Shown: positions 1 to 64,000 of the stretch, piece after piece
Numbering within the stretch: position 1 is the first letter of the stretch
Layout of the letters: every line of letters starts with the position of its first letter
NCBI GenBank assembly: GCA_001779115.1
Contig: MFJF01000005.1
Span: 142,888-206,887 of the forward strand
Length of the DNA stretch: 64,000 nt
Source of the DNA: Candidatus Gottesmanbacteria bacterium RIFCSPHIGHO2_01_FULL_40_15
GTDB lineage: Bacteria > Patescibacteriota > Microgenomatia > 2-02-FULL-39-11
Direction of reading: 5' to 3'
Position numbers and translations under genes: made by a program
Notes under the pieces: generated by a model
What the model saw: only the letters and a program-made list of their open reading frames with translations
The model's database searches: none
What the model was told of the DNA's origin: nothing

Positions 1-144
1 GCCTTTTTTTAAGCTTTATTTTTATTTTGTTTTTAATATTAAGACAACTGAAATTACTGACTCTTTTTAATTTTTCCATACTTTTCGCAATTTTTGTGCT
101 TTTGGAAATTTACAGAAAAAGGAACGGGTCAAAATAAATATTTA

Positions 145-960
145 CTACGGGATTTGGAATAACCGGCGGGCATTAGCTGAAGTTGTTTTAAGGGTTTGTT
201 TCAGTGGTAACCCTTGAAATAGAGCTACCTGCCGGGCAACAAGCGGTAAATAAGAAGGCTCATTTCTGGTTGTGCGGAATGGAACAGGAGTTAAAAAGGG
301 AGCATCCGTTTCCAAAAGCAGTCTGTCCGGAGGTGTTTCGGCTACGATTTTCCCCCATTTATTACCATAGGTTATATTGCCGTCAAAACCGACATAAAAA
401 CCCATTGAAACAACTTTTTTCAAATCGGATACCGTACCTGAGAAACAATGAAAAACACCGGTCAATTTTTTATTTTTATGTTTGAACGAAGATATGATTT
501 CCAACAGATCAGTAAATGCATCACGGCAGTGAATAATTACCGGTAAATGATGGCTTTGTGAAAGCTCAAGCTGTAATAACAAAAGTTCCTTTTGTTTTTT
601 TTTAATTTCCGCGGTTATTATATTGTCGGAATATCTGGTTTTTATGTACCTGAAATAATCAAGGCCGATTTCTCCGACCGCGATGACTTTTTTATTTTTA
701 ACAAGTTTTTCCAGATTATCTTTTAACTTACTGCCAACTGTAAGATTTTCATCCTGGGCATGATGAGGATGGATTCCGACAGCTGCATAACAACCGGAAA
801 ACCTATCGATAATTTCAACTGCTTTTTTACTGGATGAGATATCGGTACCGGGAATTATGATTGCTTTAACGCCCTTTTGATTGGCGCGGTTGATAACTTC
901 ACCCACATCTTTTTTAAAGGCTTTAAAATTTAGATGAGAGTGCGTGTCTATCATTTTCAA
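145..960 (-). CDS. tatD: TatD-family metal-dependent hydrolase (DNase)
   Basis: 271 aa. N-terminal IDTHSHL motif and the conserved His/Asp/Glu pattern of the TatD amidohydrolase fold. Overlaps metG by 4 bp, so an operon is likely. Confidence 0.85.
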   Translation of the reverse strand: MKMIDTHSHLNFKAFKKDVGEVINRANQKGVKAIIIPGTDISSSKKAVEIIDRFSGCYAAVGIHPHHAQDENLTVGSKLKDNLEKLVKNKKVIAVGEIGLDYFRYIKTRYSDNIITAEIKKKQKELLLLQLELSQSHHLPVIIHCRDAFTDLLEIISSFKHKNKKLTGVFHCFSGTVSDLKKVVSMGFYVGFDGNITYGNKWGKIVAETPPDRLLLETDAPFLTPVPFRTTRNEPSYLPLVARQVALFQGLPLKQTLKTTSANARRLFQIP

Positions 961-2411
961 CGGATTCTCGGATAAAGCGGAGGAGCAGATTTTATCTTCC
1001 TGCCTGAGAATAGCCCTATAATTTTTTCGGCAGTTTGGGGTAAAAAAGGCTGAAGATAAAAAGCGATTTCTCTTATCTTATTTACTGCCGGTTCAAGAAT
1101 TTCCTTCAATTCGGATTTATTTTTTATTGTCCAGGGCTTTTTATCATTAATAAAGCGGTCAAGAAACCTTATTTGGTTCCAAATTAATGACAGGGCTTCA
1201 TCAAAAGCGAAATTAGCCATTGCTTTTTCAAATTCAGTGGAAAATGGAAAGCTGTCCGCCGGCTTAAAACTGACATTCTCCGTTAGCCTGGTAATTCTGG
1301 CAATAAGATTTCCCAAACCATTAGCAAGATCGGCATTATACAACTGTTCAAATCTTGAGAAACTGAAATCCCCGTCACTATGCGAGGGTATTTCTCTCAG
1401 AAGGTAATAACGTAAGCTTTCCGAACCGTATTTATCAATAACTTCTAAGGGATCGATGACATTGCCCAGAGACTTACCCATCTTTTGCTGATTAACGGTT
1501 ATATACCCGTGAACTGAAATAGATTTCGGCAGGGGCAGTCCGGCTGATAAAAGCATTCCGATCCAATATACGGCATGAAAACGGAGGATTCCCTTCCCGA
1601 TAACATGGACATCAGCCGGCCACCACTTTTTCCACAGGGTATCGTCAATCCCGAAACCGGCGGCAGTCTGATAAATATTTAAAGCATCATACCAGGTATA
1701 GATAACCTGGCTATCGTCATCGGGCACCGGAATCCCCCAATTTTTTGCCCTGTCTTTTGAACGGGAAACGGAAAAATCAACAAGACCAGATTTAATAAAG
1801 GCCATTATTTCATTTTTCCTCTGCCGGGGAATTATTTTTATTTCATCCGAAGCTATTAACTTCTCAATCCGGCTTTTAAACCGGCTTAATTTGAAAAAAT
1901 AATTTTCTTCCTCAACCCATTCAGGAGGGGTTAAATGTTCCGGGCATTTTCCATCCTGTAATTGCTTTTTTGTATAATAATCTTCGCAACCGACACAGTA
2001 GAAGCCGCCGTACTTTTTTTTGTATAAATCGCCTTTTTCCATGGAAAGGCGCCAGAGTTTGCGGGTTCCCGGCCAATGAAGTTTTCTGTCCGATCCCCTT
2101 CTCCAGACATCAATTTGGATATTAAGTTTTTGAACAAGATCTCTAAAAAAGACTGTATTTTTATCGGCCAGCTGCCGGGGAGTAAGATTTTGAACTTGGG
2201 CGGCGCGGACAATTTTTAAGCCGTTTTCGTCAGATCCGGAAATCAGGAGAGTTTCAAAACCTTTTAATTTAGCGAATCGGGCGGCAGCATCGCATTGGAC
2301 AAATTCCAAAGCATGTCCCAGGTGGGGCCTGCCGTTAACGTAGGGAATTGCTGCAGTTATAAAAAACTTTTTGTCTGGCATAGGTTGTAAAAAGTCAACC
2401 AATCTTATCAC
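957..2411 (-). CDS. metG: Methionine--tRNA ligase
   Basis: 484 aa. Class I HIGH-type motif (GRPHLGHA), KMGKS (KMSKS) motif, CxxC...CPxH zinc knuckle and a MetRS-like anticodon-binding C-terminus. Confidence 0.9.
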   Translation of the reverse strand: MIRLVDFLQPMPDKKFFITAAIPYVNGRPHLGHALEFVQCDAAARFAKLKGFETLLISGSDENGLKIVRAAQVQNLTPRQLADKNTVFFRDLVQKLNIQIDVWRRGSDRKLHWPGTRKLWRLSMEKGDLYKKKYGGFYCVGCEDYYTKKQLQDGKCPEHLTPPEWVEEENYFFKLSRFKSRIEKLIASDEIKIIPRQRKNEIMAFIKSGLVDFSVSRSKDRAKNWGIPVPDDDSQVIYTWYDALNIYQTAAGFGIDDTLWKKWWPADVHVIGKGILRFHAVYWIGMLLSAGLPLPKSISVHGYITVNQQKMGKSLGNVIDPLEVIDKYGSESLRYYLLREIPSHSDGDFSFSRFEQLYNADLANGLGNLIARITRLTENVSFKPADSFPFSTEFEKAMANFAFDEALSLIWNQIRFLDRFINDKKPWTIKNKSELKEILEPAVNKIREIAFYLQPFLPQTAEKIIGLFSGRKIKSAPPLYPRIR

Positions 2412-2467
2412 AAAATAAACGGGATGTTTAAGAACTCTAATCGGAATATGCTAAAATAAGGCAAATT

Positions 2468-3952
2468 ATGGGCAGGTTAATTAACAGAAATCCCAATTTT
2501 TGGCATCGGTTATTTGAGATATCTTTTCCGCTTCTGACATGGCTAACGGTAACTCTGCCGCTCTGGCTTTCCCCTTTCCATCCGGCAGTAGTAGCCTATT
2601 TTCTTTTGACGTTTGCCGTTTATTTTTTCTATAAATCATTAACAGTGACCATCTATTCAACCTGGTCATACCTGAAACTGAGAAAAATGTCGCATATCAA
2701 CTGGAGTAAACTGGCTAAAACAGAAAAAGATTTTAAAAAACTATACCACGCGGTAATCATTACCAACTATAAGGAAAATACGGAAAAAGTAAGCCTTACT
2801 TTGGAAAAACTGGCTTTACAGGATTTTCCGAGAAAAAGAATGATTATTATTTTGGCTATGGAAAAAAGAGAAGGAGAAGAAGCCCAAAAACGGGCAAACA
2901 AACTCCTGACTAAATTCAAGAGTAGATTTCTTGAAATGGGAGTGACATTTCATCCGGTTTCAGGAAATGAAGTGGTCGGAAAAGCCAGTAATTCCGCCTG
3001 GGCAGCTAAATTCCTAAGTTATAGGATCAGGAAACTCGGTATCGATCCGGATTTTGTAACAGTAACTTCCTGTGATGCGGATTCCCTGATTCCTCCCAAA
3101 TACTTTTCCTACCTGTCATATTTGTTTTTAACCGATAAAGACAGGTATTACCATTTTTATTGGGCTCCGGTTCTTCTTTACAGTAATTTCTGGGAAGTAC
3201 CTTTACCGGTAAGGGTCCAGGCAACAATTTCTTCAATCATCAGACTTTCCGCCTTAGCCAAACCCAGTTCGCTGATTCAGATATCCACTTATTCGTTATC
3301 CCTGAAAATGCTCCAAAATATCGGATATTGGGATACAAATATTATTCCTGAAGACTGGCACATTTTCCTTCAGGCATTTTTTACGTACGGCGATAAGGTC
3401 AGAACTATGCCGATTTATCTTATTATTACGCGCGATGCGGTTAACAGTTATACTTTTTGGTCAACCATGAGATCAAGGTATGAACAGGAAAAGCGTTGGG
3501 CATGGGGAATTACGGACATCCCGTATGCCATATACAAGTTTTTTACCACCCCTCATATTCCTGTTCTGCCGAAATTATTCAGATTGATTTATGTTATGGA
3601 AACGCATCTCTTCTGGCCGACTTCATTTTTTCTTTTGACTTTGGGAGCTTATGCTTTACAACTGATTAATCCGGCATTTAACAGGACAGCACTGGGACAT
3701 AATCTGCCTAAACTTTCAGGACTTATTCTGACAATGACAACTTTATTTCTTTTGGTATTAATTGTAATTGACGCAAAATCCAGACCGAAAAGACCCGCCA
3801 GTATTTCGATAGCCAAGACACCGCTGCTTCTTTTCCAATGGATTTTATTACCGCTTGTTTCCTTCCTGTTATCAAGTCTTCCGGCACTTGAAGCTCATAC
3901 CCGGCTGCTTTTAGGCAAAAGATTGGAATATAAAGTAACGGAGAAAATATAA
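2468..3952 (+). CDS. Family-2 processive glycosyltransferase (cellulose/chitin/hyaluronan-synthase-like), integral membrane
   Basis: 494 aa. N- and C-terminal TM helices flank a GT-A domain with a DxD-like SCDADS motif and a QxxRW motif (QEKRW) typical of processive beta-glycan synthases. Confidence 0.65.
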   Translation: MGRLINRNPNFWHRLFEISFPLLTWLTVTLPLWLSPFHPAVVAYFLLTFAVYFFYKSLTVTIYSTWSYLKLRKMSHINWSKLAKTEKDFKKLYHAVIITNYKENTEKVSLTLEKLALQDFPRKRMIIILAMEKREGEEAQKRANKLLTKFKSRFLEMGVTFHPVSGNEVVGKASNSAWAAKFLSYRIRKLGIDPDFVTVTSCDADSLIPPKYFSYLSYLFLTDKDRYYHFYWAPVLLYSNFWEVPLPVRVQATISSIIRLSALAKPSSLIQISTYSLSLKMLQNIGYWDTNIIPEDWHIFLQAFFTYGDKVRTMPIYLIITRDAVNSYTFWSTMRSRYEQEKRWAWGITDIPYAIYKFFTTPHIPVLPKLFRLIYVMETHLFWPTSFFLLTLGAYALQLINPAFNRTALGHNLPKLSGLILTMTTLFLLVLIVIDAKSRPKRPASISIAKTPLLLFQWILLPLVSFLLSSLPALEAHTRLLLGKRLEYKVTEKI

Positions 3953-3984
3953 ATTATTGCCGATTAAATATTCATCAATTATAG

Positions 3985-5274
3985 ATGATAATTTCCATCT
4001 TAAACTTTATCATCTCTCATTCGCCTGTCTTTTATTTAACCCAGTCGGTATGGCGGGATGAAGCTTTTTCCTACTTCATGGCCAGACCGGGAACCATAAA
4101 AATTATTGCAGCCACGGCTAATGATTTCAATCCTCCGCTTTACTACATTTTGCTTCATTTCTGGATGTATTTGGCAGGACACTCGGAAGTATTTTTACGA
4201 CTGCTCTCGTTTATTTTTCATTTGACGGGGGTTTATTACATTCATTTATTGGGGAGAAAATTGTCGGGAAAAAGATTTGCCTTATTTTTGGCACTTTTTT
4301 ATCTTTTTAATCCCATGTTATTGTATTTTGCTTTTGAAATGCGCATGTATTCGCTGTATGCCCTGACAACCACGGCAACACTTTATTATTTTTACAGTAA
4401 AGACTGGAAAAGATACACCATTGCCAATATTTTAGGACTATATACCCATTCTTTTTTCATTCTGATTAATATATCGCTGGCAGCATATTTATTTATTTCA
4501 AAAAAAACAAGAAAAAATATCTTCAGAACTCTTTTTCCCGTACTTTTTTTCCTGCCCTGGATACCCATTTTAATTATCCAATTTATCAAATCAAAACAAT
4601 CATGGTTGTATCCGGTTGACTGGCAACTGATCAAATCGGTTTTGGGTAATTTATTTTTAGCTTATGAGGGAACACCCGGACATTTATGGAAATTCACTGC
4701 CCGGCTTTCAGCGGTCATAATTTTATTGATGTATCTGTCCCTCAAAAAAAGGAAGATTAAACCCGGGATATTTGTTCTGCCCGTTTTTATCCCCCTGATA
4801 TTAATATTGTCTTATTCCATATTAAGAAGGCCTGTTTATGTACACCGATATCTGATATTTATTACCGTATTTGAAATAATATCCGTGGCATTGGGAGTAG
4901 CGGCAATTCCAAATAAAAAAATCAGAAAGTTGATGGCATTTTTCTGTATTTTATTTGTTATTTATTTCAATTTTTATATTACACCTTTCAGGAAAAAAAC
5001 CGACTTCAAATCAACATTTAGTGAAATAAACAGAATGGCCAATGAAGGGGATTACGCTTATACGATGACACCGATAGCTTTTTTGGAATCGGCTTTTTAT
5101 TTTAAAAATCCCGGCAAAACATTCGTTTATAATCCCAAAAAAATACACATACCCGATTATATAGGCGTTAATGTTGTGTTTCCCGATATATCAAAAACTG
5201 ATTTTCCAACAGGTCCTTCAAGAGTGTTTTTAATAAAAGATGATGCCAGTTTTGAAGTAGTTATCCAACAATAA
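3985..5274 (+). CDS. GT-C family glycosyltransferase (ArnT/PMT-like, dolichyl/undecaprenyl-phosphate-sugar dependent)
   Basis: 429 aa polytopic membrane protein. N-terminal WRDEAFSY motif region resembles ArnT/PMT_2 (GT39/GT83) proteins. Immediately downstream of the GT2 gene. Confidence 0.55.
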   Translation: MIISILNFIISHSPVFYLTQSVWRDEAFSYFMARPGTIKIIAATANDFNPPLYYILLHFWMYLAGHSEVFLRLLSFIFHLTGVYYIHLLGRKLSGKRFALFLALFYLFNPMLLYFAFEMRMYSLYALTTTATLYYFYSKDWKRYTIANILGLYTHSFFILINISLAAYLFISKKTRKNIFRTLFPVLFFLPWIPILIIQFIKSKQSWLYPVDWQLIKSVLGNLFLAYEGTPGHLWKFTARLSAVIILLMYLSLKKRKIKPGIFVLPVFIPLILILSYSILRRPVYVHRYLIFITVFEIISVALGVAAIPNKKIRKLMAFFCILFVIYFNFYITPFRKKTDFKSTFSEINRMANEGDYAYTMTPIAFLESAFYFKNPGKTFVYNPKKIHIPDYIGVNVVFPDISKTDFPTGPSRVFLIKDDASFEVVIQQ

Positions 5275-5628
5275 ATGAAAGAAAGAATTAAAGAAGTATT
5301 AAGAGATAATATCATTAAGAAATCCTGCCAGGTTTTTCTGATTATTCTTGCCTTTTTTACTGCTACTTTGATCTGGAAATGGAAAAACTTACCTCCGGAA
5401 TTGCCACTTTTTTACTCGCTGCCAAGAAGTGAGGAACAACTGGCGTCTCCATATCATCTTCTTATTATAATTGCGGCAATAATAATTATTTTTTTATTGC
5501 ACTTTTTTATTTCAGTTCTTTTATACCGGAAAGAGTTACTTGCTTCCAGAATTCTCCTGATAAATGTTACTGTTATTATGACTGCTCTTTTTTTAACATC
5601 TTTAAAAATAATTTTTCTGATTACATAA
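5275..5628 (+). CDS. Small integral membrane protein (possibly GtrA-like)
   Basis: 117 aa with 3-4 predicted TM helices. Translationally abutted between the GT-C gene (stop 5274) and the MraY/WecA-like gene (start 5629). Function inferred only from context. Confidence 0.3.
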   Translation: MKERIKEVLRDNIIKKSCQVFLIILAFFTATLIWKWKNLPPELPLFYSLPRSEEQLASPYHLLIIIAAIIIIFLLHFFISVLLYRKELLASRILLINVTVIMTALFLTSLKIIFLIT

Positions 5629-6717
5629 ATGGTATTATCGATTTCGCTTTTAACCTTATCATCATTTATCATCAGTTTCTCGCTGGTACCTTTAACAATC
5701 TCTCTGGCCAGAAAATACAAGCTGGTTGATGATATCAGGAGCCGACCCCACCCGGCACATACCCATCGCGGCAGCATACCGCGCGCCGGCGGGATTCCGA
5801 TATTTATCGGAATATTTTTACCGATCCTTTTATTTCTTAAGATTAATCCCGCTATCACCGGTATAAGTTTGGGGGCTTTAATTCTAGTATTGACCGGAAT
5901 TTGGGATGACCGGCGTGACCGCTCACCCTATATCAGATTTTTGTTTAATTGCACAGCCGCTTTCGCCGTAATCATTGCCGGAGTTCAGATTCCATATATA
6001 ACCAATCCTATGGGAGGGATTTTACATTTTAACTTTCAAATATCCACAATAAATTTTGCCGGGATGTCATTTTCCATAACAATGGCACAAATTCTAGCTC
6101 TAATTTGGATCGTATGGACAACCAATATTGTCGGCTGGTCGGGAGGAGTTGACGGCCAATTACCCGGTTACGTAGCGATATCGGCTGTTGTTATAGGACT
6201 TTTATCCTTAAGATACATTGCTGATCCCAACCAATATTATGTTACTGCCCTGTCATTTTTAACCGCAGGAGCTTTTTTCGGGTTCCTGCCCTGGAATTTT
6301 TCCCCCCAGAAAATAATGCCCGGATACGGAGGCAAGACTCTGGCCGGTTTTATGCTATCGGTTCTGGCAATTTTATCCTATGCCAAATTCGGAACTGCGC
6401 TTCTGGTTTTGGCAGTACCGATGACTGACGCCGGTTTTATCATTTTTAAGAGAATTTTTACCGGAACATCTCCGGTGAAGGCAACTTCAGGCCATTTACA
6501 TCACCATCTTTTAAACCTAGGATGGAGTAAAAGTAAAATTGCCGTATTTTATTGGGGAATAAGTTTAATTGCCGGATTTCTTGCCTTAATTCTAAATCCC
6601 AGACAGAAATTATTTGCAGCTCTCCTGATTATAATAATAATATCAATGTTTATTCTGTGGATTAATTTTTTCAAAAAGCTGCCTGTTAAACATACCAGCG
6701 AAAATTCCGAGTTCTGA
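5629..6717 (+). CDS. Glycosyltransferase family 4, MraY/WecA-type polyprenyl-phosphate sugar-phosphate transferase
   Basis: 362 aa polytopic membrane protein. Cytoplasmic loop motifs of the MraY/WecA family (VDDIRS...HTHRGSIPRAGG, GIWDDRRD). Confidence 0.8.
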   Translation: MVLSISLLTLSSFIISFSLVPLTISLARKYKLVDDIRSRPHPAHTHRGSIPRAGGIPIFIGIFLPILLFLKINPAITGISLGALILVLTGIWDDRRDRSPYIRFLFNCTAAFAVIIAGVQIPYITNPMGGILHFNFQISTINFAGMSFSITMAQILALIWIVWTTNIVGWSGGVDGQLPGYVAISAVVIGLLSLRYIADPNQYYVTALSFLTAGAFFGFLPWNFSPQKIMPGYGGKTLAGFMLSVLAILSYAKFGTALLVLAVPMTDAGFIIFKRIFTGTSPVKATSGHLHHHLLNLGWSKSKIAVFYWGISLIAGFLALILNPRQKLFAALLIIIIISMFILWINFFKKLPVKHTSENSEF

Positions 6718-6724
6718 AATTACC

Positions 6725-7564
6725 TTACTCGACTTTATCGGCATAACGTCCTGAAATCCAACCTTCTTTACCCTCAGCATAAATGATTTTAATCCAGCCT
6801 GATTTTTCATCAAGGTACGGCACCTTATCGCCTGGTTTTAACTGGCCGACTTCGGTTGCCGAAATTGAAGCATCAAATCTGACCCGAAGAAAACCTGTCG
6901 GAGTTTCATTCACTAAAACGTATGGTTTTGATAACTGATCCCCTTCACCGGTTTGGGTATCAGTTTCCGGTGTCGGAGTGGGTGTTTCTAACTGTTCTCC
7001 GGACAGACTCAGTTGAAAATCTACATTTAAACGGTAATCCGGAACTGCTTTTACTCTGACAGTTCTGCCGATAAATCCGGTTGAAGTGACGGTGATGTCA
7101 TGCTCACCTTCGCTTATAGGAATATTTATAGGAGTTGCCCCTTTTTCCAAACCGTCAATTGATACCGAAGCGGCATCAGGTGTTGAAGAAACTGAAATTT
7201 CGATTTCATCATCACCGATTTTATCCAATGTGATAACTTCTCCTGATGTGGTCAGTTCACTTTGGCCTAATTCTTTTTTTATATAGGTAAGAGTTGACGG
7301 GTTAAGTGTTATTTTGTCCTGCCAAACCGAAGCGGATGATTGGGAATCATCAGGCACAAGTTTTATTACAAAAGAACCGGCAGGGTGACGGCTGTCTAAA
7401 GGTGTTTTTCCAATAAATTTTTCATCCAGATATATTCCGGCTACGGGAGTAGAAACTACTTTTAATCCGGCAACTGATGACTTACCGGCAAATATAAGCT
7501 TATAGAGAATATAGGCTATGGCTGCAAGAAATAAGACAATGACAAGAACAGTCTTCCTGCTCAT
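6725..7564 (-). CDS. Secreted/membrane-anchored PEGA-domain protein with C-terminal SH3b-like domain
   Basis: Start placed at the first in-frame ATG (MSRKTVLVIV..., signal anchor). The ORF track's TTG start at 7600 looks like an over-extension. Two PEGA-like repeats (VSTPVAGIYLDEKFIGKTPLD, VSIDGLEKGATPINIP) and a C-terminal SH3_3-like segment (GFLRVR...GWI..GRYADKV). Confidence 0.55.
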   Translation of the reverse strand: MSRKTVLVIVLFLAAIAYILYKLIFAGKSSVAGLKVVSTPVAGIYLDEKFIGKTPLDSRHPAGSFVIKLVPDDSQSSASVWQDKITLNPSTLTYIKKELGQSELTTSGEVITLDKIGDDEIEISVSSTPDAASVSIDGLEKGATPINIPISEGEHDITVTSTGFIGRTVRVKAVPDYRLNVDFQLSLSGEQLETPTPTPETDTQTGEGDQLSKPYVLVNETPTGFLRVRFDASISATEVGQLKPGDKVPYLDEKSGWIKIIYAEGKEGWISGRYADKVE

Positions 7565-7629
7565 AGACTTTATATTACATGAGAAGAACCTTATTTTCAA
7601 TCGAAATGAAGCAATTCCGACTTGATAAA

Positions 7630-7656
7630 TTAGCAGTCTATATACTAGACTGCTAA
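7630..7656. promoter_or_regulatory. Perfect CIRCE-like inverted repeat TTAGCAGTC-N9-GACTGCTAA (candidate HrcA operator)
   Basis: Read directly: 9-bp arms are exact reverse complements with a 9-bp spacer. It matches the CIRCE consensus TTAGCACTC-N9-GAGTGCTAA at 16/18 positions, and the two changes are symmetric. It lies 66 bp upstream of the PEGA/SH3 ATG and 116 bp downstream of the transposase stop. Confidence 0.45.
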
Positions 7657-7745
7657 TATAAAGTTGCCCTCCGTCTTCCCGGAGGACTTCAGAAGGATGT
7701 GAGACTATATGGCAATTTTAAGATTTGATCCGTTTTCAATGTTAT

Positions 7746-8469
7746 GGGGACGGGGGTAGATTTGAGCCTTGTTATATGCTAAAAGCCTTCATTTTTCTGT
7801 GCGTGGCAAATACTGGATTTCCAATGACATCATTATTATTTTTATACGGATCATATTCATCAAGATTTAGATTCATTCCATCCTTAATAAATTTGAGATA
7901 ATTTTCAATTCTGTTTCCCTTATCACCTAATAGGATGATAATTTTATTCATGTCTATTATCTTTCTTGAACTATTGTTTAAGTACTCTCTTAAACTGCTA
8001 TATTTATATTCTTCCGGGTTTTTGGTCATAGCCGATTTATACGGATTTAGGTGAATATATCTTGAAACTTCCAAAAAATAAGACTCTTTCTGAACAAGCT
8101 TACTTTTAAATCTATCTTGAAATAAAGGTCCCTGTCTATTGTATTTTTTATTGAAATATAGGGAATAACTTGTAAATAATCTCCCCATCAATTTAGCAAT
8201 TGGTGTTCTCTTTTCCTCAACCAGAAAATGATAGTGATTAGGCATTAAACAATAGGCATAAAAACACCAATCACCTTTCCGAAGAAGTCCATTTAATATT
8301 TCAAGCAATCTTTCATAATCTTTATCTTCATGAAATATTTGGTTTTTGTTAAGCCCCCTATTAAAAATGTGATAAAAACCTCCGGGAAATGTCAGTCTAG
8401 CTATTCTTGGCATTAATAATTTTATAGCACTTTTAAGCTGTCAATACAATATATTCTACCCCCGTCCCC
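7746..8469 (-). mobile_element. IS200/IS605-family (HUH Y1 transposase) element bounded by perfect 14-bp inverted repeats
   Basis: GGGGACGGGGGTAG (7746-7759) and its exact reverse complement CTACCCCCGTCCCC (8456-8469) flank the tnpA ORF. The element is 724 bp, the size of an IS200-type insertion, and sits between groEL and the PEGA gene. Confidence 0.55.
7772..8413 (-). CDS. tnpA: Y1 HUH transposase, IS200/IS605 TnpA / REP-associated tyrosine transposase (RAYT)-like
   Basis: 213 aa. HUH motif (LMPNHYHFLVEE) and the Transposase_17 signature RYIHLNP...EEYKYSS carrying the catalytic Tyr region. Confidence 0.8.
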   Translation of the reverse strand: MPRIARLTFPGGFYHIFNRGLNKNQIFHEDKDYERLLEILNGLLRKGDWCFYAYCLMPNHYHFLVEEKRTPIAKLMGRLFTSYSLYFNKKYNRQGPLFQDRFKSKLVQKESYFLEVSRYIHLNPYKSAMTKNPEEYKYSSLREYLNNSSRKIIDMNKIIILLGDKGNRIENYLKFIKDGMNLNLDEYDPYKNNNDVIGNPVFATHRKMKAFSI

Positions 8470-8479
8470 GATATACAAA

Positions 8480-8506
8480 GCCCCGAGAAAATCGGGGCTT
8501 TTTTTT
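8480..8506 (-). terminator. Intrinsic (bidirectional-type) terminator after groEL
   Basis: GCCCCGA-gaaaa-TCGGGGC hairpin 22 bp past the groEL stop. T8 run on the + strand; A-run before and a UUUGUAUAU tract after on the - strand. Confidence 0.5.
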
Positions 8507-8528
8507 GTTTTTGTAATGCTTTAGTTCT

Positions 8529-10175
<1,647 letters not shown>

Positions 10176-10220
10176 TTAAAATTTATTAACTTATTTTTAA
10201 CTTTTTTTTGTTCCCATTCT

Positions 10221-10523
10221 TCAGTCAATAACCGCGAGAATATCTTTTTGTTCGACAAGCAACCATTCTTCCTGTCCTACCCTAATTTCTGAGCCTCCCC
10301 ATTTTTTATAAACTACTTTCTGGCCGACTTTAACATTCATGGGGAGTTTTTTTCCGTCATCTGTGACTGCTCCTGAACCGACTGCCATTATTTGTCCTAT
10401 TTGGGGTTTTTCTTTAGCGGTTTCAGGAAGAACTATGCCGGAAGGTGTTTTGGCTTCCTCTTCAAGCGGTTTTACCAAAACATTATCCAAAAGGGGTTTA
10501 ATTGAAGACGCTTTAATATTCAT
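10221..10523 (-). CDS. groES: Co-chaperonin GroES (Cpn10)
   Basis: 100 aa. IKPLLDNVLVK...mobile loop...GKVVAVG-type Cpn10. Preceded by a GGAGGT RBS. Confidence 0.93.
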   Translation of the reverse strand: MNIKASSIKPLLDNVLVKPLEEEAKTPSGIVLPETAKEKPQIGQIMAVGSGAVTDDGKKLPMNVKVGQKVVYKKWGGSEIRVGQEEWLLVEQKDILAVID

Positions 10524-10556
10524 ATGGTTACCTCCATTTATTAAAATTTAAATAAT

Positions 10557-10583
10557 TTGGCACTTAATAAAGACGACTGCTAT
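10557..10583 (-). promoter_or_regulatory. Degenerate CIRCE-like element (aTAGCAgTC-N9-aAGTGCcAA on the - strand) at the groES promoter
   Basis: Matches 7/9 in each CIRCE half and abuts the -10 hexamer, the classical HrcA operator position. Same variant half-site (TAGCAGTC) as the perfect palindrome at 7630. Confidence 0.4.
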
Positions 10584-10610
10584 TTTATGAAATGGAAAAA
10601 TACTTGTCAA
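10582..10610 (-). promoter_or_regulatory. Sigma-70-type promoter of groESL (TTGACA-N17-TAAAAT)
   Basis: On the - strand: TTGACA (10610-10605), a 17-nt spacer, TAAAAT (10587-10582), about 50 nt upstream of the groES RBS. Confidence 0.5.
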
Positions 10611-10623
10611 GAGGTATATACGG

Positions 10624-11514
10624 TTATGAAGGAATTTTGGCTATATTTAACATTTTTATCTTTTTATAATACTCATCAAGAATCTTGGGGCGTAAATCTA
10701 ACGGGTGAAAACGCAGGTATCCGTCTTTTATGACTTCATTAGTAATCTTTCTTTTCATGTACGTCAATTGGATAGTTTTGAAAAAAACTTCCAAAAAATT
10801 AACATCAGACACTCCGCCTTTTAACTTTTTGTGATTATTATCCATAAACTGGTATAAAGGTGAAAAATTCGGGAGAAACGATTTAATCCAACTGTTTATA
10901 CTGATAAATTCCCGATAAATATTATTCCTTTGAAATAAAGGCTTCATTTGAGCTATTTCATGGGCTGAAAAGAGGTCTTTTTCACCATTTATTAACTCAA
11001 GATTTCCCTCATCAATAAACATATTGAGGCAGAATTTATTGCGGATATCAGATGTGCCGGGATTTCTGTAAAGCCCAAACAGCTTCAGAAAGATGACAGA
11101 AAAAAATCTTGTCGTCCAAATAAAATTTTTTGATGTAATTATAAAAACGTCAATATCATCTCCGTCATCAGCATTTTCCATTGAAAGTGTCCCGGTGATT
11201 CCGATCAATTTTACAAAAGGAAGCATAAATAATAACCGGCAAAATTTTAAAGCTTTTAATATTTTTATTCCGGAACAGTATTTTCTTTTTTCCCGAAAAT
11301 AAACTGATTTTTCCCGGCCTTTCAGGCAATAATAATCCCTGCTTTTAACAATTATCTTTTCTTTTGTCAACTCAGTCAGTGATTTTGCAACGGCAGCCAG
11401 GGTAGCTTTTTTTTTGATAAGATACCGGTGAACTTCATTAGACTTTAAAGGATATCCGAATATATCGGCATAGATGAGAGTTTTTAGAACTGAGTTATTC
11501 AACCCGGAAGACAT
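10624..11514 (-). CDS. Hypothetical protein with nucleotidyltransferase (Pol-beta superfamily)-like core
   Basis: Start moved to the internal Met (MSSGLNNS...) because the upstream extension overlaps the SBP gene by 100 bp. Contains G-[ST]...DDGDDIDVFI, which resembles the GS-x(n)-DxD minimal NTase motif, and a possible N-terminal winged-helix region. Confidence 0.35.
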   Translation of the reverse strand: MSSGLNNSVLKTLIYADIFGYPLKSNEVHRYLIKKKATLAAVAKSLTELTKEKIIVKSRDYYCLKGREKSVYFREKRKYCSGIKILKALKFCRLLFMLPFVKLIGITGTLSMENADDGDDIDVFIITSKNFIWTTRFFSVIFLKLFGLYRNPGTSDIRNKFCLNMFIDEGNLELINGEKDLFSAHEIAQMKPLFQRNNIYREFISINSWIKSFLPNFSPLYQFMDNNHKKLKGGVSDVNFLEVFFKTIQLTYMKRKITNEVIKDGYLRFHPLDLRPKILDEYYKKIKMLNIAKIPS

Positions 11515-11524
11515 AAAGTTAAAG

Positions 11525-13141
11525 TTATTGGACCTGCAAAGAACCGGACTGGTTTTCCCCTGTTTGACCCTGATTATCCTGTTTTTGACCGTATGAAAGA
11601 TTGAATCTTTTAAATACTTCCCCAAACCCGCTCTCGGCAGTCTTTATTACGGATTCTTCACTGACACCCTGCTCTGACAATCCGTTAACCGCATCTTTCA
11701 GGTAATCAATCAGAGATGTATTTATTCCCGTTTCACCGTCAAAAGTTCTTGAGGAAAGATAAAAAGACTTCATGGTCGGAGCTTCTGATATTAATGGAGA
11801 CAGATACGGATTATCGGAAAGATTTTTTCCCAGATCTACCCGGGAATAAGGCTCTCCGAAGAGTTTTCTGACTTTTGACTGACCCTCATACAGTTTTTGC
11901 ATATTTTCCGGTTGAAGAAGAAATTTAAGAAATTGCCAAGATGTATCCTGTTTTTTACTTTTTACTGAAACGCCTTCAACCCAATAACTGGCCCAGTTAA
12001 TTTCGGGACAGGGTTCACGGTCACAGGGCAATTGGGGAACCTTGGCGGTTTTAAAATTAAGATCCGGATTGATTGAATTTATTGTCAGAGCCTGCCAGCT
12101 GGGTGCTATAATCATGGCTGTTTTTCCGCCGGCAAAGGCAACTATTGAGTTTTCCAGTGAGTTATCCCAGGTGTTTGAAGGCGGAGCGGCGAACATCCGG
12201 TAAAACTTCAATGTTTGGACGGCACAGTCGGTCTCGGCAGCGTCAGAACAACTGAAAAGGGATTCATAAAGTTTTGTACCGTTTTGAAGCATCATCAACC
12301 CCAAAATGTCACTGAAATGTTCGATATTTTCAGCCGTTCCGAGAGCTATAGCTGATGTAGCGATCAGATTTCCTTCTTTAACTGTCAGTCTGGAGACGGA
12401 ATTTTGGATATCTATCCAGGTCAGAGGAACTGTAACATTAGCTCCGTTTAAAATATCTTCATTATAAAAAAGCAACAGGCCGTCAATTTCCAACGGTATA
12501 CCATAGAAATTATCACCGCCTTTAAGATCCTGTAAAACAACCGGATAAAAAGTTTTTCCATATTCCTCATCTGAAATAACATCCTTTGGCAACGGAGCAA
12601 GCTGTTTGACCAGCATGGGCAACCAGGTATTATGGAATCTGAAAATATCAGGACCTTCTCCCCTGTCTATTGCCGCTTGGACTCTTTCCCTGTATTGAAC
12701 AGGGTCCTGTCTGACATAATTTACTTCAATCTGATTATTCTCTTTTTCAAATTTTTCAATAAGAGGACTCATGATGGATTCTTCTTCCCACAAACCCCAG
12801 TAAGTCAAAGTAATTTTTTCCGTTTTTTGGCCGTTTGAACCGGTAGGAGTAGTACTTCTTGATCCCAGAAATCTTAAAGCAACAACTCCAACCACGACAA
12901 TGATAATTACGAATAAAGCCAGAAATAGAAATTTCCGACGGGGATCTTCAATATAGGCAGGCGGAACAGAAAAAGCATCAGGTACAGGAGGGTTAGCGCT
13001 ATCTTCAAACGGAACAGAGGACGGCCCGGCAACTTCTTCACTTGGCGCTGCCATAGCTTCTTCATAAGCTGAATGACTTCCTTCAGAAAATATTTCACCG
13101 GAGGGAGGAGGACCGTTTGACTGTTTTGATGGATCATCCAT
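11525..13141 (-). CDS. Extracellular solute-binding protein (family 1, sugar-type ABC SBP) with Pro-rich cytoplasmic N-terminal extension and TM anchor
   Basis: 538 aa. An ~85-aa P/S/E-rich N-terminus precedes a single TM, followed by an SBP_bac_1-like domain (LTYWGLWEEE..., FRFHNTWLP). No permease or ATPase genes adjacent. Confidence 0.65.
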   Translation of the reverse strand: MDDPSKQSNGPPPSGEIFSEGSHSAYEEAMAAPSEEVAGPSSVPFEDSANPPVPDAFSVPPAYIEDPRRKFLFLALFVIIIVVVGVVALRFLGSRSTTPTGSNGQKTEKITLTYWGLWEEESIMSPLIEKFEKENNQIEVNYVRQDPVQYRERVQAAIDRGEGPDIFRFHNTWLPMLVKQLAPLPKDVISDEEYGKTFYPVVLQDLKGGDNFYGIPLEIDGLLLFYNEDILNGANVTVPLTWIDIQNSVSRLTVKEGNLIATSAIALGTAENIEHFSDILGLMMLQNGTKLYESLFSCSDAAETDCAVQTLKFYRMFAAPPSNTWDNSLENSIVAFAGGKTAMIIAPSWQALTINSINPDLNFKTAKVPQLPCDREPCPEINWASYWVEGVSVKSKKQDTSWQFLKFLLQPENMQKLYEGQSKVRKLFGEPYSRVDLGKNLSDNPYLSPLISEAPTMKSFYLSSRTFDGETGINTSLIDYLKDAVNGLSEQGVSEESVIKTAESGFGEVFKRFNLSYGQKQDNQGQTGENQSGSLQVQ

Positions 13142-13172
13142 TCTTATGATATGATAACCGCAATATTAAACC

Positions 13173-14609
13173 ATGGTCAAGGAAAAAAAAGGAAAACCGG
13201 CAGTTGGTACATTGCCGAAAAAATTACCCTTAATAAGGGTAATTTTGATAATACCGGCAATTTTATCCGTATTGGGAGCAGTTTTTGCCGTATCATTTAT
13301 TAATCAATATGAAAATATTTACCGGGATAAAATTTATCCCGGGGTAACAGTTGATTTTATACCATTCGGAGGAAAATCCCAACGTGATTTGGAGAATTAC
13401 TTCAATAAAAAAAATAAAAAATTAGCCGGATTCCAAATAACTCTAAAACATGAAGACCGGTCGGCAACAATTTCAGGAAAAGAATTGAAGGCCGGCTATG
13501 ATGTCAAACTTTCCTCAATTCAAGCTTATTCCATCGGAAGAAGCGGCAATATTTTATCCGATATTTACCACAAATGGCGGGCAAAAGCAGCTGGAATAAA
13601 TTTGACTGCTGTCATGACTATGGACAATGAGTATATCGATGAGACCATAACTTATCTGGCAAATTCAATTGATAAAAAAGCTGAAGATGCCCTTTTTAAT
13701 TTTACCGGCGGCCGGGTTACTGCCTTTAAGCCTTCCAGATCAGGCGTTGCCGTCAACCGGGAAAAAACCAAGAAATTAGTAATGAATTTCCTGGAAAAAA
13801 CAATTCAAAACGGAACCGATGAAAAGGTTGAATTCAAATTACCGGTTGAAATTGTTCTTCCGTCAATCACAACGGAAAATTCAAATGATTTCGGAATAAA
13901 GGAACTTATCGGAACCGGTAAATCCAAATTCGTCGGATCAATAGCAAGCAGAATACACAATATTGAACTGGCCGCTTCAAGAATAAACGGACGGCTGATT
14001 CCTCCCGGGGAAACCTTTTCTTTTAACAGTGCCCTGGGCGATGTATCTTCGGCAACCGGATACCAGCCGGCTTACATTATTAAAGACGGCAGAACGGTTC
14101 TCGGAGACGGCGGTGGGGTTTGCCAGGTTTCAACAACCCTTTTCCGGGCGGCTCTTTCGTCGGGATTACCGGTAGTTGAAAGATGGGCCCATTCTTACAG
14201 GGTAAGTTATTACGAGCAGGATTCAGGTCCGGGGATTGATGCTACGGTATTTGCACCCAGTGTTGATCTGAAATTTACAAATGATACTCCGGCCCATATC
14301 CTGATTCAGGCCGAAACAAATAAAAGTGCAAGCTCGTTAACTTTTTCTCTTTACGGAGTATCCGACGGAAGAGTTGCACAAATCACCAAACCGGTGATAC
14401 TTTCCCAGACCCCGCCACCGCCTGACCTTTATCAGGATGATCCTACACTTGATAATGGGGCAGTTAAGCAAGTTGACTGGAAAGCCTGGGGAGCAAAAGT
14501 CAATTTTGATTATAAGGTTACCAGAGACAGAGAAATTTTATTTCAAAAATCTTTCTTCTCAAATTTCCAACCATGGCAGGCAGTTTTTTTACGCGGAACC
14601 AGAATTTAA
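13173..14609 (+). CDS. VanW-family protein (PG-binding/G5-like N-terminal region + VanW domain)
   Basis: 478 aa. N-terminal TM, then the VanW core motif GYQPAYIIKDGRTVLGDGGGVCQVSTTLFRAA. Confidence 0.75.
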   Translation: MVKEKKGKPAVGTLPKKLPLIRVILIIPAILSVLGAVFAVSFINQYENIYRDKIYPGVTVDFIPFGGKSQRDLENYFNKKNKKLAGFQITLKHEDRSATISGKELKAGYDVKLSSIQAYSIGRSGNILSDIYHKWRAKAAGINLTAVMTMDNEYIDETITYLANSIDKKAEDALFNFTGGRVTAFKPSRSGVAVNREKTKKLVMNFLEKTIQNGTDEKVEFKLPVEIVLPSITTENSNDFGIKELIGTGKSKFVGSIASRIHNIELAASRINGRLIPPGETFSFNSALGDVSSATGYQPAYIIKDGRTVLGDGGGVCQVSTTLFRAALSSGLPVVERWAHSYRVSYYEQDSGPGIDATVFAPSVDLKFTNDTPAHILIQAETNKSASSLTFSLYGVSDGRVAQITKPVILSQTPPPPDLYQDDPTLDNGAVKQVDWKAWGAKVNFDYKVTRDREILFQKSFFSNFQPWQAVFLRGTRI

Positions 14610-14652
14610 ACAAAAGTGCAGCCGAATTAACCGGATTCGTAAATTTATCCTG

Positions 14653-15135
14653 ATGGAAAAAATATCTGATTTAAAGGGATTCAAAACGACTCTAATAAAA
14701 CTTCAAAAGAGAGGCAAGCCGATAATTCTAACCGGCGGTTGTTTTGACATACTGCATATCGGCCATATCCGATTTTTGGAGGAAGCTAAAAAATCAGGGG
14801 GAACACTTATAGTATTACTGGAACCGGATGAAAAGGTCAGAAAACTTAAAGGAGCAAAAAGACCCGTGTTTTCTCAGCATGAAAGAGCCCGGACACTTTC
14901 ATCTTTAATTCCGGTGGATTATATAATACTTCTTCCTTATCTTTCCGGATCAGGATATGACCAATATATAAGTGTTATAAAACCTGATATTATTGCAACA
15001 ACAGAAAACGATCCGATATTGGAAAAGAAACGAAAACAGGCAAAAAAAGTTTCCGGAAAACTCTCCGTTGTTAAATATTTCACATCCCTATCAAGCTCTC
15101 AAATAGCTGACAAATTGAAAAAAGAATCTTTATAG
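14653..15135 (+). CDS. Cytidylyltransferase-like nucleotidyltransferase (RfaE/HldE domain-II-like, HxGH family)
   Basis: 160 aa from the internal ATG at 14653; the ORF track's upstream extension overlaps the VanW gene. Motif GGCFDILHIGHIRFL is the (T/H)xGH nucleotidyltransferase signature. Confidence 0.7.
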   Translation: MEKISDLKGFKTTLIKLQKRGKPIILTGGCFDILHIGHIRFLEEAKKSGGTLIVLLEPDEKVRKLKGAKRPVFSQHERARTLSSLIPVDYIILLPYLSGSGYDQYISVIKPDIIATTENDPILEKKRKQAKKVSGKLSVVKYFTSLSSSQIADKLKKESL

Positions 15136-15142
15136 TTTTGTT

Positions 15143-16201
15143 ATGAAAATTCTGGCTATAGAAACATCATGCGATGAAACAGCCGCTGCGATTGTTGAAG
15201 ACGGCAGGAAAATAATTTCAAATATTGTTGCAACTTCTGCGGAACTTCATGCAAAAACCGGCGGAATTATTCCTGAAATTGCGGCGCGGCAACAAGTTTT
15301 ATTTATTATTCCGGTTATTGAAGAAGCCACTCTGCCGCTTCGGAATGAAAAAAAGGGTAAGCCTGATCTTTTGAACACATTTAAAAAAATTGATGCGTTG
15401 GCGGTAACAGTCGGACCGGGACTTATCGGCTCCCTGGTGGTAGGAGTAGAAGCGGCAAAAACTATTGCCATGACAACCGGGAAACCGATTATTCCGGTAA
15501 ATCATGTTAAAGCTCACCTTTACGCCAATTTATTAAACGGCACCGAAAAACCGGATTTTCCGGCTATCGGATTGGTTGTTTCCGGAGGCCATACTGAACT
15601 TTATTTTTGGCAAAGTATAAATAATATTAAATGGATCGGAGGAACAATAGATGATGCTGCCGGTGAAGCATTTGATAAAACAGCCAGAATACTCGGTTTA
15701 GGCTTTCCGGGAGGACCGGCAATCGCAGCGGAAGCGGTAAAAATTCAATTTGATGGGAACCCGGGCAGAATACAAAACATTAAGTTACCAAGACCAATGA
15801 TGAAAGAAGACAGTCTAAATTTTTCATTTTCAGGATTAAAAACAGCAGTAAAAAGAACAGTAGACGATCTTAAGATGAAAAATAAATTTAACGGAAAGAC
15901 TGTTTCATATCTGTCTTATGAAATCCAGGAATCCATAACCGATGTTTTATCTTTTAAAACAATTCTGGCGGCGGAGAAATACAAAGTGAAAACAATTGCT
16001 TTGGGGGGAGGAGTGGCTGCTAATTTACGATTAAAGGAAAAATTAACAAAAGAGAGCGGCAAGAAAATAAGAATATGCGTTCCTCCTCCGTCATTTTGTA
16101 CCGATAACGCTCTTTATATTGCCAGTTGTGCTTTCCATTATAATAATCCGGTTAGTTGGAAAAGTATTGAAGCCGATCCGGGACTGTCGGTTGAAGTTTG
16201 A
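15143..16201 (+). CDS. tsaD: tRNA N6-adenosine threonylcarbamoyltransferase
   Basis: 352 aa Kae1/TsaD/Gcp family (MKILAIETSCDETAAAIV..., GxGG, HxxxH metal site). Confidence 0.9.
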   Translation: MKILAIETSCDETAAAIVEDGRKIISNIVATSAELHAKTGGIIPEIAARQQVLFIIPVIEEATLPLRNEKKGKPDLLNTFKKIDALAVTVGPGLIGSLVVGVEAAKTIAMTTGKPIIPVNHVKAHLYANLLNGTEKPDFPAIGLVVSGGHTELYFWQSINNIKWIGGTIDDAAGEAFDKTARILGLGFPGGPAIAAEAVKIQFDGNPGRIQNIKLPRPMMKEDSLNFSFSGLKTAVKRTVDDLKMKNKFNGKTVSYLSYEIQESITDVLSFKTILAAEKYKVKTIALGGGVAANLRLKEKLTKESGKKIRICVPPPSFCTDNALYIASCAFHYNNPVSWKSIEADPGLSVEV

Positions 16202-16234
16202 GAATTATCGCAATATAATAATCCAAACCTAAAT

Positions 16235-18427
16235 ATGGATAAAGTTTATAAGCATCAGCATACAGAAAAAAACTGGTACAGTCTTTGGGAGGAAAAAGGT
16301 TATTTTACACCGGTTATTAACCCGGAGAAAAAGCCTTTTGCGATAATAATGCCTCCTCCCAATGCCAACGGTTCACTTCATATCGGACATGCCGCATTTT
16401 TAACTATTGAGGATGTGATGATCCGCTATCACCGAATGGTTTCTGAAGTTACTCTCTGGCTTCCCGGGGCTGATCATGCCGGAATTCTGACTCAGGTAGT
16501 TTTTGAAAGAAAACTGGAAAAAGAAGAGAACAAAAGCCGGTTTGATCTGGGTCGTGAAGAGTTTATCAGGCGGTGTATGGAATTTACTTTGAAAAATAAA
16601 GAAGTGATGGAAAATCAGATGAGGGCTATCGGAGCTTCCTGCGACTGGAGCCGGAAGAGTTTTACACTTGATCCTAAATTCAATAAACCGATAAACGCGA
16701 CATTTAAAAAACTTTATGAAGACGGCTTTTTGTACAGAGATTTACGGATGATAAACTGGTGCCCGAGATGCGCCACGGCTTTATCGGATCTGGAAGTTAT
16801 TTATAAAGAGAAAAAAGATCCTCTGTATTTTATTAAATACGGTCCCCTAACTCTGGCAACCGTCAGACCGGAAACAAAATTCGGCGATACGGCATTGGCT
16901 GTTAATCCGAAGGACAAAAGATACCTTAATTTTATCGGCCGGGAGATAGAAGCCGAAGGACTTTTGGGGAAGATGAAGTTTAAAGTCATTGCGGATCCGG
17001 CTGTTGACCCAAAATTCGGTACTGGAGTGGTTAAAGTAACACCGGCCCATGATCCTGATGATTTTGCCATGGGCTTACGGCATAATCTGGAAGTCAGACA
17101 GGTAATCGGTTTTGACGGTAAATTAAATGAAAAAACAGGTCCCTTTAAGGGATTGACCGTCAGGGAAGCACGGATAAAAACCGCTTCTGATATGGAGAAA
17201 AAAGGACTGATCGTAAAAAAAGATACTGAATACATACATAATATTGCCATTTGCGAGCGGTGTCAGACAGTCATTGAACCGATGGTATCGCTGCAATGGT
17301 TTATCAGAACTAAAAGTTTGGCTGAAATGGCCATAAAAGCTGTCCAAAAGGGAGAGATAAGATTTATCCCTAAAAGCTTTGTAAAAAACTATAATATCTG
17401 GATGGAAAATATCAGAGACTGGTGCATTTCCAGGCAGTTATGGTGGGGCCACCAGATTCCGGTTTGGTATTGCGGAAAGAAAAATTTATCCGACCTCCAA
17501 TTAACCATGAATCCGGAACTTAAAAAAATTAAAAATGAAGGCTGCGGGGAAATCATAGTCGCAGATGAAAAACCCCGGACATGTCCCAAATGCCAAAAGA
17601 AAAATCTTATCCGTGATCCTGATACATTGGACACCTGGTTCTCATCAGGACAATGGCCGTATACAACACTTAACTTCGATCAAGAGAATGTTTCTGATTA
17701 TGAATATTTTTATCCGACTACTGTCATGGAAACCGGTTATGAGATCCTTTTCTTTTGGGTGGCACGGATGATAATGCTCGGATTGTATTCTACCGGTAAA
17801 GTTCCTTTCAAAATTGTTTACCTTCACGGTTTAGTCAGAGATGCATTGGGAACGAAAATGAGCAAATCCAAAGGAAATGTGATTGATCCCTTAACAGTTA
17901 TTGACAAATACGGGGCGGATTCATTAAGAATGGCTCTGGTTTACGGAACTTCACCAGGGAGTGATGTCAAACTTTCGGAGAAAAAAATTGAAGCAATGCG
18001 GAATTTCGGCAATAAAATCTGGAACATGGCCAGATTTATTAAAATGAATATTGAGTTTTTTGAAAAAAACAGTAAAAAATTTACTCCTGATCAAAAATAT
18101 ATTCCTTCCGATAATGATGATAAAAATCTGTTAAAAAATTTAGATAAGCTGATTAAATTGGTTACTGATAATATGAACAGCTACCGGTTTGCCATAGTTT
18201 CCGAGAAATTATACAACTTCCTTTGGCATGAAATGGCTGATAAATATATGGAGCAAGTTAAGGACAGGCTGCGGAATAATGATTGGAGTGCTTTGAATAC
18301 TTTATATGTGACTTTTATATCCTCAATCAAGATGCTTCACCCCATCATGCCGTTTATTACCGAGGAAATAAATAAACAATTAACCGGTGAAGAAAAGCCG
18401 CTTATAATCTCTCCCTGGCCGAAATAA
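16235..18427 (+). CDS. valS: Valine--tRNA ligase (short form lacking C-terminal coiled coil)
   Basis: 730 aa. PPPNANGSLHIGHA (HIGH), KMSKSKGNVIDP (KMSKS) and DTWFSS editing/CP1 context typical of ValRS. Confidence 0.85.
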   Translation: MDKVYKHQHTEKNWYSLWEEKGYFTPVINPEKKPFAIIMPPPNANGSLHIGHAAFLTIEDVMIRYHRMVSEVTLWLPGADHAGILTQVVFERKLEKEENKSRFDLGREEFIRRCMEFTLKNKEVMENQMRAIGASCDWSRKSFTLDPKFNKPINATFKKLYEDGFLYRDLRMINWCPRCATALSDLEVIYKEKKDPLYFIKYGPLTLATVRPETKFGDTALAVNPKDKRYLNFIGREIEAEGLLGKMKFKVIADPAVDPKFGTGVVKVTPAHDPDDFAMGLRHNLEVRQVIGFDGKLNEKTGPFKGLTVREARIKTASDMEKKGLIVKKDTEYIHNIAICERCQTVIEPMVSLQWFIRTKSLAEMAIKAVQKGEIRFIPKSFVKNYNIWMENIRDWCISRQLWWGHQIPVWYCGKKNLSDLQLTMNPELKKIKNEGCGEIIVADEKPRTCPKCQKKNLIRDPDTLDTWFSSGQWPYTTLNFDQENVSDYEYFYPTTVMETGYEILFFWVARMIMLGLYSTGKVPFKIVYLHGLVRDALGTKMSKSKGNVIDPLTVIDKYGADSLRMALVYGTSPGSDVKLSEKKIEAMRNFGNKIWNMARFIKMNIEFFEKNSKKFTPDQKYIPSDNDDKNLLKNLDKLIKLVTDNMNSYRFAIVSEKLYNFLWHEMADKYMEQVKDRLRNNDWSALNTLYVTFISSIKMLHPIMPFITEEINKQLTGEEKPLIISPWPK

Positions 18428-18450
18428 ATATTAATATAAATTTATGGCAG

Positions 18451-19149
18451 CTAGCTTTCGGAGACGGTGATATTTTCAATGATGACTTTTTCTTTCGGTT
18501 TTGACTGTTCTCCCAGCCCGTTATCTTCAACTTCCACTCCAGCTATCTTATCAATTATTTCCATCCCCTTGACTACTTGTCCGAAAATAACATAATTTTT
18601 AGGCAGATTATTATCCTGATGCATAATGAAAAACTGGCTGCCGTTGGTATTTGGTCCTGAATTAGCCATTGCAACCATTCCCTTTTTATAGTCAAGCGTA
18701 ATTTTTTCATCGGCGAATTTATAACCGGGACCTCCGGTACCGTCACCAAGGGGGTCTCCACCCTGAATCATGAAATCTTTAATAATCCTGTGAAAGGGAG
18801 TCCCATTGTAAAATCCGTCACGCGCCAGAACAACAAAATTATTTACCGTTACCGGTGTGTTTTCAGCAAACAATTCGATTTGAAAATTGCCGTATGAAGT
18901 TGAAACATCAGCCGTATAAATTTTTCCGGGATCAATTGTCATTTCCGGTATTTTGGAATATTGTTTTGCCATATTAGCCGATTGGGTTTTTGCTTTGTCC
19001 TGATTTTCCTGCGGCTGTTCTTTGGAGAAAAATAATGTCAAAATAAAAACCGCAGCTGCTATTGCCAACAAATACAGGATAAAATTGAAAAAATTAGATG
19101 TTCTTTTCAATTTTGGCATCTTTTCTGATTTTATTAAACCATTCCTCAT
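18451..19149 (-). CDS. ppiB: Cyclophilin-type peptidyl-prolyl cis-trans isomerase, membrane-anchored
   Basis: Cyclophilin core (FHRIIKDFMIQGGDP...GGPGYKF...SQFFI) after an N-terminal TM. The start is uncertain: a later Met at 19119 would reduce the overlap with the upstream gene. Confidence 0.85.
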   Translation of the reverse strand: MRNGLIKSEKMPKLKRTSNFFNFILYLLAIAAAVFILTLFFSKEQPQENQDKAKTQSANMAKQYSKIPEMTIDPGKIYTADVSTSYGNFQIELFAENTPVTVNNFVVLARDGFYNGTPFHRIIKDFMIQGGDPLGDGTGGPGYKFADEKITLDYKKGMVAMANSGPNTNGSQFFIMHQDNNLPKNYVIFGQVVKGMEIIDKIAGVEVEDNGLGEQSKPKEKVIIENITVSES

Positions 19150-19768
19150 AGAGCTCGCTTACTTTTTGCTGTTTAATAAAACCTTCAACTTCCGAACGCA
19201 GTTTTGCGGGATCAGTAGCTTCTGATGACAATTCCTTATTATTTTCCAGATATTTTTCAATATCAGTTGAAGATACTGAAGTTTGTTTATCAAACAGCTT
19301 TTCAATGGAAAGCTGAAGCTCCAACTGCCTGCGGAAAGTAGTCGTATCCAAACCCTGCATTGACAACGCCTCATTTAGGGACATTTTCCCGCCTAAATTT
19401 TCTTCAATTTTTTTAACCCGGCTTTCTATTTCATCAGCGGTGATAAATATGCCTTCCTGCCGTGCAGCTCCCAAAATCAACCTCTCATTAATCAGTTGAT
19501 CCAGAACCGAATCGGAAAACTGGCTATTCAAACGGCTGTTTAACTCAAAACGGGAAACGGGCTGGCCGTTAACCGTGGCGACTATATAATATTTTCTCAA
19601 CAGCCAAAATACTAAAACCAGGAACAGAATTCCGATTATAATCAGATTCTTCTTTGTAAAAAAGCTTTTTGAAAAATAATTTTTCAGAAAACTTTTAGCG
19701 TTTCTTTTATTCAGACTTAACTTTTTATCAGCTGTCGATGTTTTTCCCAAAGTTTTTTTTACCGGCAT
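19094..19768 (-). CDS. SurA-N-domain-like periplasmic chaperone, membrane-anchored
   Basis: 224 aa. TM helix followed by a SurA_N-like helical domain (VNGQPVSRFELNSRLNSQ...LINERLILGAARQEGI). Confidence 0.5.
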   Translation of the reverse strand: MPVKKTLGKTSTADKKLSLNKRNAKSFLKNYFSKSFFTKKNLIIIGILFLVLVFWLLRKYYIVATVNGQPVSRFELNSRLNSQFSDSVLDQLINERLILGAARQEGIFITADEIESRVKKIEENLGGKMSLNEALSMQGLDTTTFRRQLELQLSIEKLFDKQTSVSSTDIEKYLENNKELSSEATDPAKLRSEVEGFIKQQKVSELYEEWFNKIRKDAKIEKNI

Positions 19769-19771
19769 ATA

Positions 19772-20218
19772 TTAATTTGGGGATTTTGATAATTTATCAT
19801 TAACAATCCTGGCAATATTAGCGGGGTCTGCCCCGGCACTCACTTCTTTTACGGTTAACCCGATTATTTTTCCCGGATTTTTAACATCACCGCTTTTTTC
19901 AATTACGCGGTCAATAATCACTGAAAGCTGTTCGTCGGTTAACTGAGGCGGCAGATATTCCGAAATTATTTTTATTTCATTTTCCTCAGCTTCAGCCAGT
20001 TCGTTTCTGCCTCCTTTGCGGAAAAGCTCAATTGACTCACGGCGCTTTTTAATTTCTTTGGCCAATAAAGATTCCGCTTCCTCTTTATTCAAATCAGCCT
20101 GTTTATTTATTTCCGCATATTTTATCTGAGACAAAATATAACGCAGTGTGTTAACTTTAAAACTTTCTCCTTTTTTTAACGAAGAATGCATTTGTTTTTG
20201 AATTTCATCCTTTAACAT
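19772..20218 (-). CDS. GatB/YqeY domain protein
   Basis: 148 aa with strong similarity across the whole YqeY fold (LKKGE...LRYILSQIKYAEI...EEAESLLAKEIKKRRESIE...). Confidence 0.85.
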   Translation of the reverse strand: MLKDEIQKQMHSSLKKGESFKVNTLRYILSQIKYAEINKQADLNKEEAESLLAKEIKKRRESIELFRKGGRNELAEAEENEIKIISEYLPPQLTDEQLSVIIDRVIEKSGDVKNPGKIIGLTVKEVSAGADPANIARIVNDKLSKSPN

Positions 20219-20298
20219 ATTAAAAGCTTTTTCAAATTATTAAGGCTTAAGTATATGACAACAGGCAAACAAAAGCAAAGACTATGTCATGCCAATGT

Positions 20299-21567
20299 TT
20301 ATACCGGTTGAAGAAGATAAATTTCCCGGCCAATAAACTGTCCGGGACTTGTATACAAAACAGACTGTCTTTTAGTCAACCAGCTTTTAATTTTTCCGAT
20401 TGATGCCTCCGATAGAGGGTTTATTATCCTGAAACCACCGGCAGCGATTATAGACGCATCAATAAAAATATCTTCATCAGCGCTATGATAGACAGGGAAT
20501 ACTATAACCAAACGGCCCTCTTTTTTTAAAAGTTTTCTAAAAACTGAAAAACTGTCATGATACAGGCTGGTAACAATATTTACTGATTTTTTAATCACGG
20601 CATCAGCGGGTCGTTTTAAAAGCGGCGGTCCCAAAAACGGCTCCGTAACCAGAGCATCGAAGACATCCCCTTTCAGTTGTTTGTCCAAAAGTCGGACATC
20701 GGAAGTGCGCAATGTGATTTGAAAAGATTTTTTATCAAGGCTATATGATTTAAATAACCAGTCCAGGTTCTGGCGCGAAGAATTTATAGCATATTCTGAA
20801 ATATCCGATCCGGTAATATTTTTTATACCCGACAGCACGGCTTCCATAAGAATTGTTCCTGAACCGCAAAAAGGATCAAGCAGTCTTTCCTCAGCACCAA
20901 TTCCTGACAGATTTATCAAGGTTCTGGCCAATTTTACCGGTAAAATTCCCGCTTTTTTATCAAGAGCGGGTCTTTTAATATCGCGATAAGCATATGAAGA
21001 ATAATCCTGAACTTTTTCAGTTCTTCCGACATAAATATTATCGCCGGCAGCATGAAGACACATTTCAAAACCCCGGTCCAACAGCCGGTTTTTATATACG
21101 GCAACAGAGGATAATTTTCTTCCTTTAAGTCTTAAATAACCTGATTTGAAACCGTTTATTTTCAAATTTTCCTTGATATTATTGTTAAAATCGGACAAAT
21201 GATTTTCCAGAAGTTTTATTAGCTTATTACTTTTAGCTCCGGCATCATAAATACTGATACCGAAGTGTATTTTTTTTGTTTTTTCCGGGATAAAATATTT
21301 CGTCAAAAAGTCAGATTCAAAACAGGAATATAAAGCCGCCCGGTCTTCATCCAAAGAAAGTTGCGAGATTATTCTGCCCATTTTAACAGTACCTCCCAGA
21401 CGGTCCATAAAATATCCGGTGTCAAAGATTTCAGGAAGATTAATTATGACGGCCTCCGGCCCTATTTCCTCAATTAAGAATTCAATTTTTTCCTTTTTAA
21501 GTTGTGATAATATTTCCGCAAGAGACAAAGAATAATATCTTCCGAGAATAAAGAAGTATCTGTTCAT
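20299..21567 (-). CDS. THUMP-domain class I SAM-dependent RNA methyltransferase (RlmL/Trm11-like)
   Basis: 422 aa. N-terminal THUMP-like region, SAM-binding motif I (LDPFCGSGTILMEA) and a downstream DPPY-like context. Confidence 0.7.
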   Translation of the reverse strand: MNRYFFILGRYYSLSLAEILSQLKKEKIEFLIEEIGPEAVIINLPEIFDTGYFMDRLGGTVKMGRIISQLSLDEDRAALYSCFESDFLTKYFIPEKTKKIHFGISIYDAGAKSNKLIKLLENHLSDFNNNIKENLKINGFKSGYLRLKGRKLSSVAVYKNRLLDRGFEMCLHAAGDNIYVGRTEKVQDYSSYAYRDIKRPALDKKAGILPVKLARTLINLSGIGAEERLLDPFCGSGTILMEAVLSGIKNITGSDISEYAINSSRQNLDWLFKSYSLDKKSFQITLRTSDVRLLDKQLKGDVFDALVTEPFLGPPLLKRPADAVIKKSVNIVTSLYHDSFSVFRKLLKKEGRLVIVFPVYHSADEDIFIDASIIAAGGFRIINPLSEASIGKIKSWLTKRQSVLYTSPGQFIGREIYLLQPV

Positions 21568-21576
21568 TAAAATCCG

Positions 21577-22194
21577 TTATTCTATGACTTCCTCTTCAAG
21601 AAAAATCTCACCGGAGGTATCCACCGGAATACCGGAATTGCCGGTATTGATCTTTTTTGGCTCACTACTTCCGATAAATTTGTAGGATGAAACGATTGAA
21701 TCAAATATCTTTTGCCAATACCCCTTTCCAAAAGTGTCTACTTCAATCTGATAAAGATATCCGTTTCTTATCGCTTCCAACGTAAATTTGTTTTTGTCCG
21801 TATTATTTATAACTTTTACAGCGGGAAAAGTATCCAGCCGGCTGCCGACATAGTTTTCCAGTGATTCTCCGTCAATAAGATCGTCGAGATTTTCATAAGA
21901 GGTGTCTTTTGTCCAGAGAATGACGGAACCGGGATTATCTTTATCGGTCAACTCAAGATGGGCATAATTTTCGTTATCTTCAGAATGAGGGTTAAGATTC
22001 AGGTTTTTAGGGTATTGAAAGAGGAATTCAGATTGATCTTCCCAGGTTAAAAGTTCTACCGAAACAGGAGTTGAAGTTGGCAACACAGCCTCAGCCGTAT
22101 TCTGTCCGGTTTTTAGAAACCTTCCGAAATAAAAACCTGATACTGTAATAAAAAAGGCAAAAAGTGAGGCGAAAATTATGATTTTTTTATCCAC
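21577..22194 (-). CDS. Hypothetical membrane-anchored secreted protein
   Basis: 205 aa. N-terminal TM/signal anchor and an acidic extracellular domain. No recognisable motifs. Confidence 0.35.
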   Translation of the reverse strand: MDKKIIIFASLFAFFITVSGFYFGRFLKTGQNTAEAVLPTSTPVSVELLTWEDQSEFLFQYPKNLNLNPHSEDNENYAHLELTDKDNPGSVILWTKDTSYENLDDLIDGESLENYVGSRLDTFPAVKVINNTDKNKFTLEAIRNGYLYQIEVDTFGKGYWQKIFDSIVSSYKFIGSSEPKKINTGNSGIPVDTSGEIFLEEEVIE

Positions 22195-22296
22195 CGGCTA
22201 AAAGTATACTAAAAAAATAAACTATTATCAGCACAACCGGCAGATTGGAGATTGCATTAATACCGGATTTAGGGATAAAATCTTAAAAGAAAAAAA

Positions 22297-22734
22297 ATGA
22301 GATTTTTTCAGACTGTTTTAATTGCAGCTGTTTTATTTTTTTTACCTCTAAATAACCGGACTGTGTTTGGCGCCAAAAAATTCATACCAAAAAAAGGCAA
22401 TGCCAAGTCGGTTAATACGGCTTCGATAATACCTGTCAGAGTAAAATACAGAGCTGATAAGAGAGCAATTATATTTAATTTTACCGGATTTTCTAACATT
22501 ACTAGCGCTTCCTATCTTTTCAGTTACTTAAGTAACGGAATAACACAGGGAGCTGCCGGTACCATTTCTTCAGAGAATGATCCTTCGAGTCCCAGAGAAC
22601 TACTATTTGGAACATGTTCCACTTCAGTCTGTACTTTCCACACCGGACTGTCCAAGGCCGGCTTAAATATAACGGTTACAATGTCAAACGGCAAAAAAAT
22701 CAGTAAAAACTACCGGATAAAAACTTACTTTTGA
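22297..22734 (+). CDS. Hypothetical secreted protein
   Basis: 145 aa with an N-terminal signal peptide. No recognisable motifs. Confidence 0.35.
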   Translation: MRFFQTVLIAAVLFFLPLNNRTVFGAKKFIPKKGNAKSVNTASIIPVRVKYRADKRAIIFNFTGFSNITSASYLFSYLSNGITQGAAGTISSENDPSSPRELLFGTCSTSVCTFHTGLSKAGLNITVTMSNGKKISKNYRIKTYF

Positions 22735-22831
22735 CAAACCTTCCTGAGTTTTATTCCCTTTAACGGCTAATGATACTTGTGTATGATAAAACTAAGTACC
22801 CGACAGTTGCCGGGACTAAATTTATTGATTT

Positions 22832-24514
22832 ATGGCAATAAGCGATTATCAGCTTCAAAATCTTCTTATTGAATCAGGTCTTATCAAAGAACAGGAAATA
22901 AAAGATATTGCGGTGCTTTCCAAGAATTCCGGTATCGCTTTTTCCGAAACGTTAATAGAAAAAAATATCCTTTCGGATGAAATTCTTGGACAAATGGTTG
23001 CCAGAAAATTGGGGTATCCGTTTGTGATTTTATCCAAAACCGCTATTCCTGATGAAATGTTTCATGTAACTCCGGAAAAAATAGCCAGGAAACATAAAAT
23101 TATATCCTTTGGGAGGGACGAAAAAGGCATTAAGTTGGCGATGTCCGATCCTGCTAATAAAACTATTATTGAAATGATTGCCAAAAAAACCGGCAGTGCC
23201 ATCGTTCCCTATTACGCTACGGATAAAGACATAAACAATGCCCTGAAAATGTTCAGGAAAGAGCTTCAACTTGCCTGCGATAATTTATTAAAGGAAACTA
23301 TCAGTAAATCCAATACTTTTATTCCGGATGAAGCGCCGATAACAAAAATTGTCGATCTTATTATCGATTATGCTTATGACGATAAATCTTCGGATATTCA
23401 TATTGAACCTGAGGAAAAAAATTGCCTGATCCGATTCAGGATTGACGGGTTATTGCATGACGAACTGAAACTGCCGAAAATCCTTCATGACCGGATTATT
23501 GCCAGAATAAAAGTTCTATCAAGACTGCGGACCGATGAGCATTTATCAGCCCAGGACGGAAAAATGAGAATGCAAAGGGAATATGAGAATTTGGATATCA
23601 GAGTGTCAATTATTCCGGTGGCTGACGGTGAAAAGGCTGTTTTAAGACTCCTTTCTTCCAAACACGGACAATTTTCACTTTCTAATTTGGGAATAAATGA
23701 CAGTGACTTAATTAAAATTAACAAAGCCGTAAGCAAATCTTACGGGATGATTTTATCAACAGGACCCACAGGATCAGGTAAAACAACAATCATTTATACC
23801 ATATTAAAACAGATTAATATCCGGGAAAGAAATATTACGACAATTGAGGATCCTGTAGAATACCGGATAATGGGAGCCAATCAAATTCAGGTTAATACAA
23901 AAACAAATCTGACATTTGCCAACGGTTTAAGATCAATTTTAAGACAGGACCCCAATGTAATATTTGTCGGTGAAATCAGGGATAATGAAACCGCTGCCAT
24001 AGCTGTTAACGCGGCACTGACAGGCCATTTGGTTTTATCAACACTTCATACAAATGACGCTTCAACTGCCATTCCGCGACTGATTGATATGAAAGTGGAA
24101 CCTTTTCTGGTTGCTTCAACGGTAAATCTTATTATTGCCCAAAGACTGGTCAGAAAAATCTGCGAAATGTGCAAAACAGCCTACACCATATCGTTATCAG
24201 AACTTAGCCAGCATATTCCCCTGGAATTAATTAAAAAAGCTGTCGGAGAAGAACTGGAATTTACCTTTTTTAAAGGCAAAGGCTGCAAATTATGCCGCAA
24301 TACCGGTTATCAAGGGAGAATTGGAGTTTTTGAAGTTTTGGAAGTAACGAAAGAAATGAAAAAACTGATAGCTACCAAGTGCGATGCCGAGACAATCACC
24401 AACACGGCTGTAAAAGAAGGCATGAAAACAATGACAGAAGACGGACTTAACAAAGCCGTAAAAGGGATTACCACCATTGAAGAAGTAATCAGAGTTACCA
24501 AAGTAGAATCTTAA
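22832..24514 (+). CDS. pilB: Type IV pilus assembly ATPase PilB/GspE
   Basis: 560 aa. Walker A GPTGSGKTT, Asp box, His box, tetracysteine motif (CEMC...CKLC). Confidence 0.92.
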   Translation: MAISDYQLQNLLIESGLIKEQEIKDIAVLSKNSGIAFSETLIEKNILSDEILGQMVARKLGYPFVILSKTAIPDEMFHVTPEKIARKHKIISFGRDEKGIKLAMSDPANKTIIEMIAKKTGSAIVPYYATDKDINNALKMFRKELQLACDNLLKETISKSNTFIPDEAPITKIVDLIIDYAYDDKSSDIHIEPEEKNCLIRFRIDGLLHDELKLPKILHDRIIARIKVLSRLRTDEHLSAQDGKMRMQREYENLDIRVSIIPVADGEKAVLRLLSSKHGQFSLSNLGINDSDLIKINKAVSKSYGMILSTGPTGSGKTTIIYTILKQINIRERNITTIEDPVEYRIMGANQIQVNTKTNLTFANGLRSILRQDPNVIFVGEIRDNETAAIAVNAALTGHLVLSTLHTNDASTAIPRLIDMKVEPFLVASTVNLIIAQRLVRKICEMCKTAYTISLSELSQHIPLELIKKAVGEELEFTFFKGKGCKLCRNTGYQGRIGVFEVLEVTKEMKKLIATKCDAETITNTAVKEGMKTMTEDGLNKAVKGITTIEEVIRVTKVES

Positions 24515-24515
24515 T

Positions 24516-25571
24516 ATGAATATTGCTCCGATATCTTTATCCAGCAGTGAAAAAATCAGTTTCTTAAGCAATCTTTCAACAATGCTGGCTGCAGGCATAT
24601 CCATTTTGGAAGCGGTTGACGCATTGCTTGAAGATGCCAAAGGGAAAAATAAAAAATTTTTGGAAATTTTAAGGGAGGATATTGTTCAGGGCAATCACCT
24701 TTATTATTCTTTTTCCAAATTCCCGTTAGTTTTTGACAAAATTACCGTTAACCTGATTAAAGCATCTGAGGAAGCAGGAACGCTGGAGATAACACTTAAA
24801 GATATAAAGATAAATATACTAAAAGAAATGGAATTTACCGATAAAGTCAAGCAGGCTTTGATTTATCCGGTTCTTATAGGGTTTGTTTTTTTGGGGGTAC
24901 TTCTTTTAATGCTTTTAGTTGTCATTCCAAAAATTTCCTCGGTATTTTCCAGGCTGAATGTGGATTTGCCTCTGCCGACGAAAATACTGATTTATTCATC
25001 GGAACTTTTAACCAGGAATTCCCTTTTAATCGCAGTTTCATCCGTATTATTTTTTCTAATAATGTCTTTTATTTATAAAAGAAACCGGTCGTTTTTTATC
25101 ACACCCTTGTATTCCCTGCCTTTAATATCAAATCTCATCAAAGATATTGATTTAACCAGATTTACCAGAAGCATGGCCCTTCTTCTTCATGCTGGAGTAC
25201 CGATAGTCAATTGTCTGGAGTTAACCAAAAATGTGGTTATTAATAAAGAAACAGCCAAAGTAATAGCCAGATCAACTGAAATGGTTGTAGCCGGAAAAAA
25301 ATTATCCGAAGGATTCAAATCTGCCAAAAGCGTGTTTCCGACAATCATGATCAAGCTTTTGGAAGTCGGAGAGAAAAGCGGAGCTTTGGAAAAATCGATG
25401 CAGGACATCTCCGAATATCTGGAATACCAGGTATCCAATACTTTAAGAACTTTTACCGCTCTTTTGGAACCGATCATGCTTATTATAGTGGGTGTTCTGG
25501 TGGGCGGAATGATGCTGGCCATAATTGCCCCCATTTACGGACTGATCGGCCAGGTAGGAGCCGGCGGATGA
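24516..25571 (+). CDS. pilC: Type IV pilus platform protein PilC/GspF
   Basis: 351 aa with two T2SSF-like repeats and 3 TM segments. Start is 2 bp after the pilB stop. Confidence 0.85.
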   Translation: MNIAPISLSSSEKISFLSNLSTMLAAGISILEAVDALLEDAKGKNKKFLEILREDIVQGNHLYYSFSKFPLVFDKITVNLIKASEEAGTLEITLKDIKINILKEMEFTDKVKQALIYPVLIGFVFLGVLLLMLLVVIPKISSVFSRLNVDLPLPTKILIYSSELLTRNSLLIAVSSVLFFLIMSFIYKRNRSFFITPLYSLPLISNLIKDIDLTRFTRSMALLLHAGVPIVNCLELTKNVVINKETAKVIARSTEMVVAGKKLSEGFKSAKSVFPTIMIKLLEVGEKSGALEKSMQDISEYLEYQVSNTLRTFTALLEPIMLIIVGVLVGGMMLAIIAPIYGLIGQVGAGG

Positions 25572-26059
25572 AAAAAAACAATACAAAATTAAGCGGATTT
25601 ACCCTGATAGAACTTATTGTTTCAATGGCAATAATAGCGATATTTACGGGTATTATTACGATTAGCCTTATAAATATTGAACCGAGGTCATCCCTGACAA
25701 CTACCGCGGCAACCTTGATTTCAGATATTAAACTGCAACAACTTAAAGCCATGACCGGAGGAATAAAAAATAATGCCGCTTCGGAATTCGGAGTTTTTTT
25801 TGAAAATGACAAATATATACTTTTTTCGGGAATTAATTACACACCCGCGGATCCATCCAACACCATAGTTACATATGATGAAAATATCCGCTTGACTTCA
25901 ATAAATTTTCCCGGATCACAAATTGTATTTAACCGCATCAAGGGTGAAATCAGCGGATTTATTCCGGAGTCAGACAGTCTGACCTTAAAAAATCTTGTTT
26001 CCAATGATGAACAGACACTGACATTTAATAAACTGGGTGCTGTTATTTCCTTAAATTGA
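25568..26059 (+). CDS. Prepilin-type (class III signal) pseudopilin
   Basis: 163 aa. KLSG|FTLIELIV with Glu+5, the N-terminal methylation/cleavage motif. Confidence 0.75.
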   Translation: MKKNNTKLSGFTLIELIVSMAIIAIFTGIITISLINIEPRSSLTTTAATLISDIKLQQLKAMTGGIKNNAASEFGVFFENDKYILFSGINYTPADPSNTIVTYDENIRLTSINFPGSQIVFNRIKGEISGFIPESDSLTLKNLVSNDEQTLTFNKLGAVISLN

Positions 26060-26074
26060 AATAAATTATAAACA

Positions 26075-28042
26075 TTGCTACTGCCCATGAAAAACCGTCA
26101 AAAGAAAAATATTCCGTTCTCCCAGGGGCAGTCAATTATCGAGCTTTTGATTGCCATTGCCATATCTTCCATTCTTCTACCGGGTCTGATACAGGGACTG
26201 ACATCATCAAGAGAGGGAAAAGCGCAGCAAAAACAAAGAAACGAAGCATATCAACTTTTAATCGAAGCAGAAGAAGCGGTAAAACAGGTCAGGGAAAGGA
26301 ATTGGAACGAAATATCGGTTAACGGTACTTTCCATCCCCTAATAAGCGGGACTTACTACATTCTTCAACCGGGAAGTGAATCCCTCAGCGGATTTACGCG
26401 GCAAATATCCATTGAAGATGCTTACAGGGATGCTAACGGAGTTCTTTCCGGCACAGGCGAAGCGGATCCTTCAACAAGAAAAATTACAACAACCGTCTCT
26501 TGGTCGCAGCCGAATCCTTCCGATGTGGAATCGATAATTTACCTGACCAGATATATTAATAATTCAGCGTATACGGAAACGACTATTGATGATTTTGACC
26601 GGGGAACACAAAACGGTGTTGCCGTTATTGATGATTTCGGAGGAGAAGTAGTTCTGGGAACCGGGGGAACCGGCAGCTGGTGGTGCAATCCGAATTTATC
26701 GATTTCCGCTGTAGATCTGCCTAGACAGGGTGTGGCGAACGCCGTTTCGGCCATTGAAGGACAGGTGGTTGCCGGAACCGGCGAGAATGCTTCAGGAGTA
26801 TCATTCGCCAATACCCTTATTTCCAACCCTCCGGCTCCGACTCCGCCGGGTGGAACTATTGAAGGGACTTTTGACGGTTATAAAACCAACGGAGTTTTCG
26901 GAGAAGATGATTTTGCTTACCTGGCAACGGACACTAACGCAAAAGAAATAGTTATTATCGATCTGACGCAGGTTGACATAAACGGAAAATTTACCGAGGC
27001 AGGCTATTTTAACGCTCCCGGTAATGCTGACGCCCAAAGTGTATTTGTATCCGGTAATATCGGCTTTGCCCTTATATTCAATATCCTTTATACATTTGAT
27101 TTGTCGGAAAAAGCCGGAGCCAGACCGCTTCTTTCACAGATAACTTTAGCAGGAACGGGAAACAGAATATTCGTCAGAGGAAATTACGCCTATATTGCCG
27201 TTGAATCTTTATCTAAACAACTCCAAATAATTGAAGTAAGCCCCGACGGAACAGTTTTGACCGAAACGGGATTTGCCCAATTGGACGCGTCCTACGGCCG
27301 GGATGTTTTTGTCAATCAGGCAGGCAACCGGATATATATGGCGACAGCAGTTTCATCAACTCAAAGAGAAATGTTTACAATTGATACGACAATCAAAAAC
27401 GGCCAAAGACCGGTTGTGGCGACCTATGAAACGAACGGAATGAATCCTAAAGGAATTACCGTTGTTACCGGAAATAAAGCAATTATTGTCGGAACAGGAG
27501 GAGAGGAATACCAGGTTATTAACATAATCAGAGAAAGAATCGATCCTCCGATGCCCAAATGCGGCGGATTAAACATTGATACCGGGATAAACGGATTATC
27601 TTCAGTTCTGGAAGCGGACGGAGATGTATATTCCTACATTATTACCGGCGATGCCAATGCCGAACTTAAGATTATCGCCGGAGGTCCCGGCGGACAATAT
27701 ACAACAACAGGCATTTATGAATCGGCTCCGTTTGATGCGGGAACAGCCGCTGCATTTAACAGGCTGGAATTCACAACCGATATTCCTATTAATACGACAT
27801 TGAATTTACAGGTGGCTGTAACTGAGGCTGTAAACGACAATTGTAACGATGCTTTATATACTTATGTCGGACCTGACGGACTGCTTACGGGTTTTTTTAC
27901 CCAAGCCGGTTCAATTCCCATAAACGGGGTAGGGACTTATAAAAACCCGGGCAGATGTTTCCGCTATAAGGCCAATTTTAATTCAGATGATATTTTTTAC
28001 AGTCCTGTTCTATATGATGTAACGGTAAATTATTCACCATGA
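26075..28042 (+). CDS. Large (655 aa) prepilin-like minor pilin / putative pilus-tip or adhesin subunit
   Basis: Class III signal (FSQG|QSIIELLIAIAI, Glu+5) followed by a ~620-aa Gly/Thr/Asn-rich, probably beta-rich domain. Confidence 0.55.
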   Translation: MLLPMKNRQKKNIPFSQGQSIIELLIAIAISSILLPGLIQGLTSSREGKAQQKQRNEAYQLLIEAEEAVKQVRERNWNEISVNGTFHPLISGTYYILQPGSESLSGFTRQISIEDAYRDANGVLSGTGEADPSTRKITTTVSWSQPNPSDVESIIYLTRYINNSAYTETTIDDFDRGTQNGVAVIDDFGGEVVLGTGGTGSWWCNPNLSISAVDLPRQGVANAVSAIEGQVVAGTGENASGVSFANTLISNPPAPTPPGGTIEGTFDGYKTNGVFGEDDFAYLATDTNAKEIVIIDLTQVDINGKFTEAGYFNAPGNADAQSVFVSGNIGFALIFNILYTFDLSEKAGARPLLSQITLAGTGNRIFVRGNYAYIAVESLSKQLQIIEVSPDGTVLTETGFAQLDASYGRDVFVNQAGNRIYMATAVSSTQREMFTIDTTIKNGQRPVVATYETNGMNPKGITVVTGNKAIIVGTGGEEYQVINIIRERIDPPMPKCGGLNIDTGINGLSSVLEADGDVYSYIITGDANAELKIIAGGPGGQYTTTGIYESAPFDAGTAAAFNRLEFTTDIPINTTLNLQVAVTEAVNDNCNDALYTYVGPDGLLTGFFTQAGSIPINGVGTYKNPGRCFRYKANFNSDDIFYSPVLYDVTVNYSP

Positions 28043-28539
28043 GAAAAAATACACACTTTTCAGGTAAAGGCACGGCGATTATCGAAATGGTAATCTATAC
28101 TTTTCTTTTATTTACTCTGTTAATTGTCATAACCGATGTTTTCGCAACTCTTTTTGACACCCAGAAAGAATCTGTTTCCTATTCGGAATCCCAAACAGAC
28201 GCCAGATTTATCAGTCAAAAGTTAATAAATACACTATCAACGGCTGGAAACGTATTGATTCCGGTCAATCCCGGAGACAACAGCAATATATTAACAATTC
28301 AAAGCGGAACTGATACTTATACTTTTTTTTTATCGGGCGGTAATTTAATTTCAGATGACGGAGTAACACAAGAAAGATTAAACAGTTTTTCCACCAATAT
28401 TTCAAATTTCAATATTATAAGACTGCAAAATCCGGGAGATAAACCGCTTTTAAGGATAACTGCTGATGTTACAAGTACAATCCAAAGAGCTGCCGGACCG
28501 GAAACGGAGAAAATTAATTTAACAGCGGGAATCAGATGA
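28039..28539 (+). CDS. Prepilin-type pseudopilin
   Basis: 166 aa. GKG|TAIIEMVIY with Glu+5. Overlaps the upstream gene by 4 bp. Confidence 0.6.
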   Translation: MRKNTHFSGKGTAIIEMVIYTFLLFTLLIVITDVFATLFDTQKESVSYSESQTDARFISQKLINTLSTAGNVLIPVNPGDNSNILTIQSGTDTYTFFLSGGNLISDDGVTQERLNSFSTNISNFNIIRLQNPGDKPLLRITADVTSTIQRAAGPETEKINLTAGIR

Positions 28540-28919
28540 GAAAAATTAATAAATACAGTAAGGGTCACGCTTTAATTGTCCTTATATTTTTTATGGTTCT
28601 TGCCGTTACGGTAATTGCAGCCTCTGTTGCGTTAATGATTATTGCCGGATCTTCAACAACTTATGCCGTTACTTCCGGAAGAGCAAAATCATTAGCAGAA
28701 ACAGGAGCGGAAAATGCCCTGCTAAGACTTCTGAGGAATCCCGGTTATACCGGGGAAACAATAACCATCGGAGACGGAGAAATTACCGTAACAGTAACCG
28801 GATCCTCCGAAAAAACCATTATCAGTTCAGCAAAATTGTCCAACCAGATAAAAACAATAGAAGCATTAACAGCTATCAATAATAATGTTTTGTCTGTTTT
28901 ATCATGGAGAGAATTATGA
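28536..28919 (+). CDS. PilX-like minor pilin
   Basis: 127 aa. N-terminal hydrophobic helix with no Glu+5, then a PilX_N-like segment (AKSLAETGAENALLRLLRNP). Confidence 0.45.
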   Translation: MRKINKYSKGHALIVLIFFMVLAVTVIAASVALMIIAGSSTTYAVTSGRAKSLAETGAENALLRLLRNPGYTGETITIGDGEITVTVTGSSEKTIISSAKLSNQIKTIEALTAINNNVLSVLSWREL

Positions 28920-29602
28920 TGGGCAATGAAAGTAACAAGAATTTCGGAATTATATTAATCGACCGGTCCAGGATGGAATATTTTGACATGAATGTTAAAA
29001 AACAAATGGTTTTTAATTTTTCTCCCAATTTAGTCCGTGATCTTGAAGTGATTAACCGGATTGATTTGGAAAAACAAATTATTCTTTTTATTAATTTCTA
29101 CAAACTGAATCCGCAGTCACTTGTTATCGTTTTGTCCGAAGAGGTAATTTTTGAAATCTTAGTCGATGAAGTCAGTGACAGCCAATTTGAGCTGACATTA
29201 AATAACTTTCTATACCATCTGCCGTTTGAGGAAACTATTCATAAAATCTACAGGCAGCCAAAGGGCTACCGGATTGTTGCCGTCAACAAAGATCTGATTG
29301 AAACAATAAGGCATATGTTTATTAAAATGGGATTTTATGTTGAAGCAATTGTCCCGACTTCAATAATCGGAATTAACGTAAAAACCCTTGATTTGGCCGC
29401 GGCAAACTTTATATCGGCAAAATTGAATATGATTAAGGATCAGACTCTTGTTACTTCACAGATACAGAGTAAACCTAAAAATCCTGAAGAGAAACAGGTA
29501 TTCGGAATAAAAAGAGTTTTTATTCTTTTAACGTTTTTTTCACTGCTTTTAATTCTTCTTCTTTTCATGCTCTACAGGCAAACAACACCATTTAGATTAT
29601 GA
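28904..29602 (+). CDS. Hypothetical pilus-assembly-associated protein (cytoplasmic domain + C-terminal TM; PilM/PilN-like?)
   Basis: 232 aa, embedded in the pilus operon. N-terminal GIILIDRS...-type start resembles actin-like PilM. Single C-terminal TM. Confidence 0.3.
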   Translation: MERIMMGNESNKNFGIILIDRSRMEYFDMNVKKQMVFNFSPNLVRDLEVINRIDLEKQIILFINFYKLNPQSLVIVLSEEVIFEILVDEVSDSQFELTLNNFLYHLPFEETIHKIYRQPKGYRIVAVNKDLIETIRHMFIKMGFYVEAIVPTSIIGINVKTLDLAAANFISAKLNMIKDQTLVTSQIQSKPKNPEEKQVFGIKRVFILLTFFSLLLILLLFMLYRQTTPFRL

Positions 29603-29608
29603 AAAAAT

Positions 29609-30091
29609 ATGACTAAAATTTGGAAACGTGTCAGATTGAATAAAATACTTTTGGTCTTAGAAGTCCTTATTTTAGTAATATTTGGGGGATTTCTTTTCAA
29701 GCGTAATATACAAAAATCTACTCTACAATGGGTATTAATACCGGGAGTGGATCGTCCTCTTGATTTATTCTGTAATGGTCAGCAATTATATCCTCCTAAT
29801 TCATGGGATTGGCCTTTTCCAGCTTTCTCACCTGATAGACGTTTCTATGTAAATGTTTCTAACGGCAATAAAACTAAATCAAAATGGATAAAGATGTTTA
29901 AAGCAAATACAAAAAAAGAGATTGGCAGGTATTATAGCGAGTATTCAAGTTTAATAGTTTTGTGTTGGGCCAAAGACAATAGCGGTATATATTTATTGGA
30001 TTATGATCCTGGATTCAGAGCAATGATAGATATAGGTTTACCCTCAAAATACGGTGAGGTTAAAAAACTTCTTGTGCCCTCATCAACCTAA
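29609..30091 (+). CDS. Hypothetical bitopic membrane protein in pilus locus
   Basis: 160 aa. N-terminal TM followed by a Trp/Pro-rich extracytoplasmic domain. No recognisable family. Confidence 0.3.
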   Translation: MTKIWKRVRLNKILLVLEVLILVIFGGFLFKRNIQKSTLQWVLIPGVDRPLDLFCNGQQLYPPNSWDWPFPAFSPDRRFYVNVSNGNKTKSKWIKMFKANTKKEIGRYYSEYSSLIVLCWAKDNSGIYLLDYDPGFRAMIDIGLPSKYGEVKKLLVPSST

Positions 30092-30187
30092 GTAATAAAT
30101 GATTTTTCCATGGAGCGGGTTTTGTAAACTTTTACTTGACAATGAATACTTCTTAATAGTAGCGTGAATTTAGGAGGTGATTATTTA

Positions 30188-30631
30188 ATGAAAACTGCCC
30201 AAAAGGGTTTTACCCTTATAGAACTTTTGGTTGTCATCGGTATTTTGGCAACCCTGTTGGCGATTACTCTTATCGCCATTAACCCGGCCAGACAATTTTC
30301 CCAGGCCAACAATACTCAAAGAAACAGCAATGTCTCAACAATACTTAATGCGGTCCATCAATATGCTGCAGATAACCGAGGCGCGCTACCGGCCGGAATA
30401 ACAACAACGGTGCAAACTATAGCTGATACAGGAGCCGATATCTGTGCTGATGTTATCACCAGATATATCGCCGCTTTACCGGTTGATCCTTCTTTAGGAG
30501 GAGCAAGCGTGACTATCTGTACGGCCGCGTATAACACCGGTTATACGGTTGTCAGAAGCGTAACAGACGGAAGGATAACAGTGGCCGCCCCAATGGCTGA
30601 GCTGGGTTCATCCATTTCAGTAACCCGCTGA
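30188..30631 (+). CDS. pilA: Type IV major pilin (PilA-like)
   Basis: Start at the ATG after a perfect AGGAGG RBS (30172-30177). QKG|FTLIELLVVIGILA with Glu+5; 147 aa; followed by a strong terminator. Confidence 0.85.
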   Translation: MKTAQKGFTLIELLVVIGILATLLAITLIAINPARQFSQANNTQRNSNVSTILNAVHQYAADNRGALPAGITTTVQTIADTGADICADVITRYIAALPVDPSLGGASVTICTAAYNTGYTVVRSVTDGRITVAAPMAELGSSISVTR

Positions 30632-30646
30632 AACAACGGAGATCGA

Positions 30647-30698
30647 AAAGAAAGGTTTGAAGAGGAAGCGATTCCTTTACCTTTCTTTTTGGTGTTTT
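30647..30698 (+). terminator. Intrinsic terminator after pilA
   Basis: 10-bp stem AAAGAAAGGT/ACCTTTCTTT with an inner AGGAA/TTCCT stem, followed by TTGGTGTTTTT. Confidence 0.55.
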
Positions 30699-30699
30699 T

Positions 30700-31155
30700 A
30701 TGAGAACCTTGTTGCAACGCGTGTTAAAAGGCAGAGTTCTTATTGACGGTGAAGTCATCAATGAAATTAATAAAGGGTATGTCATTTTATTGGGAATTTC
30801 CGAAACGGATACTGATAGACAAGTTAATCTGATTGCTGAAAAAACGGCAAATTTAAGGATTATGCCGGACAGTGATGGTAAAATGAACCTGTCCATTCTT
30901 CAAACGGGCGGAGAAATTCTGGTTGTCAGCCAATTCACTTTATACGCGGATTTATCGGCCGGCCGGCGACCTTCATTTCTTAAAAGCGGCAATCCCCAAC
31001 GTGCGGAAAAGTTATATGAACTATTTATCGAAAAGCTGAAAAAAGCGGGTATAAAGAAAGTAGTTTCGGGGAAATTCGGTGCATATATGACTGTCGAGAT
31101 CGTAAATGACGGACCGGTAACAATACTCATTGATTCCGATGAATTTTTAAAATGA
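30700..31155 (+). CDS. dtd: D-aminoacyl-tRNA deacylase
   Basis: 151 aa. Canonical Dtd N-terminus (MRTLLQRV..G.V) and SQFTLYAD motif. Confidence 0.9.
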   Translation: MRTLLQRVLKGRVLIDGEVINEINKGYVILLGISETDTDRQVNLIAEKTANLRIMPDSDGKMNLSILQTGGEILVVSQFTLYADLSAGRRPSFLKSGNPQRAEKLYELFIEKLKKAGIKKVVSGKFGAYMTVEIVNDGPVTILIDSDEFLK

Positions 31156-31255
31156 CTATTAATTTTTTTATTTGGGTGCCGGAACGAAGATAAGAACCGC
31201 CAAAAGAACTACAAAAATGGCCGTCATAATGACAACAAGTCTGACCATAAGTTTG

Positions 31256-31825
31256 TCATTTCATGAGTCCGAGGTTTTTTAAAGCAATATTCAGGGATTC
31301 AGTAGGCCCGTAATAAAAGGTATCAATAACCAGATCATAATATTTGGCATCCCAAAAATTATTAATCTTATAAAGACGTTCCCATTTTTTAAGATTTTCT
31401 TCCTCCCGCCTTTTCAAATGTTCCTTGGCCTGGTCAATTGTCATTTTTTCCCGGTTAACCAGACGGTCAACCCTTAAAGAAAAATCAGAGCAGTCAACGA
31501 ATATTCTAAATATACCTTCAATATTTCTGGCATCATATCCCGACAGCCATGATTCCATAATCAACTGTTTCTCGGTTTTTAATTTTTCCCTGATGTAATT
31601 ATCCAATTTGATATGATAGTCATCGGAAGAAAGATCAGTTCTTTCAAGAGGAATTTGCTTTTCTCTGGCATACTGGCGATATATTTCTCCGCCGTTCCAC
31701 AACCGCCAATTCAAAACTCTTTTTAAACCATGCGATAAAGTTGTAGCCCCGCTGGCAACTCTTCCTGAAACGGTGATGCATCTGTAAGCTATTCCGGCGG
31801 GTTTTTTGTCCATATATAAACTCAA
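31256..31825 (-). CDS. Cytidylate-kinase-like family P-loop protein
   Basis: 189 aa. P-loop ITVSGRVASGATT...HGL resembling the Cytidylate_kin2 family. Confidence 0.55.
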   Translation of the reverse strand: MSLYMDKKPAGIAYRCITVSGRVASGATTLSHGLKRVLNWRLWNGGEIYRQYAREKQIPLERTDLSSDDYHIKLDNYIREKLKTEKQLIMESWLSGYDARNIEGIFRIFVDCSDFSLRVDRLVNREKMTIDQAKEHLKRREEENLKKWERLYKINNFWDAKYYDLVIDTFYYGPTESLNIALKNLGLMK

Positions 31826-31873
31826 TATATTAATAATTAAACGGAATAAATATCTTTGGACGGGTGACAGGAA

Positions 31874-32344
31874 TTACTTGACGAGAGTTTTTCCCAGATT
31901 ATCCGCCCAGGAAGCCAATTTTTCTGAATTAGTCTGCTGGTCGAGATAAAATCCGTCTATTTTCAATGAATCAACCGCCAATATCCCTTCCAAATCTTTA
32001 ACAAACTGCTCCAGATGATTAACCGCTCCGCAAAAATACGTATAGGATGAATCTCCCAGTCCTAAAACGGCGAATTTTTTACCGGTTATTTTCTTACCTT
32101 TAAAAAGCTCCATAAACGGCCGGTAATCAGGATGAGGTTGTCCCTCTAAACCTTCATAATCCCAAGTGGAAGAGGCCAGAATTACGGCATCGGCATCAGT
32201 CAGTTCTTCCGGTTGAGTATCACGGACTTCCTTCATTGTCACCTGCAAATTTTGACTCATCAGATGTTCCTGAACTATTTGGGAGGCTAACTGTGTTCCG
32301 CCTGAATTGGTGGCATAGACAAGCAGAATATTCATATTATTCAT
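31874..32344 (-). CDS. Flavodoxin
   Basis: Start set at the internal MNNMNILLVYA (the ORF-track extension runs into the SOS promoter). Short-chain flavodoxin pattern (LVYATNSGGT...SSTWDYEG...). Confidence 0.8.
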   Translation of the reverse strand: MNNMNILLVYATNSGGTQLASQIVQEHLMSQNLQVTMKEVRDTQPEELTDADAVILASSTWDYEGLEGQPHPDYRPFMELFKGKKITGKKFAVLGLGDSSYTYFCGAVNHLEQFVKDLEGILAVDSLKIDGFYLDQQTNSEKLASWADNLGKTLVK

Positions 32345-32378
32345 ATTACAATACCTGCCCCCCGGTGACAAGCGACTC

Positions 32379-32407
32379 TTGACAGGTGAACGATCGTTCA
32401 CTATAAT
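32379..32407 (+). promoter_or_regulatory. Consensus sigma-70 promoter (TTGACA-N17-TATAAT) with LexA/Cheo-type SOS box TGAACGATCGTTCA (32387-32400) in the spacer
   Basis: Read directly. The -35 and -10 are exact consensus with a 17-nt spacer. The spacer carries a perfect 14-bp palindrome matching the Gram-positive-type LexA box GAAC-N4-GTTC. It is upstream of the small-ORF/lexA/Y-polymerase operon. Confidence 0.65.
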
Positions 32408-32417
32408 AGTATTAATA

Positions 32418-32594
32418 ATGGGAAAAAAAGATAAATTCCGGCCAATGTCAGCTACTTACCTCCGGTTTAAGAAACAGCTTAAAGCCCTGGAAACAGGCCG
32501 GTTGAGGACGGTCAAAAAATTGGCGCTTGAAGCCAGGAGAGAACTTATCCTGAAAAGCCGGGTCAGCCAGTTAAGTTTATCTTTAACAGGTTGA
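32418..32594 (+). CDS. Small basic helical protein (58 aa), first ORF of the SOS operon; near-leaderless
   Basis: ATG lies 10 nt after the -10 hexamer. The stop is 3 nt before the lexA ATG. No homology recognised (MGKKDKFRPMSATYLRFKKQLKALETGRL...). Confidence 0.35.
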   Translation: MGKKDKFRPMSATYLRFKKQLKALETGRLRTVKKLALEARRELILKSRVSQLSLSLTG

Positions 32595-32597
32595 ATT

Positions 32598-33170
32598 ATG
32601 AAGCTTGAAACAGCCAAAAATTTAATCAGAAAATTCTTCCGGCAACAGAAAAGACTGCCTTCCTATCAGGAGATGTGCCGCCTTTTCGGTTTTGCCTCCA
32701 AACAGTCCAGTTTCCGCCTGGCGAAAAAACTTGTTGAGGAAGGCACCTTAAAGAAGGACGATAAAGGCAGACTTGTTCCCGGACGTTTATTTTCCGCTCT
32801 GCCTATTGCCGGAATAATTGCCGCCGGCATGCCGAGAGATGCTTCGGAGACTCTTTTAGATTCATTATCTTTTGACGATTATCTGGTGAAAAAACCGGGG
32901 AATTCCTACCTGCTGCGGGTATCGGGCGACTCCATGATTGAAGCCGGCATTAATGAGGGTGACCTGGTGGTAGTTGAGAAGGATAAATTGCCGGGAGAAG
33001 GCGATGTGGTAGTGGCTTTTATAGACGATGAATTTACCCTCAAGCATTTTTCCCGAAAAAATAGCAGAATAGCCCTGTTTCCGGCGAATAAAAAATATCC
33101 GGTGCTCTACCCCAGAAATCAACTGTCGATTTTCGGCACGGTCGTTGCAGTAATCCGGAAATACCACTGA
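32598..33170 (+). CDS. lexA: LexA repressor (S24 peptidase)
   Basis: 190 aa. N-terminal wHTH, cleavage-site region AG (IIAAGMP), Ser (GDSM) and Lys (LKHF) of the S24 catalytic dyad. Confidence 0.9.
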   Translation: MKLETAKNLIRKFFRQQKRLPSYQEMCRLFGFASKQSSFRLAKKLVEEGTLKKDDKGRLVPGRLFSALPIAGIIAAGMPRDASETLLDSLSFDDYLVKKPGNSYLLRVSGDSMIEAGINEGDLVVVEKDKLPGEGDVVVAFIDDEFTLKHFSRKNSRIALFPANKKYPVLYPRNQLSIFGTVVAVIRKYH

Positions 33171-33204
33171 TAATAATTTTTCCCGCCACGGAGGTCACCG
33201 TTTT

Positions 33205-33468
33205 ATGAGTGAAGTCATCAATGAAAAAATCAGCGTTATCTCTTTTTATGACAGGAATAAAGGCAAGAGTTGGCCTGTTAAGTTTTTTTGGCAGGGAAGA
33301 TCCTACAAAATCCGGCAGGTAGGCTATCATTGGCCCGCCAGAATAGGAAGGAAACTGGTTCATATTTATTCTGTTGTGGCCGAAAATAACACCTCATTTA
33401 AACTGGTGCATGATACGGAAACGCTTCACTGGATTTTGGAGGAGGTTATCGATGAATTTGCCACTTAA
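33205..33468 (+). CDS. Hypothetical 87-aa protein translationally coupled to Y-family polymerase (possible YolD/UmuD-functional-analogue)
   Basis: Overlaps the polymerase start by 17 bp. A GGAGG for the polymerase lies inside its 3' end. No recognisable motif. Proposed role comes from position only. Confidence 0.4.
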   Translation: MSEVINEKISVISFYDRNKGKSWPVKFFWQGRSYKIRQVGYHWPARIGRKLVHIYSVVAENNTSFKLVHDTETLHWILEEVIDEFAT

Positions 33469-34705
33469 CCGGAATCGCCCTGCCATTATGCATATTGATC
33501 TTAATTCCTGCTTTGCCTCAGCTGAACAGCAGGCTTATCCGGTTTTGCGGGGAAAACCTCTGGTCATTGCGGCATATACCACACCGGGAGGCTGCGTTGT
33601 CGCCCCTTCGGTTGAAGCTAAACAATTCGGCATAAAAACCGGCATGACGGTGCGGGATGCCAGACTCCTTTGTAAAGATATTATCGTCCGCGACCCTGAT
33701 CCCCAACTTATCCGTGATATCCATCTCAAATTCAGGAAAGTCTTATCCGATTACTCGCCGAATCTTACCCCCAAATCAATTGACGAACTGGTTATAGATT
33801 TTGAAGGGACATTGAGCTTTAAAAGAGGACTTGTTGAGATCGGAAAAGAAATGAAACAGCGGATAAAAAAAGAAGTCGGTGAATGGATTTCCTGCAATAT
33901 CGGCATAGCCACCAACCGGTTCCTGGCGAAACTGGCCGCATCTTTGCATAAACCCGACGGACTGGACATTGTCACCGATAAAAATTTAAGAGAAGTTTAT
34001 GCGTCCCGCACCCTGACGGATCTTAACGGCATTAATACGCGTTATGAGGCGCGGCTGAACGCATGCGGCATATTTACTCCCTTACAGTTTCTTAACGCTT
34101 CTTTGGATATTCTTAAAAAAAGAGTCTTTAAAAGCATCAACGGTTACTACTGGTATTTGAGACTGAGGGGCTGGGAGATAGACGCTGTTGAATTTGCCCG
34201 AAAAAGTTACGGACAGTCATATGCTTTAAAGGAGCAGACGGATGATCCGAAAAAATTAATCCGGTTACTTATGAAGCTTTGCGAAAAAATGGGCCGGAGA
34301 CTCAGAAAGAGAAACTATCAGGCATACGGAATTCATGTGGCTTTAGTTTATACGGACATGACTTACTGGCATATGGGAAGAACCCTTCAGATTCCCCTTT
34401 ATTCAACTGCTGACCTTTACAGAAAAGCAGTCTGGATTTTTAACCGGCAGCCCCAACAAAAAAAAGTCAGGGATTTGGCGGTAAGCTGCTTTCATCTTGA
34501 AAGTACCCAACCGGAACAGCTGGATCTGTTTGATTCGGAGATGAAAAACAATAAAAATGTCATTAAAGCGGTTGATGCGATTAACGACAAATACGGAGAA
34601 CTTATCGTTACTCCGGCCCTGATGATGGGAATGAAAAACGTGATAATTGACAGAATTGCCTTCGGGGGGGTCAGCGAACTGGAAGATATATATTTAGCCC
34701 GATAA
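33452..34705 (+). CDS. Y-family translesion DNA polymerase (DinB/UmuC-like)
   Basis: Start at the internal ATG with a GGAGG RBS. IMHIDLNSCFASAEQ (catalytic D, FxS, E) N-terminus, fingers/palm/little-finger architecture, 417 aa. Confidence 0.85.
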   Translation: MNLPLNRNRPAIMHIDLNSCFASAEQQAYPVLRGKPLVIAAYTTPGGCVVAPSVEAKQFGIKTGMTVRDARLLCKDIIVRDPDPQLIRDIHLKFRKVLSDYSPNLTPKSIDELVIDFEGTLSFKRGLVEIGKEMKQRIKKEVGEWISCNIGIATNRFLAKLAASLHKPDGLDIVTDKNLREVYASRTLTDLNGINTRYEARLNACGIFTPLQFLNASLDILKKRVFKSINGYYWYLRLRGWEIDAVEFARKSYGQSYALKEQTDDPKKLIRLLMKLCEKMGRRLRKRNYQAYGIHVALVYTDMTYWHMGRTLQIPLYSTADLYRKAVWIFNRQPQQKKVRDLAVSCFHLESTQPEQLDLFDSEMKNNKNVIKAVDAINDKYGELIVTPALMMGMKNVIIDRIAFGGVSELEDIYLAR

Positions 34706-34777
34706 ATCTTTGACCAAACGGTAGGCATCCCTCCGATAGCGGATCAGTACAATGAATGAATAAACAGGTCAGGTAAG

Positions 34778-35398
34778 TTATTTTTTTATCGCTTCTTCGA
34801 CGGCTTTGTCCAGATCGGTACGGGAAAAGAGATTCAGTTTTTTGCCGTTTAAAAAAAAGGTAGGAGTGGCGTCAACCCCGAATTTTCTGCCGTCTGTAAG
34901 ATCACGGTTAATCTTATCCTGATATTTTTTCTCTTTATAGGCTGCTTCAAAATTTTCTTTATCAAGACCCAACTTTTCAGCGGCTTCAAGAAGAAATTGC
35001 TCAGACAAATTTTCCTGATTTTCAAAAATATAATCATGCATTTCCCAAAATTTACCCTGTTCTCCGGCGGCTTCGGCTGCGAGGGCTGCCGGCCAAGCCT
35101 GTTCATGCTGATCCAAGGGAAAATGCCGGTATGCAAAAACCAGATTATCCTTATTGTCCTCCACAACGTTTTTCACCTGGGGATAAAACGATCCGCAGGC
35201 AGGACACTGGAAATCGGAAAATTCAATCAGACAGTTTCTCGCTTTTTCATTTCCTTTTTTATAAGAATCTGAAGTGAGAATTTCCTGACAAGTGAAAGCC
35301 GGAGCGGGCCGGGACAGGAAAAATATTCCTCCTATAACCAGAATTACCGTTACCAGGACGATACCGATTAAAAATTTTGATTCTCCGCTTAATTTCAC
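34778..35398 (-). CDS. DsbA-family thiol:disulfide oxidoreductase (thioredoxin fold), membrane-anchored
   Basis: 206 aa. N-terminal TM and the CPAC active site in an FSDFQCPACGSFYP context. Confidence 0.8.
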   Translation of the reverse strand: MKLSGESKFLIGIVLVTVILVIGGIFFLSRPAPAFTCQEILTSDSYKKGNEKARNCLIEFSDFQCPACGSFYPQVKNVVEDNKDNLVFAYRHFPLDQHEQAWPAALAAEAAGEQGKFWEMHDYIFENQENLSEQFLLEAAEKLGLDKENFEAAYKEKKYQDKINRDLTDGRKFGVDATPTFFLNGKKLNLFSRTDLDKAVEEAIKK

Positions 35399-35838
35399 TT
35401 TGTCCGCCTTTCCAGTTGATACATTTTAAGACCAATAATAAAGATTATCAACATATTCAAAGCAGATATAGCGCACCAGGTACAAACAGCTTTAATATAA
35501 AATATTTCCGTATAAGTAAACCAACCGACAAATAATACTCCGAAAACGGCAATAGCCAGGATTGCTTTCAGAAGTTTTAAGTCTTGGGAAACCGATCTGG
35601 CAAAGGTGAGAATCATCAACACAAAATAGCCGATCAAACCGACCAGGGGTACAGGTATGCCCAAGGGGTAGCTGTAAGGACTTTTTCTGACTATTTCACA
35701 ACCTTCATTGACGCAGACAATTGATGTTTTTTTTATAAAACCGTAAAGCACATAAACGGCTATTATTACGCCGATTATCGACAGGATAAAAACTATCCTA
35801 TTAAGAACTTTTTTTGTTAATTTAATATTTTCAGCCAT
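35395..35838 (-). CDS. Vitamin K epoxide reductase (VKOR)-family protein
   Basis: 147 aa. Four TM helices, loop Cys pair (CVNEGC) and TM4 CxxC (CTWC). Overlaps the dsbA-like start by 4 bp, the classic VKOR-DsbA pairing. Confidence 0.75.
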   Translation of the reverse strand: MAENIKLTKKVLNRIVFILSIIGVIIAVYVLYGFIKKTSIVCVNEGCEIVRKSPYSYPLGIPVPLVGLIGYFVLMILTFARSVSQDLKLLKAILAIAVFGVLFVGWFTYTEIFYIKAVCTWCAISALNMLIIFIIGLKMYQLERRTK

Positions 35839-35888
35839 TTATTTTTTATGTCTGGTATTATATATTTAATAAACTTAAGTTTCAATTT

Positions 35889-36101
35889 ATGTGTTTTTCA
35901 ATCCCCTACCGAGTTGAAAAAATTGTAAATAAAACAGCAATTCTTGAAGGCGGAAAAAAAGCCGGAGTTGATGAAAATCTCAAAGTAAAAAAAGGCGATT
36001 ATTTGCAAATCGCCGGGAATATGGCTGTCAGGAAAATTTCTGCCGGAGAGGGACTTAAGATCAGAAGATTAATTAAAACTTTATACAATAATGGAAAATA
36101 A
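35889..36101 (+). CDS. hypC: [NiFe]-hydrogenase maturation factor HypC/HupF family
   Basis: 70 aa beginning MCFSIP (the MC(L/I)(A/G)(I/V)P N-terminus with Cys2 essential in HypC) and a hVGxxA-like C-terminal half. Confidence 0.75.
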   Translation: MCFSIPYRVEKIVNKTAILEGGKKAGVDENLKVKKGDYLQIAGNMAVRKISAGEGLKIRRLIKTLYNNGK

Positions 36102-37008
36102 TATCAAAAAAGGGGTTATTCTGTCTTTAATAACGGCGGTTATATCGGGAATTGCAATTTTTTATAACAAACAGGTTTTGGTAAAGGGCATCGATCCTTT
36201 AATTTTCAACATCATAAAAAACGGCGGTACCGCGTTAATTTTATCCTTTTTCATTTTGGGAAGAAATCCCCGCATATCAAGCTTGTCAAGGCGGCACCTT
36301 GACAAGTTTGACAAGAGGCTGATACTGATCGGATTGATCGGAGGAAGTCTGCCTTTTATCCTTTATTTTCAGGGTTTAACCGAATCAACGCCGGTTGTGG
36401 CCAATTTAATCCATAAAACACTTTTTATATGGGTAGCCATATTTTCGGTTTCTGTTTTAAAGGAAAAACTGTCATATTATCAAATAATCGGATACCTTTT
36501 AATTATTTTTGCAAATTTTTTTATCGGCGGACTTACCCAATTTAAATTTGGAGTTCCGGAAATTTTCATTTTATCGGCCACTCTTTTATGGTCTTTTGAA
36601 AATATAATTGCCAAAATTGTACTAAAAAAAACAGAAAGCAGCACTGTTGCCTGGGGCAGGATGACATTTGGTACTGTATTTCTTATTTTTATTGCCGTTA
36701 TTTCGGGTAAAGCACAGCTCATTTGGCAGGTTGCGCCTGAACAAATTCTACCAATTTCAGGAAGTATCATTCTGCTGACTTTATACGTAATTACCTGGTA
36801 TAAAGCCCTTAAATATGCTCCGGCAACACTGGTTACGTCGATTCTGATCCTTGCCACACCGGTCACCAATTTTTTATCGGCAGTAACAATTACCCGTGAT
36901 TTTTCACCGATAATTTCCGTTAACTCTTTGGCTGTATTGACCGGTGTTATCCTGATTAGTGTTATTACTTCGGGAAAGTATCAAAGTGCCAGGAAATATT
37001 ATCAGTAA
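36091..37008 (+). CDS. EamA/DMT-superfamily transporter
   Basis: 305 aa. 10 TM helices in two EamA repeats. Overlaps the hypC end by 11 bp. Confidence 0.75.
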   Translation: MENNIKKGVILSLITAVISGIAIFYNKQVLVKGIDPLIFNIIKNGGTALILSFFILGRNPRISSLSRRHLDKFDKRLILIGLIGGSLPFILYFQGLTESTPVVANLIHKTLFIWVAIFSVSVLKEKLSYYQIIGYLLIIFANFFIGGLTQFKFGVPEIFILSATLLWSFENIIAKIVLKKTESSTVAWGRMTFGTVFLIFIAVISGKAQLIWQVAPEQILPISGSIILLTLYVITWYKALKYAPATLVTSILILATPVTNFLSAVTITRDFSPIISVNSLAVLTGVILISVITSGKYQSARKYYQ

Positions 37009-37753
37009 CGGCAAACCGATTTGCGGACTTTACCAATGCTGCCGGTTTTCTTATCCGCCAAATTCTCTTTCGTTATGCGGACCGGCTAAAGCTTCAAACC
37101 TCCGGCATTATTCACTAACCGGCTTAACTGATATTGGAACCGCAGAAATTCTGTCACAATTTTCAACTCTTTATCCTTACTTGTGTTTAATTGCATATGA
37201 AAATAAAATCAGCGATCCCTTTGACAATCGGGTAGTTGAAGCCTACTGGCTAGGCAACTCATTACTATACAAAATTAAAAAATCCGCTTTTTATAATCTT
37301 CTAAATGAGAAGCTGTCCTTAAGAAAAAAACTAAACCGGAGTGATTTGGAGATTATTTCCAATAAATTCCGGTATGAATCGGTTCCCCATCATTCCTTCC
37401 ATGTTTTAAACATATATATAAGGACCGGACATTTTGATTTACCGCACACATTAGAAACCATGGACGCCTGTCTAGTCAATTACGGAAAAATTATTTCCAT
37501 CTCCAAGGGAAAAATCAGAATCCGGACACAAAGACTGAAACAATTCAAGGGAAAGCTTTATATGGAAAAAAACTGCATAAAAGAAATAAGTAAACAGGGA
37601 GCACATGACATCCTCTTTCAATCATTATCGGTTGGTGATGATGTCAGTTACCATTGGGGATTTCTGACATCAAGGTTAACTCTGAGGCAACGCGCTAATC
37701 TGAAATATTTTACCGGGTTATCCGTCAATCTGGCCAATGCGAAAAATTTATGA
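36959..37753 (+). CDS. Hypothetical Cys-rich protein in hydrogenase-maturation operon
   Basis: 264 aa. N-terminal CGLYQCCRFSYPPNSLSLCGP (4 Cys in 18 aa). No recognised family. The only in-frame ATG overlaps the EamA gene by 50 bp, so the start is uncertain. The stop overlaps the endopeptidase start by 4 bp. Confidence 0.4.
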   Translation: MLLLRESIKVPGNIISNGKPICGLYQCCRFSYPPNSLSLCGPAKASNLRHYSLTGLTDIGTAEILSQFSTLYPYLCLIAYENKISDPFDNRVVEAYWLGNSLLYKIKKSAFYNLLNEKLSLRKKLNRSDLEIISNKFRYESVPHHSFHVLNIYIRTGHFDLPHTLETMDACLVNYGKIISISKGKIRIRTQRLKQFKGKLYMEKNCIKEISKQGAHDILFQSLSVGDDVSYHWGFLTSRLTLRQRANLKYFTGLSVNLANAKNL

Positions 37754-38133
37754 AAAGAATAATTTATTGCCTCGGCAATCCACTTATTCAAAAGGACAGT
37801 CTGCCTTTAAAATTAATGCCTCATTTAAAGGCAATTTTACCTTCTTATAATTTTGAAGTATTTGATCCGACTGAGGTAAGCGACATTTCTGATAATTCAA
37901 TATTTCTAGATACAGTTACGGGAATTAATAAAGTTAAAATATTTACCGGCCTGAAGTATTTTTTACTTTCACCCCGCAACAGTGTTCACGACTATGATTT
38001 ACCCCTGTTATTGGGATTAATGCTTAAACTGGGAAAAATAAAAAAATTCAAAATCATCGGTGTCCCGGCAAATTATTCTTTTGAAGAAGCATATGAATCC
38101 GTAAAAGGATGTCTTAAAGATAACGGAATTTAA
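37750..38133 (+). CDS. Hydrogenase maturation endopeptidase (HycI/HybD family)
   Basis: 127 aa. N-terminal (L/C)LGxGN-like CLGNPLIQKD with a conserved Asp, and a later SVHDYD His region. Converges on and overlaps the large-subunit gene, whose product carries a short extension after DPCxxCxxH. Confidence 0.6.
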   Translation: MKRIIYCLGNPLIQKDSLPLKLMPHLKAILPSYNFEVFDPTEVSDISDNSIFLDTVTGINKVKIFTGLKYFLLSPRNSVHDYDLPLLLGLMLKLGKIKKFKIIGVPANYSFEEAYESVKGCLKDNGI

Positions 38134-39406
38134 GGAAATGCGAGGCGCAACTCATACAGGGATCATACGCCCTGACTATTGATTCAATTGTGTGTTCCAG
38201 GGATGATTTGTCCTTAATGGCCGCCATATTATCAATTATGAATTGGCGGATAGATTCTTCAATGCCGATCTGATTTTGTCCGGTGGGAACAACTATCCGG
38301 CCGTTTTTAATCTTTCCGCCTGCGTCAACTTCCAAACGGTAGTAAAGTGTACCGCGCGGAGCTTCAACAACCCCAACACCAATGCTTTCCTTTCTTTGAA
38401 GAACAACCTGACTCTCGGGATAAATTTTGATATTATTGATAATTTCCAGTGAAGAATCAACGGCGTGAAGAATTTCAATGGCCTGGGCTAAATTATTGTG
38501 ATAAATATTTTGTGACGGAAATATTTTGAGATATTTTTCCGTATCTTTTACAGTTCTTTTGTGAAGCTTATCTTTGGCCAGGTTCAAACGGGCCAAAGCC
38601 CCGACCATGTAGGTTTTACCCAAATATTTGTAGCCTGTCGCATGGGAATAAGGAATAATAACTTTTTCCAGATAATCTCCGAATTTTTTCTCCCCGACAA
38701 TATCTCCGTTACTACTAAAAAGAGAACCGGACAGGAACGACAGTTCATCATCAATAAGTGAGGCATACAGTAAATTTTTTCTGAGTAAACGGCCGTCTTT
38801 TTTAAAAAACAGGTCTATTAAATCTAATACCAGAGGTCTTATTTTTTCCAATTGTTCGCCCGTCTTTTTTAAATCATCAGTTAAGGGTAGCCTGGTAAAT
38901 CCCCCGGGGATAATAAAGGGTGCATGGACACTTCTGCCGCCGACTGTTTTACCCAGTTGATTACCGGCTGCTTTTACAATAAACGCATTATGGAGCATCT
39001 GATGCTCTAATGAATCACTTTCATCAAAATCCAGTATTGAATCCTTACCGAAAAGATCAGGCAGTACAAAAACATACAAATGAAGAGCATGATCCCTGAT
39101 AAACAGACCGTAATTTAATAGTTTTCTTAAATTCACTGTCTGAGGGCTGACTGAAACAGCCAAAGCATTTTCAACAGCTTTAACGGCACATAAAAGATGA
39201 GCATTTGAGCAAGTACCGCAGATACGGGCAGTCAACTGGGGAAGCGCGGCAATATCTTTTCCCCTTATAGCCTGAGTATAAAACCTCTTATATTCGGCAA
39301 TGGAAAATTTTATATCCTGAAGTTTTCCGTTCCTAATTTTTATCTCACAGGAAGCTTTGCCTTCAATTTTAGATATATCCGATAATGACAGATCAAGATT
39401 ATGCAT
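38114..39406 (-). CDS. [NiFe]-hydrogenase large subunit (group-3-type L1/L2 motifs)
   Basis: 430 aa. L1 motif RICGTCSNAH and L2 motif DPCMSCASH, followed by a 7-aa C-terminal extension (FLKFRYL). Confidence 0.9.
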   Translation of the reverse strand: MHNLDLSLSDISKIEGKASCEIKIRNGKLQDIKFSIAEYKRFYTQAIRGKDIAALPQLTARICGTCSNAHLLCAVKAVENALAVSVSPQTVNLRKLLNYGLFIRDHALHLYVFVLPDLFGKDSILDFDESDSLEHQMLHNAFIVKAAGNQLGKTVGGRSVHAPFIIPGGFTRLPLTDDLKKTGEQLEKIRPLVLDLIDLFFKKDGRLLRKNLLYASLIDDELSFLSGSLFSSNGDIVGEKKFGDYLEKVIIPYSHATGYKYLGKTYMVGALARLNLAKDKLHKRTVKDTEKYLKIFPSQNIYHNNLAQAIEILHAVDSSLEIINNIKIYPESQVVLQRKESIGVGVVEAPRGTLYYRLEVDAGGKIKNGRIVVPTGQNQIGIEESIRQFIIDNMAAIKDKSSLEHTIESIVRAYDPCMSCASHFLKFRYL

Positions 39407-39409
39407 GGG

Positions 39410-39889
39410 TTATTTAATGCCGAATTCTTTAAAATAACGGTTAATTAACTCTAAAAATTGAGCTTCATTCATCGGACAGCCCGCCACCGTATCATCAACC
39501 CGGACAATATCAGCAACTTTTTTTACATTCTGAGTATAATCAAAAGTAATCAGGACATTATTAATCTCCCCTTTCAAATCTTTTTGAAAAGTATTTCTTT
39601 GTGATGAAGGCATTCCTATTACGGCACATGATCCGACAGCCACAAGCTTTTTAGCGTTATTTCGGATTGTTAACAGTTTTTTTTCCTGGGATTTTGAAGT
39701 TATTGCTCCTTCAATGAAAGCCACATCCAAATCAACAGGATTGCTTTTTTTCTGCAAAATAAGCATAGAACGGAAATCGATCAGATTCCTCCATTCCAAA
39801 TAATAATCATTTAACAGTTCGGTGAAAATAATTGTCGAGTCTTCACTGCAGGAAAAAGAAAACCAACCGATTTTAAGTTTATTATTCAT
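39410..39889 (-). CDS. [NiFe]-hydrogenase small subunit, minimal NuoB/HycG-like (proximal-cluster only, 3 Cys)
   Basis: 159 aa. Motifs FSCSED (NuoB CCxxE position with one Cys replaced by Ser), VGSCAVIGM (NuoB GxCAxxGG-like) and AGCP (GCPP-like). Start is 4 nt after... on the - strand it directly precedes the large subunit. Confidence 0.7.
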   Translation of the reverse strand: MNNKLKIGWFSFSCSEDSTIIFTELLNDYYLEWRNLIDFRSMLILQKKSNPVDLDVAFIEGAITSKSQEKKLLTIRNNAKKLVAVGSCAVIGMPSSQRNTFQKDLKGEINNVLITFDYTQNVKKVADIVRVDDTVAGCPMNEAQFLELINRYFKEFGIK

Positions 39890-39898
39890 TTTTTTACC

Positions 39899-39927
39899 AG
39901 ATTACTCTCATTTTTCCGGTTAGTCAA
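39899..39927 (-). promoter_or_regulatory. Putative sigma-70 promoter of the hydrogenase structural operon (TTGACT-N17-TAATCT)
   Basis: On the - strand: TTGACT (39927-39922), 17-nt spacer, TAATCT (39904-39899), about 10 nt upstream of the small-subunit ATG. A short or no leader is implied. Confidence 0.4.
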
Positions 39928-39985
39928 TTCCGATTTAATCCTTTACAAGACTATTTTATTTCTTTTATGCTGTTATTATAGTTAT

Positions 39986-41494
39986 ATGAAGTTAAAAGTC
40001 AGGGGCAAAATAATTATTGCCTTGGTTTTTAGTACCATAATCTTTACAGCTTTGAATTTGACCGCATTTATTCCGGGCGGGAATATTAATCGGCTATTGA
40101 CTTTCGCAGGCGGTGTCATCCTCATGACCGGTCTTACCGCAATAGTATATTTATTTTTTAATTCAGCCATAAACAAATTTAAACAGTCTTTAGAAAAAGT
40201 AGAAAAAAACATTCTCAATACCGATGCTTCCATGAGTAAAAATTTAGATATTGAAGATATGGCAACATCATTTGATTTACTTATTAATCAGGTCCAGGAA
40301 AAAGAAGGCAATTTAAAAAATGAAGAAAAAAAGATGGAATCCATGCTGCAGGCATTATCTGAGGCCGTAATAGCTATTGACGAAAGTTTCCGGATACTGG
40401 TCTTCAATAAAACCGCGGAATTATTTACCGGTTTTACAGCTCAAACTGTCATGGGAAAACATATTGATGAAATAGTACAACTTTACGGCGGAGACGAAAA
40501 AATCGTCTTATCCAATTATATCCAAAAGCCGGATGAACTGGCGTCCATTCACCGGGAAAGAGGCCTGCAGATTAAATCTCAATCGGAAAAAATATTTTAC
40601 GTTTCAATCGATGTGGCGCCTTTAGTCTTTGGGAGCGGAGAAAGCCACGGATATATTCTGACTTTTTATGATGAAACAAATCAAAAAGCGCTTGAAGAAA
40701 TGAAACTCGATTTCGTTTCAATGGCAGCTCATGAACTCAGAACCCCCCTAACAGTTATCAGAGGTTATGCCGAATTATTAAATTCCGAAATCGGGGAAAA
40801 ACTGTCTCCTGAACACCAGGAACATTTACACAGACTTTCTTATAATGCCAGCAATTTAGGCACTTTAATAGATAATCTTCTAAATGTGTCAAGAATAGAA
40901 AGAGGTTCATATAAAATCGAGCCTGTTCCGGTTGATCTTCTGTCTCTGGTCAGAAATACTGTAACCGACATGGTAGATCAGGCAAACAGTAAAGGGCAGA
41001 AACTTATATTTACAGAACCTGATGAAAAAGTGCCTCTTGTTTTGGCTGATCAATCAAGAATAAATCAGGTGTTAACTAACCTGATTACCAACGCAATTAC
41101 TTATACTCCGGTTGGTGAATCAATAACCGTTTCCATTTCAAGAAAAGATTCTTTTGTCGGTGTTACCGTAAAAGATACCGGAATTGGAATTCCTAAAGAA
41201 GCTTTATCCAAGCTGTTTACTAAATTTTTCCGGGTTTCAAGCGTACTGGAACAGGGTTCAAAAGGAACAGGATTGGGACTTTTTATTTCCAAATCAATTA
41301 TTTCCATGCACGGCGGAGACATTTCAGTTGACAGTGAACTGGGAAAAGGTTCAACATTTATTTTTACCCTGCCGATCGCAACAAATGTACCGGTTGACCA
41401 GTTAATCTCCCCTGCACCAATAGGAAGAACCGGAAAAGGAATTATGATTAATCCTGAAAGAATGGCCCAACGTATTTCCGGGGGTCAGTTATAA
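39986..41494 (+). CDS. Sensor histidine kinase (TM-PAS-HisKA-HATPase_c)
   Basis: 502 aa. Two N-terminal TMs, a PAS-like region, H-box AAHELRTPLTVIRGY, and N, G1 (DTGIGI) and G2 (GTGLGL) boxes. Confidence 0.85.
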   Translation: MKLKVRGKIIIALVFSTIIFTALNLTAFIPGGNINRLLTFAGGVILMTGLTAIVYLFFNSAINKFKQSLEKVEKNILNTDASMSKNLDIEDMATSFDLLINQVQEKEGNLKNEEKKMESMLQALSEAVIAIDESFRILVFNKTAELFTGFTAQTVMGKHIDEIVQLYGGDEKIVLSNYIQKPDELASIHRERGLQIKSQSEKIFYVSIDVAPLVFGSGESHGYILTFYDETNQKALEEMKLDFVSMAAHELRTPLTVIRGYAELLNSEIGEKLSPEHQEHLHRLSYNASNLGTLIDNLLNVSRIERGSYKIEPVPVDLLSLVRNTVTDMVDQANSKGQKLIFTEPDEKVPLVLADQSRINQVLTNLITNAITYTPVGESITVSISRKDSFVGVTVKDTGIGIPKEALSKLFTKFFRVSSVLEQGSKGTGLGLFISKSIISMHGGDISVDSELGKGSTFIFTLPIATNVPVDQLISPAPIGRTGKGIMINPERMAQRISGGQL

Positions 41495-41511
41495 TAGAAT
41501 TAGAAATCAAT

Positions 41512-42213
41512 ATGAAAACGATACTTATTGTTGAAGATGATTTTCATATCCAGGATATTTACCGGATGGCTTTTCTTAAAACCGGAAATTATTCCGTGGA
41601 AACAGCATCTGACGGCCAGGAAGCGTTGGTTAAATTAAGAGCTCATGTCTATGACCTGATTCTTTTGGATATCATGCTGCCAAAAGTTACCGGAATCGAT
41701 GTACTTCGGGCTATGAGGTCACCGAGTTCACCGACAAGAGATACGCCGATAATTCTTATTACGAATTTGGGCCAGGAAGACATAATAAAAGAGGCGTTTA
41801 AAATAGGTGCAGACGGTTATTTGATAAAAGCCCAATTTACACCAAATGATGTCGTGGCTGAAGTTGACGCGTTTTTCGAGCAAATGGCTCAAATAAAAGA
41901 ACAACCTACGCCGGCACAACAATCTTCCCCAGCAGCAGCAGCTTCGGTACTTGGAAATGATGAAAACACAGCCCCGACCCAGCCAACTCCGGTTATGACT
42001 CCGGCAGCCTCACAACCCGTTAATGAACAAAATTCAACAACGACGGCGCTATCAGGTAATAAATCGAGCTCTGATTCAGATCAAACAGTTTCATCAAATC
42101 CGATGGGACAAAATATGCCAAATGATACGCCAGTTCCTCCCCCGGAGTCAGCCGGTGAAAACCTTCCCGGTGATGGAAAAGCGGATATAAGTCCAGGTAA
42201 AACTTCCGTCTAA
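41512..42213 (+). CDS. Response-regulator receiver domain fused to ~110-aa Pro/Thr/Ser/Gln-rich disordered tail (no output domain)
   Basis: 233 aa. REC domain (DD...D52 in LLDIMLP...K) up to about residue 120, then a low-complexity tail. Confidence 0.8.
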   Translation: MKTILIVEDDFHIQDIYRMAFLKTGNYSVETASDGQEALVKLRAHVYDLILLDIMLPKVTGIDVLRAMRSPSSPTRDTPIILITNLGQEDIIKEAFKIGADGYLIKAQFTPNDVVAEVDAFFEQMAQIKEQPTPAQQSSPAAAASVLGNDENTAPTQPTPVMTPAASQPVNEQNSTTTALSGNKSSSDSDQTVSSNPMGQNMPNDTPVPPPESAGENLPGDGKADISPGKTSV

Positions 42214-42474
42214 TCAGCCTGCCTTAAAACGATAAACAGTTTTACTTTGTTTAGCTTTTCTTTTCCGTTCGGCAGAACGCCTTATTTTTTCACCGATAAC
42301 CAAAGTGACGGCACTGGTTCCGGCAAGTAATATACCTCCTGATACCAATCCGGGTACTGTCCGGACAACGCCGTAAGCCGCTCCTGCCAAACCGGCCACA
42401 ATTCCGGTTTTGTCAATTTTTTTGGAGATTTCAGCAGCCCTTTCCGTCAAGGATTTTTTCTCTTTTGGTGTCAT
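42214..42474 (-). CDS. Small hypothetical membrane protein
   Basis: 86 aa with a Gly/Ala-rich TM segment. No known motif. Confidence 0.35.
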   Translation of the reverse strand: MTPKEKKSLTERAAEISKKIDKTGIVAGLAGAAYGVVRTVPGLVSGGILLAGTSAVTLVIGEKIRRSAERKRKAKQSKTVYRFKAG

Positions 42475-42553
42475 TTAGCCGCTTTATTTATATAAGTAGG
42501 AATTTATATTTAAACTGTTTTCCGGTAAGAAAAAGTTATGGGGATAAAAGCAC

Positions 42554-43117
42554 TTATTTCTCTTTAATAAGAATAGGGACAAGCATCAGAACTATAATCA
42601 GAAGAAAAGCGGTCGCAGCCATCAACGGAATTGTTATATACCCCAGTTCCATGACAAAACTGTTAGAGCAGGATACGGAATAGCCGATTGTACTGCAGGG
42701 TAAGATAGACTGACCCCCTCTTTGAAGATAATAATGATAAAAGGCGATAACAATGCCGATTCCTGACAGGGTAATCAGGTAATCATTTATACTTTTGTCT
42801 TTTTTCCAAATCGCCAGGCTTAAAAGCAGCGGCATCGGATACATTAAAATCCGCTGAAACCAGCAGAGTTTACAGGGCTCAAAACCGGCTATTTCGGAAT
42901 AAAACAGACTGCCTAATGTTGCCGTCAGAGAGACTATTAAAGCCAAATGATAGGAATATTTTACTATTTTTCTAAAAATACTGTTTTTTACGAATTTAAG
43001 CTTTTTTTTATTCAGAAAATAAAAGAGGAAAATTACTAAAAATGAAATACCAATAACCTGTCCGAAAACCGTTAAAATCGCGAGTATCCGGTTGACTAAG
43101 AAAACTGACTGATTCAT
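42554..43117 (-). CDS. DsbB/BdbC-family disulfide bond formation protein
   Basis: 187 aa, 4 TM. CKLCWFQRILMYP matches the BdbC/DsbB CxLCWYQR active-site loop. Second Cys pair CSTIGYSVSC. Confidence 0.65.
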   Translation of the reverse strand: MNQSVFLVNRILAILTVFGQVIGISFLVIFLFYFLNKKKLKFVKNSIFRKIVKYSYHLALIVSLTATLGSLFYSEIAGFEPCKLCWFQRILMYPMPLLLSLAIWKKDKSINDYLITLSGIGIVIAFYHYYLQRGGQSILPCSTIGYSVSCSNSFVMELGYITIPLMAATAFLLIIVLMLVPILIKEK

Positions 43118-43152
43118 GAGATAAGTGCTATAATTATAGACTTTTTGATTAA

Positions 43153-45453
43153 ATGATCAAAATCATATCATCAATTTTCCGAAAACTTATACCCTACTGG
43201 TTTTTAATTTCTATTTTTCTCCTATTTATTATATTTCTTTTCGGCCTGTATACCTATTTCCGATATGTAGATAGTATAGCAACACCTTTTAAGCTAATGA
43301 ACAGCAATAACACAGGAATAATACTTTATGACAGAAAAGGCAGAATCTTTTACCAAAGCCCAAGTGTTAAACCGATACAGCCTGTTTCCCTTACAAAAAT
43401 TCCCAAATTTTTAACCGATGCGACGTTATCAATTGAGGATAAGGATTTTTATCGGCATTCGGGATTTTCGGGAAGGGGTATACTCCGATCCATAGGGCTT
43501 AACATAAGGACGGGAAGTAACATCGGCGGGTCTACAATTACCCAGCAGCTTGTCAAAAACGCCATTTTATCCGATGAAAAAACGTTCAGGCGAAAGTTCC
43601 AGGAACTGATTTTATCTTTTGAAGTGGAAAGACGCTATTCCAAAGATCAAATTCTTGAAATGTATTTAAATTCCATTTATTACGGCAGCGGTGCTTACGG
43701 AGCGGGACAGGCAAGTTTACTTTATTTCAATAAAGACATCAGTAAAATTAATTTGGCGGAATCAGCAATTCTGGCAGCTCTTCCACAATCCCCTTCCAGA
43801 CTGACACCATACGGGGGCGACCGGGAGGCATTGTTTTCAAGACAAAAAATTGTTTTTAAAGAAATGAAAAATGCCGGTTTTATAGGCGAAGCTGAATATG
43901 AAAAAGGTCTTGAAGAAAAAGTTGTATTTGCAGCATCCCGGGAATCTGATGATAATTTGATCCAAGCACCGCATTTCGGCATTTATATCAGAGAATATCT
44001 TTTTAACAGATACGGTGAAGACAAAGTTATCAGAAACGGATTTAAAATTACAACATCTCTTGATGCTTCACTTCAGGCAAAAGCCCAATCTATCCTGCAG
44101 GAGAAAATAAGAGGACTGGCAGAGCAAAAAGTAACAAACGGAGGAGCAATAACAATAAATCCGGCAACCGGAGAAATTATTGTATATGTGGGAAGCAAGG
44201 ACTGGAATGATACCGAGTTTGGAAAATTTGATATAGTACAAGCCTTAAGACAACCCGGATCCTCATTCAAACCGGTAGTTTATTCCGCCGCTTTTATTGA
44301 AGGACACAAGACAACTGATATTCTTCATGATAAGCGGTCTGATTTTTCCGGGTATATGCCTGAGAATTATGACAGGAAGTTCCGAGGGGATGTCACTTTG
44401 AGAAGGGCTCTTTCCAATTCCTTAAACGTACCTTCGGTGGAACTTCTTAATGACATAGGAATTGAAAAGGCAATGGAACTGGCAGCTTCCATGGGTATCA
44501 CAACATTAACGGATATTGATAGATACGGGTTATCTTTGGTGCTCGGGGGAGGTGAAGTAAAACTATCGGAGTTAACAAGGGCATACGGTATACTTTCATA
44601 TCAGGGAGAGCTGGTAAATACCCATCCGATACTTAAGATAGAGGATAAAGCGGGAAACATTATTTATTCATTTGATTCGTCAACTCTTGAAGAGGTAGAA
44701 ACAATTAATAAAAATATTCCGGATTTAACTGAACTTATCGGCTTGAACGACAAACAGGGAAAACTGGACCAATTCACCGGTGGCAGAGGTAAAAAACAAG
44801 TTATTGAAGCCAAATATGCCTATCTGACAACAGATGTTCTTTCAGACCGAAGTGCCCGCGAAGAAATATTCACAGGAGTAACATCCCTTAATCTTTCCCG
44901 GCCGGGGGCTGTTAAGACGGGAACCACTGATGATTACCGTGATTCTTGGACAATCGGATATACACCGGATTATGTAACCGGTGTTTGGATAGGTAACAAT
45001 GACAACAGCCCGATGAACCGTGTTGCGGGCTCAGTCGGAGCGGCTCCCATCTGGCATGACATAATGGAAGAAATTCATCGCGGATTGCCAATCAGGCAAT
45101 TTCCTAAACCTGCCGGAATTGTTGAACTTAATATATGTAAAGATACCCTGCTTCCTTCATGTAATGATTGCAGCGAAAGTTTGCGTGAAGTATTTTCCAT
45201 TGAAACTGCTCCGGAAATACATTGTCAGAGTCCGGTAACTTTGGCGCCTACAGAAGTAAACCCAGAAGAGGAAGATCATGAGAAAAATAATGAAGAAGAT
45301 AATATAGGAGAAAATGACGGACCAACTGAAACTCCTCCGGTAACAATAACGGAGGAGCCTTCATCAACACCTCCGTTTATCTCAGGCAACTCACACCCTC
45401 TGACAATACCGGTGATTACTTCGGGAACCATCCCTCCAACAATTCTACCGTAA
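43153..45453 (+). CDS. Class A penicillin-binding protein (PBP1A-type transglycosylase/transpeptidase) with Pro/Thr-rich C-terminal tail
   Basis: 766 aa. GT51 motifs (EDKDFYRH, GGSTITQQLVKN), transpeptidase SGSSFKP, SxN, KTGTT. Confidence 0.9.
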   Translation: MIKIISSIFRKLIPYWFLISIFLLFIIFLFGLYTYFRYVDSIATPFKLMNSNNTGIILYDRKGRIFYQSPSVKPIQPVSLTKIPKFLTDATLSIEDKDFYRHSGFSGRGILRSIGLNIRTGSNIGGSTITQQLVKNAILSDEKTFRRKFQELILSFEVERRYSKDQILEMYLNSIYYGSGAYGAGQASLLYFNKDISKINLAESAILAALPQSPSRLTPYGGDREALFSRQKIVFKEMKNAGFIGEAEYEKGLEEKVVFAASRESDDNLIQAPHFGIYIREYLFNRYGEDKVIRNGFKITTSLDASLQAKAQSILQEKIRGLAEQKVTNGGAITINPATGEIIVYVGSKDWNDTEFGKFDIVQALRQPGSSFKPVVYSAAFIEGHKTTDILHDKRSDFSGYMPENYDRKFRGDVTLRRALSNSLNVPSVELLNDIGIEKAMELAASMGITTLTDIDRYGLSLVLGGGEVKLSELTRAYGILSYQGELVNTHPILKIEDKAGNIIYSFDSSTLEEVETINKNIPDLTELIGLNDKQGKLDQFTGGRGKKQVIEAKYAYLTTDVLSDRSAREEIFTGVTSLNLSRPGAVKTGTTDDYRDSWTIGYTPDYVTGVWIGNNDNSPMNRVAGSVGAAPIWHDIMEEIHRGLPIRQFPKPAGIVELNICKDTLLPSCNDCSESLREVFSIETAPEIHCQSPVTLAPTEVNPEEEDHEKNNEEDNIGENDGPTETPPVTITEEPSSTPPFISGNSHPLTIPVITSGTIPPTILP

Positions 45454-45478
45454 GGAAAAACAGTTTCCGCAATAAACG

Positions 45479-45512
45479 TAACCCCGCCCTTCGTAATGAA
45501 AGAGCGGGGTTA
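45479..45512. terminator. Bidirectional intrinsic terminator between convergent PBP1A and repeat-protein genes
   Basis: 9-bp stem TAACCCCGC/GCGGGGTTA with a 16-nt loop and T-rich tracts on both sides. Confidence 0.45.
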
Positions 45513-45527
45513 CTTAAATTGTTTATG

Positions 45528-46121
45528 TTACAATTGAGTGACTTCTACTTGAGCGTTATTAACCATATTTTTAACTATCACTCCGGCTGTAACATCGCCT
45601 GACTCAACACCGTTTTTGCAAATCGTATTGAAATTGCATTTATTATTTCCGGTGTTGGCGCTGATATTAACGTTATTATTAACGTTTGCCTTTTGAAATG
45701 TTAACACATTTGCATTTTGGCCGTCATTGACATAAACGGTATTGGTTGAAAACGGTCCGGTAATACTGTTACTACCGTGACCGCCACCCCCTTCATCCAC
45801 CTGCGTCACATATACACCGGTGTTGTTGGCATATGTTACCAACTTAACTCCCGCCTCAATCCCCCCAGTGTCTACACCGCCTGTAATTGTGTTGAAGTTG
45901 GATGTATTACCGCCAGTATTGGCTCTTATAGCAACGTTATTATTAACGTAAGCAAATTGTGCCGTATTTACATTAGCGGATTGCCCGTCCTTTACAACGC
46001 ACCTGTTACGGCTGAAAGGACCGGTTATGCGGTTTACGCATTTTGTGTCACTGGCCAGAGCAGGCATAGCCGCGGCCAGTAGCATTCCTCCACCAAGTAA
46101 TGCACCCCAGATTTTTTTCAT
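45528..46121 (-). CDS. Secreted Asn/Thr/Gly-rich protein with internal tandem duplication
   Basis: 197 aa. Signal peptide, then two ~85-aa repeats (ITGPFSRNRCVVKDGQSANVNTAQ... and ITGPFSTNTVYVNDGQNANVLTFQ...). Strong AGGAGGTG RBS. Confidence 0.5.
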   Translation of the reverse strand: MKKIWGALLGGGMLLAAAMPALASDTKCVNRITGPFSRNRCVVKDGQSANVNTAQFAYVNNNVAIRANTGGNTSNFNTITGGVDTGGIEAGVKLVTYANNTGVYVTQVDEGGGGHGSNSITGPFSTNTVYVNDGQNANVLTFQKANVNNNVNISANTGNNKCNFNTICKNGVESGDVTAGVIVKNMVNNAQVEVTQL

Positions 46122-46289
46122 CTATATTTTTCACCTCCTTTCTCCTTTTATATTTTTTTAATCAGGATTTTCATCCTATCGGTGTTTAATAAAGGCGGCA
46201 TAAGAAAGAGGTAAGACCTATTTAAGAAGACAATTTTTACTGTCTATGCGAGTTGCGCTTTTGTTGAATTATGGTAAAATCTTCCGGCA

Positions 46290-46961
46290 ATGATTAAAAC
46301 CGTCATGGTAATAGAGGACGAACAGGACGTAAGAAAATTCATCAATAACCTTCTATTAGATCACGGTTATTCTGTTGTTGAAGCTTCTGACGGTGTAAAA
46401 GCTCTGGATTTAATTGAGAGCAGGCGTCCTGATCTGGTAATTCTTGATTTAGGGTTGCCAAAATTAAGCGGTGAATCGGTGATGACCGAAATAAGAAAAA
46501 AATTCCCGGATATGCCAGTAGTCATATTAACCGCCAAAGATGCTGTTTCCGATATTGTTAAAGGTTTTAACCTCGGTGCAGACGACTATATAACCAAACC
46601 TTTTAAAGGGGAAGAGCTTATTGCCAGAGCAAAAGCCAGATTAAAACATTTGGAACACGGCGGAACCATTTTAAAAGTAGGTAACCTGGAATTAAATACA
46701 AAAACTTTTGAAGTTAAAAGAGGTGAAGACAGAATCAGCTTATCCCATAAAGAATATGAATTATTGCAGTATCTGATGATAAATGCCGGAAGAGTATTAA
46801 CCCGGGATATGATTCTTCAAAGGATTTGGCTGACGGCAGATTATATAGAACCGAGGGTTGTGGATGTATATATCGGTTACTTAAGAAAAAAAATTGATAA
46901 TAATCAAAATAAACAGCTGATAAACACAGTGCGGGGATTCGGATATGTAATCAGAGAATAA
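46290..46961 (+). CDS. OmpR-family response regulator (REC + winged-helix Trans_reg_C)
   Basis: 223 aa. REC motifs (EDE...DLVILDLGLP...K) and a C-terminal wHTH (LSHKEYELLQYL...RVVDVYIGYLRKKI). Confidence 0.9.
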   Translation: MIKTVMVIEDEQDVRKFINNLLLDHGYSVVEASDGVKALDLIESRRPDLVILDLGLPKLSGESVMTEIRKKFPDMPVVILTAKDAVSDIVKGFNLGADDYITKPFKGEELIARAKARLKHLEHGGTILKVGNLELNTKTFEVKRGEDRISLSHKEYELLQYLMINAGRVLTRDMILQRIWLTADYIEPRVVDVYIGYLRKKIDNNQNKQLINTVRGFGYVIRE

Positions 46962-46965
46962 GCTT

Positions 46966-47175
46966 CTAAAGATTCCTGTCTACCGTTTCGGTCATTTTTT
47001 GCAAATCTTCCAGAATCCGATCAAGTCTACTATTAATCTTTTCCAGAAAATTATGCCTGCTTCCGCTTTGTCTTTCAAAAAGCTTTAAATTAACCTTTAT
47101 GACCGTCAATGAATTTTTAAGACTGTGACTGAATTCATGAACGGTGTTTTTAATGATATTTTTTTTATATTTCAA
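46966..47175 (-). CDS. Orphan HisKA (H-box)-like mini-ORF; possible histidine-kinase remnant
   Basis: 69 aa. VHEFSHSLKNSLTVI resembles the HisKA phospho-acceptor H-box. No TM, sensor or HATPase domain. Lies between the PBP1A and OmpR-RR genes on the opposite strand to the RR. Confidence 0.3.
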   Translation of the reverse strand: MKYKKNIIKNTVHEFSHSLKNSLTVIKVNLKLFERQSGSRHNFLEKINSRLDRILEDLQKMTETVDRNL

Positions 47176-47216
47176 GGAAGATTATTTTATACGGAAGAAG
47201 CAATAAATTCAATAAA

Positions 47217-49148
47217 TCAACAATTGGATTTGGGTATTAAATTACTGACAAAATATTCCGTACTGCCAGCAGCACCGGCACTTTTGCAAACTTTTAATTT
47301 AACGATTCCCTCAGGCGCAACAAAATCGGAATGATTGACAAACTGAGAATAATAATCTATTAATATTTTCCAAATAGGAGCAGCTCCGCGGGAACCCGGA
47401 AGATTAGCCATCGGTTGCCCGTAATTATTACCGACCCAAACACCAACCGATATTTGCGGAGTAAATCCGATAGTCCAGGAATCTTTAAAATTATCAGTAG
47501 TGCCTGTTTTTACGGCAGCATTTGTTTTGGTATCTAAAATTTTTCCAAAAACTTCCCTTCTGACAAGCCTATCCGATAATATTGAAGTTAACAAAAATAC
47601 CGATTGCCGATCAACTACATTTTCCGGCAGATTTTTATGCTTGTAGATTATTTCATTTTGCTTACTTATTATTTTTTCTATGATATAGGGAGTATTTTTT
47701 AAACCGTTATTGGCAATTACCGAATAAGCACCGGTTAATTCCAATAGAGATACTTCACCGGTTCCCAATACCAAAGATAATCCGTAATTTTTCTTATCTT
47801 CAAGAGAAGAAATACCTAATAAGCGGGCAAAATCCAATACATTTTCAACGCCAATTCGGGATATTAATTCAACTGCCGGAACATTTAATGAATTTGACAG
47901 TGCCCGTCTGACAGAAACCGGTCCCCGGAATTTTCTGTCGTAATTATGGGGCTTGTATATTCCAGCGGGCGTGGTATATGCGGTAGGCACATCTTTCAAT
48001 TTTGTTGTCAGAGTGATATTCCCCCGGGATAATCCTAACAGATATACAACCGGTTTGAATGAAGATCCGGGTTGCCTCAACGAAAGAGCCATATTAACTT
48101 TTCCGATATCATTATCTTCCCAATCCGCGCTGCCGACTAAAACTCTTACAGCTGAGGTGTTTGAATCCAAAACGACAACAGCAGCATTTCCGGCATTTAA
48201 TTTTTTTATTTTTTCCACCTCTATTTTGACAATTTTTTCCGCAAACCGCTGCCAATCCAAATCAAGAGTTGTGTATACTTTCAGTCCGTCACCCACGATA
48301 TCCGGGCCGTAATTTTTTTCTATTTCATTTTTTATCATCAAAGCAAAATGAGGAGCATTCCTGTTAATACTCCTGTCCAATACAAAATGAACCGGTGTGT
48401 TTTTGACCTCGTAACCTACTTGCGCGGTTATATAGGAAGATTTAACCAATTCATTAAGAATCGCCGAAAAACGATTCTTAATTTGAGGATCCAATCCGTC
48501 TTCCGGTTTGAATTTCGAAGGAAAGGGCAGAACTGATGTGAGCAGAACTGATTCGGCAAGATTCAAGTCCTGGGTTTTTTTATCAAAATATGTTTCAGCC
48601 GCCGCTTCAATTCCCCAGGCACCACGGCCGAAATAAACAGTATTGAAATACATTTCAAGTATTTCATTTTTATTAAATTTCTTTTCAAGATAAATGGACA
48701 GGGGAATTTCCAAAAGTTTTCTCCAAACATTTTTATTACTGTTTAAAAGCACATTTTTTGTCAGCTGTTGAGTTAAGGTTGAAGCTCCATATGCCGGATA
48801 ACCTTTTGTAATATTGAAAAAAAATGCTCTGGCAATTGCTTTTACCGATACTCCGTTATGACGGTAAAAATCCCGGTCTTCAGAAATTAAAACTGCCTCC
48901 TTTAAGATTGAAGGTATTTTGGCAAGCGGAATAAAACGCCTTACTTTTGCCTGGCCAAATCCGAAAAACGGTCTTCCTTTTACATCATAAATAATAATTC
49001 CGGTATCATTATGGGATGTTAATCTTTCCTTAGAAACAAATTCTCCGTCAAAAGAATAAATTACCGACATAACAGGAATAATATAAAAGAAAAGTAAAAC
49101 CAATATCAGCACCGGTAAGATGTGTTTTTTCATGAAATTAATTTTCAC
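47217..49148 (-). CDS. Class A penicillin-binding protein (second PBP1A-type paralogue)
   Basis: 643 aa. GT51 (EDRDFYRHNG, GASTLTQQLTKN) and transpeptidase SGSSFKP, SxN and KTGTT motifs. Confidence 0.9.
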   Translation of the reverse strand: MKINFMKKHILPVLILVLLFFYIIPVMSVIYSFDGEFVSKERLTSHNDTGIIIYDVKGRPFFGFGQAKVRRFIPLAKIPSILKEAVLISEDRDFYRHNGVSVKAIARAFFFNITKGYPAYGASTLTQQLTKNVLLNSNKNVWRKLLEIPLSIYLEKKFNKNEILEMYFNTVYFGRGAWGIEAAAETYFDKKTQDLNLAESVLLTSVLPFPSKFKPEDGLDPQIKNRFSAILNELVKSSYITAQVGYEVKNTPVHFVLDRSINRNAPHFALMIKNEIEKNYGPDIVGDGLKVYTTLDLDWQRFAEKIVKIEVEKIKKLNAGNAAVVVLDSNTSAVRVLVGSADWEDNDIGKVNMALSLRQPGSSFKPVVYLLGLSRGNITLTTKLKDVPTAYTTPAGIYKPHNYDRKFRGPVSVRRALSNSLNVPAVELISRIGVENVLDFARLLGISSLEDKKNYGLSLVLGTGEVSLLELTGAYSVIANNGLKNTPYIIEKIISKQNEIIYKHKNLPENVVDRQSVFLLTSILSDRLVRREVFGKILDTKTNAAVKTGTTDNFKDSWTIGFTPQISVGVWVGNNYGQPMANLPGSRGAAPIWKILIDYYSQFVNHSDFVAPEGIVKLKVCKSAGAAGSTEYFVSNLIPKSNC

Positions 49149-49234
49149 TTTTAACGGATTTTTATTATTACAGCGGGATGTAAGAATGTTTTAAAAATAG
49201 GATAAGGAATATTAAGGGTTATTGCATTTTTGAA

Positions 49235-50260
49235 TTAATTCCAATATTTCCAGGTATTGTATTTTTCTTTAAGCATATCTTCACCCACACCGACCATCTG
49301 CAATCCTTTCAGATTATTGAAACCGATATCCAATAGTTTAGCCGCCCAGAGATCCCTTTTAAGAACCGAAGGAGCACCAAGGACTACCGTAAGCAGTTTA
49401 ACACCGTTCCTTCGGGCGAGCACTACAGTTGTTTTACCGGCCTTATCAGTATTGCCGATTTTTACACCCTGGACTTCGGGATATACCCCCAATAAACCAT
49501 TCCAATTATAAAGATCATATTGTTTATGATTTTTATTTTTGGGAAGTAACTGATAATCTTTTTTTACAATTGCAGCTATAAGGGGATATTTAGTCAAAGC
49601 ATAGCGGGAAAGCAAGATCATATCAGCTGAGGATGAATAATTATCAGGACCGTCAAAACCCTGCGGATTATCAAAACTGGTGTTTAGCAACCCTAAGAAT
49701 TTGGCTTTATTATTCATGGCTTTGATAAAAACCGGAGATCCGTATTTGGAATCTATCCCTTCCTTAATCATTTCGGCGACATCATTGGCACTGGTTAAAA
49801 GGAGAGCATCCAATAATTCTTCCAAAGTCAATTTTTGTCCCGGAATAATTCCGATTTTTGTCGGTACCGCTTTAGAAGCTTTAACTGAAACAGTAAATAT
49901 TTCATCGGATTGCGCCAAATCCAAAGCAACAACAGCCGTCATTATTTTTGTCAATGACGCAATCGGTAATGGAATATTTATATTCTTGCTTTTTATTACA
50001 TCACCACTGTCAAAATCAACTACGGCGTAAGCTGAAGCCTGCTGATAAACTTCATTGTCTGCTGCCGTTTGTTGACTATCCAGTTTATTAAGCTGATATT
50101 GGTAATTTTTTATTTCCAACTTGGGGTTAACCGCTCTCATGACATCAGCGTTATAGGAAATTTCACTCAGAATAACATGGCGGCCAATTTTTCCGTTGAA
50201 AAAGACAGTTAGAAGGATTAAAATAACGGCTGAAATATTTAATTTTATCTTGGCTTTCAT
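49235..50260 (-). CDS. dacA: D-alanyl-D-alanine carboxypeptidase (peptidase S11, PBP5/6-like)
   Basis: 341 aa. Signal peptide, SxxK (ASLTK), SxN (SAND), KxG (KIGNT). Confidence 0.8.
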   Translation of the reverse strand: MKAKIKLNISAVILILLTVFFNGKIGRHVILSEISYNADVMRAVNPKLEIKNYQYQLNKLDSQQTAADNEVYQQASAYAVVDFDSGDVIKSKNINIPLPIASLTKIMTAVVALDLAQSDEIFTVSVKASKAVPTKIGIIPGQKLTLEELLDALLLTSANDVAEMIKEGIDSKYGSPVFIKAMNNKAKFLGLLNTSFDNPQGFDGPDNYSSSADMILLSRYALTKYPLIAAIVKKDYQLLPKNKNHKQYDLYNWNGLLGVYPEVQGVKIGNTDKAGKTTVVLARRNGVKLLTVVLGAPSVLKRDLWAAKLLDIGFNNLKGLQMVGVGEDMLKEKYNTWKYWN

Positions 50261-50290
50261 GAATTTTGAGATTTATCCGATTTGAACATA

Positions 50291-51649
50291 CTACCTAATT
50301 GCTGATGTTATTTCCCCCCCATCAGCAATTTTTACACCGAATTTATCCCTTAATCCTTTCCATAAATCATCACCGTCTTCAAAACCCAAAGCCCAAACTC
50401 CGACCCCCATCAAGTTTTTATCAAGGGCAAAATCATATTTAAGCGATAAGGAAGCTTCATCTTCAATAAAAACCATCCGGTACACACCTTCGTTTTTTTG
50501 GTAATAAGATCTGAAGCCAACCTGGCCGAATTCATCCCATCCGGTTTTATAATCGGAAAGTCCGGTATTGTCCGGTTTTATAAAACTTGAAACAATCGAG
50601 TGGGTTTGGGCGGGTTTTGGCAGGGATACAAACCTTCTGTAAAATTTCCGTCCGACTCTTTTTGAAACGTAGTAACCGTTGTTAACCGATGCTTTAATCT
50701 GCGGACTTTTTACGGGATAATTATAACCGTACCAAGGTAAGCCTAATATTAATTTCTCAGGCGGCATTTCAGCCAGAAAATCGGTAACAGCCGTTGAAAT
50801 GTCATACCAATATACTCCTTCCTTATGACCATATAATGGAGCTGTCGGCATTGCTTCTTTTGACGATGAGGTGGCAAAATCATAGGCCATCATAAATATT
50901 CCGTCCGTGTATTTCGAAAGGGATCCGATATCGTAAAGTTTGGGATCTTTAGCGGATGAAGCATAGACTGAAACAGTGACATAAGGATCAGACAGCCAAG
51001 AGTGAAACACTTCGGAAAATCTCTTAACGAACCGGCTAAATTTATTCCGGTAATTTGGACCGGGATTTCCCAGATATTCAAAATCTAAATTAATTCCGTC
51101 AATACCTCTCCGGCCCACCTCCCAAACCGCCTGCGCGATTGCTTTTTCCTGAGCTTTATTGTTATCCAGAAAAGCTTCAATCGTCGAATTGTCCATTTGA
51201 GTCAAAGTCAAGACAACCTTAGTTCCTGACTGATGAGCTTTGTTGAAAATTTCGGAAGCCTCATTACTTTTAAAGACTTTATAAGATTGGTTATCGCGGT
51301 TTAAGTTTCCGTTGTCATTAACTTCAATACCGAAATAGGCAAAGGTGGTCAGTACATTAAAATCTATATTTTTTAACTTTTCTCCGAATACCCAATAAGG
51401 AGCAAACCCGAAAATTTCATTTTGACGGGGGGGAGTTTTTTTTACCTCACCGGAAAAAAAAGTTACGGGAGAGATAATATCTAACTTAATATTTTCAGGA
51501 ATCAGAAAACCGGTCAGGAACAGAGCTGCGATAATGAAAGCAGGAAGCTTTTTAATTTTTTCGATTTTTAATAAAAACGATTTTTGCGCGAAAAAGCCGA
51601 TAATTCTTTTCAACTGGGGTATAAAAATTGTCATTGGCAGAAGTGACAA
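50291..51649 (-). CDS. Glycoside hydrolase family 18 (chitinase/peptidoglycan hydrolase-like), membrane-anchored
   Basis: 452 aa. GH18 catalytic DGINLDFEY (DxxDxDxE) motif. N-terminal TM. Confidence 0.75.
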   Translation of the reverse strand: MSLLPMTIFIPQLKRIIGFFAQKSFLLKIEKIKKLPAFIIAALFLTGFLIPENIKLDIISPVTFFSGEVKKTPPRQNEIFGFAPYWVFGEKLKNIDFNVLTTFAYFGIEVNDNGNLNRDNQSYKVFKSNEASEIFNKAHQSGTKVVLTLTQMDNSTIEAFLDNNKAQEKAIAQAVWEVGRRGIDGINLDFEYLGNPGPNYRNKFSRFVKRFSEVFHSWLSDPYVTVSVYASSAKDPKLYDIGSLSKYTDGIFMMAYDFATSSSKEAMPTAPLYGHKEGVYWYDISTAVTDFLAEMPPEKLILGLPWYGYNYPVKSPQIKASVNNGYYVSKRVGRKFYRRFVSLPKPAQTHSIVSSFIKPDNTGLSDYKTGWDEFGQVGFRSYYQKNEGVYRMVFIEDEASLSLKYDFALDKNLMGVGVWALGFEDGDDLWKGLRDKFGVKIADGGEITSAIR

Positions 51650-51758
51650 AGAAGTGACAATATACCAATCAAAAAAATAAAAGTCAAGAGGTAATTTTTT
51701 AAAAAAACAAGTTTAATGTGTAAGAGAAATGTAAAAATGAGAATCCGCTGGAAAAAGA

Positions 51759-52133
51759 TTAATTGACTTTTTTAGGGCGAAGATGTTTTTTGACAGTTTG
51801 AACCAAATGTTCTATTTCGAATGGTTTTGCGATAAAACCGTCGGCTCCGGACTGCACGGCAATTTGCCTGCCCCGGTTATTAGCGGAAATCAGTATAATC
51901 GGTATTCCGGCTATTTTACTGTCAGATTTAAATTGCTTGGTTATTTGCTCTCCATCCAAACCGGCTAACCAAATATCCAAAAGTATAAGATCGGGTTTTT
52001 GGGTATTTATTTTATTAAGAAGGTCACGCCCGTCTGAGATAATTGTTATTTTATAACCGCTTTCTTCTAAAATTATTTTCAAGACATCCAAGATCGCTTC
52101 ATCATCGTCGACAACAAAAATATGTTTTTTCAT
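51759..52133 (-). CDS. Single-domain CheY-like response regulator
   Basis: 124 aa. REC motifs VVDDDEAI...LILLDIWLAGLDG...K. Confidence 0.85.
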   Translation of the reverse strand: MKKHIFVVDDDEAILDVLKIILEESGYKITIISDGRDLLNKINTQKPDLILLDIWLAGLDGEQITKQFKSDSKIAGIPIILISANNRGRQIAVQSGADGFIAKPFEIEHLVQTVKKHLRPKKVN

Positions 52134-52335
52134 TTACTGTTTAATTTAACTTTTTCTAACTTTGATTACAAGTCCAATTACAAAACGCTTCCGTATAGTC
52201 ACAGGAGGCTATCCGAAAGCGTTATAGAGTTATTTGAGAGGATAGCTTAAACTTATCACCCTCAGAGGGTAAATAATAGAATTAATTTATCAAATGATTT
52301 CCGAGTATTAAATAAGAACAGCGTAAGAAATAATA

Positions 52336-52779
52336 TTAAATGACTACAATTATACCGGTCTTTTCCGGATTTAGATGATTATGATAGCCCCATACCCCGC
52401 TTGAATCAAAGGTAAAATAATAACTTTCTCCCCGTGTCGTACCTTCTTTCATTGCAAATCCGGGATACTGGTCGTGTTGCGGGTGGGGATCTGAGGCCAC
52501 CAACATCATTTCACCAGACCGGTTTTCAAAAAAAACACTGTCACCTTTTTTAACAGTTACTATCGCCGGGTCAAAGCCGTTATCCGTCATAATTACCCTA
52601 ACGGCATCAGACTGATTTTTGCTGTTTTGGATTTCACCCGGTGCTCCCCCAACCGGCGCTTTGAGAGCATCGGACACATCCGCTCCATTTCTGTCATTAA
52701 TAGCGGTATACGCCAAAAATAATATTCCACTAACAATAACAATACCAATAAAAATAAATTCAATCCGCCTTTTTTTCAT
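52336..52779 (-). CDS. Hypothetical membrane-anchored protein, possibly cupredoxin-like
   Basis: 147 aa. N-terminal TM and a beta-rich domain with a His-rich C-terminus (HPQH..., YHNH). Assignment is weak. Confidence 0.3.
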   Translation of the reverse strand: MKKRRIEFIFIGIVIVSGILFLAYTAINDRNGADVSDALKAPVGGAPGEIQNSKNQSDAVRVIMTDNGFDPAIVTVKKGDSVFFENRSGEMMLVASDPHPQHDQYPGFAMKEGTTRGESYYFTFDSSGVWGYHNHLNPEKTGIIVVI

Positions 52780-53013
52780 AGGATAAAACCTGTAATAAAC
52801 CCAAATAAATCAGAACAGAAGATAATATGAGATTGACATTAATAATTTTTGGAGGAATAAGAAGCTTATCATCCCTATTATTAACAAGCTTATCGGATTA
52901 ACAATAATTTTATCGGAATTTTTCATTTTAACTAGAGAAGGATTATTGAAAAATACTTTTAACCGTAATATATTTTTGGGTTATAAAAATGTAAGAATAA
53001 ACCGACGACTGAG

Positions 53014-53334
53014 TCAGTGAAGGGTAATCCCCGACATATGCAAAATAAGCCCGATTATCAGAAGAATAATTATCAGATTGGAAAGACCAGTAATGGCAAT
53101 TACTCCCAATATCGCCAAAAGCCATAAAACAAGAAGCACCATACCGATACCCCGCAGGGGAGAAGGTAAAACACCTATCACCCAGATAAAAACCGAAAGA
53201 AGCAAAAGGTCCAAAAACGAAACCGGATTACGGTTAATAAAAAAAAGCGCCCGATGAAGAATTGAAAATGACGGAATAGATATTATACCGGCTAACCAAA
53301 ATACTACCAGTAAAATTACTATTAAAGTAATCAT
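53014..53334 (-). CDS. Small hydrophobic membrane protein
   Basis: 106 aa, 3 predicted TM helices. No motif. Confidence 0.3.
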   Translation of the reverse strand: MITLIVILLVVFWLAGIISIPSFSILHRALFFINRNPVSFLDLLLLSVFIWVIGVLPSPLRGIGMVLLVLWLLAILGVIAITGLSNLIIILLIIGLILHMSGITLH

Positions 53335-53384
53335 TCCATTTTATTTTAATACCGGTACACTGTATACTTCAATACCATAAATAA

Positions 53385-54155
53385 ATGAATCTCCTGCAAA
53401 TAATTACCCTGTCAATTGTTGAAGGTGTGACCGAATTTCTACCGATATCCTCAACCGGCCATCTGATACTGGTTTCCGGCCTTTTAAAAATAATCCAATC
53501 GGACTTTGTAAAGACCTTTCAGATTTTTATTCAGGCGGGAGCAATTTTGGCAGTGTTAACACTTTACTTTAATACTTTAAGGAGAAACCGGAGAATCTTA
53601 TTTAAAATTTTTATTTCTTTTCTGCCGGCAGCATTAACGGGTTTAATTTTTTACCGGTTTATAAAGACTTACTTATTGGGAAATCAGTCCGTCACCATAG
53701 CGTCACTTATTACCGGCGGAATAATAATTATCACGATTGAAAAATTACTTAAAAATAATAACGGAAAAGTCAGCGATCTTAATCATATCGGTTTTTTCCG
53801 AGCTTTTATTATCGGTCTATTTCAATCAACATCAATTATTCCCGGAGTATCCAGAGCGGCAGCCAGCATTATAGGGGGACTGGCCGTCGGATTAAACAGG
53901 GAAACTGCCACAGTTTATTCATTTCTTTTAGCAATTCCGACAATTTCCGCAGCAACATTATATGATTTATATAAAGAAAAGTTTATTTTTTCAATTGAAG
54001 AAATGGCAATTCTGGCAACAGGAGTAATATTTTCTTTTTTCTCAGCCCTTATAACTGTCAAATTTTTAATCAAGTTTACGGCTAAACATTCATTTACGGC
54101 TTTTGGCGTTTACCGGATTATTATCGGATTACTGTTTTTGTTTCTGCTTTATTAA
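53385..54155 (+). CDS. uppP: Undecaprenyl-diphosphatase (BacA/UppP)
   Basis: 256 aa. MNLLQIITLSIVEGVTEFLPISSTGHL N-terminal signature of UppP and a second PGxSRSxxT motif (PGVSRAAAS). Confidence 0.9.
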   Translation: MNLLQIITLSIVEGVTEFLPISSTGHLILVSGLLKIIQSDFVKTFQIFIQAGAILAVLTLYFNTLRRNRRILFKIFISFLPAALTGLIFYRFIKTYLLGNQSVTIASLITGGIIIITIEKLLKNNNGKVSDLNHIGFFRAFIIGLFQSTSIIPGVSRAAASIIGGLAVGLNRETATVYSFLLAIPTISAATLYDLYKEKFIFSIEEMAILATGVIFSFFSALITVKFLIKFTAKHSFTAFGVYRIIIGLLFLFLLY

Positions 54156-54166
54156 TTTTTTGTTGA

Positions 54167-54808
54167 CTAATCCCTGCTTCTGATAAGAAAGACTTTTCCC
54201 TTTATTACCGTTATAGTGCAAATATTTCTGTTAATTTCGTTGCTTATTCCCCTTGTTTCGCTGCGTTTAATTTTTTTACCGGTCAGGTTATACCGACAAC
54301 CTTCAATTGTAAGAATTGCCGAGGAAGTAAAAGGGATTACTGACAAATACTTGTAATAGGCGGATTTTAAAACTGAAATTTTTTTATCAATAAGACTTAC
54401 TTCATTGTATTCATCTTTTATTACGGCAGGAATTCCGGCTTTTAAGAATAAATCCAGTAATTGCACCGTTGCCATTGAATGATCCAACCGGCTGCCTGTT
54501 CCCGACAGGATTACGACTTTGCGGGGCACCAATTTTATTGCTTCCAATATGGCCAGATGCATATCGGTGAAATCTTTTTTTTCAGGATATAACTTTACTT
54601 CCGGAACTTTTTCTTTTATTTCCTTTAATGTAACAAGGGAAGGCGAGTCAAAATCTCCAACAGCCAAATGCGGTATTATTCCCAGATTAATTAATTTTGC
54701 AGCAGCCGAATCAACAGCAATTATAAAATCTGAACTCTTAATTTCAAAAATGAGACGTTTGGTAAAAAATCCTCCGCCGATAATAACCAGTGTTTTTATC
54801 CGGCTCAT
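54167..54808 (-). CDS. thiN: Thiamine diphosphokinase
   Basis: 213 aa. GGG...IIAVDSAA...GDFDS catalytic motif of TPK and a C-terminal thiamin-binding domain. Confidence 0.75.
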   Translation of the reverse strand: MSRIKTLVIIGGGFFTKRLIFEIKSSDFIIAVDSAAAKLINLGIIPHLAVGDFDSPSLVTLKEIKEKVPEVKLYPEKKDFTDMHLAILEAIKLVPRKVVILSGTGSRLDHSMATVQLLDLFLKAGIPAVIKDEYNEVSLIDKKISVLKSAYYKYLSVIPFTSSAILTIEGCRYNLTGKKIKRSETRGISNEINRNICTITVIKGKVFLIRSRD

Positions 54809-54821
54809 TTATTTAAGTTTA

Positions 54822-57005
54822 TCAGATAGCGGAAGGAACTGCAGGCTTATTCGAAAAGGGAATAGTGAAACTGAAAACAGAACCTTTACCCTTTCGGCTT
54901 TTTAAGCTAAATTGCCCGCCGTGCCTCTCAATTATTTCTCTGGAAATATAAAGGCCGATTCCCAAACCCGGATTATGTTCAATCGGGGATGTACCGACTC
55001 GGAAAAATCTTTCGAATATTTGTCCGTGATGTTCTCTATCGATTCCGATTCCGAAATCAGTCACTGCAATATATGCTTTTTCGCGAGCTGATTTGAGAGT
55101 GATAATTATTTTATCTTTTCCGGGGCTGAATTTAACCGCATTTTGAATTAAATTAGTCAAAACCTGGTTGATCCGGAAAGGATCACCATAAATTTGCCTG
55201 TTTATTTTTCCGCGAACTTCAATATTATGGCTGTTATGCAATATACTCATATCCGATTTCAACTCTTGAATCAACTTACTAAGATCGAATTTTTCAAATT
55301 CAAATTCCAATTTCCCATGCTGAATTTTTGATATCTCGAGAAGATCATTTACCAATAACTTTAACTTATCCACCTGTTTAATCATTTTAGGAAAATAATT
55401 ATGTGTTGACTTATCCTGATTTTTATTGAATTTTTTATTTAACAATTCCAGATAAATTATCAGACTGGTTAAGGGTGTTTTTAATTCATGAGAGGCTATG
55501 GAGATAAAATCATCCCTAAGAGTAACCGCTTTTTCAAGTTTTACAAATAGATCGGCATTTCTGATTGCCAAACTGATAATATTGACTAATTCTCCCATCA
55601 TAACCAAATGATTATGCGTTAAAGGTTTTCTGGATTCGTCTGTTAACAGGGAAATCCTTCCGGTTGTTTTACCATTTGTTCTGATCGGAAAAATTATGGC
55701 TGAAGTAAAACCGAATTTATTAATCTCATGTCTTAACTGACCATCTTTAATCATTTTATCAATTTCATCTTTTTTTATTTCCGGATAAAAAACCGGCTGC
55801 CCGGAAAATAGGGCTTTTCTGACCGAATCCGGAGTGATGTCAAACGAGGAGTATTTTTTTCTGAACTTTCTGGCCAATCTGATTTTTTCAGATTTTTTAT
55901 GCTCGAGAGCAACTTCCTCCGCTTGTCCGCCGGGAGTGTAAAGTTCTACTGAAAACCAGTCGGAAACATTGTCCACAGCCAGCCGGGCTATTTTTTTGAT
56001 ATTATTCCGGAAATCGGGTGATGAGATTAATATTTTACCGGCCTTAATCAGGAATTGGAGATTTCTTTCATATTGTTTTTTTTCAGTAATATCCCGGGAA
56101 ATTACCGATATACCGATGTTTTTACCGATTTGATTTTTATCGGGCGTCAGGGAGATTAAAACATCAAATAACTGATCACCTTTCCGGCAATGCTGAAACT
56201 CAATCCAGGGAAAAGATTTTCCTTTTATAACTGTTTTTAAAAGCTTATTCCATTGGGTTCTCATACCTATAGGAATAACAGATATCACCGGCTTTCCGAT
56301 CATTTCAAAATCCTTATAGCCGTAAAGAAACTGCGCCCCTTTATTCCAATCGGAAATTATACCCTTATTATCGATGTTATAAACGGCATATTCGGTCGAA
56401 TTTATTAAGATGTTTTGCATTTTAAGTTCCTGTTCAAGTATTTTTTGAGAAGTAACATCCTGAACTGTGCCTAATATTTTTATGGCTTTTCCATTTTTAG
56501 CCTTTACCACTCTGCCTTTGCCGTTTATTGTCCTGACAGTACCATCAGTTCTTACAATATGGTGATAATAATCAAAAGGTTGACCGGATTTTTTGGAATA
56601 TAGAATGATTCTTTTTATTCTGTTTCTGTCTATAGGGTGAATTAATATTAGAAAATCCTTCATAGCACCGGAAAAGTTTTCAGCCGTTATACTGAAGATT
56701 TTAAAAAGTTCAGAGGAACATATTAATCTGTTACTTGATAAATTCCATTCCCAATTGCCGATATAGGCAATATTTTGCGCATCTTTTAATTTGATATTAA
56801 CGCTTTCAATTTCATTTATTTTTTCACGGATAGCCTCCTGCATTATCCGGACTCCGGCAAATGTTTCGCTGAACGGTGTTTCAACTTTTGTCACGGGCAC
56901 ATTTTGAGAAAAGTCTCCCACAGCGGCTTTAACGAATATTTTTCTTAATTTCGACAGCTCACGACTGAAATCCGCTTTATTGGGTTTTAATTTTTTCTTC
57001 TTCAT
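54822..57005 (-). CDS. Multi-PAS/GAF sensor histidine kinase (cytoplasmic)
   Basis: 727 aa. Several PAS/GAF-like segments, H-box IASHELKTPLTSL, and N, G1 (DFGIGI) and G2 (GLGIGL) boxes. Confidence 0.85.
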   Translation of the reverse strand: MKKKKLKPNKADFSRELSKLRKIFVKAAVGDFSQNVPVTKVETPFSETFAGVRIMQEAIREKINEIESVNIKLKDAQNIAYIGNWEWNLSSNRLICSSELFKIFSITAENFSGAMKDFLILIHPIDRNRIKRIILYSKKSGQPFDYYHHIVRTDGTVRTINGKGRVVKAKNGKAIKILGTVQDVTSQKILEQELKMQNILINSTEYAVYNIDNKGIISDWNKGAQFLYGYKDFEMIGKPVISVIPIGMRTQWNKLLKTVIKGKSFPWIEFQHCRKGDQLFDVLISLTPDKNQIGKNIGISVISRDITEKKQYERNLQFLIKAGKILISSPDFRNNIKKIARLAVDNVSDWFSVELYTPGGQAEEVALEHKKSEKIRLARKFRKKYSSFDITPDSVRKALFSGQPVFYPEIKKDEIDKMIKDGQLRHEINKFGFTSAIIFPIRTNGKTTGRISLLTDESRKPLTHNHLVMMGELVNIISLAIRNADLFVKLEKAVTLRDDFISIASHELKTPLTSLIIYLELLNKKFNKNQDKSTHNYFPKMIKQVDKLKLLVNDLLEISKIQHGKLEFEFEKFDLSKLIQELKSDMSILHNSHNIEVRGKINRQIYGDPFRINQVLTNLIQNAVKFSPGKDKIIITLKSAREKAYIAVTDFGIGIDREHHGQIFERFFRVGTSPIEHNPGLGIGLYISREIIERHGGQFSLKSRKGKGSVFSFTIPFSNKPAVPSAI

Positions 57006-57017
57006 GTTTTTGAAAAC

Positions 57018-57380
57018 TTATTCCTTTAACCAGTCGATTGCATCTGAACGATTCCGGAAAATTGACATCTTATCTGATTTTCCCGCCGCGTAAAACATAA
57101 ATCTGGCTAAATGCATATAAAAAGTGTTGGCGCCGTATATGGCTATTTTTCTGAATGATATTCTTTTTAAAGCGTCAACAGTAATTTTTCTTGATCCGGC
57201 TGTTGATTTTCTCAGTTTTTTTAAATTAACGATTATATTTATCGGGATTTTCTTTTTATCCAATACGGTAATTAAAATATTCATTTGTTTAATCATAACA
57301 GCGGTCATTTCAGGATTTTGAATCCCGCGGTAAATTACGTTTATAAAATCGTTTTTGTCCTTAAAAACGCGGTTATACAT
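57018..57380 (-). CDS. Hypothetical protein (STAS-like?), first gene of operon with multi-PAS kinase
   Basis: 120 aa. Stop is 12 bp before the kinase start. Weak resemblance to STAS/anti-sigma-antagonist-like folds. Assignment is weak. Confidence 0.3.
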   Translation of the reverse strand: MYNRVFKDKNDFINVIYRGIQNPEMTAVMIKQMNILITVLDKKKIPINIIVNLKKLRKSTAGSRKITVDALKRISFRKIAIYGANTFYMHLARFMFYAAGKSDKMSIFRNRSDAIDWLKE

Positions 57381-57624
57381 TTCTGAAATAATAAAAAATG
57401 TTTTTCACGGAATTATTTTTCCAATGCTAAAGAATAATTGTAAGATAAAGGTAAGTATTTATGCCCCATAAAAAATAAATTGATCACTCTTCAATAACTC
57501 TTACTGATGTCTTAATTTCCTTTCACCCCGAATAATTATTCTTAACCTTCTGCTTTAATTTAAACCCGCCGCCTCATTTCAGAATAATCAGAAATTAAAT
57601 ATAAAATTTTATAAAATCATTAAT

Positions 57625-58032
57625 TTGAATATTGTATTGGATACAAATATATTTATCGCCGCCGGATTCAGACAAAGCAATGGAGCAGCCAGAATTTTTG
57701 ATATGGTCCACGACGGCAAACTGAAGTTTATCTGGAATGGAGAAATAAGAAACGAAATTGTGGGAACGATAAATAAAATTCCCGGTTTTCCGGGTGAAAA
57801 ATTTTTAAGATTGTTCAGAAAAGAAAATGAATTTAAAGGTAAGACTTTTCCGGAAAAATATACACTTGTTTCCGATCCCTCAGACAGAAAATTTATCGCT
57901 CTTGCCAAAGAAGTAAAAGCAATTCTTATAACAAATGATGATCATCTGCTTTCCAAAAGGCTTGATTTACAGGCAAAAATAATGTCGTCAAAAGAATTTA
58001 TTATATTTTTTTCCAATACCAATAACGGTTAA
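57625..58032 (+). CDS. PIN-domain protein (VapC-like nuclease fold), orphan
   Basis: 135 aa. IVLDTNIFIAAG N-terminus and ILITNDDHL (conserved acidic residues of the PIN active site). No adjacent antitoxin ORF. Confidence 0.65.
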   Translation: MNIVLDTNIFIAAGFRQSNGAARIFDMVHDGKLKFIWNGEIRNEIVGTINKIPGFPGEKFLRLFRKENEFKGKTFPEKYTLVSDPSDRKFIALAKEVKAILITNDDHLLSKRLDLQAKIMSSKEFIIFFSNTNNG

Positions 58033-58045
58033 ATTCAGAAGAATA

Positions 58046-58603
58046 ATGAAAATTAACAAAAATCAAAAAGCTACATTTGCGGGAGGCTGTTTCTGGTGTA
58101 CCGAAGCTATTTTTAACAGGTTAAAAGGAGTAATATCAGTCACATCCGGTTATTCCGGAGGAAAAGAAATTAAACCTGACTATGAGAAAGTGTTATCCGG
58201 TGAAACCGGCCATGCTGAGGCGATACAAATTGTTTTTAATCCTGAAGAAATTTCTTACAGAGATCTGGTAAATTTATTTTTCCAAATCCATGATCCGACA
58301 CAGTTAAACAGACAGGGGGCAGATATCGGATCCCAATACCGCAGTGTTATTTTTTTTCATAATAATGAACAAAAAAATACCGCACTTTATGAGAAGGAAG
58401 AGTTTATTAAGACGGGAATGTATCAAAAAGAAATAGTCACGGAAATAGTTCCATATGATAATTTTTATAAAGCCGAAGAATATCACCAGAATTATTATGA
58501 AAAGAATCCGCAAGCGCAATATTGCCGGCTAATTATAAATCCCAAACTGCAAAAGCTTTACCGCCGGCATTCAAAATATACCAGGGAAATTAAAAATAGT
58601 TAA
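58046..58603 (+). CDS. msrA: Peptide-methionine (S)-S-oxide reductase
   Basis: 185 aa. Active-site GGCFWCTEA motif. Confidence 0.92.
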   Translation: MKINKNQKATFAGGCFWCTEAIFNRLKGVISVTSGYSGGKEIKPDYEKVLSGETGHAEAIQIVFNPEEISYRDLVNLFFQIHDPTQLNRQGADIGSQYRSVIFFHNNEQKNTALYEKEEFIKTGMYQKEIVTEIVPYDNFYKAEEYHQNYYEKNPQAQYCRLIINPKLQKLYRRHSKYTREIKNS

Positions 58604-58634
58604 AGACTTATAAAGTCAGTACCCATCTGGTCCC

Positions 58635-59108
58635 TCAGAATTTCCGGGAAATGTAAACACCAATCAAATGGGAAAGTAATATTACGATGACGGCAATCGA
58701 AATATGCTCCATAATCACAAATCCGGGAGATTCTTTTTTATGCCGGGCTATCAAATAACTGAAAAAAGTGAGGATCGTAATGCCCCAGATTATACTGAAA
58801 ATGATGGCCTGAGATAAATCAAGCAAAATTACCGGAATTATAAATGTTACGGTAATGAAAAATTTGGCAAGCCAGGCTGATATTGTTGATTCCCAAATAT
58901 CCCTGAAAGTACTGCCAGGCCGGGCTTCCTGGGAAATATGGATACCAAGAGCATCTGAAAAAGCATCGGCAACGGCGATGGTCAGAATTCCGCCGATAAC
59001 CGGCAACCTGGAGTGGGTACCGGCATTTAAACCGACAATCAAACCCAGTGTAGTTATTATACCGGAAGTCAATCCGAAGCTGAGACCGGTTTGGAAAGAC
59101 AGTCGCAT
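58635..59108 (-). CDS. VIT1/CCC1-family membrane domain protein (transporter domain only)
   Basis: 157 aa, 4-5 TM. GGILTIAVADAFSDALG resembles the VIT family core. Paralogous to the C-terminal half of the adjacent gene. Confidence 0.5.
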   Translation of the reverse strand: MRLSFQTGLSFGLTSGIITTLGLIVGLNAGTHSRLPVIGGILTIAVADAFSDALGIHISQEARPGSTFRDIWESTISAWLAKFFITVTFIIPVILLDLSQAIIFSIIWGITILTFFSYLIARHKKESPGFVIMEHISIAVIVILLSHLIGVYISRKF

Positions 59109-59119
59109 AGTTTATAATT

Positions 59120-60013
59120 TCAGGTTTCTATTCCCAGACTTTTTCGCAGAATAATCCCGATAGCAAAACTGACAGCGGCAACACCCATACTGATTACCAG
59201 CATTTGGGTAAAATGCTTTTTGAAAGAAATCTGTTGAGCCACCGAAACATAAAAAGAGAAAAAGACTATGATGAGGACGGCAATCATAAGAGTCATAACG
59301 AGAGAAAAATATACCCGGGATAAAATTAGATAAGGTGAAATAAGGAGTAAAACTACAATAAGGTAAGCTGTGCCGGTATACAACGAAGCTCTGAGGGCAT
59401 CTTTATCATTTTTTTCTTCTGATTTTATTGACAGATATTCCGAGGCAGCCATTGATAAGGAAGCGGCCACACCGGTAATAAAGCCGACCAGTGCAATAAG
59501 AGCGGAGTCAGCCAATGCAAAAGTCAGACCGGCTAAAGCTCCCGTCAATTCAACCAGGGCATCATTTAACCCAAGAACAATGGAACCGACATATTTTAGA
59601 AAGCGGTCATTTATAAGATTAAGCGTGTCAAGTTCATGCCTGTCTTCATCGGTTATTATTTTTTCGATGCGGGGAATCTTTGCGGAAAAATCCCGATAAG
59701 CCACTTGGGCATTTTCTTCACCCAACTCCATTAATTTAGTTGTAAACATTAAACCCAAAATTCTGGCCAAGGAGCTATAGAAAAATACTTTTAAGCGGTC
59801 AGCCGGGACATCCTGCTTTGATATTTTTTTCCAAAAGTTATAATGCCGATATTCATCATCGGCAATTGTTTTTAGTATTTTTTTATTTTCCGGATTTTTG
59901 GATAAGCGGGATAAGTTTTTATAAACATAATATTCGGTAATTTCCGATCTCTGGAAATTTTTAATCTTTACTAAATCATCATGATTCATATCTGCTAACT
60001 TTGAGTTTATCAT
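59120..60013 (-). CDS. MbfA-like membrane-bound ferritin (erythrin/ferritin-like diiron domain + VIT1 transporter domain)
   Basis: 297 aa. N-terminal ExxH diiron motifs (DDEYRHYNFW, TDEDRHEL) followed by a VIT1-like TM domain. Confidence 0.7.
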   Translation of the reverse strand: MINSKLADMNHDDLVKIKNFQRSEITEYYVYKNLSRLSKNPENKKILKTIADDEYRHYNFWKKISKQDVPADRLKVFFYSSLARILGLMFTTKLMELGEENAQVAYRDFSAKIPRIEKIITDEDRHELDTLNLINDRFLKYVGSIVLGLNDALVELTGALAGLTFALADSALIALVGFITGVAASLSMAASEYLSIKSEEKNDKDALRASLYTGTAYLIVVLLLISPYLILSRVYFSLVMTLMIAVLIIVFFSFYVSVAQQISFKKHFTQMLVISMGVAAVSFAIGIILRKSLGIET

Positions 60014-60044
60014 AAAATGCTCAGGTCAGAATTGTTATACTGAA

Positions 60045-61910
60045 TTGATGATTGCATATCTAAAAAATAAATTCCAGATGGATATTTGGCGGCGTAACAA
60101 GACCTTCTTTTTATTGATACTTATCTATTTTGCCGGATTAATCGCGTATTTCAACAGTTTTTCCGGAGAATTTGTTTTTGACGATATCAATACTATCGTA
60201 AATTCAAGAGCTGTTAAAAGCAACTTAAGCTTATCTTCATTATGGGAAATCAATCACAGCCGTTTTATTCCGCTTTTAACATTTGTTTTTAATTACCGGT
60301 TAAATCAACTTAACCCGGAGAACTACCATTTTATTAATTTTCTGATCCACATTGTCAATTCGTTTCTGGTTTTTTTTCTGTTTAATACTATTTTAAAAAT
60401 TTCCCCACCAGGACCAGACACTTCTAAAAAAAGCAGTCTTTTACCTTTTATTACGGCAGTAATTTTTACCGTTCATCCGTTACAAACTTCGGCCGTGTCA
60501 TATATTTCCCAGAGAGCAACTCTTATTGTTTCTTTTTTTTACTTAATGACCCTCCTTTTTTATCTGCTTTCAAAAAGCGGTAAATTAAAAATAAGTATAA
60601 TTTTTTATTTTCTTTCACTTGCTATAACTATTCCGGCTTTAATATCAAAAGAAAACGGTTATTCACTGCCCCTTATTATTCTTGTTACAGATTATTTTTT
60701 CTTTTTCAGACAGAATCTGAAGAATAAAATAAGATTTTTGAAGCCGTTACCTTTTTTTATTTTGGCAGGGACTGTTTTTTATTTTATCTATCTTCAAAGA
60801 GCCGGTGCCCCTTTTGAAGTTACAACCGGCCTGTCAATGACGGGAGGAGACAGAATAATTACGCGACAGGAATATTTATTCACCCAGATAAAGGTCATAC
60901 CCTTTTACATTTATCTTCTTCTTTTGCCCCTTAATCTGAATGTTGACTATGATTTTCCGATAAGTAAAACTTTTTTTTCACCTGATGTAATTATCCCGTT
61001 TATATTCTCTCTGGCAATTTTTGTTATTTCTGCCCCAATATTATATAAAAAAAGGCGGCCGGCAATATGGGGATTAATATTTTTTTTCATAACACTGTCA
61101 GTAGAATCTTCAATCATACCCATTAAAGACGTAATATTTGAACACCGGCTATACCTTCCTTCAGCGGGATTTATCAGCGCTGTGGTATTTATTGCTTCAG
61201 CGGTAGTAATTCAGATGATTAAAAAAAATAAAAAAACCGGTAATTTAATTAATTTAACTGTTATCAGTATCATAACTTTATATATTGTTCTGACTGTTAA
61301 CAGAAATAAAGTTTGGCAGTCAGAATACAGTTTATGGAGCGATACGGTAAAAAAATCACCGAAAAAAGCACGAGTGCGCTACAATTTAGGGGTAGCCAGT
61401 TATGCAATCGGAAAAACTGAAGAGGCAAAAGCCGAATTCGGACAGGCAATTAATCTTGATCCCCATTATTCCGACGCCTACCGGAATTTGGGATTTATTT
61501 TTGAAAGAGAGAATAATTTTAATAAAGCATATTCTTTATATAACGATGCTTTAAGCATAAATTTTTATAACACAAAAAGCCGGGCGCAATTAGCAGCATT
61601 TTATATTAATCAAAAAAAGTATAATGAAGGCATTCTACAATATTTAAAAATTCTGGAATATGATCCGAAGAATGCAGCAGTCTACAATGATTTGGGAATC
61701 ATCTATCTGATACAAAACAGGCAAGAAGAAACAATTAACTCTTTTAAAAAAGCTATCAAGCTTGACCCGAAAAATGAAATTGCCCTTAAAAATTTAGTCA
61801 ATAGTTTATGGCATTTCGGTTTTGACGACGAAGCCCGGAAATATTACTTGAAGCTTATAAAGCTTAATCCGGAAAATTCACAAGCATACCAGTTCATGTT
61901 TAATCCTTAA
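60045..61910 (+). CDS. Polytopic membrane protein with C-terminal TPR repeats (PMT_2/GT-C-like N-domain)
   Basis: 621 aa. About 11 TM helices, then at least 5 TPR-like repeats (YNLGVASYAIGKTEEAKAEFGQAINLDPHYSDAY...). Confidence 0.65.
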   Translation: MMIAYLKNKFQMDIWRRNKTFFLLILIYFAGLIAYFNSFSGEFVFDDINTIVNSRAVKSNLSLSSLWEINHSRFIPLLTFVFNYRLNQLNPENYHFINFLIHIVNSFLVFFLFNTILKISPPGPDTSKKSSLLPFITAVIFTVHPLQTSAVSYISQRATLIVSFFYLMTLLFYLLSKSGKLKISIIFYFLSLAITIPALISKENGYSLPLIILVTDYFFFFRQNLKNKIRFLKPLPFFILAGTVFYFIYLQRAGAPFEVTTGLSMTGGDRIITRQEYLFTQIKVIPFYIYLLLLPLNLNVDYDFPISKTFFSPDVIIPFIFSLAIFVISAPILYKKRRPAIWGLIFFFITLSVESSIIPIKDVIFEHRLYLPSAGFISAVVFIASAVVIQMIKKNKKTGNLINLTVISIITLYIVLTVNRNKVWQSEYSLWSDTVKKSPKKARVRYNLGVASYAIGKTEEAKAEFGQAINLDPHYSDAYRNLGFIFERENNFNKAYSLYNDALSINFYNTKSRAQLAAFYINQKKYNEGILQYLKILEYDPKNAAVYNDLGIIYLIQNRQEETINSFKKAIKLDPKNEIALKNLVNSLWHFGFDDEARKYYLKLIKLNPENSQAYQFMFNP

Positions 61911-62347
61911 CTACCCGGTGATGGAGTAGGAGTTGATGTCTGATATCTTCCGTATTGCGGATTAAGCTGGATATTTTGGGCTGTAACTGATCCGTCAGAA
62001 TTTTCAGAACCGAATACGACAACCTGACTCCCCTGTTTTAAGTCAGTTATAGAAACTTTTGTTGCCTGATTGATTTGGGTAGTGTCTTTTAATAAAACAA
62101 TTTTACTTTGTTCGTCAGACATTTTAACAGTGAATGAATTCCCGTCGATATTGATAATTTCACCGGCCACAGGCCGGTTATTGACCTGTCTACGAATATT
62201 GTTTTGACCGTTTATCTCCTGGTCAAACTGCCGGAATATATTCATACGGTTAGCGGTGACCTTTGACTGATTATATTTCATTCCGCCAAAAAATCCCGCT
62301 GATAGGGCAATAATTGCGATAATAATTACATAGACCGGTTTCATCAT
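61907..62347 (-). CDS. Hypothetical membrane-anchored protein
   Basis: 146 aa. N-terminal TM, Asn/Gln-rich linker, and a small beta domain with a Pro/Thr tail. Confidence 0.35.
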   Translation of the reverse strand: MMKPVYVIIIAIIALSAGFFGGMKYNQSKVTANRMNIFRQFDQEINGQNNIRRQVNNRPVAGEIINIDGNSFTVKMSDEQSKIVLLKDTTQINQATKVSITDLKQGSQVVVFGSENSDGSVTAQNIQLNPQYGRYQTSTPTPSPGS

Positions 62348-62374
62348 TGATAATCACCTCCCTTTGACTTTGGC

Positions 62375-63457
62375 TTAGGATAAACCCTTTAGATATTTGT
62401 TAAAAAAGGTTACTGATCTTTGCATGGCCGTGTTGAAATAATTGGAGAGATTATGATCGTCACCGGGATAGGTAAACAATTCAACTTCCTTACCGGCATT
62501 TTTAAGCTGGAGAGTCAGTTTTTCGGAAAACTCCAATGGAACGGAATTATCGCCGGTTCCGTGATGAAGCTGTAAGGGTCCGGAAATATCAGACAGATAA
62601 TAATTGGCGGAAATGGAATTCCAAAAATCGGGATTTTGTTCGGGAGTGCCGTATTTTTCCGTCATAAGCTGCCTCCATCGTCTGGTTCCGGTCGGTCCGC
62701 CAGCTCGCGGAGAAGGCGACGATGATCCCACCCTCCACCTTGTTAATAAATCAGGATAAGAAGCAACAACTCCAGCCCAGATTACTCCAGCCTTTATATC
62801 TTGCCTTATGACCATATTACGGAGTGAAATAAAACCTCCCAGTGAATGACCCCACATGCCGATATTATTCGGGTCGGCATCCTTATATTTTTTTACGGAA
62901 GAAACGGCATTTAGAACATCTATTGTGTAAGCGTTAGACCCGTAAGCTCCGGAGGCATCACCTTCTGAATTTCCATGGCCGCGGTAATCGGGTTTAAAAA
63001 CTATATAACCTGACCTGGCAAAACCGTCGATATAGGCTACATAACGCTCTGATGTCCGATACTGAAGCGGAGGAATATAGCCGTGATTAAAGACAATCAC
63101 CGGCCAGCCGCCGGCGGGTTTGACCCCCTTGGGAACTGTTAATAACGCATAAATTTTTAAGCCTTCGGACAAATAAGAGGTAATAAACCGATCGTAATTA
63201 TTGCCTGGAGGAAGTGTTTGTTCGATGGTGATTAAACTTCCATTCTTCCAAAGAGCGAAATTATGGCGAAGAAGCTCAATTGACAAGGGGTTATCATCAA
63301 CCTCCAGATCTCCTTCGTTTATTTCCTGATTGTCAGTCATTTCTGGATTGGAAGTAAGGCTAACAACTTGACTTTTTAGAGTAAACTGTCTCAAACCAAT
63401 ATATATGAAGAGAAAAACAACCGGGATAATAAGAAAAGTAATGGTAATTTTATTCAT
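62375..63457 (-). CDS. Alpha/beta-hydrolase (S9 prolyl-oligopeptidase/dienelactone-hydrolase-like), membrane-anchored
   Basis: Start at the internal ATG (MNKITITFLII..., 7 nt after the upstream gene's stop). Nucleophile elbow GMWGHSLGG, and downstream Asp and His (HHGTGDNSVP). Confidence 0.75.
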   Translation of the reverse strand: MNKITITFLIIPVVFLFIYIGLRQFTLKSQVVSLTSNPEMTDNQEINEGDLEVDDNPLSIELLRHNFALWKNGSLITIEQTLPPGNNYDRFITSYLSEGLKIYALLTVPKGVKPAGGWPVIVFNHGYIPPLQYRTSERYVAYIDGFARSGYIVFKPDYRGHGNSEGDASGAYGSNAYTIDVLNAVSSVKKYKDADPNNIGMWGHSLGGFISLRNMVIRQDIKAGVIWAGVVASYPDLLTRWRVGSSSPSPRAGGPTGTRRWRQLMTEKYGTPEQNPDFWNSISANYYLSDISGPLQLHHGTGDNSVPLEFSEKLTLQLKNAGKEVELFTYPGDDHNLSNYFNTAMQRSVTFFNKYLKGLS

Positions 63458-64000
63458 AACGCAGTGCTTCGATTGGCTGGAGATTGGCAGCTTTTTTTGC
63501 GGGATACCAGCCGAATAATATACCGATAAAAGCCGAAACTGCAAATGCAAGCAAAATTGAATTGAGTGAAATAATAAAAAGAGAATTTATTAATCCGGAA
63601 ATGACGTATGAAGCGATAATTCCGACAATAATTCCAATTACTCCGCCGCTGAAAGTTAGGATTACAGATTCGGTTAGAAACTGGGAAGTGACTACTCTTT
63701 TTTTGGCACCGAGCGCCTTTCTTAAACCGATTTCCCTGGTCCTTTCAGTCACGGTTACCAACATAATGTTCATAATACCAATTCCGCCAACCAGAAGAGA
63801 AATGGCGGCAATACCTGATAAAAGAGCTGTAAATGTCCCTGTAGCACTTGAAGCGGTATTGAGAATATCAGCCTGGGACATAATCATAAAATCAGCTTGA
63901 GTCGGATCAGTCAGATTATGACGGTCAAGCAGCAAATAGCCCACCTGATTCTGGGCATCAACCATGACTTGGGGACTTTTGGCTTCAAGAGCGATTGAAG
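63450..64000 (-). CDS. FtsX/MacB-family ABC transporter permease, C-terminal part (gene continues beyond window end)
   Basis: Four-helix FtsX core (GIGIMNIMLVTVTERTREIGLRKALGAKK...). The reading frame is open to the window edge, so the 5' end is not in this window. Confidence 0.7.
   Translation of the reverse strand, partial: SIALEAKSPQVMVDAQNQVGYLLLDRHNLTDPTQADFMIMSQADILNTASSATGTFTALLSGIAAISLLVGGIGIMNIMLVTVTERTREIGLRKALGAKKRVVTSQFLTESVILTFSGGVIGIIVGIIASYVISGLINSLFIISLNSILLAFAVSAFIGILFGWYPAKKAANLQPIEALRYE

Follow-up and report, generated by a model that had tools for sequence, protein, structure and literature searches.

A CIRCE-type palindrome beside groESL in a Gottesmanbacteria genome is probably the orphaned operator of a truncated hsp20 gene

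Results

Organization of the groESL-PEGA locus

The window analyzed here is a 64,000-nt stretch of the metagenome-assembled genome of Candidatus Gottesmanbacteria bacterium RIFCSPHIGHO2_01_FULL_40_15. A palindrome at positions 7630–7656 lies, as a first-pass annotation of this DNA had placed it, between a transposase gene (7772–8413) and the gene of a PEGA/SH3 envelope protein (6725–7564), both on the minus strand. The features of this part of the window are as follows; related loci from other genomes and metagenomes are designated by L and a number.

6725–7564, minus strand: gene of a PEGA + SH3_3 envelope protein (Pfam PF08308 and PF08239) of a conserved Gottesmanbacteria family
7572–7600, minus strand: promoter belonging to PEGA/SH3 itself, TTGAAA-17-TAATAT; 7 nt separate its end from the ATG at 7564, and a Shine-Dalgarno sequence is absent (leaderless type)
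7622–7627, plus strand: predicted −35 element TTGATA of an hsp20 promoter, 2 nt (aa) before the palindrome and in the same register in relatives
7630–7656, no strand assigned: CIRCE operator (predicted HrcA binding site), TTAGCAGTC-N9-GACTGCTAA, assigned by its symmetry, the presence of the variant near heat-shock genes elsewhere, and orthology with the CIRCE of the L222 hsp20 gene
7646–7651, plus strand: predicted −10 element TAGACT of the hsp20 promoter, inside the right arm of CIRCE
7657–7708, plus strand: putative remnant of the hsp20 5′ untranslated region (UTR), with a decayed Shine-Dalgarno sequence, GGATGTGA, at 7695–7702 and a hairpin at 7666–7687
7709–7745, plus strand: putative hsp20 coding stub of 12 codons (MAILRFDPFSML) plus 1 nt, assigned by a match to the N-terminal consensus and by nucleotide alignment
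7746–8469, minus strand: Y1-transposase (RAYT/IS200-like) unit of 724 bp, delimited by 14-bp terminal inverted repeats and alignment to L227 (PF01797)
7772–8413, minus strand: Y1_Tnp gene, 213 amino acids (Pfam PF01797)
8477–8501, both strands: bidirectional intrinsic terminator of groEL and, formerly, of the convergent hsp20 gene, with the stronger T-run on the plus strand
8529–10160, minus strand: groEL (ORF listing, Pfam)
10221–10523, minus strand: groES (ORF listing, Pfam)
10557–10610, minus strand: groES promoter, TTGACA-17-TAAAAT, overlapping a clade-typical CIRCE, ATAGCAGTC-N9-AAGTGCCAA

The exact PEGA and Y1 protein sequences were each found on ~24 contigs, including MFKB01000020.1 of assembly GCA_001779385.1, and always at the same locus. 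PEGA homologs carry the name Candidatus Gottesmanbacteria. In 80 metagenomic loci with PEGA relatives, the gene order is groES, groEL, PEGA, and a convergent gene of a family-4 glycosyltransferase, and in most of them, the groEL-PEGA spacer is 88 to 175 nt long. A typical spacer consists of a strong terminator followed by TTGAAA-17/18-TATAnT, 6 to 9 nt, and the ATG of PEGA, with neither a Shine-Dalgarno sequence nor CIRCE. The same leaderless layout is seen at 7564–7600 of the window (minus strand) and in the intergenic regions of L135, L139, L142, L144, and L149 to L151, which suggests that the PEGA mRNA is leaderless and that this feature is conserved in many Gottesmanbacteria.

The spacer carries additional genes in L136, L137, L140, L143, L145, L154, L156, L157, L187, L195, L219, and L221. 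This cargo includes ParE/Phd toxin-antitoxin pairs, an aldo-keto reductase, and a Cys-rich secreted protein and, judged by eye, a HAD-like hydrolase, a methyltransferase, and M23 peptidases. Because the cargo is so assorted, the groEL-PEGA spacer appears to be an insertion hotspot across Gottesmanbacteria.

The palindrome is a natural variant of the CIRCE operator

The 27-mer TTAGCAGTCTATATACTAGACTGCTAA consists of two 9-nt arms separated by a 9-nt spacer and is perfectly symmetric, so the coordinates and the flawless inverted repeat reported in the first-pass annotation are borne out. The symmetry extends to 11-nt arms, TTAGCAGTCTA and TAGACTGCTAA, around a 5-nt center. Canonical CIRCE, as quoted in PMC3842655, is TTAGCACTC-N9-GAGTGCTAA. 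Compared to this consensus, 16 of the 18 arm bases are identical, and the remaining two form a symmetric C/G swap at arm position 7, one per arm, just as had been claimed. In the groES promoters of relatives, this position is free to be G or C within the Gottesmanbacteria clade. When up to three mismatches were tolerated, the palindrome was matched once in the window versus 0.01 matches expected from shuffled sequences.

To place the variant in a wider context, its exact 18 specified bases were sought in one genome per species, which yielded at least 120 loci, while our own estimate of the chance expectation is ~9 (596 Gb / 4^18). At each site, the first ORF on each flank, up to 300 nt away, was sorted by BLAST, and Pfam confirmed representatives of the HrcA, sigma-factor, HSP90, ClpB, and HSP20 groups. 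Among the matches listed (n = 121), from many phyla, a heat-shock gene adjoins the variant at 101 sites: GroES at 45, HrcA at 27, an RpoH-like sigma factor at 11, HSP90 at 7, ClpB at 5, HSP20 at 3, GroEL at 2, and DnaK at 1. Many of these sites stand directly 3′ of a TTGACA-17-TATAAT promoter. Sites of the candidate phyla radiation (CPR) among the matches listed include L024 (Paceibacterota) and L028 (Uhrbacteria), where a short HrcA, identified with Pfam, adjoins the variant. Since the exact variant adjoins heat-shock genes across genomes, CPR lineages included, the C/G swap is, as judged from this distribution, ordinary natural variation of the HrcA operator, and the palindrome is a bona fide CIRCE-type operator, i.e., a predicted HrcA binding site.

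An AT-rich palindrome arising by chance, or a plain transcription terminator, could be considered given that the region is intergenic and AT-rich. This explanation is very hard to reconcile with an 18/18 match to a defined operator, for which the expectation is well below 0.01 per window, and with the existence of orthologous copies in relatives (see below). The stem is not G+C-rich and is not followed by a T-run, and a separate terminator-like hairpin is present at 7666–7687. We therefore assign a negligible probability to it.

Several further observations emerged from the scan. The HrcA proteins of L024 (near site 927) and L028 (near site 2740) are only ~240 amino acids long, their ORF starts having been picked mechanically, and match only part of the Pfam HrcA C-terminal domain; these two cases point to a shortened HrcA in CPR bacteria. 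In Xanthomonadaceae/Lysobacterales, the exact variant lies directly upstream of a gene of the sigma-70 family (RpoH-like) in L002, L012, L020, L023, L030 to L032, L046, L055, L057, and L068, a position that implies HrcA control of the heat-shock sigma factor in this group. At six loci from Actinomycetota/Chloroflexota (L063, L088, L091, L101, L104, and L120), the variant adjoins a protein of ~115 amino acids that begins with MPTYVYKF and had no Pfam match in our scan; it may be an unrecognised member of the HrcA regulon.

groES retains its own operator

The CIRCE-like site of the groES promoter occupies 10557–10583 on the minus strand and overlaps the −10 element TAAAAT (10582–10587), with the −35 element TTGACA located at 10605–10610. 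The G variant is present only in its left arm. The first-pass annotation had described this site as a degenerate version of the palindrome fused to the −10 hexamer; the fusion is confirmed, but the supposedly degenerate form is one conserved in the clade rather than a product of decay. The groES promoter is readable in 17 relatives, and all of them share cTCTTGACAag-N-TAAA joined directly to ATAGCA(G/C)TC-N9-(A/G)A(G/C)TGC(C/T)AA. Because the same arms are found in 17 relatives, the groES site appears to be the normal operator of the clade and not a degraded copy. The clade-specific operator, ATAGCA(G/C)TC-N9-AAGTGCCAA, has its first two bases in common with the −10 element TAAAAT in the window and in L137 to L202, and its “mismatches” to textbook CIRCE are kept in the 17 relatives.

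These data bear on the earlier proposal that the palindrome is the original groESL operator displaced by a transposon insertion. The groESL genes are in the same neighborhood, and the palindrome is a better CIRCE than the groES site. However, groES has a clade-conserved CIRCE of its own in the canonical place, fused to the −10 element and of the form ATAGCASTC-N9-AAGTGCCAA in 17 relatives, and the palindrome is tied to the 5′ end of hsp20 and located 3′ of groEL and its terminator. Displacement can thus be set aside as extremely improbable.

Searches for the regulator and its other usual targets were confined to the surroundings of the locus. Genes for hrcA, dnaK, and grpE were not found among the 20 window ORFs searched with Pfam or within 10 kb beyond either window end. 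When HrcA, DnaK, HtpG, ClpB, and Hsp20 were used as tblastn queries against the window and 94 related loci, no heat-shock genes besides groESL were detected. The mean majority fraction in the 17 groES promoters is 0.92 for the arms versus 0.64 for the spacer, and for the 17 groES and six hsp20 promoters, the values are 0.92 to 0.93 versus 0.64 to 0.70. Since the arms of CIRCE are conserved while the spacers vary, these alignments imply that Gottesmanbacteria have an active HrcA system; HrcA of the source organism itself is predicted from these conserved operators, and in the CPR lineages L024 and L028, HrcA genes adjoin the variant. A literature search on HrcA in CPR/Patescibacteria and on the variant sequence returned nothing useful.

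The palindrome lies in the predicted promoter of an hsp20 remnant

A promoter scan flags TTGATA-18-TAGACT on the plus strand, facing away from PEGA. An ATG at 7709, 52 nt after the operator, opens the reading frame MAILRFDPFSMLWGRG, which ends at a TAG codon at 7757–7759, inside the transposon end; the residues WGRG and the stop codon of this ORF derive from the repeat of the Y1 unit. The identity of the frame was revealed by relatives. An Hsp20 protein encoded in L198 was used as a query and retrieved 120 CPR homologs, all with PF00011, whose N-terminal consensus is M-A-I-[IVL]-[RK]-[WF]-[NDE]-P-F-S. The window sequence MAILRFDPFS fits at 10 of 10 positions, and across all six reading frames of the window, the motif is found a single time versus 0.005 expected. 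No alpha-crystallin domain was found in the window by tblastn with intact Hsp20. Since nothing but 12 codons of the N-terminal arm is left and there is no alpha-crystallin domain, the segment 7709–7745 is, on the strength of this alignment, a remnant of hsp20 and not a gene. The palindrome is therefore located inside TTGATA-18-TAGACT and upstream of the 5′ remnant of hsp20, i.e., in or just after a heat-shock gene promoter, as expected of a CIRCE.

In the leader between the operator and the stub, the Shine-Dalgarno region is homologous to that of relatives. The Shine-Dalgarno sequence, GGATGTGA, is one change away from the consensus, relatives having GGAGGTGA. The hairpin at 7666–7687 (GCCCTCCG...CGGAGGAC) is G+C-rich. 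On the minus strand, where it follows the Y1 gene, it resembles a weak terminator; on the plus strand, the pairing of a CCTCC with a GGAGG recalls the leader structures known from small heat-shock genes. An Rfam scan of 7400–8600, this hairpin included, gave nothing at the gathering score.

Intact hsp20 promoters in relatives share the operator

Sites with up to three mismatches were sought across 725 kb of related loci. They were found in groES promoters, at the window site, in L138, L140, and L198/L200, and once, with three mismatches, in L205. In L198, the operator lies between PEGA and a divergent gene of a 145–amino acid Hsp20 (PF00011), and the hsp20 strand reads TTGACA, 2 nt, and CIRCE with TATACT inside its right arm. 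Intact hsp20 promoters of L215, L217, L224, L222, and L198 have the form cTTGACA-NN-CIRCE-ta, and their CIRCE is followed by a leader of 34 to 153 nt, GGAGGTGA, and a coding sequence beginning ATGGCAATT. The window differs in having TTGATA in place of TTGACA as the −35 element, a change that may affect the strength of the promoter, and six hsp20 promoters (the window and five CPR relatives) have cTTGA(C/T)A-NN-CIRCE in common. The correspondence can be seen by comparing the promoter region of L217, cTTGACAaaTTAGCAGTCTATATGATAGAGTGCTAAtata, with that of the window, cTTGATAaaTTAGCAGTCTATATACTAGACTGCTAAtata. The last two bases of the CIRCE spacer are TA in all six hsp20 sites and in both orphan sites described below and are variable in groES sites. 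This TA provides the −10 element TAGAST within the operator (TATACT in L198).

The most informative relative is L222, a 4.1-kb contig that was reached via the Hsp20 homolog P0156 and encodes a GroEL fragment with 83% identity to the window GroEL. Its order is PEGA (minus strand, ATG at 212), 65 nt, CIRCE (278–304), hsp20 (458–886), toxin-antitoxin modules, and groEL (minus strand). The hsp20 gene encodes a 142–amino acid protein with PF00011 that begins with MAILRWDPFS. The distance from CIRCE to the PEGA ATG is 65 nt in both the window and L222 and 64 nt in L138. Given the equal distance and the intact arrangement in L222, the window palindrome is, by positional and sequence comparison, the predicted ortholog of the L222 hsp20 operator.

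In L138 and L140, an orphan operator stands next to the groEL terminator, with 17 of the 18 arm bases kept and the −35 element decayed or altered; hsp20 is present in neither locus. Intact hsp20 was likewise not found in L219, L220, and L221, which are among the closest PEGA relatives.

A Y1-transposase unit occupies the place of the rest of hsp20

The coding sequence derived from hsp20 ends at 7745, and the Y1 unit begins directly after codon 12 (+1 nt). The unit is bounded by perfect 14-mer repeats, GGGGACGGGGGTAG, at 7746–7759 (plus strand) and 8456–8469 (minus strand), which end in GTAG, as REP sequences do; the repeat has no other copy in the window, and 0.15 copies were expected. The Y1 protein scores 70.7 bits with the NCBIfam model REP_Tyr_transpos, below its 80-bit cut-off. 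A homolog with 77% amino acid identity is encoded at an unrelated locus of another metagenome, L227. Alignment of the window with L227 (355–1079) covers 725 nt at 79% identity, and homology stops at the inverted repeats, an 11-nt core of which is present at both ends of the L227 unit. No target duplication was seen at the unit, and no solo repeats or dispersed REP copies were found in the window. The Y1 family has 3677 matches, most of ~210 amino acids, several of which are labeled Gottesmanbacteria transposase or RayT; its clusters are each found on one or a few contigs. Another 213–amino acid ORF of the window (54167–54808), considered as a possible second Y1 copy, is unrelated and encodes thiamine pyrophosphokinase domains.

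Approximately 390 nt of the hsp20 remainder are missing. A 3′ remnant of the gene was not found beyond the Y1 unit, where only 7 nt separate its right end from the terminator hairpin at 8477–8501. This close spacing argues that the rest of hsp20 was deleted. From the adjacency of stub and unit we infer truncation of hsp20 by the transposon, and the order of insertion and deletion is likewise deduced.

Hairpins are the substrates of Y1 transposases. With the 3′ end of the Y1 gene ~115 nt away, the palindrome might be a subterminal hairpin of the IS200/RAYT-like element, as had been suggested earlier, or a REP-like site that the element recognizes. The unit borders, at 7746 and 8469, leave the palindrome 89 nt outside, so it is not a transposon end. 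The first-pass annotation had proposed to see whether the palindrome is part of every copy of the element: the second Y1 copy, L227, whose homology with the window stops at the inverted repeats, lacks it. Conversely, seven relatives (L222, L138, L140, L215, L217, L224, and L198) have this operator but no Y1 gene; it is located either at hsp20 genes or in the groEL-PEGA spacer. The chance that the palindrome belongs to the element is accordingly minute.

PEGA is unlikely to be the target of the operator

The palindrome is located 65 nt upstream of the PEGA ATG, with its center near −78 relative to the PEGA start, and could be taken for an HrcA operator of PEGA/SH3, in a main role or in a secondary one kept after hsp20 loss. 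The spacing is preserved in L222, L138, and the window, and the orphan copies of L138 and L140 keep 17 of 18 arm bases without hsp20. Yet 29 nt lie between the site and the PEGA −35 element, so that promoter and site do not overlap. The same PEGA promoter stands without CIRCE in at least a dozen relatives (among them L135, L139, L141, L142, L144, L146, L149 to L151, and L153), including the closest, L135 (71% PEGA identity), and most of the 80 compared PEGA loci lack any CIRCE. Descent from a shared ancestor in which the hsp20 and PEGA promoters formed a divergent pair accounts for the preserved spacing. We consider control of PEGA by this site unlikely. Thus, of the second HrcA-regulated promoter envisaged in the first-pass annotation, the existence of a CIRCE in a promoter apart from groESL stands, while PEGA as its target, and with it the strand, does not: the promoter containing the palindrome faces hsp20 on the plus strand.

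Discussion

Our analysis makes it highly likely that the palindrome is the CIRCE of a plus-strand hsp20 promoter that was orphaned by a truncation associated with the Y1 unit and that it does not serve to control PEGA. In the ancestor, this promoter would have driven an hsp20 gene located between groEL and PEGA/SH3, convergent with the former and divergent from the latter. The predicted promoter is of the sigma-70 type, with the −35 element TTGATA, 2 nt, and a CIRCE whose right arm supplies the −10 element TAGACT. An HrcA dimer bound at 7630–7656 would cover the spacer and the −10 element and block RNA polymerase, and heat stress would release HrcA from the promoter. HrcA is known to bind CIRCE without stress and to repress class I heat-shock genes (summarized in PMC3842655), and the small heat-shock gene hsp1 of Lactobacillus plantarum, which has an HrcA element, is up-regulated in hrcA mutants (PMC3842655). 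With the Y1 unit now following codon 12 and the remainder of hsp20 gone, the promoter and operator would be left without their gene. Today, de-repression would give nothing more than the 5′ UTR, a stub of 16 codons, and antisense RNA of the Y1 gene that reaches to the terminator at 8477–8501. The orphaned operator probably still binds HrcA, and the site may still be active.

A near-perfect CIRCE between the groEL terminator and the PEGA promoter has outlasted hsp20 in three lineages (the window, L138, and L140). As the orphan operators of L138 and L140 are near-intact without hsp20, a retained function is conceivable, though we regard it as improbable, if slightly less so than control of PEGA taken by itself. 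Were it true, an upstream HrcA site could make the leaderless PEGA/SH3 gene heat-responsive, or the site could titrate HrcA as a decoy next to groESL; in the window genome, a heat-inducible antisense promoter could silence the Y1 transposase. The simple orphaning of an hsp20 operator remains our preferred reading.

The locus illustrates that even a perfect operator need not belong to the gene that it precedes, and the annotation has been corrected in this respect. Gottesmanbacteria, uncultured members of the CPR, appear to run a conventional HrcA/CIRCE regulon that comprises groESL and hsp20. The design of the hsp20 promoter is compact in that the operator supplies the −10 element, and in the window, a small Y1-transposase unit appears to have inactivated a gene cleanly. 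Both the operator and its target gene belong to known kinds, and the current view of heat-shock control is unchanged.

Among known systems, the site most resembles class I CIRCE/HrcA control of the type of Bacillus subtilis groESL and dnaK, with which it shares 9-nt inverted arms, a 9-nt spacer, and a sigma-70–type promoter. It differs from the B. subtilis type in the symmetric C/G swap at arm position 7 and in its regulated gene, which is hsp20 and is destroyed in the window genome. The arrangement within the promoter also varies: the window operator fills the spacer between the −35 and −10 elements and supplies the latter, whereas the groES site of the clade starts at the −10 element and extends downstream. 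The promoter of L. plantarum hsp1, likewise a small heat-shock gene, contains an HrcA cis-element (PMC3842655), but this Firmicute gene is under dual CtsR/HrcA control, whereas the window site, from a CPR bacterium, has CIRCE only and a 12-codon stub left of its gene. The neighboring gene resembles those of RAYT and IS200/IS605 Y1 elements in its Y1_Tnp domain (PF01797), its match to the RAYT model, and short inverted G-rich repeats ending in GTAG. It departs from RAYTs in its NCBIfam score (70.7 versus the cut-off of 80) and in the lack of dispersed REP copies in the window, and the palindrome is outside the element.

Follow-up and report, generated by a model that had tools for sequence, protein, structure and literature searches.

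What kind of genetic element is formed by a gene for a Y1 HUH nuclease that is enclosed by an exact pair of inverted repeats and lies between a heat-shock operon and a CIRCE-like palindrome? The question is raised by a 724-bp unit within a 64-kb stretch of Gottesmanbacteria DNA, which was analyzed as a whole and is referred to as the window. An earlier note on this DNA had described the gene as IS200/IS605-type and had offered either a RAYT with flanking REP-like repeats (a REPtron) or an atypical IS as readings of its layout.

Elements of the IS200/IS605 family carry subterminal hairpins at both ends, placed on the same strand, lack terminal inverted repeats (TIRs), and usually occur in multiple copies. 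REPs are imperfect palindromes, i.e., hairpins, with a conserved 5' GT[AG]G, and are dispersed in many copies; the RAYT of E. coli, TnpA_REP, is reportedly flanked by REP/BIME sequences, as is said of the work of Nunvar 2010, Ton-Hoang 2012, and Messing 2012 (PDB 4er8). A third type is represented by RAYT-like genes that are accompanied by TIRs instead of REPs; these were named TIRtrons, and their product TIRYT (Di Nocera, De Gregorio & Rocco 2013, BMC Genomics 14:522, PMC3733652). The 724-bp unit is probably such a TIRtron, equipped with its own promoter, and the outer tips of its repeats, RGGGACGGGG, probably represent conserved cis sites.

Architecture of the unit

The 14-mer GGGGACGGGGGTAG occurs at exactly two sites of the 64-kb window, at 7746-7759 on the plus strand and at 8456-8469 on the minus strand, and no third site is present therein even when two mismatches are allowed. 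Its expected count in the window is 0.15, and two sites were obtained in 0/100 dinucleotide shuffles. The exact inverted pair flanking the gene, which the earlier note had described as perfect 14-bp TIRs, is real, but its arms are 15 bp long, GGGGACGGGGGTAGA/TCTACCCCCGTCCCC, at 7746-7760 / 8455-8469. With 694 nt separating the two arms, the perfect repeat delimits a TIR-to-TIR unit of 724 bp at 7746-8469, in agreement with the earlier description, and the position given therein between the groESL terminator (8477-8501) and the CIRCE-like palindrome (7630-7656) holds as well. Going along the minus strand, the features of the unit and its surroundings are as follows.

10221-10523, minus strand: groES, the first gene in minus-strand order
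8529-10160, minus strand: groEL, with its stop at 8529
8477-8501, no strand assigned: terminator-like hairpin between groEL and the unit, followed by a T8 run on the plus strand
8455-8469, minus strand: 5' (promoter-side) TIR GGGGACGGGGGTAGA, an exact repeat, the tip GGGACGGGG of which is invariant in the CPR clade
8414-8454, minus strand: predicted internal promoter region with a -35 TTGTAT at 8449-8444, a 17-nt spacer, and an extended -10 TGcTATAAA at 8429-8421
7772-8413, minus strand: probable TIRYT gene for a 213-aa RAYT-like Y1 HUH nuclease, the sole ORF between the arms
7746-7760, plus strand: 3' TIR GGGGACGGGGGTAGA, 11 nt past the stop codon, where homology with L109, L114, and other loci stops
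7622-7761, plus strand: promoter-like site overlapping the CIRCE-like palindrome, 5' hairpin, and 16-codon ORF
7630-7656: perfect CIRCE-like palindrome TTAGCAGTC-N9-GACTGCTAA, located beyond the unit in minus-strand order
6725-7564, minus strand: PEGA/SH3 gene, past the CIRCE-like palindrome

The unit is flanked by no target-site duplication. Hairpins were sought on either strand in the terminal 60 nt of each end, where the sequences fold no better than shuffled ones, with z-scores of 0.09, 0.21, -0.43, and 0.50. When the whole unit is folded as a single strand, it is closed by a stem formed between the two TIRs, both in the minimum-energy and in the centroid structure. A 24-nt direct repeat with 75% identity that straddles the 3' TIR (7721-7744 / 7758-7781) is treated as chance, since by estimate ~17 such pairs are expected in 2.2 kb.

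Between the promoter-side arm and the gene, the -10 hexamer is separated from the ATG by 7 nt, and there is no Shine-Dalgarno sequence in this region. When the 5' regions of ten units are aligned, GGGACGGGG, the TTG of the -35 element, and TATA are invariant, and the TG of the extended -10 element is present in at least 90%; the elements follow each other in the order GGGACGGGG, TTG, 17-nt spacer, TGnTATAAA, and ATG. The unit is hence predicted to have its own extended -10 promoter and, because no Shine-Dalgarno sequence exists and the ATG lies 7 nt past the -10 hexamer, a leaderless mRNA, the start of which is placed by standard promoter geometry.

The unit begins 7 nt past the groEL terminator hairpin, and a bidirectional terminator equivalent to 8477-8501 is found at the corresponding place in relatives. 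On the opposite side, the 16-codon ORF (7711-7761, plus strand; MAILRFDPFSMLWGRG and stop) enters the 3' TIR, of which the TAG provides its stop codon. This ORF, together with the promoter-like site, may be the stump of a displaced heat-shock gene, possibly of an hsp20 in view of sHSP N-termini; a remainder of hsp20 was sought within the window and not found. As another candidate, a stump of the Phd antitoxin, which is present in this slot in relatives, was rejected by reason of differing N-termini.

Homologous units and the boundaries of the repeat

Ten homologous units with 48-89% amino acid identity were found. They reside in unrelated neighbourhoods and bear the same (R)GGGACGGGG tips. The neighbourhoods are given below by locus.

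L088: after a DUF134-like gene
L107: hypothetical gene / fn3, PBP
L109: CHAP region
L110: HAD / mraZ
L114: neighbourhood not identified, 1.2-kb contig
L115: hypothetical genes
L116: DsbD / GerE
L117: ftsZ / ileS
L128: PIN toxin / atp operon

In all units of the CPR clade, (R)GGGACGGGG sits ~55 nt (54-56) 5' of the ATG, and an inverted copy follows 11-30 nt past the stop codon in all of them except L110, which has lost the 3' TIR and has an intact ORF. Because L110 keeps its gene in this state, gene retention does not strictly need both TIRs. The inner part of the repeat is equal in both arms in four of the eight comparable units, namely GTAGA/GTAGA in the window, GCAGA/GCAGA in L109 and L115, and AGCGA/AGCGA in L116; in L107, L114, L117, and L128 the arms differ at one or two inner positions.

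The boundaries of the unit follow from pairwise blastn comparisons of nine loci. Homology extends from the first G of GGGAC to GTCCC, within 0-3 nt, and the flanks are unrelated. The alignment of the window with L109 covers exactly 2533-3254, which is the TIR-to-TIR span, and the DNA homology of other copies with the promoter-side arm starts at 8468. Since DNA homology between copies stops at the TIR tips, these are the true ends of the unit, lying at 7746/7747 and 8468/8469.

Screening of the metagenome with the single protein yielded one close relative, L088. In this contig, identity to the window is ~70% at positions 142-381 and 100% in the rest, the 3' arm falling in the identical part; the match of L088 with the window runs inward from 8468, and none exists outside. 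L088 was considered as a second insertion and rejected, as the contig is taken to be either recombinant or chimerically assembled across the HUH-coding stretch, which is conserved. It counts solely as evidence for another copy with a different left flank.

Comparison of the copies suggests that the unit is mobile as a whole. At the population level, it appears static. The exact protein is also encoded on MFKB01000020.1 (GCA_001779385.1) and on many aquifer metagenome contigs, always in the same context; all 24+24 population contigs read carry the gene at the same site, and a nucleotide-level comparison of 14 contigs showed no difference within the 724 bp. Among the contigs encoding the neighbouring PEGA protein, the 24 longest were checked for an empty site; the unit is present in all of them. 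Relatives offer no precise empty site either, which at the nucleotide level is explained by the nearest syntenic genomes being ~60% identical in the neighbouring protein. One copy of the unit is present in the 64-kb window. Short contigs were considered as evidence for multiple copies and rejected, the median contig of the collection being ~1 kb anyway. As sampled, the unit is single-copy, invariant, and fixed, and it is therefore quiescent or very rarely moving.

Some of these properties are also those of a domesticated gene, i.e., of an immobile RAYT-like host gene that would serve in host ssDNA processing and the repeats of which would be relics or cis-regulatory (e.g., autoregulatory) sites. 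In favour of such a gene, the unit is single-copy, invariant, and fixed at one site in every sample; domestication would also fit with the strongly conserved protein, with the intact gene of L110 lacking the 3' TIR, with satellite repeats not being seen, and with plasmid and phage searches, in which homologues are only distant and rare. RAYT-class genes are moreover mostly single-copy and host-gene-like (PMC5581495), and roles other than transposition have been considered for TnpAY1 subclasses (Quentin et al., PMC6006769), both of which speak for domestication. However, homology stops exactly at the TIR tips across at least eight unrelated neighbourhoods, and the co-variation of the arms along with an invariant tip is what is expected of transposon ends. 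For an arm positioned 3' of the stop codon, a regulatory purpose is not obvious. In addition, two Gottesmanbacteria with a syntenic groEL-PEGA region hold the unit at different loci: within the synteny groES-groEL...PEGA-GT4, the slot is taken by the TIRtron here and by a parE/phd module in GCA_001779055 and GCA_001781015, and GCA_001781015.1 has its own TIRtron (66% amino acid identity) adjoining the atp operon. Taken together, domestication appears rather unlikely, and a TIRtron that has been relocated as a unit is preferred.

The encoded nuclease and the class of the element

The 213-aa protein is matched by Pfam Y1_Tnp (E=8.6e-15) and by no other Pfam domain. Its HUH motif is formed by H60-Y-H62 and its tyrosine motif by SRYIHLNP with Y119, as had been recognized from the sequence before; both are invariant in 30 homologues and are spaced by 59 aa, counting from H60 to Y119. 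The tyrosine motif is of the Y-x3-N type (S-R-Y119-I-H-L-N123-P), N123 likewise being invariant in the 30 homologues. Searching PDB sequences by phmmer with the single sequence gave nothing relevant, whereas the profile of the family finds TnpA_REP of E. coli (4er8) with E=3.3e-7 over residues 1-145; against TnpA of IS200/ISDra2, it reaches E values of at least 0.59 at best. The AlphaFold model (pLDDT 84.8) has 4er8_A as its top Foldseek match (E=6.5e-9, TM 0.71), followed by TnpA of ISDra2, IS608, and IS200. The enzyme thus shows a complete HUH/Tyr catalytic set and, in the predicted model, a TnpA_REP-like fold. The sole NCBIfam match is NF047646 REP_Tyr_transpos, an equivalog model, with 70.7 bits compared with a cut-off of 80. 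Because 4er8 is the best match, the NCBIfam score stays below the cut-off, and the tyrosine motif is Y-x3-N, the enzyme is RAYT-like and not an equivalog of REP-associated RAYTs.

These relationships bear on the REPtron reading, according to which the RAYT stays put and mobilizes REP/REPIN copies of its flanking repeat. The unit shares with REPtrons (4er8) the closest solved structure and profile match, inverted flanking cis repeats, and a single-copy gene, and REP_Tyr_transpos is the only NCBIfam model that it matches; a GTAG is even contained within the repeat of the window. However, this match lies below the cut-off, and in place of the GTAG, relatives carry GCAG or AGCG, so that no conserved GT[AG]G head exists. 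The arms are nonpalindromic and form no hairpin (z-scores of the terminal folds 0.09 to 0.50 in magnitude). A dispersed REP/REPIN population is likewise missing from the 64-kb window and the fetched loci: apart from the flanking pairs, the core GGGACGGGGG was seen neither in the 126 fetched loci nor in the window. The REPtron offered by the earlier note can hence be dropped as highly improbable.

Even less probable, and largely refuted, is a canonical IS200-group IS that moves by peel-and-paste via subterminal hairpins and in which the inverted repeat is incidental. In common with IS200, IS608, and ISDra2, the unit has an HUH Y1 fold with a Pfam Y1_Tnp match, a size of ~0.7 kb with a single Y1 gene, and no target-site duplication. 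In contrast to them, it possesses TIRs, which are kept family-wide, and subterminal hairpins on neither strand. The Y-x3-Q motif that marks IS200-type TnpA (PMC6006769) is replaced by Y-x3-N, and the profile separates the protein from IS200/ISDra2 TnpA and joins it to TnpA_REP by the E values given above. The recognition of an HUH/Y1 gene was thus right, and the label IS200/IS605-type does not apply to its protein in the narrow sense; the remark that the layout is atypical for this family was justified, with real conserved TIRs and no hairpins. The reading that an unrelated gene is surrounded by an inverted repeat through chance, for which nothing but the short length of the repeat could be argued, is refuted by the shuffled sequences and by the same tips at the same distances around homologues in ten independent units, the latter also settling the doubt about chance expressed before.

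The layout is not an unnamed atypical IS but that of the TIRtron/TIRYT class (PMC3733652), which has been mapped to subclass 2.1 of TnpAY1 (PMC6006769). In most but not all TIRYTs, the TIRs have GGGGWSAS in common and are spaced similarly from the gene, and TIR families elsewhere in the genome are moderately abundant or absent (PMC3733652). TIRYTs constitute TnpAY1 subclass 2.1, the second-largest one, and are characterized by a C-terminal HTH and the lack of REPs (Quentin, Siguier, Chandler & Fichant 2018, BMC Genomics 19:475, PMC6006769); the HuH-to-Y spacing in this subclass amounts to 58-67 aa, and an HTH (Bac_DnaA_C, HTH_23, or HTH_28) is found in all TIRYTs (PMC6006769). In the literature searched, the term TIRYT occurs in PMC3733652 and PMC6006769 only, and no TIRYT biochemistry was found.

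The unit resembles the TIRtrons of PMC3733652 by its HUH/single-Tyr RAYT-like gene, its nonhairpin flanking TIRs at a similar short distance from the gene, the few or absent copies of the TIR elsewhere, and a species without REPs. The tip in the window, GGGGACGG, fits GGGGWSAS at 7/8 positions, position 7 being G and not A. Apart from this position, the unit differs from the TIRtrons of that study by a protein of 213 aa only and by its CPR/Patescibacteria host, which lies outside the 2013 sample. That the TIR-to-TIR unit is the unit of homology across contexts, as found here, is a point not addressed in PMC3733652. With subclass 2.1, it has in common a class 2 (TnpA_REP-like) core, the 59-aa HuH-to-Y spacing, no REPs nearby, and a conserved Ser-containing motif 3' of the core. 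Its homologues at 30-42% identity are typical members of subclass 2.1 with a Bac_DnaA_C/HTH C terminus and GGGGTCAGGTCT TIRs. The link to this subclass would accordingly be one by homology to HTH-bearing, GGGGTCAGGTCT-flanked proteins and not by the HMMs of the authors. Unlike the TIRYTs of PMC6006769, the CPR proteins lack the C-terminal HTH: it is absent in the window protein, L115, L116, and L117, which contain Y1_Tnp alone, and the proteins of the CPR clade, with 209-214 aa, stop before the HTH region in the alignment of homologues. With a length of ~0.72 kb and no HTH, the units of the CPR clade represent a short form of the TIRtron. The class as such is already known, having been named in 2013; what is added here is a short, HTH-less, compact CPR member. 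For annotation, this means that neither IS200/IS605 nor RAYT/REPtron is a suitable label for a Y1 gene flanked by TIRs.

The wider family was surveyed by a genome scan with the 30-sequence alignment, the listed matches of which have at most 48% identity and comprise neither the window genome nor the close clade. Significant flanking TIRs (score of at least 12; shuffled maxima 8-13) are present at 65/94 distant homologue loci among the matches listed (30-48% identity, many phyla). Together with the loci of the CPR clade, the analysis comprised 69 TIR-flanked loci, of which 41 have both arms beginning with GGGWSRS and 17 fit GGGGWSAS exactly. The dominant type among the listed loci has proteins of ~315 aa and a TIR of 15-35 bp beginning with GGGGTCAGGTCT; herein the ORF often extends into the 3' arm, and the core is present in only two copies per locus. 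These ~315-aa relatives carry a C-terminal HTH (Bac_DnaA_C, Sigma70_r4, HTH_23). The tip variant of the window, GGGGACGG, also occurs at L008, L027, L069, and L093.

As an observation in its own right, the junctions of TIR-flanked units contain short tandem duplications. The 138 ends of 69 TIR-flanked units were screened for stretches of 8-14 nt that are repeated exactly and in tandem with 0-4 nt in between; a duplication was counted if its inner end lay -2 to +10 nt from the TIR boundary. Such duplications exist at eight 5' ends and eight 3' ends (16/138), where the locus-wide density would predict ~0.3 per set (~0.6 in total), amounting to a ~25-fold enrichment; neighbouring 13-nt bins contain 0-3 duplications. 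The duplicated stretch either is confined to the flank abutting the TIR or extends from there into the first 5-9 nt of the tip. Examples are TTCCACCTGGGAC twice in L117, TTTGTAGGGACG twice in L115, AAAGATTGGGGTCAG twice in L041, and three copies in L066. Microhomology at the duplication borders is absent in most of them. By their appearance, they may be footprints left by the repair of staggered nicks at the tips. In the window's own unit, neither end has a junction duplication.

Proposed mechanism and meaning for the family

TnpA of IS608 and TnpA_REP nick ssDNA via a 5'-phosphotyrosine intermediate. By analogy with these two enzymes, the Y1 enzyme of the TIRtron would nick ssDNA at or next to the GGGGAC tip and become linked to it by a 5'-phosphotyrosine bond. 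As the tips are inverted, one strand would present complementary ends, which could pair to a 15-bp stem closing the unit; the closed unit would resemble a REPIN-like hairpin with the gene in its loop. This stem, or a synapsis of both tips by the protein, may stand in for the subterminal hairpins of IS200/IS605. Alternatively, the protein may act on opposite strands at the two ends. In the course of CPR evolution, the TIR-to-TIR unit would have changed its location as a whole. Conjectural herein are the site of cleavage, the choice of strand, and the panhandle intermediate.

Since the tip is conserved in a clade that is HTH-less, it is probably the catalytic core that recognizes it. Whether the HTH reads the TIR is a question raised by Quentin et al. 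(PMC6006769), and the tip of the HTH-less clade bears on it.

More speculatively, TIRtrons may be autonomous IS that move whole and thereby follow a new Y1 HUH mode with paired tips. The CPR clade, being HTH-less, would then represent such an element in its minimal form, and the junction duplications would be footprints of the enzyme; we consider this broader proposal doubtful at present. If true, a single long-range stem would replace two subterminal hairpins. A circular intermediate would show the tips abutted to each other as ...CCCCGTCCCC directly joined to GGGGACGGGG.... With a minimal TIRYT of 213 aa in a 0.72-kb unit, the boundaries of which are nucleotide-exact, the CPR clade would provide a convenient substrate for the first in vitro tests.

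Tandem duplications at the ends of TIRtrons

Exact tandem duplications of 8–18 nt abut or span the junction between flank and terminal inverted repeat (TIR) at 16 of the 138 unit ends in the 69 TIR-flanked homologue loci, which is ~25-fold above background. Most of them are devoid of microhomology. Positions are given here for two copies of the clade.

L117 2919–2949, junction duplication
L115 2923–2955, junction duplication
L115 3666–3687, junction duplication

Further examples are found in the clade copies L116 and L109 as well as in the homologue loci L041, L017, L083, and L066, the last of which carries three copies of the duplicated sequence. In the parts consulted of the two TIRYT papers (PMC3733652, PMC6006769), no report of such junction duplications was found. 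In the window, a 24-nt direct repeat with 75% identity (7721–7744 and 7758–7781) places one arm on each side of the 3' TIR core; by our estimate, chance alone would yield pairs of this kind in a 2.2-kb region as AT-rich as this one.

Atypical TIRtron copies

The clade copy L088 (1–1233) is a mosaic contig. Its positions 142–381 share ~70% identity with the window unit, and from 382 onward, including the CIRCE and PEGA flank, it is identical to the window except for one SNP. The left flank is a different gene, DUF134-like, and it also contains a partial copy of the TIR tip, GAGGGACGGG, ~30 nt outside the TIR. L088 either arose by recombination between one TIRtron copy and another or was assembled as a chimera across the conserved HUH-coding stretch. 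The copy L110 (3946–5218) retains an intact 209-aa gene and the 5' TIR; a 3' TIR is not recognizable in the 590 nt preceding mraZ. L110 may be an immobilized copy.

The groEL–PEGA slot and the sequence beside the 3' TIR

In two related Gottesmanbacteria genomes, the syntenic slot contains a parE/phd toxin–antitoxin pair instead of the TIRtron. The slot is hence a site at which mobile or accessory genes vary.

L111 1496–2069, opposite strand, parE/phd pair
L113 3221–3794, parE/phd pair (opposite strand) and aldo-keto reductase

In assembly ERZ28563625 (L002/L121 8255–9885), groEL is split into two called ORFs of 409 and 119 aa, probably by a frameshift or an assembly error.

The window slot contains the following features beside the 3' TIR.

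7630–7656, perfect CIRCE-like palindrome, TTAGCAGTC-N9-GACTGCTAA
within 7622–7761, plus strand, promoter-like site TTGATA-18-TAGACT, overlapped by the palindrome
7666–7687, hairpin downstream of both, followed by AGGA
within 7622–7761, plus strand, 16-codon ORF MAILRFDPFSMLWGRG* after the AGGA

This orphan palindrome is more perfect than the CIRCE upstream of groES, where only a degenerate element is present, placed after a TTGACA promoter (10557–10583, TTGGCACTT-N9-GACTGCTAT on the plus strand, three mismatches to the search pattern). The short ORF terminates at the TAG of the 3' TIR and starts with an N terminus that we take to be like those of sHSPs. The region 7622–7761 resembles the remaining stump of a heat-shock gene that has been displaced. 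If its plus-strand promoter-like site is active, the TIRYT gene would be subject to antisense transcription.

Follow-up and report, generated by a model that had tools for sequence, protein, structure and literature searches.

LexA repressors of Firmicutes and Actinobacteria recognize the motif GAAC-N4-GTTC (PMC3323433, PMC11442139). In the Cheo box/lexA (dinR) systems of Bacillus subtilis, Staphylococcus aureus and Mycobacterium this palindromic core forms part of a box that overlaps lexA's own promoter, and the repressor combines a winged-helix N terminus with a self-cleaving S24 C terminus. In Escherichia coli the repressor blocks its own promoter and the promoters of the error-prone polymerases (umuDC and dinB), and RecA-stimulated self-cleavage of an Ala-Gly bond by a Ser/Lys dyad lifts the block, as set out in passages of PMC8565304. 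The same passages describe HdiR (Streptococcaceae) and UmuDAb (Acinetobacter), self-cleaving repressors that are closely tied to a Y-family polymerase cassette and may control very few genes (PMC8565304). The E. coli motif is CTGT-N8-ACAG, and lexA and the polymerases of that organism lie in separate operons. For the Patescibacteria, Sanchez-Osuna, Barbe and Erill (2017; Environ Microbiol 19:3465) reportedly reconstructed the LexA network by comparative genomics, to judge by the title of their study. An excerpt of PMC7739468 lists that work among studies of LexA proteins that recognize direct repeats.

Within the window, the whole 64-kb stretch of DNA analysed here, GTGAACGATCGTTCAC very probably serves as the operator through which LexA controls its own four-gene SOS operon; the host is a Gottesmanbacteria-like bacterium of the CPR/Patescibacteria. 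Direct observations comprise the sequence features of the site, the identity of the LexA protein, the tight layout of the genes, the deep conservation of the promoter-box composite and its association with lexA and translesion polymerases. The locus resembles the Gram-positive systems in its palindromic core, in the overlap of the box with lexA's own promoter and in a repressor with an S24 C terminus and, probably, a winged-helix N terminus. It differs from them in that the core is flanked by GT/AC (GTGAAC...GTTCAC) rather than by C/G (CGAAC...GTTCG; CGAACAAATGTTCG in S. aureus), which makes it a minor variant of the Gram-positive motif. It also differs in that one box fills the whole 17-nt consensus spacer, in its CPR host, and in an operon that adds a small open reading frame (ORF), a DUF6504 gene and a Y-family polymerase gene to lexA. 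Unlike in E. coli, lexA and a polymerase share one operon, which has no UmuD. Compared with HdiR and UmuDAb, the window protein is, by its model match, a true LexA equivalog and not a CI-like or UmuD-derived repressor. Superphylum and regulator are those of the 2017 study of Patescibacteria, whereas the site is a simple inverted repeat and thus differs from the direct-repeat motifs in whose context the excerpt of PMC7739468 cites that study.

The letters at 32379-32407, ttgacaGgtgaacgatcgttcacTATAAT, resolve into TTGACA-G-GTGAACGATCGTTCAC-TATAAT (Table 1). The 17-nt spacer runs from 32385 to 32401 and the palindrome takes up 16 of its 17 bases, so that a bound LexA dimer would block RNA polymerase. 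The preliminary description had placed the palindrome within the spacer of a consensus TTGACA-N17-TATAAT promoter, and both hexamers and the 17-nt spacing can indeed be read directly from the DNA. It had also given the palindrome as 14 bp long; TGAACGATCGTTCA is present at 32387-32400, but the true length is 16 bp (GTGAACGATCGTTCAC, 32386-32401). The assignment of the site to the Gram-positive, Cheo-type LexA boxes stands for the core, GAACGATCGTTC at 32388-32399, which matches GAAC-N4-GTTC with 0 mismatches. It does not extend to the conserved half-site, which is GTGAAC and not CGAAC: in place of the C...G flanks of the Firmicutes consensus CGAAC-N4-GTTCG, the core is bordered by T...A and, further out, by G...C.

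Neither palindromy nor a GAAC-N4-GTTC match carries statistical weight by itself. The window contains two perfect 16-bp palindromes and two exact GAAC-N4-GTTC matches, and 15 matches to the latter with at most 1 mismatch compared with ~20 expected; the TGAACGATCGTTCA 14-mer has a single 0-mismatch occurrence in the 64 kb. The promoter is the sole perfect (12/12) match to TTGACA-N17-TATAAT in the window, the runners-up having 1-2 mismatches, and at up to 2 mismatches this pattern is enriched (23 observed against 13.6 expected). A position matrix built from the orthologous boxes scores the site at 28.7 bits and the next best position in the window at 5.9 bits. Hence, the significance of the site derives from the combination of promoter, box and conservation, not from palindromy. 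Pattern and position-matrix scans found no further SOS boxes in the 64-kb window. The second exact GAAC-N4-GTTC match (38735) was rejected as an SOS box; it scores 3.4 bits and lies within the NiFe-hydrogenase gene. A six-frame search for signature motifs of recA, uvrA, uvrB, uvrD and ruvB found none in the window.

The gene downstream had been called lexA, an identification that its protein product confirms. The protein scores above the cutoff of TIGR00498, the NCBI LexA equivalog model (120.9 bits against 110.95), over residues 8-189 of 190, and PF00717 (S24 peptidase) matches its C terminus with E = 1.1e-26. Its alignments with the structures 3k2z (T. maritima) and 7b5g (E. coli) run over the full length, starting from residues 8-10 and covering the N-terminal domain. 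The cleavage site Ala76-Gly77 and the catalytic residues Ser112 (GDSM) and Lys149 (TLKHF) are all in place; against E. coli LexA, AAG lies over AAG, GDSM over GMSM and TLKHF over TVKRL. We take the corresponding E. coli residues to be A84-G85, S119 and K156. PF01726 (LexA_DNA_bind) gave no match to the N terminus at E <= 0.01, and in the alignments the recognition helix visibly departs from that of LexA in both E. coli and T. maritima. By its sequence the window protein is a bona fide full-length LexA equivalog. Its closest relatives are LexA proteins of Candidatus Gottesmanbacteria MAGs (63-64% identity), followed by those of other Patescibacteria (35-47%). The identical protein is found on at least 23 public contigs, among them the NCBI MAG GCA_001779385.1 and a 92-kb JGI contig, and the promoter-operator letters are unchanged among the population variants that carry it.

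On the SOS paradigm of E. coli and B. subtilis, we infer LexA binding, repression, RecA-dependent cleavage and a transcription start near 32414-32415. A LexA dimer on the palindrome would occlude the spacer together with both hexamers, shutting RNA polymerase out of a promoter of maximal strength. Following DNA damage, RecA-ssDNA filaments would stimulate self-cleavage of LexA at Ala76-Gly77 by the Ser112/Lys149 dyad. Cleaved LexA would leave the operator, and the derepressed operon would supply the translesion polymerase, the DUF6504 protein and the small protein along with fresh LexA to reset the switch. Since a DUF6504 gene and a Y-family polymerase gene with an intact active site follow lexA, the operator would govern a four-gene mutagenesis operon. 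The evidence points to a damage network that revolves around translesion polymerases and may extend no further.

Table 1. Coordinates of the predicted SOS operon, its promoter-operator and the divergent neighbour (positions in the window)
Feature	Position	Strand	Basis
Predicted flavodoxin gene, divergent neighbour	31874-32344	-	Synteny only in two Gottesmanbacteria loci (L001, L002)
Predicted flavodoxin promoter, TTGTCA-N17-TAATAT	32343-32371	-	9/12 match; -35 invariant in L001 and L002
-35 hexamer TTGACA of the SOS promoter	32379-32384	+	Invariant in L001 and L002
Putative LexA operator (SOS box), 16-bp perfect palindrome GTGAACGATCGTTCAC	32386-32401	.	Matrix score; orthologous promoters
-10 hexamer TATAAT, abutting the box without a gap	32402-32407	+	Relatives have TATAAT or TATACT after the box
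First gene of the predicted operon, 58-aa basic protein (pI 11.4)	32418-32594	+	L001 homologue; codon-position pattern; JGI gene call
lexA, 190 aa, N-terminal DNA-binding region and S24 peptidase domain	32598-33170	+	TIGR00498; PF00717; structure alignments
DUF6504 protein, 87 aa, preceded by a GGAGG Shine-Dalgarno sequence	33205-33468	+	PF20114, 26.5 bits against a cutoff of 24.2
Y-family (translesion) DNA polymerase, 417 aa	33452-34705	+	PF00817, PF11799; start as called in public records

The genes of the predicted four-gene operon (58-aa ORF, lexA, DUF6504 and Y-family polymerase) are closely packed. The small ORF and lexA are separated by 3 nt, lexA and the DUF6504 gene by 34 nt that include the GGAGG, and the DUF6504 and polymerase genes have 17 nt in common. 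A convergent DsbA-like gene follows at 34778-35398, so the operon would end at ~34705. The distance of 190 bp to lexA that had been given earlier is correct, 190 nt separating the -10 from the ATG at 32598, but the stretch is no plain leader: it is filled by a gene of 58 codons. The ATG of this small ORF lies 10 nt past the -10, and the operon transcript is therefore probably leaderless or almost so. Of the 66 composite promoters in metagenomes that allow the comparison, 29 have an ATG 5-12 nt past the -10.

The small ORF and its counterpart in L001, one of the two Gottesmanbacteria loci, encode proteins that are 74% identical over 38 residues. At codon positions 1/2/3 the two differ by 11/5/20 nucleotides, the same bias as in lexA (57/37/112), and the codon changes comprise 12 synonymous and 10 non-synonymous ones, the latter mostly conservative. 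This substitution bias shows that the small ORF is coding. In L002, the other Gottesmanbacteria locus, the small ORF is missing through a clean ~170-bp indel, and the box lies 33 bp upstream of the lexA ATG. The small protein has no Pfam, NCBIfam or Rfam match, and a search of 5.8 billion proteins returned no homologue but the protein itself. A structured RNA leader was considered for the 190-nt stretch and set aside in favour of the coding ORF: no Rfam family matches even at E <= 1, and the fold has a z-score of only -1.4.

A second family of small proteins (63-77 aa) occupies the slot between SOS promoter and lexA in L003-L008, beginning ~70-100 nt past the box. These proteins follow the pattern MSK.Q...LN..ID.KI.RG.SY..EARRHK.L and end in a hydrophobic C-terminal tail; they have no Pfam match. 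The family, which we refer to as MSK..EARRHK, is also present in five metagenomic loci (L107, L115, L142, L162 and L190), and its hosts are Paceibacterota-like and other Patescibacteria. Homology between the small ORF of the window and that of L003-L008 was rejected, BLASTP finding nothing and hhalign giving a probability of 0.4%.

The Y-family polymerase matches PF00817 (IMS) at 7.7e-36 and PF11799 (IMS_C, little finger) at 7.7e-18 and keeps the catalytic motifs IDLNSCFASAE and SIDE. Models of DNA polymerase IV and UmuC match it below their cutoffs. In the NCBI MAG copy (L203) the polymerase looks truncated, but the gap is only a run of N. The synteny of DUF6504 is kept in L001, L002, L015 and L020. 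In 14 metagenomic loci DUF6504 ORFs lie right behind SOS-box promoters (for example L085, L087, L096, L105, L116, L122, L126, L128, L147 and L157), mostly leaderless and with a Y-family polymerase gene 250-1100 nt further on. This arrangement suggests that DUF6504 is a conserved partner of the SOS-controlled translesion polymerase. A literature search found no publications on DUF6504. The lineage-restricted small ORF, the MSK..EARRHK family and DUF6504 could be undescribed SOS-induced effectors specific to CPR and related bacteria, a tentative idea that we consider somewhat unlikely. If it is true, the candidates would be small division inhibitors, modulators of LexA or RecA, or a new accessory subunit of translesion polymerases.

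Conservation of the promoter-operator, which carries the most weight, was assessed in 20 patescibacterial loci, and in 15 of them (L001-L012, L014, L016 and L018) a promoter with the box in its spacer lies upstream of lexA. In these 15 loci the composite consists of a TTGACA or CTTGCA -35, a box reading GTGAAC-N4-GTTCAC or a one-mismatch variant of it, and a TATAAT or TATACT -10, while LexA identity falls from 64% to ~42%. L019 and L020 have a weaker variant with GTAAAC half-sites in an unchanged architecture, and the Falkowbacteria loci have GTACAC on one side of the box. The box is also found at polymerase genes. In L014 an identical box, in a CTTGCT...TATACT promoter, lies directly before the ATG of an unlinked Y-family polymerase gene, and in L015 the GTAAAC variant lies ~100 bp upstream of a separately transcribed Y-family polymerase gene. 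The reading of the window site as an SOS operator, already put forward in the preliminary description, is upheld by the identity of LexA, by the composite promoter in 15 of the 20 loci and by the published core motif. Separately, the boxes GTGGACGTCCGTACAC and GTGGACGACCGTTCCC, both diverged, stand in tandem with 8 bp between them in the Peregrinibacteria lexA promoter of L017 (3924-3963), a hint at motif drift or at the use of tandem sites in that lineage.

A scan of metagenomes with the pattern GTGAACNNNNGTTCACTATA returned 121 sites; as only boxes followed at once by a TATA -10 fit this pattern, the scan is biased against promoters of other designs. A perfect TTGACA lies 1-2 nt upstream of the box at 58 of the 121 sites, and a -35 with at most 1 mismatch at 71, with spacings of 17-18 nt. 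The first downstream ORF encodes LexA at 35 sites (a count that includes a standalone UmuD-like S24 peptidase of 129 aa in L086), DUF6504 at 14, a Y-family polymerase at 6 and an MSK..EARRHK small protein at 5. Others are integron-type integrases (7), TetR-family proteins (7), ORF6N (2) and a DnaE-like protein (1). Within 4.5 kb downstream, lexA and/or a Y-family polymerase gene is present at 61 of the 121 sites.

Several of these neighbours merit description in their own right. The integrases are integron-type tyrosine recombinases of ~477 aa (PF13495 and PF00589) behind the composite promoter in L082, L097, L100, L143, L144, L168 and L199, an arrangement that would fit SOS-controlled integrases in organisms with the GTGAAC-N4-GTTCAC motif. 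SRAP/YedK-like genes, with the N-terminal sequence MCGRF, diverge from six composite promoters (L084, L095, L132, L154, L177 and L191). The TetR-family genes behind GTGAAC-N4-GTTCAC-TATA (L098, L101, L110, L111, L112, L141 and L178) mostly have a good -35, and several come from human-gut metagenomes. Their sites are probably look-alike operators of another regulator. Since the palindrome also precedes these seven genes, it is not exclusive to LexA. The letters of the box alone are not diagnostic beyond the context of lexA and polymerase genes, and caution is called for in regulon scans that use only the motif.

On the other side of the promoter, a flavodoxin gene had been noted to diverge from the same region on the minus strand, and it does so (Table 1). 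Its predicted promoter and the SOS promoter are arranged back to back, and the spacer of the former has no box. This flavodoxin promoter appears to be conserved as TTGTCA-N17-TA..AT. Its -10 overlaps the first ATG, and a second in-frame ATG (32335) lies 8 nt past it; the flavodoxin mRNA, too, may be leaderless. No flavodoxin gene adjoins any of the 71 metagenomic composite promoters. We infer that flavodoxin is a neighbour with its own promoter.

Four other explanations of the site were weighed against an SOS operator. A palindrome that arose by chance in AT-rich intergenic DNA and regulates nothing would fit the near-chance rate of 16-bp palindromes and GAAC-N4-GTTC matches in the window. It would leave to coincidence that the palindrome falls within the sole perfect promoter directly upstream of lexA, and its conservation at the nucleotide level across distant lineages effectively refutes a chance origin, to which we assign next to no probability. 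That the palindrome is the operator of some other DNA-binding protein, for instance of the TetR family, with lexA nearby by coincidence or under another factor, is very improbable. The seven metagenomic TetR-family genes behind GTGAAC-N4-GTTCAC-TATA speak for such a regulator. There is, however, no TetR gene near the window site, the box travels with lexA in lineages whose LexA identity ranges over 42-64% and recurs at Y-family polymerase genes unlinked from lexA, and its core is the established Gram-positive LexA motif (PMC11442139, PMC3323433). Bidirectional action, in which LexA on the same box would also repress flavodoxin and make it damage-responsive, is doubtful. In its favour, only ~42-57 bp separate the box from the flavodoxin start codons (32344/32335) downstream of it, 7 bp separate the two -35 hexamers, and the flavodoxin-lexA arrangement is kept in L001 and L002. 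This synteny is nevertheless restricted to close relatives, the predicted flavodoxin promoter and the box do not overlap, and the genes divergent from the 71 composite promoters include SRAP/YedK-like genes but never flavodoxin.

The remaining explanation accepts LexA and its operator and concerns their reach: the locus could be a self-contained module that, in the manner of HdiR or UmuDAb, governs only its own translesion cassette and is not a genome-wide SOS master switch. The site would then define no regulon beyond its own operon. We regard this explanation as unlikely, though less so than the other three. It agrees with the single site in 64 kb and with the genes downstream of the 121 metagenome sites, almost all of which encode LexA, DUF6504, Y-family polymerases, integrases and similar proteins, with recA, uvrA, uvrB or ruv never seen as the first gene. 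Patescibacterial genomes are small, and minimal SOS-like networks under S24 repressors are on record in passages of PMC8565304. Against it, the protein is a full-length LexA equivalog and not of the HdiR or UmuDAb type, and the demand for a TATA -10 abutting the box biases the metagenome pattern against sites in other architectures.

Read as the operator of lexA and its operon, the site provides a clean and conserved, though predicted, LexA operator for an uncultivable CPR lineage. The 16-bp matrix GTGAAC-N4-GTTCAC could be used to scan genomes of Gottesmanbacteria and other Microgenomates. The link to error-prone polymerases fits the view, expressed in an excerpt of PMC7739468, that the SOS response has translesion synthesis at its core. 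Mechanism, motif class and autoregulatory layout are all textbook and leave the understanding of SOS unchanged; discoveries might come only from the small ORF, predicted to be co-transcribed, and from the DUF6504 gene.

Other palindromes and genes were recorded elsewhere in the window. An 18-bp perfect palindrome, AATTTTACCGGTAAAATT (20930-20947), lies inside a methyltransferase-like ORF. The perfect palindromes GTTACTTAAGTAAC (22523-22536) and TGGAACATGTTCCA (22608-22621) are 85 bp apart inside the ORF at 22297-22734. No Rfam family reached its gathering score in the 64 kb, and hence there is no tRNA, rRNA or riboswitch by this measure. An AT-only palindrome, TATAAAATTTTATA (57600-57613), is intergenic and lies upstream of a PIN-domain gene. 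The gene content of the window includes type IV pilus genes (T2SSE ATPase and pilin), a NiFe-hydrogenase large subunit, HypC, a DsbA/VKOR pair and a PAS histidine kinase.

What the first reader, a model, noticed from the sequence alone, without database searches (positions are those of the whole stretch)
35889..38133. Hydrogenase-maturation operon carrying an EamA transporter and an unknown Cys-rich protein between hypC and the endopeptidase
The gene order hypC - EamA/DMT transporter - 264-aa Cys-rich unknown (CGLYQCCRFSYPPNSLSLCGP) - HycI-like endopeptidase is tightly coupled. Three junctions overlap, by 11, 50 and 4 bp. Neither a DMT transporter nor this Cys-rich protein is part of the canonical Hyp machinery. 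Their placement suggests roles in metal (Ni/Fe) delivery or as a replacement for missing Hyp factors.
Basis: partly seen in the sequence, partly recalled or inferred. Interest (0 to 1): 0.6.

Follow-up and report, generated by a model that had tools for sequence, protein, structure and literature searches.

The report
Hidden HypC-like hydrogenase accessory protein
Beside a minimal [NiFe]-hydrogenase in a tiny CPR bacterium sits a conserved gene set (HypC, a membrane permease, a DUF6390 protein, a mini-protease); the DUF6390 protein contains a disguised HypC-like domain and sits in hydrogenase gene clusters from CPR bacteria to mycobacteria, so it is probably an overlooked helper of hydrogenase assembly.

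Summary
hypC-like (35889-36101), EamA/DMT permease (36091-37008), a 264-aa protein (36959-37753) and a 127-aa protein (37750-38133) overlap as described. They converge on a two-subunit 'hyd2' group-3b-related [NiFe]-hydrogenase (38114-39889, minus strand).

The 264-aa protein is Pfam DUF6390. "Cys-rich" overstates it: only C40 and C171 are conserved, together with H145, H148 and H232.

New here: its C-terminal half is a divergent HypC domain. C171 aligns with HypC's essential Cys and H232 with HypC's conserved His. Four independent tests agree.

The 127-aa protein has the HybD/HycI protease fold.

Synteny is strong. In 75 CPR species loci, EamA lies directly upstream in 64/71 and hydrogenase genes lie nearby in 61/66. 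Outside CPR, DUF6390 again sits among hydrogenase and hyp genes, often beside EamA or ABC importers. It occurs fused to EamA and to several DNA-binding domains.

In Mycobacterium and Sulfobacillus it coexists with hypC/D/E/F (plus hypA/B in Sulfobacillus), so it is an additional factor, not a general replacement.

Best reading: a HypC-superfamily protein that binds a metal or ligand and links transport to cofactor assembly. No paper in the searched library mentions it.

The parts
35889..36101 (+). Short HypC-like chaperone, 70 aa. It has the N-terminal MCFSIP motif and lacks the usual conserved His (GDYLQIAG).
   Evidence: Pfam HupF_HypC 27.1 bits against a 28.5 cutoff. The identical database protein P0282 carries a precomputed PF01455 hit. 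The gene is conserved at this position in CPR loci, 51/69 by single-sequence phmmer. Sequences are shown.
36091..37008 (+). EamA/DMT-family permease, 305 aa, belonging to a subfamily specific to hydrogenase loci.
   Evidence: Pfam EamA 100.9 bits with two repeats. No characterised-exporter model comes near its cutoff. It lies directly upstream of DUF6390 in 64/71 CPR loci and in 24/80 non-CPR loci. It is fused to DUF6390 in P0140 and L032. Conserved residues are charged or polar (N44, K109, E125, E170, K175, R190), with no conserved Cys or His.
36959..37753 (+). DUF6390 protein. It has an N-terminal all-helical domain (about residues 23-171) and a C-terminal divergent HypC-like OB barrel plus helix (about 171-259). 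The likely true start is the GTG at 36986.
   Evidence: Pfam PF19927, E 2.9e-45. AF2 model pLDDT 85.5. The top Foldseek PDB hit is HypC 2z1c. A family profile search of all PDB sequences returns only HypC chains. hhalign against HypC gives probability 94.4%, E 8.6e-8. PF01455 is hit by 32/102 members. Family-wide conserved residues are C40, H145, H148, C171, H232 and W233.
37750..38133 (+). Minimal [NiFe]-hydrogenase maturation endopeptidase-like protein, 127 aa.
   Evidence: AF2 pLDDT 84.3. The top five Foldseek PDB hits are four HybD/HycI-type hydrogenase maturation proteases plus 3pu6, an uncharacterised Wolinella protein, with E 6e-6 to 8.5e-4 and probability 1.0. D16, D54 and H80 are conserved. 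It is present exactly in the 46 CPR loci that carry a hyd2-type large subunit. Sequence-only tests are not significant.
38114..39406 (-). [NiFe]-hydrogenase large subunit, group-3b-related 'hyd2' type, 430 aa, with a 7-residue C-terminal tail after DPCMSCASH.
   Evidence: Pfam NiFeSe_Hases. The best NCBIfam matches are ShyA and HydA. C63, C66, C417, C420 and H423 are invariant in 48 relatives, and tails are 7-12 aa. The hyd2 description is in PMC7304191.
39410..39889 (-). Truncated hydrogenase small subunit, 159 aa, apparently with a single Fe-S cluster.
   Evidence: Pfam Oxidored_q6. C14, C88 and C138 are invariant. Position 15 is Cys in 38 of 47 sequences and Ser in 9, including this window. 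This matches the hyd2 small subunit, mean 164 aa.

Best explanation
The locus is a compact assembly module for a minimal two-subunit 'hyd2' [NiFe]-hydrogenase. It encodes a short HypC, an EamA/DMT permease, a DUF6390 protein and a small HybD/HycI-fold endopeptidase that would trim the 7-residue C-terminal tail of the large subunit.

Shown:
- DUF6390 is a two-domain protein whose C-terminal half is homologous to HypC. The family-invariant C171 and H232 sit at the positions of HypC's essential Cys and conserved His.
- The family is embedded in [NiFe]-hydrogenase and hyp gene clusters of very different lineages and hydrogenase groups.
- It is repeatedly paired with, or fused to, transporters and DNA-binding domains.

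Inferred:
- DUF6390 is cytoplasmic. In the fusions it hangs on the C-terminus of the 10-TM permease.
- It uses a Cys/His site (C40, H145, H148 from the helical domain; C171, H232 from the HypC-like domain) to bind a metal species, nickel or iron.
- In this operon it receives the cargo brought in by the EamA permease and passes it to HypC, the rest of the Hyp machinery or the large subunit.
- In the HTH-fused relatives the same domain senses that ligand to control the adjacent importer genes.

My confidence that DUF6390 is a HypC-superfamily hydrogenase accessory factor is about 0.85. My confidence in the metal hand-off from the permease is about 0.35.
For: HypC homology:
- The Foldseek top PDB hit is HypC 2z1c_B (probability 1.0, TM 0.64 on the target).
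- A profile of 102 diverse members searched against 177,635 PDB sequences returns only three hits, all HypC, aligning H232 to the HypC His and C171 to the HypC N-terminal Cys.
- hhalign against 47 HypC sequences gives probability 94.4%, E 8.6e-8, covering C171 to the end.
- PF01455 is the only recurrent second Pfam family, hit by 32/102 members.
- The model shows five strands followed by a helix after residue 174.

Conserved site:
- C40 99%, H145 100%, H148 90%, C171 100%, H232 99% across 119 sequences.
- C40, C171 and H232 motifs are retained in all the fused proteins that cover them; the HHxFHV (H145/H148) motif pattern was found in four of the six.

Context:
- Identical synteny in Gottesmanbacteria.
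- In 75 CPR species loci, EamA is adjacent in 64/71 and hydrogenase genes are present in 61/66, with both hyd1- and hyd2-type enzymes.
- In non-CPR loci, 34/39 of those at least 5 kb long carry hydrogenase or Hyp markers.
- One example is a canonical HyhBGSL-protease-HypC-EamA-DUF6390 operon. Another is an actinobacterial-type cluster with HypC-DUF6390-ABC-HypB.
- HypA lies directly upstream in many loci.
- In M. intracellulare DUF6390 overlaps hypD by 4 bp. In Sulfobacillus it lies between hypE/tatA and hydA.

Transporter link:
- Two EamA-DUF6390 fusions, one sitting in a hyd2 locus.
- SBP-dependent ABC importers are alternative neighbours. The SBP_bac_5 proteins match NikA best, below cutoff.

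Sensor-type use:
- Fusions to PadR, GntR, XRE and ArsR-type DNA-binding domains, next to ABC importers.

Protease substrate:
- All large subunits keep the four Cys ligands and a 7-12 aa tail.
Against: - No metal binding has been shown. I could not read model coordinates, so clustering of C40, H145 and H148 with C171 and H232 is untested. The C40 loop has low model confidence.
- In canonical HypC the essential Cys must be the N-terminal residue. Here it is internal, so the chemistry may differ.
- The EamA subfamily has no conserved Cys, His or Met. Its conserved residues are charged or polar, as in metabolite carriers. Many DMT proteins are exporters.
- About half of the larger non-CPR loci (20/39) have no adjacent transporter, and neither do the Mycobacterium and Sulfobacillus clusters. 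The transporter is therefore an optional partner.
- The ABC substrate classes are uncertain. All NCBIfam matches fall below their cutoffs, and the SBP_bac_1/11 proteins match a putative 2-aminoethylphosphonate binder best.
- A few CPR loci carry DUF6390 with no hydrogenase within 10 kb (L050, L055, L062).
Confidence: 0.5

Rival explanations
1. DUF6390 is mainly a ligand sensor or regulator rather than a chaperone. As a stand-alone or EamA-fused protein it gates the permease. As an HTH fusion it controls transcription of importer genes in response to the metal or to the maturation state. It does not deliver anything to the enzyme.
For: There are fusions to four different DNA-binding domain families, placed directly upstream of ABC importer genes. 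There is a physical fusion to the permease's cytoplasmic end. A 2Cys/2-3His ligand set resembles nickel sensors such as InrS and NikR (from my own knowledge of those families, not tested here).
Against: Most members have no DNA-binding domain and sit inside hyp operons with no transporter nearby, for example overlapping hypD in M. intracellulare. Homology to HypC, a cofactor-carrying chaperone, fits a carrier role at least as well.
Confidence: 0.25
2. In CPR bacteria the DUF6390 protein, together with the short His-less HypC, replaces the HypD/HypE/HypF scaffold and ligand-synthesis machinery. This would be a stripped-down route to the Fe(CN)2CO centre.
For: No HypD, HypE or HypF signature motifs occur in the 64-kb window or in any of the 79 CPR-type loci, about 1.2 Mb in total. 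The helical domain contributes an extra Cys and His next to a HypC-like Cys/His, loosely recalling the HypC-HypD shared iron site. PMC7304191 remarks that hyd2 may 'support function with unknown genes'.
Against: Elsewhere DUF6390 coexists with hypF, hypC, hypD and hypE in the same cluster. Motif scans of +/-10 kb cannot show genome-wide absence. The helical domain shows no detectable similarity to HypD, HypE or HypF. Nothing in it suggests ATP-dependent cyanide synthesis.
Confidence: 0.07
3. The cargo is not a metal. DUF6390 and the permease handle a small organic molecule needed for, or produced by, cofactor ligand chemistry, such as a CO or CN precursor or a by-product. The helical domain would be catalytic or ligand-binding for that compound.
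For: The EamA subfamily's conserved residues are those of metabolite carriers, with no soft-metal ligands. The SBP_bac_1/11 neighbours match a putative aminoethylphosphonate binder best. The origin of the CO ligand in anaerobes is an open question (general knowledge).
Against: Invariant Cys and His residues placed at HypC's metal-ligand positions point to metal chemistry. The NikA-like SBPs and an adjacent Nramp in one locus fit metals. No enzyme-like fold was detected for the helical domain.
Confidence: 0.13
4. The association is inherited gene order with no functional meaning. EamA and DUF6390 are unrelated passengers next to a hydrogenase.
For: Three CPR loci have DUF6390 without hydrogenase genes within 10 kb.
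Against: The linkage survives rearrangement (hyd1 versus hyd2 layouts). It crosses phylum boundaries (CPR, Actinomycetota, Bacillota) and at least four hydrogenase types. It also includes gene fusions and HypC homology.
Confidence: 0.03

Closest known systems
HypC/HybG/HupF hydrogenase assembly chaperones (Pfam PF01455)
   Same: The C-terminal half of DUF6390 has the same OB barrel followed by a helix. It has a conserved Cys at the start of the first strand (C171) and a conserved His in the GD-x-V-x-x-H-x-G motif (H232). Both align to HypC's functional residues. Like HypC it lives in hyp operons, often next to a bona fide hypC or hypD.
   Different: About 150 residues of a new all-helical domain, carrying its own invariant Cys and His residues, precede the Cys. 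The Cys is therefore internal, not the processed N-terminus. The barrel is longer than in HypC. DUF6390 occurs in addition to HypC, not instead of it. It is fused to transporters and DNA-binding domains, which is not known for HypC (my own knowledge, not tested here).
HybD/HycI/HyaD large-subunit endopeptidases (peptidase A31, Pfam PF01750)
   Same: The 127-aa protein has the same predicted fold. It has Asp/Asp/His residues at the expected metal-binding positions. Its apparent substrate, the large subunit, carries a C-terminal tail after DPCxxCxxH.
   Different: It is about 30 residues shorter and has no significant sequence match to PF01750, to PDB sequences or to canonical HycI profiles. It is restricted to hyd2-type loci.
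CPR 'hyd2' group-3b-related [NiFe]-hydrogenase (Jaffe et al. 2020, PMC7304191)
   Same: It has a truncated small subunit (159 aa against a reported mean of 164). There are no beta or gamma diaphorase subunits nearby. A hypC-like family lies in the neighbourhood.
   Different: The section of that paper read here (section 9), term searches of its main text and a search of its supplements name neither the EamA, DUF6390 nor protease genes. These lie on the opposite strand from the large subunit, which the paper's context plots excluded. The link to HypC homology and to non-CPR clusters is new here.
One-component metal sensors such as NikR and InrS, and dedicated nickel importers (NikABCDE). This comparison is from my own knowledge, not tested here.
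   Same: A Cys/His-rich ligand domain joined to a DNA-binding domain sits next to importer genes whose SBP matches NikA best.
   Different: The sensing domain is HypC-like plus a novel helical domain, unrelated to the NikR or CsoR/RcnR folds. Metal specificity is unknown.
EamA/DMT permeases. Characterised members are mostly metabolite exporters such as YddG and RhtA. CntI of Pseudomonas aeruginosa exports the metallophore pseudopaline (from my own knowledge).
   Same: Two EamA repeats.
   Different: It falls far below the cutoffs of the characterised-exporter models. It forms its own conserved subfamily tied to hydrogenase loci. An import role is suggested only by analogy, because SBP-dependent ABC importers occupy the same position in other loci.

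Membership tests
DUF6390 (Pfam PF19927) | Whole-protein score above the Pfam gathering threshold of 25 bits | tested here: met
   155.1 bits, E 2.9e-45, covering residues 27-262. All 102 diverse relatives match.
HypC/HupF superfamily (C-terminal domain of the 264-aa protein) | OB-fold beta barrel followed by a C-terminal helix | tested here: met
   The AF2 model has strands 174-182, 185-196, 199-211, 228-232 and 235-240, then helix 242-259. The top Foldseek PDB hit is HypC 2z1c_B. Other OB folds score similarly, so fold alone is not decisive.
HypC/HupF superfamily (C-terminal domain of the 264-aa protein) | Significant sequence or profile similarity to HypC | tested here: met
   hhalign probability 94.4%, E 8.6e-8 over 77 columns. 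The only PDB sequence hits are HypC, at E 0.019, 0.021 and 0.34. PF01455 is hit by 32/102 members, best 5.5e-5. The window protein itself does not reach PF01455.
HypC/HupF superfamily (C-terminal domain of the 264-aa protein) | Essential Cys as the N-terminal residue (Met-Cys start) | tested here: not met
   The homologous Cys (C171, 100% conserved) is internal, preceded by about 150 residues. It would be N-terminal only if the protein were cleaved, which was not tested.
HypC/HupF superfamily (C-terminal domain of the 264-aa protein) | Conserved His in the GD-x-V-x-x-H-x-G motif (E. coli HypC His51) | tested here: met
   H232 is 99% conserved and aligns with the HypC His.
HypC/HupF (the 70-aa ORF 35889-36101) | Met-Cys N-terminus, size of 70-110 aa, and the PF01455 threshold | tested here: inconclusive
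   It starts MCFSIP and is 70 aa. Pfam gives 27.1 bits against a 28.5 cutoff, and TIGR00074 gives 22.7 against 48. The identical database protein has a precomputed PF01455 hit. The conserved His is replaced (GDYLQIAG).
Hydrogenase maturation endopeptidase (HybD/HycI, PF01750) | Characteristic alpha/beta fold | tested here: met
   pLDDT 84.3. Of the top five Foldseek PDB hits, four are HybD/HycI-type hydrogenase maturation proteases and one is 3pu6, an uncharacterised Wolinella protein. Probability is 1.0 and TM 0.52-0.61.
Hydrogenase maturation endopeptidase (HybD/HycI, PF01750) | Sequence match to the family model | tested here: not met
   No Pfam or NCBIfam hit. The PDB profile search gives only 3pu6 at E 1.3. 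hhalign against canonical HycI gives E 0.24.
Hydrogenase maturation endopeptidase (HybD/HycI, PF01750) | Acidic/acidic/His metal-binding triad | tested here: inconclusive
   D16, D54 and H80 are invariant or nearly so. D54 and H80 fall opposite the Asp and His of canonical HycI, but in a non-significant alignment.
Hydrogenase maturation endopeptidase (HybD/HycI, PF01750) | A cognate large subunit with a C-terminal extension after DPCxxCxxH | tested here: met
   The window tail is FLKFRYL. Tails are 7-12 aa in 49/50 hyd2 relatives. The protease gene is present in exactly the 46 hyd2-type loci.
EamA/DMT transporter family | Two EamA repeats | tested here: met
   PF00892 at 100.9 bits with two stretches.
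Characterised amino-acid/metabolite exporters (YddG; TIGR00950) | Score above the equivalog cutoff | tested here: not met
   26.2 bits against 230.2, and 19.1 against 300.
CPR hyd2 group-3b-related [NiFe]-hydrogenase (PMC7304191) | Large subunit with both CxxC ligand pairs, a small subunit truncated to about 164 aa, and no adjacent beta/gamma subunits | tested here: met
   C63, C66, C417 and C420 are invariant, and the small subunit is 159 aa. No 4Fe-4S ferredoxin motif occurs anywhere in the 64-kb window.
Canonical Hyp machinery (HypA-F) in this genome | Presence of hypD, hypE, hypF, hypA and hypB | not testable with these tools
   There are no signature motifs in the window or in 79 CPR-type loci, except HypA/HypB in L016 and L024. 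The rest of the genome could not be read.

The most novel reading that the evidence does not exclude
DUF6390, with its partner transporter (EamA here; Nik-like or Fbp-like ABC systems elsewhere), is a dedicated supply line that captures the metal for the [NiFe] cofactor and hands it to HypC/HypD or the large subunit. Most interestingly, that metal could be the iron destined for the Fe(CN)2CO group, whose route to the HypCD scaffold is unknown. In hyd2-bearing CPR bacteria the pair of a His-less HypC and a HypC-like DUF6390 might even support a reduced maturation pathway.
Probability: 0.2. Interest if true: 0.8.

Novelty: new variant of a known kind. Interest (0 to 1): 0.62.

Why it matters
[NiFe]-hydrogenase maturation is usually described as a closed set: HypA-F plus an endopeptidase. 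Open questions remain about where the cofactor's iron comes from and how metal supply is coordinated.

This work shows that a family known only as a DUF is a disguised HypC relative. The family has about 820 clusters at 50% identity and is abundant in soil metagenomes. It accompanies hydrogenase and hyp genes from ultra-small CPR bacteria to mycobacteria and Sulfobacillus. That defines a concrete, testable candidate for an additional maturation or metal-trafficking factor, with cultured carriers available for genetics.

It also supplies named candidate partner genes for the enigmatic two-subunit CPR 'hyd2' enzyme. The literature says only that hyd2 may be supported by 'unknown genes'.

Tried and rejected
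- Model coordinates are not exposed, so I could not measure distances between the conserved Cys and His residues.
- The 102-sequence alignment was too diverse for locus scanning. Closer alignments were used instead.
- Sequence-only identification of the 127-aa protein failed. Only the predicted fold supports it.
- hhalign of DUF6390 against the His-less CPR HypCs alone was weak (E 0.0023). The decisive result needed canonical HypCs harvested from the loci.
- Short 'N-domain only' database entries looked like truncated or frame-shifted fragments, not evidence for a split gene.
- Context look-ups for P0195 and P0173 hit contigs too short to be informative.
- Literature searches for DUF6390, PF19927, EamA+hypC+hydrogenase and CPR hydrogenase maturation found nothing relevant. 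A lead that M. smegmatis Hyd3 (MSMEG_3931-3927) continues into hypC-EamA-DUF6390 could not be verified.
- 'Replacement of HypA/B' is rejected because HypA/HypB co-occur with DUF6390.
- 'Replacement of HypC' is rejected because a separate HypC is nearly always adjacent.


Full report
**What is there.** The four + strand ORFs exist exactly as described: a 70-aa ORF (35889-36101), a 305-aa ORF (36091-37008), a 264-aa ORF (36959-37753) and a 127-aa ORF (37750-38133). They overlap by 11, 50 and 4 bp. The 50-bp figure depends on the first GTG. An in-frame GTG at 36986 preceded by GGGAAAG gives 255 aa and a 23-bp overlap, which is the length of the 98%-identical database protein P0001. The last gene's 3' end overlaps, by 20 bp, a convergent pair encoding a [NiFe]-hydrogenase large subunit (430 aa, 38114-39406) and a short small subunit (159 aa, 39410-39889). 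Upstream and divergent lie VKOR and DsbA genes. A HypC protein 100% identical to the window's is annotated from a Candidatus Gottesmanbacteria (CPR) genome from the Rifle aquifer.

**Family assignments.** Pfam gives HupF_HypC at 27.1 bits (cutoff 28.5) for the 70-aa protein, which starts MCFSIP. It gives EamA at 100.9 bits with two repeats for the permease, and DUF6390 (PF19927) at 155 bits, E 2.9e-45, for the 264-aa protein. The 127-aa protein has no hit. In NCBIfam the large subunit is closest to group 3b sulfhydrogenase alpha subunits. The permease is far below the cutoffs of characterised exporters, at 26 bits against 230 and 19 against 300. The hydrogenase matches the CPR 'hyd2' clade of Jaffe et al. 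2020 (PMC7304191). That clade is group-3b-related, has a small subunit truncated to about 164 aa and no adjacent beta or gamma subunits, and is said possibly to 'support function with unknown genes'. In 48 hyd2 relatives the four Ni-Fe cysteines and the His of DPCxxCxxH are invariant, and a 7-12 residue tail follows. The small subunit keeps three invariant Cys plus a Cys/Ser position. No ferredoxin-type motif occurs anywhere in the 64-kb window.

**The 127-aa protein.** Sequence methods fail on it. An AlphaFold model has pLDDT 84.3. Its five best PDB matches are T. kodakarensis HybD, E. coli HycI (two chains), a thaumarchaeal hydrogenase maturation peptidase and 3pu6, an uncharacterised Wolinella protein. 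All have probability 1.0 and E 6e-6 to 8.5e-4. D16, D54 and H80 are conserved. Across CPR loci it is present exactly where the large subunit is hyd2-type, 46 of 46. I therefore accept it as a minimal maturation endopeptidase on fold and context, not on sequence.

**The 264-aa protein.** It belongs to a large family. There are 1084 hits in the 90% clustered database and 821 representatives at 50% identity, 519 of them below 1e-10. 'Cys-rich' is misleading. Of its seven Cys only C40 and C171 are conserved. Across 119 diverse members the conserved set is C40 (99%), H145 (100%), H148 (90%), C171 (100%), H232 (99%) and W233 (98%). C237 is at 72% and is Thr in the window protein. The model (pLDDT 85.5, pTM 0.85) shows an all-helical domain (about 23-171), then five strands and a long helix (174-259).

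**Hidden HypC domain.** Four independent tests agree.
- The best Foldseek PDB hit of the whole model is HypC of T. kodakarensis (2z1c_B; probability 1.0, TM 0.64 on the target). Other OB folds follow closely.
- A profile of 102 diverse members searched against all 177,635 distinct PDB sequences returns only three hits, all HypC (E 0.019, 0.021, 0.34). It aligns H232 (slHWg) to the HypC His (vHtGfa), and aligns C171 (CriswGkv) to the N-terminal Cys (CLAVPGKV).
- Scanning the 102 members singly against Pfam, PF01455 is the only recurrent second family, hit by 32 members with a best E of 5.5e-5.
- hhalign of the family against 47 HypC sequences harvested from the loci gives probability 94.4%, E 8.6e-8, over 77 columns. 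These run from C171 (opposite HypC Cys2) through H232 (opposite the HypC His) into the terminal helix.

DUF6390 is therefore a HypC-superfamily protein whose key Cys is internal, preceded by a novel helical domain with its own invariant Cys and His. The neighbouring short HypC of Gottesmanbacteria keeps the N-terminal Cys but lacks the His (GDYLQIAG). HypCs next to DUF6390 in non-CPR bacteria are canonical.

**Synteny in CPR.** Three independent Gottesmanbacteria contigs show the identical layout: VKOR/DsbA, then HypC-EamA-DUF6390-protease, then the convergent large and small subunits. A scan of one genome per GTDB species returned 75 loci, all apparently CPR by record title or composition. 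In these, EamA lies directly upstream in 64/71 assessable loci and hydrogenase subunits lie within the fetched stretch in 61/66. HypC was detected in 51/69, an undercount because a single short query was used. Two hydrogenase types are involved. One is hyd2-like, convergent and with the protease. The other is hyd1-like, with a small subunit of about 250 aa, in different orientations and without the mini-protease. So the HypC-EamA-DUF6390 module persists across rearrangement. Three loci have DUF6390 alone among unrelated genes.

**Beyond CPR.** A metagenome scan seeded with high-GC members matched more than 578 stretches, mostly from soil and peat. Of the 39 loci at least 5 kb long, 34 carry hydrogenase or Hyp markers. 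EamA is directly upstream in 24/80 loci and an ABC system is adjacent in 16/80. Twenty of the 39 larger loci have no adjacent transporter. HypA often lies immediately upstream.

Annotated examples:
- L161 is a canonical group 3b operon: beta, gamma, delta and alpha subunits, then protease, HypC, EamA and DUF6390.
- L125 is an actinobacterial-type cluster: small subunit, 615-aa large subunit, NifU, DUF5947, DUF6084, protease, HypC, DUF6390, an SBP_bac_11-type ABC system and HypB.
- L083 has DUF6390-HypC-ABC on a 2.2-Mb contig.
- L084 has a Nik/Opp-like ABC, HypC, XRE-DUF6390, a second Nik/Opp-like ABC, then NifU/Rieske, HycI and a large subunit.
- L082 has GntR-DUF6390 followed by an ABC system, with a hydrogenase small subunit 8 kb away.
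- L080 has PadR-DUF6390, a 394-aa unknown protein and a NikA-like ABC system.

**Cultured organisms.** On a Mycobacterium intracellulare subsp. chimaera plasmid the gene, annotated 'DUF6390 family protein', overlaps hypD by 4 bp. The order there is hypF-hypC-hypC-SIS-hypE-hypC-hypD-DUF6390, downstream of hydrogenase structural genes. On the Sulfobacillus acidophilus plasmid it lies between hypF-hypC-x-hypD-hypE-tatA and hydA, the large subunit, cytochrome b, the protease, hupF and then hypA-hypB. DUF6390 therefore accompanies at least four hydrogenase types together with the core Hyp genes (hypF/C/D/E in both clusters, plus hypA/B in Sulfobacillus). It is an extra factor, not a generic substitute.

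**Fusions.** EamA-DUF6390 fusions occur in a Kerfeldbacteria genome (P0140). There the fused gene occupies the usual place in a hyd2 locus, with an Nramp gene upstream. A second fusion occurs in another Patescibacteria MAG (L032). Other members carry N-terminal XRE, PadR, GntR or ArsR-type DNA-binding domains. All of them keep the C40, C171 and H232 motifs where the sequence covers those regions, and four of the six matched the HHxFHV (H145/H148) pattern.

**How it most likely works.**

*Shown:* DUF6390 is a HypC-superfamily protein genetically tied to [NiFe]-hydrogenase and hyp genes. It is optionally but repeatedly tied to membrane transporters, and it is reused as the effector domain of one-component regulators.

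*Inferred:*
- The invariant Cys/His set forms a binding site for a metal species.
- The protein is cytoplasmic, because in the fusions it is attached to the permease C-terminus.
- In this operon it takes what the EamA permease brings in and passes it to HypC, the Hyp machinery or the large subunit.
- The mini-protease then removes the 7-residue tail.
- An import direction for EamA is inferred only because SBP-dependent importers occupy the same position elsewhere.

Nickel is favoured by the NikA-like SBPs (best NCBIfam matches, below cutoff) and by the 2Cys/2-3His chemistry. Iron is favoured by the homology to HypC, which carries the iron moiety, and by the Fbp-like ABC architecture, although its SBP matches a putative aminoethylphosphonate binder best.

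*Against a bare-metal cargo:* the EamA subfamily conserves charged and polar residues (N44, K109, E125, E170, K175, R190) and no Cys or His.

**Rivals.**
- A purely regulatory or sensor role, about 0.25.
- A non-metal cargo or ligand-chemistry role, about 0.13.
- A CPR-specific replacement of HypD/E/F, about 0.07. No HypD/E/F motifs were found in the window or in about 1.2 Mb of CPR loci, but whole genomes could not be checked, and DUF6390 coexists with HypDEF elsewhere.
- Meaningless synteny, about 0.03.

**Novelty.** No paper in the searchable library mentions DUF6390 or PF19927, or the combination of EamA, hypC and hydrogenase. Section 9 of Jaffe et al. and term searches of its main text and supplements name only a hypC-like family near hyd1 and hyd2. 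RefSeq labels the protein only 'DUF6390 family protein'. I therefore rate it as a new variant of a known kind: a HypC-superfamily accessory protein with a new architecture and new partners. Its function remains to be shown.

Noticed in passing
window 34778-35838 (- strand) and 42554-43117 (- strand); also L027, L028, L031, L035, L037: Thiol-disulfide genes flank the hydrogenase module. VKOR plus DsbA lie divergently upstream, and a DsbB homologue lies 3 kb downstream. In other CPR lineages, VKOR/DsbA genes sit next to the hyd2 cluster in different arrangements, for example directly after the small subunit in L028 and L037. DsbA-like hits also recur near hyd1-type loci. This hints at a link between the minimal hydrogenase and disulfide redox chemistry.
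   Followed up: partly
window 39410-39889 (- strand): The hyd2 small subunit has only three invariant Cys (C14, C88, C138). The fourth proximal-cluster position is Cys in 38/47 relatives but Ser in this window (FSCSED). This suggests a single, possibly unusually ligated, Fe-S cluster and no obvious electron-transfer partner subunit.
   Followed up: partly
window 31874-32401 (- strand): A flavodoxin gene lies about 3.5 kb from the module. No ferredoxin-type CxxCxxCxxxCP motif exists anywhere in the 64-kb window. Flavodoxin is a candidate redox partner for the two-subunit hydrogenase.
   Followed up: no
window 39986-42213 (+ strand): A PAS-domain histidine kinase and a response regulator with a long low-complexity Pro/Ser/Thr-rich tail sit immediately beyond the small-subunit gene. 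L001 has a response regulator, and L002 a Crp-type regulator, at the equivalent place.
   Followed up: no
window 35889-36101; CPR loci L001-L016: The short HypC of Gottesmanbacteria lacks the otherwise conserved His (GDYLQIAG in place of GDWVLVHxGFA), while the adjacent DUF6390 keeps a His at the homologous position. HypCs next to DUF6390 in non-CPR bacteria are canonical. This may reflect a division of labour between the two HypC-like proteins.
   Followed up: partly
L024 8829-9784 and L016 7174-8167: Two CPR loci carry HypB and HypA (ENVGNLICP and MHE motifs) directly upstream of hypC. L024 has HypA/HypB but no EamA gene, whereas L016 has both.
   Followed up: no
L166 6262-7512: An Nramp-family divalent-metal transporter gene lies just upstream of the fused EamA-DUF6390 gene in the Kerfeldbacteria hyd2 locus.
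   Followed up: no
L080 2466-3650 (also L081): A 394-aa protein with no Pfam or NCBIfam match sits between PadR-DUF6390 and a NikA-like ABC transporter operon.
   Followed up: no
L167 11088-11798 (M. intracellulare plasmid NZ_CP012886.2): The mycobacterial hyp cluster contains three HypC-family genes plus an unusually long one (about 236 aa) annotated HypC/HybG/HupF, as well as SIS-domain and NHL-repeat genes. It sits next to a RuBisCO/CBB operon.
   Followed up: no
L050 8844-9770: In one of the rare 'orphan' DUF6390 loci, with no hydrogenase within 10 kb, the gene directly upstream encodes a 308-aa protein with no Pfam hit. Its size is that of the EamA partner.
   Followed up: no
window 32598-34705 (+ strand): A LexA-like S24 peptidase gene is followed by a small ORF and a Y-family (ImpB/MucB) DNA polymerase gene, an SOS mutagenesis-type cassette just upstream of the DsbA/VKOR pair.
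   Followed up: no
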